Shown piece after piece: positions 1-20,000 of a stretch of 20,000 nucleotides of DNA. Made by a program: the position numbers and the translations under genes. Positions within the stretch are counted from its first letter, which is position 1. Every line of letters begins with the position of its first letter. The DNA is from an uncultured virus (IMG/VR IMGVR_UViG_3300011434_000007) (taxonomy: Duplodnaviria > Heunggongvirae > Uroviricota > Caudoviricetes): IMG/VR virus record IMGVR_UViG_3300011434_000007; one strand, given 5' to 3'. The notes beneath the pieces were generated by a model that was given only the letters and a program-made list of their open reading frames with translations, was not told where the DNA came from and did not search any database.

Positions 1-112
1 CCAGAAGCCCGGTAACGATGGTAATATAAACTGGGAACATAAAAAACCAACGTTAAAACTACATGATGCACTTGATAATGAATTACTACGTGGTTGTGTA
101 GTCGAGGAATAA
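1..112 (+). CDS. 3' end of an upstream gene, probably a tail assembly chaperone (partial)
   Basis: Frame 2 is open from the window edge (QKPGNDGNINWEHKKPTLKLHDALDNELLRGCVVEE) to TAA at 110-112, directly before the tape measure gene. The function is inferred from position only. Confidence 0.5.
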   Translation, partial: QKPGNDGNINWEHKKPTLKLHDALDNELLRGCVVEE

Positions 113-115
113 TCA

Positions 116-3100
116 TTGGCAGCTTCTGAACAATATGGTGTAGATCTACAGTTACAGATTGATGCTTTTGAAGCAAACATTAAGAAGGCCCAGCAAAATC
201 TTCTTGATGTTGAAAAGACTGCCGCTGAAGTTTCTAAGAAGTCATCTCAGGACATTAACCAGATAGGTAGTGAATCTGCTACTGGTGGTGTTTCACGGCT
301 AACATCTGCTTTGGGTGGGTTAGCTAAGGTAGCTGCTGTAGGTGGCGGCCTAATTTTAGGTCTAAAATTATTCCGTACTGTTATAGGTGCCGTCTCAGGT
401 GATGATGAAAAAGCTACACGTTCATTTCTAAACTTGACTCGAGGCATGTCCACAGCTGTTGGTAGCGCGGCTGGTATGGTGCGTGCCTTTGCTGGTACGA
501 CAGGTCCGTTCGATGCTTTCTTAGGTCGGGTCCAAAGAGCTACTGTTAACACTACAGTTTTCTCTGGTGCTTTAAATAGTCTGCGGGGCAATGATTCTGT
601 TAAGAGTTTTGCTCAAAACTTTGTTACTAACTTTGATCGTATTGAAAAGTCTGTTAAGCAATCTTTGCTTGCCATTCCTGGAGTAACACCCTCACTTAAC
701 TTTTTGGGCAAAGCTTTCAACGCAGTTACTAAAGAGACCGCTGCCTTCTTCAATAATTTGGCTGCCAACGGTAATGCCATTGGTAAGATAGCAGTGGCCT
801 TAGGCAACATGGCTACGGGTGCTGTCAGTGTAGCACCTGGTATGAATAAGTTAAGTGGCGTTGCTGGCCTGGCTGATGATGCTGCTGTAGGTCTCGCCAA
901 GGGTATGCAATCCGCCGGTATCGAAGCGGGCGCCCTCAGTGCTGTTGGTACTGGCCTGATAGCTACCATAACAGCCCTCAATGCAGCAATTGCCATTGCT
1001 GGTAGTTTGATGTCAGGAATTGGCAAAAGCATAGTTGCTACCACGTCTGAATGGGCCATTGCCTCAGGTAAACTTGATCTGGCCATCACCCAGTTAACAG
1101 CTCAGCTTGAATCAGCATCTGCTGCTACAGGTATTTTCTTAGGTACTGCAGATGAGATGACTACGTTTCTTAAGGAATTATCTAAAGAAACAGGTCTTGC
1201 TGACACTCAGCTGGTTCAATTGGCGTCTTCATTCTTACAAGTAGAAGGTACTGCTCAGCTTAGTAAAGAACAACTGCAAGAGGTTATTAAGCGCACCGCC
1301 ATTCTTGGTGCTTCAATGGGCGATTTGGAAGGCGTAGCTGGTAAAGTTATTGGTGGTTTCCAAGGCTTTACTCGTGGTTTAAGTTTATTTTTAGGTTTAG
1401 GTGCCCGCTCGTCAGAACTAACCAAGCTAGAAGCTGACGGCCTGCAACTTGTTTCAGGCGCTGCACAAGGACAAGTTGATTCTCTAAAGCGGGCAGCCTT
1501 CGCCCAGCAGTTGTATGGTACCTTTGTTAATGGTACAAACGCACGAGTTAAAGCTTACGCCGCCAGCAGTGACAACTTGGTCTTGGCTTTGCAACGCCTA
1601 CAAGGTGCCCAGAGTAACATAGCTGAAGCTTTTGGTAAAGCGTCAGGTACTTTTCTGGTACCTCTAGTTAATGCCTTCACTAAAATTATTAACGTCGTCA
1701 CTGATTTGCCTCCAGGTCTGCGTAGTGTAATCTCTGAAGTCATTAACTTAACTGGTGTGGTGCTTGTTGCCATAGGTACTGTACTTAAATACGCTAGCAT
1801 TTTTGTTCTTTTAAAGAATAGCGTTGCCATTTTTAATGCTGCCCTAACTTTGAGTTTACCTGTCATTGGCAATGTGGGTGTTGCTCTTGGTAAATTATTT
1901 GGTAGCTTTGGTATCGGTGGGGGAGCTATTACGAGCTTTGGTGGCCTCGTAGGTAAACTAGGTCTTTTGATCCCAGCTGCCTTCCGTGCAGGTGAAAATG
2001 CAATTGCTAGCTTTGTTACCAGAGGTATAGGGGGCTTACTAGGTCTAAGTTTTAGTTTTAGTGGTATTGTAGGCGTTCTTACTAAAGTGGCTGGCGGCAT
2101 TCTTACTGTGGGTTTGAATCTGGGTAAATACCTGGTTTTTCCGAGTCATCTAACTTTGTTGATTGTTGCCTTTAAAGCTTTGTATGATGCTATTCGTATT
2201 GTAGATGAGCAGATTGGCATATCCGCCGCCGCAATTGAGTTTTATAAGAATAACATTGAAGGTAGTACTTTGTTAACTGATATTTTTACCTTTGCTGTTG
2301 CCAAGCTTTCACAGGCCATTCAGTTGTTGTCTTTTACTATTGCTTTTGCTTTAGAAGCTGCACTGCTTGGTATTGTAGCACCTGTCAATATTGTACTTAG
2401 TGGTTTGACTTTATTGGCAAAAGGTCTTGATACCGTTTTCGGTACTAGTTTGACTAAGACCATTGAACCTATAAATGAAGCTGCCACTGTTTTACAGGAT
2501 CGCCTCGTCAAGGGCATGCACGATAGTGCTGTAGCAAGTGTCGAAGCTGCAGGACGCCTCTTTTCTATGGATACGTCCTTAGGTAAAGTTAAGAAAAGTT
2601 CTGAAGCTGCTGCCATTGCTATGAAAAAGGTTTCAGTTTCCGCTGAAGTCTTAAGGGCTATTTTTGATATTGCTAATAAGGGTCTGGAAGAAACGGCCAA
2701 AGGTATACAGAGTAATGCTGACCAAAATGTTGCTACTCTTGATCGCCTTGCTGAAGCTCAAAAAACCTTTGTCAATGAATTCATTTCCGATGAAGGTTAT
2801 AGAGCCTCACGTGTCTTTGAAATTGAAAATACACTACGTAAGCGTCGATTGGATGTTGCGGAACAGACCCAGACTGAATTGTTAGCTGTAGCTGCTACAG
2901 CCCAAGCCCAGCAACTTGCTGCTATTGGGCATTTGGCCGATGCTTCTGATCAAAAGCAGGAAGATCGTATTAAGAAGGAAGCTGAAGTTCGGCAGAAGTT
3001 TTTAGAAACAGAAACACAAATTACAACAGATTTCCGTGCTAAGCTTCTGGAGCAGCTTGCTGCGGTACGTGAACAGCAAAACCAGCGTGTACAGATTATA

Positions 3101-4171
3101 CGGGATACCCGCAGTCGTATTAAAGATATTGAAACAGCTTCTGCCAATGCTATATCAGATATTCAACTTCGTCTATTGTCTGGTGAGAGGGCTAATGCTT
3201 TTGTACGTGAACAAATTCGTCTGAAAGAGATACAAGCACGTGACGCCGCTTCTCGTGGTGATTTTGAACGTGCAGCTCGTACTGCAGAAGAAATTAACGG
3301 CCTAGCTTCTAAAGTTGGTGGTCCAGATATCACGAATGCTCTCGCAGCCGCTGCCCGAGTTGGAGCGGCTGGTTCTATAAAAGAAGCGCAGGCAGCCTTA
3401 GACGAACTCACTAATACAGGACATAATGCCGAAAAAACATTTCAGGATTTGTCTTCCGCTGTATTTTTTGCACGTGGCCCTGAAGACATGGCTAAGATTG
3501 CGGCCGCCGCTGCCGCTTTCCAAGCAGCTTTACAAAAGGGTGCTGAAACAACCCAGGGTAATGAACAGATTAGTATTTTAGAACGATCTCGTGACTTACA
3601 AATTCGAATTCAAGAACAAAGGGCTGCTGCTGCTGAACAAGAAAAAATTACCTTGGAGGCCCAGCAGAAGGCTATCGTTGCCCGCTTGGAAGAGACCGAA
3701 GCCAAACTCAATGAATTGCGAGAATCACTATCGCAGCCTATCGAGACGTTGGTTAATTTTTCACCTGAAACTTCAGCAGTAGAAGCAGCCATTAGAGAAT
3801 TACAAAGTCGTAACATTGTTGTACCTGTAACGTTTCAAACTGCACGTGGTGTCAATATGGAAGGATTCTCAGTCCATAACGTTGAAGACGTGGGTCGTTT
3901 GATAAGGGAAAAGTTTAATCCTGGTATCATTGAAGCTGGTTTTCAAACAGCCACGAATGGTATTGCTGGTTCTGTGGGTATTGATCGCTTTGGTGGCGAC
4001 GGCACTGGCCCCAGTAAGCATGTTCGTGTGGATTTGAATCTTAGTGGTGAAACTACTAGTGTCGACACCAAAGACCAGGCCAGTGCAGATGCTTTGGTGG
4101 GTTTTGCTAAGAATTTACAGAACATTAAGAAATCACGGGGCAACTACACTTCACCGTTTTTGAGGATTTAA
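116..4171 (+). CDS. Tail tape measure protein
   Basis: 1351 aa and Ala/Gly/Leu-rich. The N-terminus is TMP-like (VDLQLQIDAFEANIKKA), the centre has long hydrophobic stretches and the C-terminal third is coiled-coil. TTG start with GAGGA at 104-108. Followed by tail-tip genes. Confidence 0.9.
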   Translation: MAASEQYGVDLQLQIDAFEANIKKAQQNLLDVEKTAAEVSKKSSQDINQIGSESATGGVSRLTSALGGLAKVAAVGGGLILGLKLFRTVIGAVSGDDEKATRSFLNLTRGMSTAVGSAAGMVRAFAGTTGPFDAFLGRVQRATVNTTVFSGALNSLRGNDSVKSFAQNFVTNFDRIEKSVKQSLLAIPGVTPSLNFLGKAFNAVTKETAAFFNNLAANGNAIGKIAVALGNMATGAVSVAPGMNKLSGVAGLADDAAVGLAKGMQSAGIEAGALSAVGTGLIATITALNAAIAIAGSLMSGIGKSIVATTSEWAIASGKLDLAITQLTAQLESASAATGIFLGTADEMTTFLKELSKETGLADTQLVQLASSFLQVEGTAQLSKEQLQEVIKRTAILGASMGDLEGVAGKVIGGFQGFTRGLSLFLGLGARSSELTKLEADGLQLVSGAAQGQVDSLKRAAFAQQLYGTFVNGTNARVKAYAASSDNLVLALQRLQGAQSNIAEAFGKASGTFLVPLVNAFTKIINVVTDLPPGLRSVISEVINLTGVVLVAIGTVLKYASIFVLLKNSVAIFNAALTLSLPVIGNVGVALGKLFGSFGIGGGAITSFGGLVGKLGLLIPAAFRAGENAIASFVTRGIGGLLGLSFSFSGIVGVLTKVAGGILTVGLNLGKYLVFPSHLTLLIVAFKALYDAIRIVDEQIGISAAAIEFYKNNIEGSTLLTDIFTFAVAKLSQAIQLLSFTIAFALEAALLGIVAPVNIVLSGLTLLAKGLDTVFGTSLTKTIEPINEAATVLQDRLVKGMHDSAVASVEAAGRLFSMDTSLGKVKKSSEAAAIAMKKVSVSAEVLRAIFDIANKGLEETAKGIQSNADQNVATLDRLAEAQKTFVNEFISDEGYRASRVFEIENTLRKRRLDVAEQTQTELLAVAATAQAQQLAAIGHLADASDQKQEDRIKKEAEVRQKFLETETQITTDFRAKLLEQLAAVREQQNQRVQIIRDTRSRIKDIETASANAISDIQLRLLSGERANAFVREQIRLKEIQARDAASRGDFERAARTAEEINGLASKVGGPDITNALAAAARVGAAGSIKEAQAALDELTNTGHNAEKTFQDLSSAVFFARGPEDMAKIAAAAAAFQAALQKGAETTQGNEQISILERSRDLQIRIQEQRAAAAEQEKITLEAQQKAIVARLEETEAKLNELRESLSQPIETLVNFSPETSAVEAAIRELQSRNIVVPVTFQTARGVNMEGFSVHNVEDVGRLIREKFNPGIIEAGFQTATNGIAGSVGIDRFGGDGTGPSKHVRVDLNLSGETTSVDTKDQASADALVGFAKNLQNIKKSRGNYTSPFLRI

Positions 4172-4174
4172 CTG

Positions 4175-4735
4175 ATGGGCATTCCTACCCTTATTATAGG
4201 GGCCACAAGTATTACTGCTACCCGGCGATTACCCTCCCAGGCTTTTAATGCAGTTTGTAAACAAAAGCTCTCTGGAATGCGTTCTCAGACTGGTAAGTTG
4301 TTTACACAGTTCTTGTATGAGAAATACTCTGTCAAGGTCAGCGGCTTATCTCAGACTTTATATGAAGATTTGAGGCACGAGTATCAGCGCGTAGGTTTCA
4401 TTGATTTATATTCAATTTCTAATCGTAAGGAGTTGTTTACTGCAACAGGTACAACTCTACAGTTTTTAACAACACGTCGAATTCGCATTGATGACGGCAG
4501 TGTCGCTGCCCAAGTTGAAAATCCTCCTGGTACGGTGGTGAATGCCTCTTTCGCGGTATCAGCTGGTGGCACACAGGGTCTTGTAACTTTAACAGGTGGT
4601 ACTGTAGTGATTGGCACTGATAGTGTAGTGGTTCGCTATTTTCCCATTATCAATGGCCAAATTATGGAGTTTGATAATGGTTATGATTGGATAAATGACC
4701 AGGAAACTTGGAACTTATTGTTCGAAGAAGCGTAA
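4175..4735 (+). CDS. Putative distal tail (Dit-like) protein with an inserted beta-rich domain
   Basis: Immediately follows the TMP. 186 aa, ending in a Dit-like strand (WNLLFEEA), with a Thr/Gly/Val-rich central insert. Confidence 0.55.
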   Translation: MGIPTLIIGATSITATRRLPSQAFNAVCKQKLSGMRSQTGKLFTQFLYEKYSVKVSGLSQTLYEDLRHEYQRVGFIDLYSISNRKELFTATGTTLQFLTTRRIRIDDGSVAAQVENPPGTVVNASFAVSAGGTQGLVTLTGGTVVIGTDSVVVRYFPIINGQIMEFDNGYDWINDQETWNLLFEEA

Positions 4736-5920
4736 ATGCTTGCAAGTAATGTGTCTATAATTACAAGTCCTAAGTTGATTACAGCGGACTTCTTTAGGTT
4801 GTTTATCAGCTGGGAACAGACGCCTGCTCTTGTAACAGGTGGTACTGTTGTCATTACAAACACCAACACCCCAGTTTCAACATTAACAACCACGATTAGT
4901 ACAACTTGGTTAACGTTAACTGTACGTCAATCTCAATTTGTTAGGGTAGTCCTATTTATTGACGGTACGGATGTTTCACAATATTTGGTGGGTCGTTTAG
5001 AAGTGCACTGGCCGGATGATGGCAACGGGCAATGCACTTTCTCATTAGTTACCCGTAATCCCTTCGCGGATTCACCGCCCTTTAACATAGAATCAGATGT
5101 GGATGTCTTTGCTCTATATACTGATCCCGATGATGGCAGTTCATCATCAGTACGCATGTTTAAAGGCAAGTTGTCACATTTTGAATATGTGCCCGAACAA
5201 GATGTAGCTAACATAACTGTCCAGGATATGTCACGCACAGTGTCGCGTTCTACTGATAAGTTGAACGTAGATATTTTGGGTGTTGATCCTATTGTTACTG
5301 AGAAACTTACTTGCACATCCACCAATATTTTAGTCACCACCCAAGCAATGGATATGAACTCACCTAACCCCCTGATTGGCATCTGGCTTGAAAGTGACAC
5401 TGGGTTAAAGGTTAACTTAACATCATTGATGAACTACACCTTTAATTCTCCTCAACAAATTCGTTCCTTTAATGGTGGGATACTTAATGTAGGCACTAAT
5501 TATTTATTGAAATACCAGGTACCTCTTGGAAATTTCATCATTCCTAATTTGAAAAAGTCAGAAGTGCTACAAATCATCGCAGCGCTATCTGGTATCTCTG
5601 AACTGGCCAATGAACGTTCTGATCAGTTTGAAGATGAGGTTGTAGGTGTTAATATTACGGCTAACGACGAATTGCCTCTGGATCTTATACGTAAGATCAT
5701 AGTACCTCAGACTTGGAAAGTCGAATTTGATGAGTTTGGCACATTGAGGATTCGACGTGAATATCTTAAAGCTACTGAAGATTTTACCTTGGATGGCGAT
5801 CGTGTCATTGAAGATACTTTGTCAATAAACAAGGACACTGACAGTGTTATAAATGATATAACTATTGTGGGCATTGTCAAACGTAATGGTGGTGGGAGCC
5901 CCTCAGTACCGGTAATATAA
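4736..5920 (+). CDS. Tail-tip/baseplate hub protein, N-terminal part (gp27/Tal-like)
   Basis: Carries motifs typical of hub proteins in order: IDGTDVS, CTFSL, MFKGKL, ITVQD, LDLIRKI, VEFDEFGTLRIR, VINDITIVG. Its start directly abuts the upstream TAA. Confidence 0.65.
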   Translation: MLASNVSIITSPKLITADFFRLFISWEQTPALVTGGTVVITNTNTPVSTLTTTISTTWLTLTVRQSQFVRVVLFIDGTDVSQYLVGRLEVHWPDDGNGQCTFSLVTRNPFADSPPFNIESDVDVFALYTDPDDGSSSSVRMFKGKLSHFEYVPEQDVANITVQDMSRTVSRSTDKLNVDILGVDPIVTEKLTCTSTNILVTTQAMDMNSPNPLIGIWLESDTGLKVNLTSLMNYTFNSPQQIRSFNGGILNVGTNYLLKYQVPLGNFIIPNLKKSEVLQIIAALSGISELANERSDQFEDEVVGVNITANDELPLDLIRKIIVPQTWKVEFDEFGTLRIRREYLKATEDFTLDGDRVIEDTLSINKDTDSVINDITIVGIVKRNGGGSPSVPVI

Positions 5921-5922
5921 TT

Positions 5923-6981
5923 ATGCCTCTAATTGAACGAAAAGTTTTAGGCACAGGGCATGCTGAACAAGGTTTGCCTGCGCCTATTGCATGGACTGGC
6001 GGAGAAGTATTAACTTCTGCTAATCCTATCACCTATGTGGACATTCCATTGCCTCAGACTACTGTTTTGAATTCGGTACAGATGGCAGTCAAAAATTTAA
6101 CAACACCATCAATCCCAGCTGGCTTTAATTTTTATAGTGGTGGACCACCACTACCATTGACAGTAGGGCCTCCTACTATAATGCCTGGTGTGTATTTCTT
6201 GGTGATAGACGACTGGCTTGCCCAAAAATGGCACTTAATTGGTTTGAATGAGGCAGTCGAGCGTGCCTCTGTTGGTACTGGTTTCAATTCTGCTCCTGGT
6301 GTTTATTCTGTAGCATATGTACAGGGGTTGTTGGGTAGCATTGATATCAATTTCACACCAGTTGGGAATAAACCTAGTTTCTTTTCAGGCAGTTCAACGC
6401 CTCTGGTGCGTTACACTGACGGTAGTTACCATTATTTACTTTCTATTTTTCGTCCTTTTTTTAAGGGGCGCCTATCAATATTTATAAATGTAATTTCAGT
6501 TTGGTATCCTTTTTCTTTAGACATTCAGATTACAGGATATGCTCTTGAGAATATTAGTTCACAGGGTGTTCCTGATGAACAAATCTCTGTGCGTGTGATT
6601 GATGAAACTTGTCAAGAGCTTTACGGCGTACGTCCTGGTAAGGAAGAACAATCTGATTTCATTGAAACCCAAATACAAGCCGCTCGTGTAGGTGAACAAA
6701 TACTTTGGCAGTCGCAAATGGTTCTGGACTTAAGCGCAGTTGTGCCTATCACCCCAGCGATCCGTCGTGGTTCAACAGTCCGCATAGCGTATCCATCCAA
6801 GAATTTAGATGTTCTAGGTTTAGTAAAAAATGTAACACATACCTTTAACACTGAAGCTCAAGGTATGTCAAGTCAGGGTATTGCTACTACACAATGTGAA
6901 GTCAAGGCGACAGAGTTTATCTTTAGAACTGCCGGCGGTGAATCTCAGGATGCTGAGAAGTTAGATAAGAGGCAAACCTAA
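5923..6981 (+). CDS. Tail-tip hub protein, C-terminal part, preceded by an accessory domain of about 220 aa
   Basis: The last ~130 aa show the hub C-terminal pattern (DETCQELYGVR, PITPAIRRGSTVRI, VKNVTHTFN, TTQCEV). The N-terminal part is beta-rich and unrecognised. Confidence 0.6.
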   Translation: MPLIERKVLGTGHAEQGLPAPIAWTGGEVLTSANPITYVDIPLPQTTVLNSVQMAVKNLTTPSIPAGFNFYSGGPPLPLTVGPPTIMPGVYFLVIDDWLAQKWHLIGLNEAVERASVGTGFNSAPGVYSVAYVQGLLGSIDINFTPVGNKPSFFSGSSTPLVRYTDGSYHYLLSIFRPFFKGRLSIFINVISVWYPFSLDIQITGYALENISSQGVPDEQISVRVIDETCQELYGVRPGKEEQSDFIETQIQAARVGEQILWQSQMVLDLSAVVPITPAIRRGSTVRIAYPSKNLDVLGLVKNVTHTFNTEAQGMSSQGIATTQCEVKATEFIFRTAGGESQDAEKLDKRQT

Positions 6982-6982
6982 G

Positions 6983-8053
6983 ATGCCTAGAGCTCCTAAT
7001 CCATCAACCTTAGTCAATGCAATGCGTTCAGTGCAAGGCAGAGAATCTAACTACCGTCAATGGTCTGAGCGTGCAACTATTATAGGTTTCAACGAAGCAA
7101 CTCAGTCTTACGAGATTGTCGTCAGCGCTGCAGGACCTTCAGGCGCAGAAACCAATAGTGCAAATCGTACTTTGCGGGAAATCAAGTCTCTGTTTCCAAC
7201 AGATTTGCGAACTTTTAATCCCGGGGATAGTGTCCTTGTTGGTTATGTTTCAGAGAAAAAAGAGCATCCTGTTATTATGGGATTAGGTGATAATAATCCT
7301 TATACAGGTACCACACCGGCAATAACATTACCAACTCAAACAGCATCCGCCAAGCGTGTTGGCGGGGTCGGCGGCGTTAATCCAGGCACACCAGGTTCAG
7401 CTTGTCCTATGCGCGTCAATGATCCTCAAACAGGATCAACCACCACACTAATGGTGGATTGTTCTATGTTAACACCAGATAGGAAGTTACAGCTTCCTAA
7501 TATGCCACGTGTAACTTGTGGTGTTGGTGAAATCAGTTGGAGTACTAATGCTACAGGCGTAACTGTCTCAGGTGCAGGTACTAATGGAATACTTGGTGAA
7601 TTAGATCTTGGTCCCAACACAGGTGTTAATGTTACAGGTACAGCATATAAAACGGGGCGGTATCACATTTGTAATGGCGGCTTCAATGCCATGGATGTCA
7701 AGTCCTATGGTTGTGCTGATCAGATTTTAATTGATTGTAACAAGTTTTTAGCCAATAGTAACAAGTATGATCCCACCAGCTGCCACTATTGCGGTGAAGG
7801 CGATGTTGCATGTGCAATTGGTGATACCGCAGACACTGCGATAGAAACGAATGATCCTGAATTTGGCACAGGTTCAGCTTGCGTGGCAGCACGCCCATGC
7901 AATGCCCAGGGTACAATGTGTGATGCTAGAACAGCTCAGATGATACTGGACGGTTGTAATCCTTGTGGCTTGGCATTGAATAATAAGATCATTACAGCTA
8001 CAGATGCCAATGGTAATACTGTGTCAATAACTATAACGGTAGCTACGTCATGA
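6983..8053 (+). CDS. Tail spike/central fibre: N-terminal OB-fold, Cys-rich domain and Ig-like elements
   Basis: GDSVLVGYVSEKKEHPVIMG matches the gpV/gp5-type OB-fold signature. There are 14 Cys in the C-terminal ~215 aa, and an Ig-like terminal hairpin (IITATDANGNTVSITITV). Confidence 0.6.
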   Translation: MPRAPNPSTLVNAMRSVQGRESNYRQWSERATIIGFNEATQSYEIVVSAAGPSGAETNSANRTLREIKSLFPTDLRTFNPGDSVLVGYVSEKKEHPVIMGLGDNNPYTGTTPAITLPTQTASAKRVGGVGGVNPGTPGSACPMRVNDPQTGSTTTLMVDCSMLTPDRKLQLPNMPRVTCGVGEISWSTNATGVTVSGAGTNGILGELDLGPNTGVNVTGTAYKTGRYHICNGGFNAMDVKSYGCADQILIDCNKFLANSNKYDPTSCHYCGEGDVACAIGDTADTAIETNDPEFGTGSACVAARPCNAQGTMCDARTAQMILDGCNPCGLALNNKIITATDANGNTVSITITVATS

Positions 8054-8457
8054 AGGTATATGCACTACGGCGCAAATCTACACAGGAATTTTTATTTCCA
8101 ATTATTCTTGGCGAACCCTATAGGTGTCCTGAAGGTGAGGATCCTCGTGACTTTGAGGCTGTGGACATTTTAATACCTACAACTGAGGCAGAACTACGGA
8201 AACTGGAAAGTTCAGTTATAGATGTTAAATTAGAAAAAATGGCACGTCATTTAGGCATGACTGCCGCAGATCTTATTGAGAAGGCTGCCACTGCTTTCGG
8301 CGTTCCACCTTGTCAAGGTTGTCAGTTACGAAAGCGCATACTTTATGCTGTGGATCGTCTTGGTTGGTGGGCTGCGGCTCGTATGATACTGAAAACTGTT
8401 ATGGGCAAGTCTTTAAATGCAAAAGAACGTGGGCTGGTGCAGGGCCTGTGGTCCTAG
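8050..8457 (+). CDS. Hypothetical protein with a CxxC motif (GVPPCQGCQLRKRIL)
   Basis: 135 aa ORF with an ATGA overlap with the spike gene stop codon. Confidence 0.7.
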   Translation: MKVYALRRKSTQEFLFPIILGEPYRCPEGEDPRDFEAVDILIPTTEAELRKLESSVIDVKLEKMARHLGMTAADLIEKAATAFGVPPCQGCQLRKRILYAVDRLGWWAAARMILKTVMGKSLNAKERGLVQGLWS

Positions 8458-8477
8458 GCTAAAATAAGGATTCAGCT

Positions 8478-10223
8478 ATGGCATTACCAAATCTACATTT
8501 TTATACTACGGCAGGTCTGACATTGTCTTCTCTGGACTTTGGTACGCTTGCCGCAGGATCTGAAACGGATCCACTACAGTTCTATCTCTGGAACAATAAA
8601 AACAGTACGGGTCTCTTTGTTGATGATGCTCCTACGCCTCGTATCAGCGTATTGGACTCTCTTAATAGCAAGGCCGCTGATTTTATCACCCAGGGCTGGG
8701 TCCTTGCCCGCTCATCAGGTACCACTAATCCTGATGGTATTTTAAGTTTCTTTGATGACCAGCAAGCAGTTTATACACCAATTACGGACATCCAAGACTT
8801 ACAGGTTGGTGCTATTCCAAATAACTGCGGTCGTTCCATTTATTTAAAGGTACGAGTACCTGCTGATGCACCAACACAATCAAACTTGCAGATTCAGGTA
8901 GTGGGTGGTAATGCTCCTAACGTTCAGCCCCTTCCCTACTTTTTTAATCGTGCATTTGGCGACGGCGTTGTACAAGAAGCAGTAGCAGATGCTTTTACTC
9001 CTTATTACTTGACTCAGATTGGTACTTACAGCATAGCTGTGTTGCTATCAGGTGCCTATGTTGGTTTAGCGCCTATTCGTGATTATCAGGTACAAGTTGT
9101 AACTGCTGGGACGCCAGGCGCCGCGACTTACAAGGTATCTAGTGATAACGGCAATACTTTCTCATCCACACTAACATCAGCCACGACAGGTTTTACAAAT
9201 CTTGTCACTTCAGCAGGACTTACTGAAGGCTTGCAGCTAACTTGGGTAGGCGGCCGTTTGGCGTCAGGTGACAAATGGAATGTGCATGTTGATACCAGAC
9301 CTTTCCGAGTCATTGGTGGTGCATCCAATTCCTTGACCGGTTACGTTGGAAGTGGTAATGCGCTCATTGCAAATAACAGGGTGTATCATACCAAGCCCAC
9401 TACTTTTTTGAGCTTAACAGCTTCAACACGTACATTTTTGTTCTTAGGCGTAGACGGTAGTTTTACGACCACTGTCACTAATTATAATGCTCAAGCTGGC
9501 AAGTTATTAATGGGTTGGTGGGATACCAATACTCTTGGTGTTACTAACTTTGGTAATCTTTTTAATTATGTTAGTCTGGGCCAAGATGCTTTTGATGATT
9601 TCTTGCCTATGTGGTCTTTGATCAATGGCCGCAATTGGTATTATTTTCAAGGCCGTTTTAAGAAATTCAATCAAACAGTTTACCTACCTAGTCTTACTTC
9701 ACTGATTGGTAGTTTGACCTTGACCGCAGGGATTACAAATTACTTGTATGTAGAACCCTTGAGTGAAGCTGTTGTAACTGCTCCCGGGGATTTCCCACCA
9801 GATGCTATTCCGTTGTTTGAAATAGGCGTGGGTACCAATTTCATCAATGGCGTTATTGATCGTAGAGCTCGAGTAGGATTGGTGGCGCCATCATTAAGAA
9901 TGCAAGCATCTCTGACCACAAGTTCTGTAAATGCTAATGCCACTTCATCTTTTGATTTAACAGGCTTTGTTAATAGGGCTTTGGTCCGTAAGTTAATTGT
10001 CGATGTTAGTGGCGGCGGTACTGGACACACTGTTTCAATTTACACTAACGCTGCAAAAAATGTATTGGAATACCAGGCTGGCGGTTTGTTAGATCCATTC
10101 ACAGATTCTTTCCCGTGGTTCCATGAAGACACAGATAACACCAAACAGTTGCATGTAACTATTATGAATGGAGCTACAGCACAAACATTTAATTTTCAGT
10201 TTGATTTGGAAAGGTTTGCATAG
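8478..10223 (+). CDS. Multi-domain tail fibre/baseplate accessory structural protein
   Basis: 581 aa, Thr/Gly/Ser-rich and beta-type. Modules: N-terminal LDFGTLAAG..WNNK, a GTPGAATYKVSSDNG...GDKW module, and two tandem ~90-aa repeats. AAGGA SD upstream. Confidence 0.65.
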   Translation: MALPNLHFYTTAGLTLSSLDFGTLAAGSETDPLQFYLWNNKNSTGLFVDDAPTPRISVLDSLNSKAADFITQGWVLARSSGTTNPDGILSFFDDQQAVYTPITDIQDLQVGAIPNNCGRSIYLKVRVPADAPTQSNLQIQVVGGNAPNVQPLPYFFNRAFGDGVVQEAVADAFTPYYLTQIGTYSIAVLLSGAYVGLAPIRDYQVQVVTAGTPGAATYKVSSDNGNTFSSTLTSATTGFTNLVTSAGLTEGLQLTWVGGRLASGDKWNVHVDTRPFRVIGGASNSLTGYVGSGNALIANNRVYHTKPTTFLSLTASTRTFLFLGVDGSFTTTVTNYNAQAGKLLMGWWDTNTLGVTNFGNLFNYVSLGQDAFDDFLPMWSLINGRNWYYFQGRFKKFNQTVYLPSLTSLIGSLTLTAGITNYLYVEPLSEAVVTAPGDFPPDAIPLFEIGVGTNFINGVIDRRARVGLVAPSLRMQASLTTSSVNANATSSFDLTGFVNRALVRKLIVDVSGGGTGHTVSIYTNAAKNVLEYQAGGLLDPFTDSFPWFHEDTDNTKQLHVTIMNGATAQTFNFQFDLERFA

Positions 10224-10963
10224 TGGCCTTTCCTGTTATAGCAGCAACTAATACTTCATCCCATACTAGTAACACTACTAGCCACACTATAAATTTACCC
10301 TCTGGTATCGTTTCAGGTAATTTGCTGATTGTATTTTTTACTTGCGGACCCCCTAATAATGGTGACGTGACTATTACCTGGCCTGCAGGTTGGAACATAC
10401 TCTCTGAAACATTTTTAGCTGGATCATTAGGTCATAAGCAATCAACTTATTATCGCCGTGCTGATGGTAGTGAGGGTTCTACTATTACAATAACTACTTC
10501 TGCTCTTCGTGTATCAGCGCATGGTTCTTACCGCATTACCGGGCACCATGCAACTCGTAATCCTGAAGCAGGTGTGGCAGCCACAGGATCAAGTACCAGT
10601 GCTAACCCACCGTCATTAAATCCTTCAGCGTGGGGAACTGAAGATACTTTATGGGCCGCATTCGGTTCAGCGGAATCTGGCGCAGCTCAATTTTCAGGTT
10701 TTCCTAGTGGTTATACATTAAACCAGCTTTCAGTTTCAGGTAATAATGTCCAGTTGGGTGCCGCGGCAAAGCAGTCACGGGTAGAATCAGAAGATCCTGG
10801 AACTTTTACTAATCCAAATGCACCGTGGATTGCCCAGACATTTGCCGTACCTCCTGCACCGGATGATACTGGTACTCGTACCCATCCCGTGCAACAGGCA
10901 GCTCGTATATTTCCTAATCCGCCAGCGGAAAGAACTTTTCCAAAGGTACCTACTTTAGTTTAG
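10223..10963 (+). CDS. Putative virion accessory structural protein
   Basis: 246 aa with a GTG start overlapping the upstream TAG (TAGTG). The pattern INLPSGIVSGNLLIVF..TWPAGW..YYRRADGSEG resembles beta-rich accessory proteins of environmental phages. Confidence 0.6.
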   Translation: MAFPVIAATNTSSHTSNTTSHTINLPSGIVSGNLLIVFFTCGPPNNGDVTITWPAGWNILSETFLAGSLGHKQSTYYRRADGSEGSTITITTSALRVSAHGSYRITGHHATRNPEAGVAATGSSTSANPPSLNPSAWGTEDTLWAAFGSAESGAAQFSGFPSGYTLNQLSVSGNNVQLGAAAKQSRVESEDPGTFTNPNAPWIAQTFAVPPAPDDTGTRTHPVQQAARIFPNPPAERTFPKVPTLV

Positions 10964-10976
10964 AGGTAAGGCATTT

Positions 10977-11294
10977 ATGACTAAGATTAAACAAAAAGGT
11001 AAGTGGTATGATTTAAGTGGTCATCCTTTAGTTGCTTCATTGTTGTCAAATGTAGCGGTACTTGGTGCTCTCGGTGGAAGTGTTTGGGCTCTTGGTGATC
11101 GTCCTCCTTGGGCAGGCATTCAACGTGTCAGTAATATAGAACAGGCAAATATGTTAACTCGTTATAGTCAGGTTCTAGAAGCCATAACGAAATTGAAAAA
11201 TAAGAAAAGAACTTCAGAGGAGCAGCAGTGGTATAATAGTTTGCTTCTTGAACAAAAAATCTTAGCTTGTCAATTGAAACTGGAGAAATGTTAA
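10977..11294 (+). CDS. Putative holin/antiholin-like single-TM protein
   Basis: One hydrophobic segment (LVASLLSNVAVLGALGGSVWAL) followed by a helical soluble domain. Directly upstream of, and coupled to (TAATG), the endolysin. Confidence 0.5.
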   Translation: MTKIKQKGKWYDLSGHPLVASLLSNVAVLGALGGSVWALGDRPPWAGIQRVSNIEQANMLTRYSQVLEAITKLKNKKRTSEEQQWYNSLLLEQKILACQLKLEKC

Positions 11295-11833
11295 TGGCTT
11301 ATTCTCAAATCTTCGAACGCGTTATTAAACATCATTTTCTTGTTGAGGGTGGAGAAGTTGATAATCCCTATGATCCCGGTGGTTATACTAAGTATGGAAT
11401 TGCACAACGTTATAATTCTGATGTTGATGTTCGTGGTTTGACAGAGGAAACTGCCAAGGCCTTGTATTACGAGCGTTACTGGAAACCTCTTGGATTGGAT
11501 GCTATTTCAGATGAAAGAGTGGCTGCTGAGATGTTTGACCAGGGCGCCGGTCCCAATGGCATTTCAGTTGCTATTAAAATAGCGCAAGGCGCTCTTAACT
11601 TATTGCGCGTTTCTGTTAAAGTAGACGGTGCAATGGGTCCGATAACCGCAGCGGCCTTGAATGGGTATCCTCATATTGATGCCTTAGTCAAATTAATGAA
11701 TTGTCTGCAGTTCACTCATTTCTTAGTTGGTAGTGCAAATGTCGAAGAAGTTATTCAGATGGCTCGAGAGCGTTTGCCTCAACTAAAAGAGTTTATGCGT
11801 GGCTGGCTGAAGCGTATTGACGCTAGCACGTGA
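11294..11833 (+). CDS. Endolysin, glycoside hydrolase family 108 with a C-terminal PG_binding_3-like region
   Basis: Has the GH108 signature EGGEVDNPYDPGGYTKYGI, plus VDGAMGPIT and FMRGWLKR. The start is placed at ATG 11294 (GGAG at 11282-11285; TAATG coupling) rather than at 11267. Confidence 0.9.
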   Translation: MAYSQIFERVIKHHFLVEGGEVDNPYDPGGYTKYGIAQRYNSDVDVRGLTEETAKALYYERYWKPLGLDAISDERVAAEMFDQGAGPNGISVAIKIAQGALNLLRVSVKVDGAMGPITAAALNGYPHIDALVKLMNCLQFTHFLVGSANVEEVIQMARERLPQLKEFMRGWLKRIDAST

Positions 11834-11924
11834 TTGTTCTTGGTGCTTACCCTAATATGGTAAAGCATGCTGTCAGTTTCATTAACCTCACAAAACATCA
11901 GAGTATTATTAAAAGGGGAAATTC

Positions 11925-13169
11925 ATGGGTACAAAATGGACTACTAACGAAATTGCTTTGCTTCGTAAACATTACAGCATACGTGGTCCAAAAGGTCTAC
12001 AAGAACTCTTGCCTGGTCGCACAGCTGCAGCCATTGAAAATCAGGCCGGTTCGTTGGGTTTATATTTTGAAGCCTCTCACAAGACCAATACAATAACTGC
12101 AGCAGCAGCCCTTACCCAAGAAGAAATCGATAACGTAGCCAAGCAAAAGATTCTTAAGTTTTTAGGTGGTGGCAAGCATAAGGGTCTTATTGATGTTTGT
12201 AACCACCTTGATAAGTCTCCTGCCGCAATTCAGAAGTATCTCACTGAACTCAAAAAAGAACATTATAATATTAGTCTTAAACCCGAAGGTGTTTCGTTGG
12301 CGTCCGACCCCCTACAGGGTGGCAAACAGGTTATTGATGTTGAAAAGTACTTCGGCAGCAGTCGTGAAGTTACTTTTGGTGTCATCAGTGACATGCATTA
12401 TGGCAACGTCCATAGTCGTGAAGAGCTCATCAAGCTCCAGTATGAAATCTTTAAACGTGAAGGCGTTGAGATTGTCTTTGAATGCGGCAACATGATTGAT
12501 GGTGAGCTACATCTCAATCGTTATGAACTTGTTGCTAGTGGCATTGATGGGCAAGTTAACTATTTAGTCAATCATGCTCCGCGGGTTGACGGTGTCACCA
12601 CGTATTTCATTACGGGTGACGATCATGAAGGTTGGTTGGCCCATAACGTAGGAATCAACATTGGTGCGCATATTCAAGATTCTTTTGAGCGGGCTGGTCG
12701 CACTGATTGGAAGTATCTGGGATTTCTTGAAGCCGATGTTGAATTTAAGACCAGAGAGGGTGGCGCATGCGTTCGGTTAGCCCATCCAGGTGGCGGGACG
12801 GCCTATGCTCTCAGCTATACCCTACAGAAGATAGTTGAGTCCCTACAGGGAGGCGAAAAACCGCACGTATACCTTTCTGGTCATTACCACAAGATGGGGT
12901 ACTGGATGGTTCGTAACATTCACACCTTCTTGGTTGGTTGCATGGAAGATCAGACGACTTTCATGCGTAAGAAACACATTGAAGCTCATCTTGGCGCTTA
13001 CATTGTACGCATGACTTTGGCGCCGAACGGTACGATTTTAAAGATTCTCCCAGAGGCCTTTCCATACTTCGATAAGAAGGTTTATCAGGTCAATGGTGAT
13101 TATAATATGCCTGGCTTGGAAGTAGTCGAGGCAAAAAAGAAAAAACCAGCACCTGTTAAAACGTTCTAA
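11925..13169 (+). CDS. Calcineurin-like metallophosphoesterase with N-terminal Myb-like and winged-HTH domains
   Basis: Metal-binding motifs SDMHYG, GNMIDG, TGDDHE, HPGGG and SGHYH. The N-terminus has KWTTNEIALLRKHY..GRTAAAI, then an HTH-like segment (LDKSPAAIQKYLTELKKEHYNI). AGGGG SD. Confidence 0.85.
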   Translation: MGTKWTTNEIALLRKHYSIRGPKGLQELLPGRTAAAIENQAGSLGLYFEASHKTNTITAAAALTQEEIDNVAKQKILKFLGGGKHKGLIDVCNHLDKSPAAIQKYLTELKKEHYNISLKPEGVSLASDPLQGGKQVIDVEKYFGSSREVTFGVISDMHYGNVHSREELIKLQYEIFKREGVEIVFECGNMIDGELHLNRYELVASGIDGQVNYLVNHAPRVDGVTTYFITGDDHEGWLAHNVGINIGAHIQDSFERAGRTDWKYLGFLEADVEFKTREGGACVRLAHPGGGTAYALSYTLQKIVESLQGGEKPHVYLSGHYHKMGYWMVRNIHTFLVGCMEDQTTFMRKKHIEAHLGAYIVRMTLAPNGTILKILPEAFPYFDKKVYQVNGDYNMPGLEVVEAKKKKPAPVKTF

Positions 13170-13182
13170 GTGGTGGAGGGGT
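13169..13182 (+). repeat. 14-nt motif AGTGGTGGAGGGGT, copy 1 (contains the RBS of the RNR gene)
   Basis: Identical to 19401-19414; flanking TTCT(A/T) extends the match to 18/19 nt. Confidence 0.8.
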
Positions 13183-13185
13183 CAG

Positions 13186-14799
13186 ATGTCGCAATTTTCG
13201 GATTTGATCTTTAAGCGTACCTATGCTTTTACTGAAGACGAAACGTGGGAGCAATGCGCTAGGCGGGTATCACATTTCGTTGCCCAAGCAGCGCCACAAG
13301 AATGGGCAAAAAGCGAGCTAGAATATCTTTTCTACAAGGTAATTTCCACCAAAAAGTTCATTCCCGGTGGAAGGTACCTTTATTCAGCCGGCCGTAAGAT
13401 TCCCCAGTTAAATAACTGTTTCTTGTTGCGAGCTGAAGATAGTCGTGAAGGTTGGGGTCGTTTAGTTGATCGCCATGTTAACGGCTTGGCAACTGGTGGT
13501 GGCTGTGGCACCGAGTATTCACAGATACGTGAGAACGGTGCACCCATCAAGGGTTACGGTGGCACAGCTTCAGGTCCCATATCATTGATGGCGATGGTTA
13601 ATGAAGTCGCCAGGCATGTACTTGCAGGTGGAAAGAGACGTTCTGCTCTATGGGCAGGTCTCAATTGGCAGCATCCTGATATTGAAGCTTTTATTTCAGT
13701 TAAGAACTGGTCAACTCAGATGCGTGCCTGTAAAGAGGCAGATTTTAATTTTCCAGCGCCTCTTGACATGACGAATATTTCAGTGGGTTTAGATGACGAC
13801 TTTTTTGCGGAAGTGCATAAGAATCCCAAGGTATGGGATCTCTATTACCGCATCTGCAAATCAATGTGTAAGACTGGCGAGCCAGGGTTCTCTGTTAATT
13901 TAGGGAACAGGCGCAATGAAACGCTTCGCAATGCATGTACAGAAGTCACGAGTGAATTCGACTCAGATACATGTAACCTTGGCTCCGTCAATCTCAGTCG
14001 TATTAGTGATCTTGAAGAATTAAAAACTGTGACTGCCATTGGTGTGCAGTTTTTGTATTGTGGTACTTTTTTGAGCTGGCTGCCACATCAGGACTTTGTC
14101 AATGTTCGTAATAAGCTTCGGCGTATTGGTATTGGCTTAATGGGCGTGCATGAGTGGTGCTTGAAGAATGATTTACCCTATGCCCCTAGTGATAAGCTGG
14201 ACCGTTGGCTATTTGAATGGCGAGATGCCTCCGCTGAGCAGGCAGCAAATATGGGTCACATTTTTGGATCAGACACCATCCAGCCAATTGCTGTGCGAGC
14301 TATTGCACCTACAGGTACTATTGGCATCATTGGTGAGACAACCACTGGCATCGAACCTATTTTCTGTGTTGCCTATAAGCGTCGCTTCCTCAATGGTGCA
14401 GACGGCAAATGGAAATATTCTTACGTCGTTGATCCTACAGCTGAGCGCTTGATACAACAAGGTATCAAGCCAGATGCCATTGAAGATGCTTATGAGCTAG
14501 CCCATGACGTTGAACGCCGCCTTAAAATGCAAGCATTCGTTCAACAATACGTTGATCAGGGCATTTCTTCAACCATCAATATGCCAGCTTGGGGTGAACC
14601 TGGTAACAATAATGCCAAACATTTTGCACAGACTTTATTGAAGTATCTCCCCCAATTGAGAGGTATTACTGTTTATCCTGAAGGTGCTCGTGCGGGCCAG
14701 CCTATCACACCCATGAGTTATGAGGAAGCTATAAAACATAAGGGTGTTGTGTTTGAAGAATCTGGTGATCGCTGTATTGGTGGAACTTGCGGTGTTTGA
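13186..14799 (+). CDS. nrdJ: Ribonucleotide reductase, compact class II (adenosylcobalamin-dependent) type
   Basis: Motifs PGGRYL, NNCF, RRSA, GEPG, NACTE (thiyl-radical Cys), CNLGSVNL, IAPTGT, DQGISSTIN and a C-terminal CIGGTC redox pair. There is no ATP cone and no beta subunit nearby, so class II is inferred. Confidence 0.85.
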   Translation: MSQFSDLIFKRTYAFTEDETWEQCARRVSHFVAQAAPQEWAKSELEYLFYKVISTKKFIPGGRYLYSAGRKIPQLNNCFLLRAEDSREGWGRLVDRHVNGLATGGGCGTEYSQIRENGAPIKGYGGTASGPISLMAMVNEVARHVLAGGKRRSALWAGLNWQHPDIEAFISVKNWSTQMRACKEADFNFPAPLDMTNISVGLDDDFFAEVHKNPKVWDLYYRICKSMCKTGEPGFSVNLGNRRNETLRNACTEVTSEFDSDTCNLGSVNLSRISDLEELKTVTAIGVQFLYCGTFLSWLPHQDFVNVRNKLRRIGIGLMGVHEWCLKNDLPYAPSDKLDRWLFEWRDASAEQAANMGHIFGSDTIQPIAVRAIAPTGTIGIIGETTTGIEPIFCVAYKRRFLNGADGKWKYSYVVDPTAERLIQQGIKPDAIEDAYELAHDVERRLKMQAFVQQYVDQGISSTINMPAWGEPGNNNAKHFAQTLLKYLPQLRGITVYPEGARAGQPITPMSYEEAIKHKGVVFEESGDRCIGGTCGV

Positions 14800-14800
14800 C

Positions 14801-15055
14801 ATGAACCGTCGCGAAAAACCAAATGCCAAGCTCGGTAAGATTACACAGGTGGATGAAGGTGTTGCATTAAGGTATCACAGGCGCAAAGACGGTAGCGTGG
14901 TTATGCACACCATCTGTTGTGACTGTTGCTTAGTCCATCTTGAACAATACATTGTAAATAAAAATTATATCTCCGTTAAGGTTTGGAGAGTGGATAATGC
15001 TACCCGAAAGCTCAGAACCAAATTTAAACGTCAAGTGCTACGAGATCAATCATGA
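14801..15055 (+). CDS. Small hypothetical protein with a CCDCCLVH metal-binding motif
   Basis: The ATG lies 1 nt after the RNR TGA, giving an 84-aa basic ORF. The 14744 start in the ORF track lies inside the RNR gene and is unlikely. Confidence 0.7.
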   Translation: MNRREKPNAKLGKITQVDEGVALRYHRRKDGSVVMHTICCDCCLVHLEQYIVNKNYISVKVWRVDNATRKLRTKFKRQVLRDQS

Positions 15056-15509
15056 AGCTTTGTATCATGATTTGATGCTGTTCGCAGACTATGTTCGTTT
15101 AACGTACAAGGAGAAGCCTCGCTTATTTGGCGTACCCCGTGGAGGCTTAATAATAGCTGGCCACTTGGCACATATCCTTGACATCAAAGAAATTCTTGCC
15201 TGTCCAGTTTCACTCATGCCTTTGATGCGAAATCTTATGAAACCGACAGATCTAATTGTTGAAGATATCTATGATTCAGGTAAAACGTACCGTGAGATAC
15301 GTGAATATGTGTGGCCTGAAGTACGTGTTGTGTCCCTTTATTGTAAGCGGGATTATCCTGAAGATTGTGAGGGCCAATCTCAATTTATAAGGTCACTTGA
15401 CGTCGCACCTGATACCTTTGTATTATTTCCATGGGAGAAGATGGCTTATGAGTACTATGAAAAGTTTAAGCACAACAGGTTTGTCCAAGGTTGGTGGGCA
15501 CAAAGCTGA
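14997..15509 (+). CDS. Type I phosphoribosyltransferase (xanthine-guanine PRT-like)
   Basis: GVPRGGLI, the PRPP-binding loop LIVEDIYDSGKT, and C-terminal FVLFPWE, all typical of Gpt-like enzymes. GGAG SD at 14985. Confidence 0.85.
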   Translation: MLPESSEPNLNVKCYEINHEALYHDLMLFADYVRLTYKEKPRLFGVPRGGLIIAGHLAHILDIKEILACPVSLMPLMRNLMKPTDLIVEDIYDSGKTYREIREYVWPEVRVVSLYCKRDYPEDCEGQSQFIRSLDVAPDTFVLFPWEKMAYEYYEKFKHNRFVQGWWAQS

Positions 15510-15921
15510 TGGTGGCAAATTAGACTTTTCGCTACTACCTACTGTTTTATGGCATCTTGTTCAAGTTTATACTTTAGGCGCTATCAAGTATGGTCGAGGT
15601 AATTACAAGAAAGGAATGAAGTTTAGCAGGATCTTCGCGGCTACATGTCGTCACTTATTTCGCTGGTGGTGGTTTCGTGAAAAGTTAGATCCTATCGATG
15701 GCCAGCATCATTTAGCTTCAGCTGCCTGGGGTTGTTTAACATTGATGGAATACGAAATCATACACCCTGATAAAGATGATCGTGTTAACGGACCAGCTGA
15801 TGAACTAATAACACTGTTTCCTGAAAAGGGCATTGATTACTTGGCTATGATTGACGTTAAGGGCTGGGAAGATGACGTACCTATAAAGGTAAAGCTAAAA
15901 AGTAAGAAGAGGAAGAAGTAA
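15448..15921 (+). CDS. dATP/dGTP diphosphohydrolase-like protein (DUF5664/PF18909)
   Basis: Signature GHKADGGK..FSLLP..VYTLGAIKYGRGNYKKG..RH..LDPIDGQHHLASAAW. The start is placed at ATG 15448, after GGAGAAG. Confidence 0.85.
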   Translation: MSTMKSLSTTGLSKVGGHKADGGKLDFSLLPTVLWHLVQVYTLGAIKYGRGNYKKGMKFSRIFAATCRHLFRWWWFREKLDPIDGQHHLASAAWGCLTLMEYEIIHPDKDDRVNGPADELITLFPEKGIDYLAMIDVKGWEDDVPIKVKLKSKKRKK

Positions 15922-16247
15922 TGGAACGTAAGGAAGTTTTTGAACTGATTGATGGCGAACGCACCTACCAGGAAAGATTGTGGAACGGTTCCACAACAGT
16001 TTTGGGTAATGAACACAGGAACAAGCATTCTCTTGAGGAATGGTTCTTGTATATTGAAGATTATGTCAGTGAAGCAAAACACATTTTATCACGAATTGCT
16101 TCGCCTGACTGTGATCGTGAGGCTTCTTCAATTATGCGCAAGGTGGCAGCCTTGGCAGTTGTTGCACTTGAACAACATGGCGCAGAATCCCGAGGTCTTC
16201 CAGTGCCTGAAATAATTAAGGCCCATGGTATAGCAGAGATGAAATGA
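15921..16247 (+). CDS. MazG-like all-alpha NTP pyrophosphatase (putative)
   Basis: The pattern ERTYQERLW..HSLEEW..IEDYVSEA..RKVAALAVVALEQ resembles phage MazG-like proteins. TAATG coupling to the previous gene. Confidence 0.55.
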   Translation: MERKEVFELIDGERTYQERLWNGSTTVLGNEHRNKHSLEEWFLYIEDYVSEAKHILSRIASPDCDREASSIMRKVAALAVVALEQHGAESRGLPVPEIIKAHGIAEMK

Positions 16248-16258
16248 TGATTGATTAG

Positions 16259-16384
16259 ATGCTATTTGAATGTGAAATATTTAACTGTTTCTGGCATGAT
16301 CCCCGTTTCTGGGTAGCTTCAGGTCCAGCAATATTTGGTATGTTTTTGTTTCTAATCATGGCAGTAAAAAGGAGATTGTGGTAA
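16259..16384 (+). CDS. 41-aa single-TM peptide (not in the ORF track)
   Basis: MLFECEIFNCFWHDPRFWVASGPAIFGMFLFLIMAVKRRLW fills the gap, and its TAA overlaps the ATG of the deaminase. Confidence 0.6.
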   Translation: MLFECEIFNCFWHDPRFWVASGPAIFGMFLFLIMAVKRRLW

Positions 16385-16875
16385 TGACACGTACTAAGGA
16401 ATGGTGGGATAATTGGTTCTTACAGCTGGCGGCTTTTTACTCCACCGCTTCAAAAGATCCTAGCACGAAAGTAGGTGCTGTACTCGTTGAATCTAGAACT
16501 AATTTGGTGTTAGGTCTAGGCTACAACGGTTTTCCACGAGGTGTACAAGATACACAAGAACGTCTAGAAAATCGTGAACTCAAATATAAACTTGTTGTGC
16601 ATGCTGAGGTTAATGCCATATTAATGGCCGGTAACCGTGCCAGGGGTGGTCGCCTTTACGTTTATCCTAGTTTCATGCTCCCACCCATTTGCAATGAGTG
16701 TTGCAAGGTGGCCATTCAAGCTGGCATCTCAGAAATTGTTGGCTTCATGGTTGATGAGCAGGATGCTCGTGCCTTGCGGTGGAAAGATTCTATTTTGATT
16801 TCAAGAATGATGTGTGATGAAGCTGGCATAGCTTACCGTGGAATTCCATTACAGGAAATAGGTCATGGTGGATAA
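16384..16875 (+). CDS. dCMP deaminase
   Basis: Motifs SKDPSTKVGA, GYNGFPRG, HAEVNA and PICNEC (Zn site). AGGAG SD lies upstream of ATG 16384. Confidence 0.92.
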   Translation: MTRTKEWWDNWFLQLAAFYSTASKDPSTKVGAVLVESRTNLVLGLGYNGFPRGVQDTQERLENRELKYKLVVHAEVNAILMAGNRARGGRLYVYPSFMLPPICNECCKVAIQAGISEIVGFMVDEQDARALRWKDSILISRMMCDEAGIAYRGIPLQEIGHGG

Positions 16876-17257
16876 TCGTAATACCTTCCCTCAGTGGATT
16901 GCTGTTGATCTAGACGGAACATTGGCATATTACGATAGCAATCGAGGCCTTAGTCTTGATTATATTGGTCCACCTATTACGTCAATGCTTGTAAGAGTTC
17001 TTGGTTGGTTAAGAGAAGGAAAAACAGTCAAGATCTTCACCGCCAGAGCTGCTATGCCAGAACAAATAGCATTAATACACTCGTGGTGTAAAATTAATCT
17101 TGGCGTCGAACTAGAAGTTACTAATGCTAAAGATCCAGGTATGATAACGATGTACGATGATCGTTGTGTACTCGTCGAACATAATACAGGTAAGATCCTG
17201 GCATTCCCCAGCATTATGCACATAGACACTGACGCTTGTAAAACTACAGGTGATTGA
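16865..17257 (+). CDS. HAD-superfamily phosphatase (polynucleotide kinase 3'-phosphatase-like)
   Basis: HAD motif I (AVDLDGTLA), motif II (IFTAR), a Lys in TNAKD, and motif IV (YDDR). Confidence 0.8.
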   Translation: MVDNRNTFPQWIAVDLDGTLAYYDSNRGLSLDYIGPPITSMLVRVLGWLREGKTVKIFTARAAMPEQIALIHSWCKINLGVELEVTNAKDPGMITMYDDRCVLVEHNTGKILAFPSIMHIDTDACKTTGD

Positions 17258-17261
17258 TAGC

Positions 17262-17290
17262 TTGCTACCTTTTAGTGTAAGTTATATAAT
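17262..17290 (+). promoter_or_regulatory. Sigma70-type promoter
   Basis: TTGCTA (17262-17267), a 17-bp spacer, then TATAAT (17285-17290). AGGAGG RBS follows at 17305-17310. Confidence 0.8.
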
Positions 17291-17319
17291 TAACCCATTA
17301 ACCTAGGAGGACTCGTTCC

Positions 17320-17787
17320 ATGAAAAAGTACTTAAGTATTGTTTTTGCTGCTCTTTTTGTTTTCGTGTTCACAGGCTGCGGTGCTGTCTCAGCTGTAAAA
17401 CAGCAAGTCGTCGACAAAGTGGTCACCCATGTCGACGAAGATCTAACTCAAGTTAGCCAAATCGCTGCTATCGCTGACAAACAGGATGTCAAGCAGTGTT
17501 CTGATTGGTTGCAAGTTACCGTTGGTAGTTTAAAATCGAATACTGAACTCGCTGATAAGCTCGACGCTATCGACACTTCCGGTAATTTGATGGCCAGCGC
17601 CTTCAAAGATTATTTGATAGCTGAAGCCAGTAGAAACGCTGGTCAGGGTCTTATGGAAGAGGTTAAGAAAAACTTTGCCTCGAAGTGTGGCCAAGTCCAA
17701 ACTCAATTGACAATAAACTTTTTACGTAAGGCTGCCAAAGTCGGTGCTGCTAGTCGTGGTAATGTCGGTGCTCTTTTGACGCCGTAG
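17320..17787 (+). CDS. Lipoprotein (signal peptidase II signal); moron, possible superinfection-exclusion factor
   Basis: MKK, a hydrophobic core and lipobox FTG-C20, followed by a helical mature part with two further Cys. Has its own promoter and terminator. Confidence 0.8.
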   Translation: MKKYLSIVFAALFVFVFTGCGAVSAVKQQVVDKVVTHVDEDLTQVSQIAAIADKQDVKQCSDWLQVTVGSLKSNTELADKLDAIDTSGNLMASAFKDYLIAEASRNAGQGLMEEVKKNFASKCGQVQTQLTINFLRKAAKVGAASRGNVGALLTP

Positions 17788-17814
17788 TCAAACACGCTTT
17801 TTACTGTTATACTT

Positions 17815-17850
17815 AAGGGACCTTGAGACATTGCCCAAGGTCCCTTTTTT
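17815..17850 (+). terminator. Rho-independent terminator
   Basis: An 11-bp perfect stem, AAGGGACCTTG (17815-17825) pairing with CAAGGTCCCTT (17836-17846), with a T run at 17845-17850. Confidence 0.88.
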
Positions 17851-17865
17851 GTTGTAAGGTAAATT

Positions 17866-18303
17866 ATGAGCGTACCCGCAGCTGGCGAATCATTACCCAT
17901 TGATGTCAACTACCGTAGTGGTGTTGGTGGTGTCGAAGCAGAAGACGGCGAACGTGTAAGAAATTTACGTATTCGCCGAAACAGTGATCGTTTGCTTGTT
18001 GAGTCTGGTCCTGCTGCAACTAGCTTATTACCTAGTGAAATTCTTATCGATGAATCGGGTACAGGTTTGACATTCGCCACTGCTTTAAAGTGGTTAGCAG
18101 TGGCGAATGATGATCTTACAGACTCAGTCTGGGTACGTTTGGATTCCTTGGTAGGTTCTACTGTATCTGCAACGTCTTTTAAAGTAGGGCCTCAAGAACT
18201 GTTTGATTTGGACGTAGATCGTATTAAAAGTGGGATAACTTCGATCTCATTGAAAACTTTAACAGGTACTGTCGCCACTTGCCGAGTTATGACAGGACTT
18301 TAG
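17866..18303 (+). CDS. Hypothetical protein, probable virion accessory beta-sandwich
   Basis: 145 aa ORF with an AAGG SD and a beta-rich C-terminal domain. Confidence 0.65.
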   Translation: MSVPAAGESLPIDVNYRSGVGGVEAEDGERVRNLRIRRNSDRLLVESGPAATSLLPSEILIDESGTGLTFATALKWLAVANDDLTDSVWVRLDSLVGSTVSATSFKVGPQELFDLDVDRIKSGITSISLKTLTGTVATCRVMTGL

Positions 18304-18311
18304 GAGACAAG

Positions 18312-18548
18312 ATGCAGCTAAGTGAATTTGTACGCACTAGGGTAGAAGATGCCTTGAATGGTGTATTGACGTCAGCTCCTCCCCAATTAAAAACAGGTTA
18401 CAAGACAACTGAGTTTGGAACATCGACAAGTCTAATTTCTTTTCTTTGTTTCCAAGCCTACAACACAGGTGATCCTCAGTGGGCTTACATGGCCACTGCT
18501 GTCACTAGCGTATATGTTTTAGCTCGAACTTTTGCAAAGCGGAGCTAA
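18312..18548 (+). CDS. Putative holin-like membrane protein (KxGYKTTEF family)
   Basis: The ATG follows AGGAG (18302-18306). Contains KTGYKTTEF, two modest hydrophobic segments and a C-terminal YVLARTFAK. Confidence 0.5.
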   Translation: MQLSEFVRTRVEDALNGVLTSAPPQLKTGYKTTEFGTSTSLISFLCFQAYNTGDPQWAYMATAVTSVYVLARTFAKRS

Positions 18549-18551
18549 TTA

Positions 18552-19181
18552 ATGGGTGCTCCTGTTTTAAGTAAGCTGGGTGGCAGTGCAGGGGGTAGCG
18601 GGACTGTAGCTGTAACTAACTTCCCTGCCGTCCAAGCTGTTAGTGCTGTTGATCTTGACATACGAAATCTTTCTCATAGCCAAGACTCCATTCGTATTGG
18701 CGATGGCACAGATCTTGTTGATGTTTTTGATCTCACTAACAGTAATCCTCTTGTTGTTGCTATTGTTGATGGTGCTGGTAATCAAATCACCAGTTTCAAT
18801 GGTAGCAGTGGCATAACGTTTCCAGCTAGGTCATCTGCAACAACTGTAGATCTTGTAGCTGGGAATAGTGCCAACCTGGATAGCAGTGTTATCCCCAACT
18901 TAAAAACAGGTAAATTGATGAAAATAACTCTTTCATCTTCAGTTGCTTGTAAGTGGCTACTTAAGACGTTTGATGGAAGTGTAGAAACTAGTTTTGACAT
19001 CATCTATACTAGTGGGCTACAGGGTAAGCCCACAGAGGCGTGGGAAACTCCTGATCCTTCCTTTATACTTCAAGTAGGTACGGGTGGTACTCAACTATTC
19101 CGCGTGGCAGTTACTAACTTGGATCGTTCCAATGCCGCGGATGCACATGCAACATTTTATTGGGATGAGGTTACTACATAA
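18552..19181 (+). CDS. Putative virion accessory/fibre protein
   Basis: 209 aa with VAVTNFPAVQAVS and DLDIRNLSHSQDSIRIGDG motifs. Its C-terminal beta domain is similar to that of the last ORF. Confidence 0.6.
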   Translation: MGAPVLSKLGGSAGGSGTVAVTNFPAVQAVSAVDLDIRNLSHSQDSIRIGDGTDLVDVFDLTNSNPLVVAIVDGAGNQITSFNGSSGITFPARSSATTVDLVAGNSANLDSSVIPNLKTGKLMKITLSSSVACKWLLKTFDGSVETSFDIIYTSGLQGKPTEAWETPDPSFILQVGTGGTQLFRVAVTNLDRSNAADAHATFYWDEVTT

Positions 19182-19402
19182 TGGCTGATTTAACGACAAG
19201 TAGGCGACCAGTGGATCCTTATCCTGGTGTGACACTGAAAGCAAGACGCATTCAGTTAAACATCGAAGCGGTTAAGTTGGACATTTCCAGAGCGGAAGTT
19301 GAAATCTTGGAACATCTCGAAGTGATACAGCAGCGAGAAGGAACAATAGTTGTTCTCCAAGGCAAAGTGGCAGAATTAGAGGCGGCTTTAAACGATTCTT
19401 AG
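19181..19402 (+). CDS. Small coiled-coil protein
   Basis: 73 aa with a heptad pattern; TAATG-coupled to the upstream gene. Confidence 0.7.
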   Translation: MADLTTSRRPVDPYPGVTLKARRIQLNIEAVKLDISRAEVEILEHLEVIQQREGTIVVLQGKVAELEAALNDS

Positions 19403-19414
19403 TGGTGGAGGGGT
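19401..19414 (+). repeat. 14-nt motif AGTGGTGGAGGGGT, copy 2 (contains the RBS of the last ORF)
   Basis: Identical to 13169-13182. Confidence 0.8.
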
Positions 19415-19420
19415 AGGACG

Positions 19421-20000
19421 ATGGCGGATCAAAGATCATATTATCAGGGTCTAGATCTTGACACCGGCGCAGGCACGGATCGAGTTCTGGGTGTTAATCT
19501 AAGACTATCAGCGGATGGAGGTGCAATTGAAGCACTCGGCCAGAAGGCGATGATTTCATCTCTTCCGGTGGTCATTGCTTCAGATCAAACAGTAATTCCT
19601 GTTAATTTAACAGGTGGCACACTTACAAGTATCATCGGCACTGTAGGTGTTAACACAGAGTTGCCAGATGCAGTTGCGCTAGGTGATGCTACGGCCAATC
19701 CAACGGTTCCGGGCGTTGGCGCCTTTGCTATGGCTTACAATGGCGCAACTTGGGATCGTGTTCGCAGTGCTAACACTGGTCGTTTGCAAGTTGACGTCAT
19801 AACTGGTGGAGGTTCAGATACACCAACCAATCCAGTTAATGCCTATGTGACTATTTCAGGTCTCACAGCAGGCAGTGCTGATCATCTTACCACACCTGAG
19901 GCTGCAGGCAAGAAATTGGCTGCTGTTGAGGTTTGGTCCTCTGTCGCATTTAAGGCTTTCTTGCACACTGTGGATAACAGCGTGGAAAGCACCAATCCTC
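19421..20000 (+). CDS. Putative virion accessory/fibre protein (3' truncated; not in the ORF track)
   Basis: Open from ATG 19421 to the window end: MADQRSYYQGLDLDTGAG...LGQKAMISSLPVVIASDQ...YNGATWDRVRS...SSVAFKAFLHTVDNSVESTNP. GGAGG SD upstream. Confidence 0.8.
   Translation, partial: MADQRSYYQGLDLDTGAGTDRVLGVNLRLSADGGAIEALGQKAMISSLPVVIASDQTVIPVNLTGGTLTSIIGTVGVNTELPDAVALGDATANPTVPGVGAFAMAYNGATWDRVRSANTGRLQVDVITGGGSDTPTNPVNAYVTISGLTAGSADHLTTPEAAGKKLAAVEVWSSVAFKAFLHTVDNSVESTNP

Follow-up and report, generated by a model that had tools for sequence, protein, structure and literature searches.

A putative phage DNA-precursor operon with a Gpt-like phosphoribosyltransferase, probably linked to a predicted 7-deazaguanine DNA modification system

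Does a compact block of nucleotide-metabolism genes in a phage genome belong to a system that replaces a purine base in DNA, or does it supply ordinary DNA precursors? The question is raised by eight ORFs at 13186-17257 of the window, the 20,000-nucleotide stretch of phage DNA analysed here. ORF calls and translations place all eight on the plus strand, mostly coupled or overlapping, in agreement with the preliminary description of the sequence.

Layout and gene content of the block

The block begins with a ribonucleotide reductase (RNR) gene (13186..14799, 537 aa), whose product matches PF02867 (E 1e-53) and the class II insertion domain PF21995. Its best NCBIfam match is NrdJ_Z, with 242 bits, under that model's cut-off, and no RNR small-subunit gene was found in the 103-kb record. 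Judged by these matches, the enzyme is likely a class II (B12-dependent) reductase, an NrdJ-like large chain without a small subunit. After a 1-nt gap comes an 84-aa ORF with a Cys/His cluster (14801..15055), which gave no match in Pfam, PHROG or PADLOC. The start of the gene for a 170-aa Gpt-like 6-oxopurine phosphoribosyltransferase (PRTase; 14997..15509) overlaps this ORF by 59 nt. Its 3' end is in turn overlapped by 62 nt, as had been described, by a stand-alone DUF5664 gene (15448..15921, 157 aa) with GGGAG ahead of its start. TAATG couples the DUF5664 gene to a 108-aa all-alpha ORF (15921..16247), and also couples a 41-aa hydrophobic ORF (16259..16384), by its translation a small membrane protein, to the gene for a 163-aa dCMP deaminase (16384..16875). 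The deaminase has HAE and PxCxxC motifs, matches PF00383 (E 5e-14) and phrog_174 (E 3e-30), and likely feeds the ThyX encoded at C1:11706-12452; a dUTPase is also encoded outside the block. The last gene overlaps the deaminase gene by 11 nt and encodes a 130-aa HAD-family phosphatase (16865..17257), in which we read a DLDGT motif and which has PHROG matches only (phrog_1238 and phrog_415, E about 1e-5).

A 414-aa ORF on the same strand (11925..13169), HTH- and metallophosphoesterase-like with weak matches at most in Pfam, PHROG and NCBIfam, ends 16 nt upstream of the RNR gene and may head the same transcript. Just 3' of the HAD gene, also on the plus strand, a Sigma70-like site (TTGCTA-17-TATAAT, 17262..17290) marks a possible block boundary. 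Such sites number 20, compared to 14.4 +/- 3.7 in shuffled sequences, which is not significant alone, and promoter and terminator counts together are near chance level.

The block had been said to contain two different all-alpha pyrophosphatases. The DUF5664 protein, a predicted dNTP diphosphohydrolase, matches PF18909 at E 2e-21 (76 bits, cut-off 27) and retains the conserved columns. The MazG-like label of the 108-aa ORF is a lead that comes from the ESM Atlas, where its nearest named clusters are MazG/PRA-PH (scores 0.91-0.86, TM 0.49-0.55) and the 0.91 cluster carries the MazG label on 29% of its members at a TM of about 0.5; Pfam, PHROG, NCBIfam and PDB sequences gave no match. Local DUF3310 and MazG profiles matched neither protein. 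PADLOC found no defence system, its matches being confined to a deaminase domain and a weak QueC.

The PRTase carries the motifs PRGG, EDIYDSGKT (the PRPP loop) and FPWE. All 22 of its PDB sequence matches are purine, xanthine or hypoxanthine PRTases, and its best phage matches are in phiST and StAshley. PF00156 matched at E 2e-5, under the Pfam cut-off, phrog_8995 at E 4e-9 and the NCBIfam xanthine PRTase at E 7e-10, with 38.7 bits. Because this score does not reach the 138-bit Gpt equivalog cut-off, we call the protein Gpt-like and not Gpt. The 6-oxopurine-type loop Asp is kept, as it is in 91 of 95 PRTase ORFs. This residue is presumably the N7 proton acceptor; its retention is still compatible with unsubstituted 7-deazaguanine as a substrate.

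A predicted 7-deazaguanine pathway and its link to viral PRTases

The window itself was correctly described as lacking purZ, que genes, folE and dpdA. A search of the rest of the genome recovered all of these except purZ, which is absent from the 103-kb record. Family matches identify queE (C1:1197-1955), queD (C1:9912-10367) and folE (C1:10367-11071), and queC is present in the same 103-kb record (G001) at E 2e-57. A gene at C1:21007-21828, overlapping a kinase gene, encodes a TGT-fold, DpdA3-like protein (P0001). The preQ0 gene set is complete, and the gene content predicts the replacement of DNA guanine with a 7-deazaguanine.

The assignment of P0001 combines fold and profile. Its predicted model has a pLDDT of 84 from a 14-row alignment (32 from the single sequence). 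The top five VIA matches all belong to the TGT/DpdA family (Z 16.3-15.0; next fold 13.6), with 16.3 to arcTGT and 15.9 to DpdA 7ui4. The invariant residues D53, D95, Q125, HxLG and D210 occupy what we take to be the TGT catalytic positions. A profile of six DpdA3 sequences finds P0001 at E 3e-10, and one of five DpdA1 sequences does not find it at E 0.01; the profile of P0001 itself finds the DpdA3 proteins of immuto (E 3e-8) and phiST (E 3e-4). Pairwise BLAST to phiST DpdA3 is weak (E 0.01), and tblastn found nothing in the named phages. An iterated DpdA3 profile scored 1e-56, which we set aside because that profile contained P0001 itself. The PF23859 (DpdA) profile matched nothing in 50 records, controls included, and is hence uninformative; neither isoelectric point nor a CxCxxC zinc motif separates DpdA3 from DpdA1. 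By these profiles P0001 is closer to the DpdA3 than to the DpdA1 references.

Related viral PRTases are frequently found with folE. The gene is present in 56 of 80 PRTase loci against a background of 1 of 64 DUF5664 loci; in 55 of the 56 it lies within 1 kb of the PRTase gene, and in 17 the two are fused. It is also present in 40 of 50 whole records carrying related PRTases. At 50% identity the association covers 26 of 44 PRTase clusters; the other 18 have no folE in the DNA fetched, and many of these loci are short. DpdA1 adjoins the PRTase in 15 of the 80 PRTase loci, and a PRTase occurs in 24 of 80 DpdA1 loci. The PRTase is also present in phiST, CP220 and immuto_2-6A, the three phages reported to be fully G-substituted (PMC10516641). 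By these co-occurrences, viral PRTases of this class track the preQ0 pathway. In the published literature we found neither this link nor that of kinases to DpdA3 described below. In the present genome the PRTase lies about 46 kb from dpdA3, does not adjoin folE and is ~30% identical to folE-linked relatives; its tie to the pathway would therefore be one of class, not of position.

The gene order of the block is another matter. PRTase-DUF5664-MazG synteny, whose conservation had been put forward for checking, was seen in 0 of 80 PRTase loci and 0 of 64 DUF5664 loci. No DUF5664, 108-aa ORF, dCMP deaminase or HAD gene was found near the 80 PRTases, RNR was found near 9 of them, and no PRTase was found near the 64 other DUF5664 genes, in searches that were mostly single-sequence phmmer at E 1e-3, from which distant homologues may escape. 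The suspected tie between the block and purine base substitution holds, given the complete preQ0 pathway, the DpdA3-like gene and the tracking of the PRTase; the specific logic of a conserved module was not upheld.

Proposed guanine recycling and its alternatives

We favour, with a probability of about 0.4, the reading that these genes form a phage operon for DNA precursors, in which the PRTase recycles guanine displaced by the predicted 7-deazaguanine system and the other genes serve ordinary dNTP supply. FolE, QueD, QueE and QueC would convert GTP to preQ0. DpdA3 would put preQ0 in the place of guanine, probably at the majority of G positions, to yield dPreQ0 or dADG, with one guanine released per exchange. 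The PRTase would combine it with PRPP to form GMP, which host or phage kinases would return to GTP and to FolE. The class II RNR, the HAD phosphatase and the dCMP deaminase, the last together with the ThyX and dUTPase encoded outside the block, would supply and trim dNTP pools, and DUF5664 and the 108-aa ORF would be generic pyrophosphatases that landed in the block. PRTases near DpdA1 speak for this reading, since in DpdA1-type phages the modification is described as partial and made after replication (PMC10516641), and only recycling fits there. A PRTase that recycles guanine is also part of the nucleotide-level route considered below, and that role is on the whole fairly probable. If the favoured, plainer reading is true, this small viral PRTase, often hidden in 'GTP cyclohydrolase' annotations, becomes a marker and accessory of phage deazaguanine systems.

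In the earlier proposal, the modified base would come in through the PRTase. With the proposal recast for this pathway, the enzyme would attach preQ0 or one of its derivatives to PRPP, RNR would reduce the product, and the hydrolases would remove dGTP. Indeed, the 3 fully substituted phages all have the PRTase, and the 6 partly modified phages tested (9g, CAjan, Rosebush, phiSM, nt-1, HVTV-1) all lack it; the gene order is PRTase, DNMK, unknown, RNR in phiST and RNR, DNMK, folE, PRTase in StAshley; and RNR, PRTase and DUF5664 are coupled here. However, 4 of the 9 DpdA3-type genomes tested have no PRTase, and the gene is common beside post-replicative DpdA1, which makes the enzyme an unlikely entry point. 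Moreover, its fusions join the first pathway enzyme and not the last, the 6-oxopurine Asp is retained, RNR is near so few of the 80 PRTases, and DpdA3 would be left without a role. We consider this route improbable. Hardly better placed is an assembly with no tie to DNA modification, providing purine salvage or pool sanitising for a salvage-poor host, or countering nucleotide-depletion or alarmone defences. Each block gene is common in phages, the block order was seen nowhere else among the 80 and 64 loci, the PRTase is distant from the que genes, and DUF5664 also occurs in canonical-genome phages (PMC12884076); yet this view has to contend with the folE association and with the whole pathway in this genome. 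The 2-aminoadenine (Z) analogy drew on the occurrence of DUF5664 in Z phages (PMC12884076). It fails because PurZ is absent: PF00709 has no match in the 103-kb record, while the control matched in 14 of 14 genomes. The polymerase scores 73 bits against a DpoZ cut-off of 500, and 31 against 350. A Z-genome pathway without PurZ was rejected on these grounds and is very improbable.

A different possibility, doubtful but ranking next after the favoured reading, is that DpdA3 swaps guanine for preQ0 on free dGMP, before replication. The kinase whose gene overlaps dpdA3 would phosphorylate the modified dNMP for insertion by the phage polymerase; DUF5664, the 108-aa ORF or both would hydrolyse dGTP to dGMP, which both takes away the competing nucleotide and supplies DpdA3; guanine set free by the swap would, as in the favoured reading, be recycled by the PRTase. 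Together these would tentatively form a closed loop to dG-free genomes, a guanine counterpart of the Z-genome pathway. A kinase-like gene flanks dpdA3 in seven of nine named genomes (phiST, MA9V-3, BSP7, Youna2, Ahp1, CP220 and this one) and lies inside the dpdA3 cluster in the other two (immuto, StAshley). The flanking kinases are of several families (AAA_18, AAA_28, DNMK), those of BSP7 and Youna2 recognised by a P-loop and weak matches only; in Ahp1 a second DNMK paralogue adjoins dpdA3, and an Atlas cluster of 110 holds DpdA3-kinase fusions. A DNA-level swap offers no explanation for this linkage. Kinases occur at 60 of 80 DpdA3a loci (27 of 27 with full 8-kb flanks) but at 0 of 80 DpdA1 loci, and 89 scanned DpdA1 neighbours include none. 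Within 3.5 kb they occur in 11 of 17 DpdA3 clusters and 0 of 17 DpdA1 clusters, although the loci are related within each clade and 15 of the 17 DpdA1 clusters have a PRTase, the gene through which most of them were retrieved. MazG/PRA-PH is present at 32 of 80 DpdA3a loci, and DpdA3b loci have DUF3310 (80/80) and a Dut/DCD paralogue (77/80). In contrast, no DpdA3b locus has a kinase within 8 kb (0/80, only 5 with full flanks), and the P-loop matches there are clamp loaders in the 14 inspected of 39. The DpdA1 cluster L140 also holds MazG-like and NDT-like genes, DpdA3 has an acidic median pI (5.2-5.3) and so does DpdA1 (5.8), and DUF5664 is absent from the 42 other PRTase/Dpd records, this phage being the one of 43 that has it. 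A 2019 Campylobacter-phage study reportedly recorded no dADG phosphates, which also counts against the swap.

Published work bears on both sides. Substitution is complete in the three phages named above, ADG nucleoside occurs in the infected cytoplasm, and DpdA3 was inactive in E. coli tests; all such modifications were nevertheless concluded to be post-replicative (PMC10516641), a model that the nucleotide-level swap contradicts. DUF5664 makes dNMP from dATP, dUTP and dGTP, and in DmtZ base transfer on a dNMP has a precedent, but the assayed DUF5664 enzyme prefers dATP tenfold (PMC12884076). The post-replicative label is itself an inference, and for the route by which DpdA3 phages would reach complete guanine replacement the gene linkages name two overlooked parts, the PRTase and the kinase. 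If true, the nucleotide-level route would mean that a TGT-fold enzyme works on a free nucleotide, and it might offer an enzymatic way to 7-deaza-dGTP.

Comparison with known systems

The closest systems are the DpdA3-type ones of phiST, CP220 and immuto_2-6A (PMC10516641), which share FolE, QueD, QueE, a DpdA3-like protein, an adjacent kinase and a Gpt-like PRTase with this phage; its FolE/QueD/QueE/QueC/DpdA3 set is the one listed for CP220 (supplement DS1, PMC10516641). Unlike in those three, the genes are scattered here, the PRTase is coupled to RNR and DUF5664, and the modification is predicted from genes. P0001 is also divergent, with 17% to the reference row of alignment A3 and, following the first Asp, CG instead of NS. 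DpdA1 systems (9g, CAjan, Rosebush) share the preQ0 genes and a transglycosylase, and some DpdA1 phages, such as Vibrio phage 1.207.B, carry a PRTase-FolE fusion; their modification is partial, they have no kinase nearby (0/80), and P0001 lacks a DpdA1 profile match. With the Z-genome enzymes (PurZ, DatZ, MazZ/DUF550, DUF5664, DutZ, DmtZ; PMC12884076) the phage shares the stand-alone DUF5664, and their logic, in which a dNTP is drained to feed a base swap on the dNMP, fits the pre-replicative swap. Here, however, PurZ and a DpoZ-level polymerase score are lacking, and the substitute base would be an analogue of guanine. The block PRTase shares with Gpt (PDB 1a95-1a98, 6kp5) and the purine PRTase 1vdm the RGG loop, the acidic PRPP loop with the 6-oxopurine Asp and the C-terminal PW motif. 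It differs in falling below the curated cut-offs and in a shortened flexible-loop region, and its viral relatives are set apart by their linkage, and often fusion, to folE.

Composition and conservation of the eight-ORF block

The window forms the final 20 kb of the 73,023-base contig G000. A second record of the same phage, G001 (103,043 bases, rated 100% complete), adds 30 kb missing from G000. The ORF coordinates confirm eight ORFs at 13186..17257, coupled or nearly so. Family calls for the RNR, the PF18909 (DUF5664) protein and the dCMP deaminase are firm in Pfam. The PRTase (14997-15509) is Gpt-like with scores under the curated cut-offs, and the HAD assignment comes from PHROG matches and a motif. 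The 108-aa ORF was labelled MazG-like in the preliminary description; the ORF is there, and the sole basis for its label is an ESM Atlas lead. The RNR is probably class II, because its top-scoring model is NrdJ_Z and no small subunit was found in the 103,043 bases of G001. Flanking the block are a 414-aa HTH and metallophosphoesterase-like gene (11925-13169), between a GH108 endolysin gene and the RNR gene, and a lipoprotein-like ORF (17320-17787; signal peptide, FTGC) with its own sigma70-like promoter in front.

The block had been read as a nucleotide-remodelling pathway whose PRTase-DUF5664-MazG synteny might be conserved. The PRTase alignment covered 101 of 152 relatives, and the locus set comprised the best 80 of at least 150 confirmed viral loci. 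In those 80 there were no matches to the window's DUF5664 or 108-aa ORF, nor to its dCMP deaminase or HAD protein near the PRTases; an RNR was present at 9. PF18909 occurred in one of 43 whole records, that of the window's phage. Conversely, 64 other DUF5664 loci contained no PRTase, 108-aa homologue, HAD or DpdA gene; RNR was found in six, dCMP deaminase in four and folE in one. Since the partners are missing at both kinds of locus, the block, as judged by gene content, is a local assembly; the genes stand as observed, and the conserved pathway does not. At L378:4613-8300, in a 16-kb locus without a DpdA1 or DpdA3 match, a DUF5664 gene adjoins queE, folE and a queD-like match.

Viral PRTases and deazaguanine genes

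In the best 80 of at least 150 PRTase loci, folE was present at 56, queE at 47, queD at 32, queC at 30, dpdL at 18, and DpdA3-like and DpdA1-like genes at 22 and 15. The PRTase lay less than 1 kb from folE in 55 of the 56 folE-bearing loci in this set and was fused to it in 17. The folE gene was also found in 40 of the 50 longest whole PRTase records and in 26 of the 44 clusters formed by PRTases at 50% identity. PRTase-FolE fusions are annotated merely as GTP cyclohydrolase I at L096:5010-5933 and at 17 IMG/VR loci (e.g. L029:1584-2432). Among named phages, the PRTase profile matched phiST, CP220, immuto_2-6A, StAshley and Vibrio phage 1.207.B, and gave no match in BSP7, MA9V-3, Ahp1, Youna2, 9g, CAjan, Rosebush, phiSM, nt-1 or HVTV-1. 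Complete substitution is reported for phiST, CP220 and immuto_2-6A in PMC10516641. For loci fetched through DpdA, a PRTase was located within 8 kb at 24/80 DpdA1, 37/80 DpdA3a and 28/80 DpdA3b loci (the last two being sets of DpdA3-type loci). Found near some loci of each type, the PRTase is a common accessory of DpdA1 and DpdA3 alike, though not an obligatory one.

The aspartate for 6-oxopurines is kept in 91 of 95 PRTase ORFs, duplicates included. This conservation, the optional occurrence, the association with DpdA1 and the fusion to the first pathway enzyme point to recycling of guanine, which would be converted to GMP, rather than loading of a modified base; we give guanine recycling a probability of about 0.7. 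In the phage genome, neither folE nor dpdA3 is close to the window PRTase gene, whose role is therefore assigned by class. The PRTase most likely assists a deazaguanine system of the DpdA3 type that acts genome-wide. Among papers open without subscription, we know of none that connects phage deazaguanine systems with a PRTase or a kinase.

The dpdA3-linked kinase and the level of base exchange

A small kinase-like gene adjoins dpdA3 in seven of nine named genomes, including CP220, and lies within the cluster in the other two; the BSP7 and Youna2 calls are based on a P-loop and weak matches. Five of the nine are DpdA3 according to the table of PMC10516641, and StAshley, MA9V-3, Youna2 and the window's phage were assigned here. 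In independent locus sets the kinase occurred at 60/80 DpdA3a, 0/80 DpdA3b and 0/80 DpdA1 loci; as in all our locus samples, these are best matches within a clade, with related, not independent, members. By cluster, the counts were 11/17 for DpdA3 and 0/17 for DpdA1. A Pfam scan, independent of our kinase seeds, covered 89 of the 130 small genes around 20 DpdA1 genes and detected no kinase; of the other 41, 39 match Que, FolE, PRTase or DpdL and two are without assignment. A full-length AAA_28 ORF is encoded elsewhere in four of five DpdA3 records lacking an adjoining kinase. Full-length matches were found in one of four DpdA3b records, and DNMK in none of five.

In the DpdA3 clade without a nearby kinase, the neighbours of dpdA3 are instead DUF3310 and a Dut/DCD paralogue, an arrangement that may merely reflect position in T4-like genomes. 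Two T4-like DpdA3 phages, L317 (9145-9642, 15438-15944) and L099 (4876-5442), carry a second Dut/DCD paralogue or second dNMP kinase there besides the usual copy. Directly upstream of CP220 dpdA3, an HD-domain and P-loop gene (L113:2862-3893) is a candidate nucleotide phosphohydrolase.

The dpdA3-kinase linkage lends support to, but falls short of establishing, an exchange of the base by DpdA3 on free dGMP, before replication. We consider this less likely than exchange at the DNA level. A 2019 J. Virol. study reportedly saw no dADG phosphates in infected Campylobacter, which argues against it, as do the rarity of DUF5664 in deazaguanine systems and a MazG-like and NDT-like gene pair inside a DpdA1 cluster. 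Also against it are the tenfold preference for dATP of the sole stand-alone DUF5664 enzyme tested (PMC12884076) and the conclusion of the authors of PMC10516641 that modification is post-replicative. A modified-dGTP route is raised as a possibility in PMC6884629. The main text of PMC10516641 does not contain 'phosphoribosyl', 'Gpt', 'dGTP' or 'salvage', and the supplement has two 'phosphoribosyl' matches, both on PRA-PH. Returning to guanine recycling, its combination with base exchange at the DNA level is the preferred reading, at somewhat short of even odds, and its combination with exchange at the nucleotide level is somewhat less likely.

The gene pair of the DpdA1 cluster, MazG-like and nucleoside 2-deoxyribosyltransferase-like (DmtZ-type fold), lies between queD and folE (L140:6622-7406). 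At L044:11864-12355, a GNAT acetyltransferase between folE and queF of a DpdA1 cluster might acetylate preQ1.

The deazaguanine gene set of the phage

A profile search of the 103-kb record found no PurZ, and the phage DNA polymerase scores far under the DpoZ cut-offs. This family A polymerase (P0003, G000:C1:17959-20517) carries at its N terminus a domain resembling family 4 uracil-DNA glycosylases. The dUTPase and polymerase genes are followed by an AAA_28 kinase-like gene (C1:20517-21014), which overlaps by 8 nt the gene for P0001 (C1:21007-21828). P0001 has no match in Pfam, PHROG or NCBIfam. The best structural matches of its model (pLDDT 84) are TGT/DpdA proteins (top five Z 16.3-15.0, next fold 13.6), and Foldseek concurs. 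In a comparison restricted to DpdA3 and DpdA1 references, P0001 matched the profile built from six DpdA3 proteins (E 3e-10), and the DpdA1 profile, built from five, gave no match.

Two further features lie elsewhere in G000. P0002 (C1:32549-33763; 404 aa), encoded just before the prohead protease, is another PP-loop protein resembling QueC (QueC E 3e-5; PADLOC QueC E 1e-5; no PDB match), and its N-terminal part is without assignment; it could act on a protein or add a further modification to the base. Eleven sugar-related genes in a row between head and tail genes (C1:38483-50627; L003:2483-14624) encode GT2 and other glycosyltransferases, methyltransferases, epimerases, a UDP-sugar dehydrogenase and a UDP-GlcNAc 2-epimerase, and possibly serve virion glycosylation.

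The genome encodes QueE, QueD and FolE, with QueC in G001, and no QueF was found among the ORFs scanned (59 and 38). Since the FolE/QueD/QueE/QueC/DpdA3 set of CP220 is identical to that of the window's phage, the base in its DNA is predicted to be dPreQ0 or dADG.
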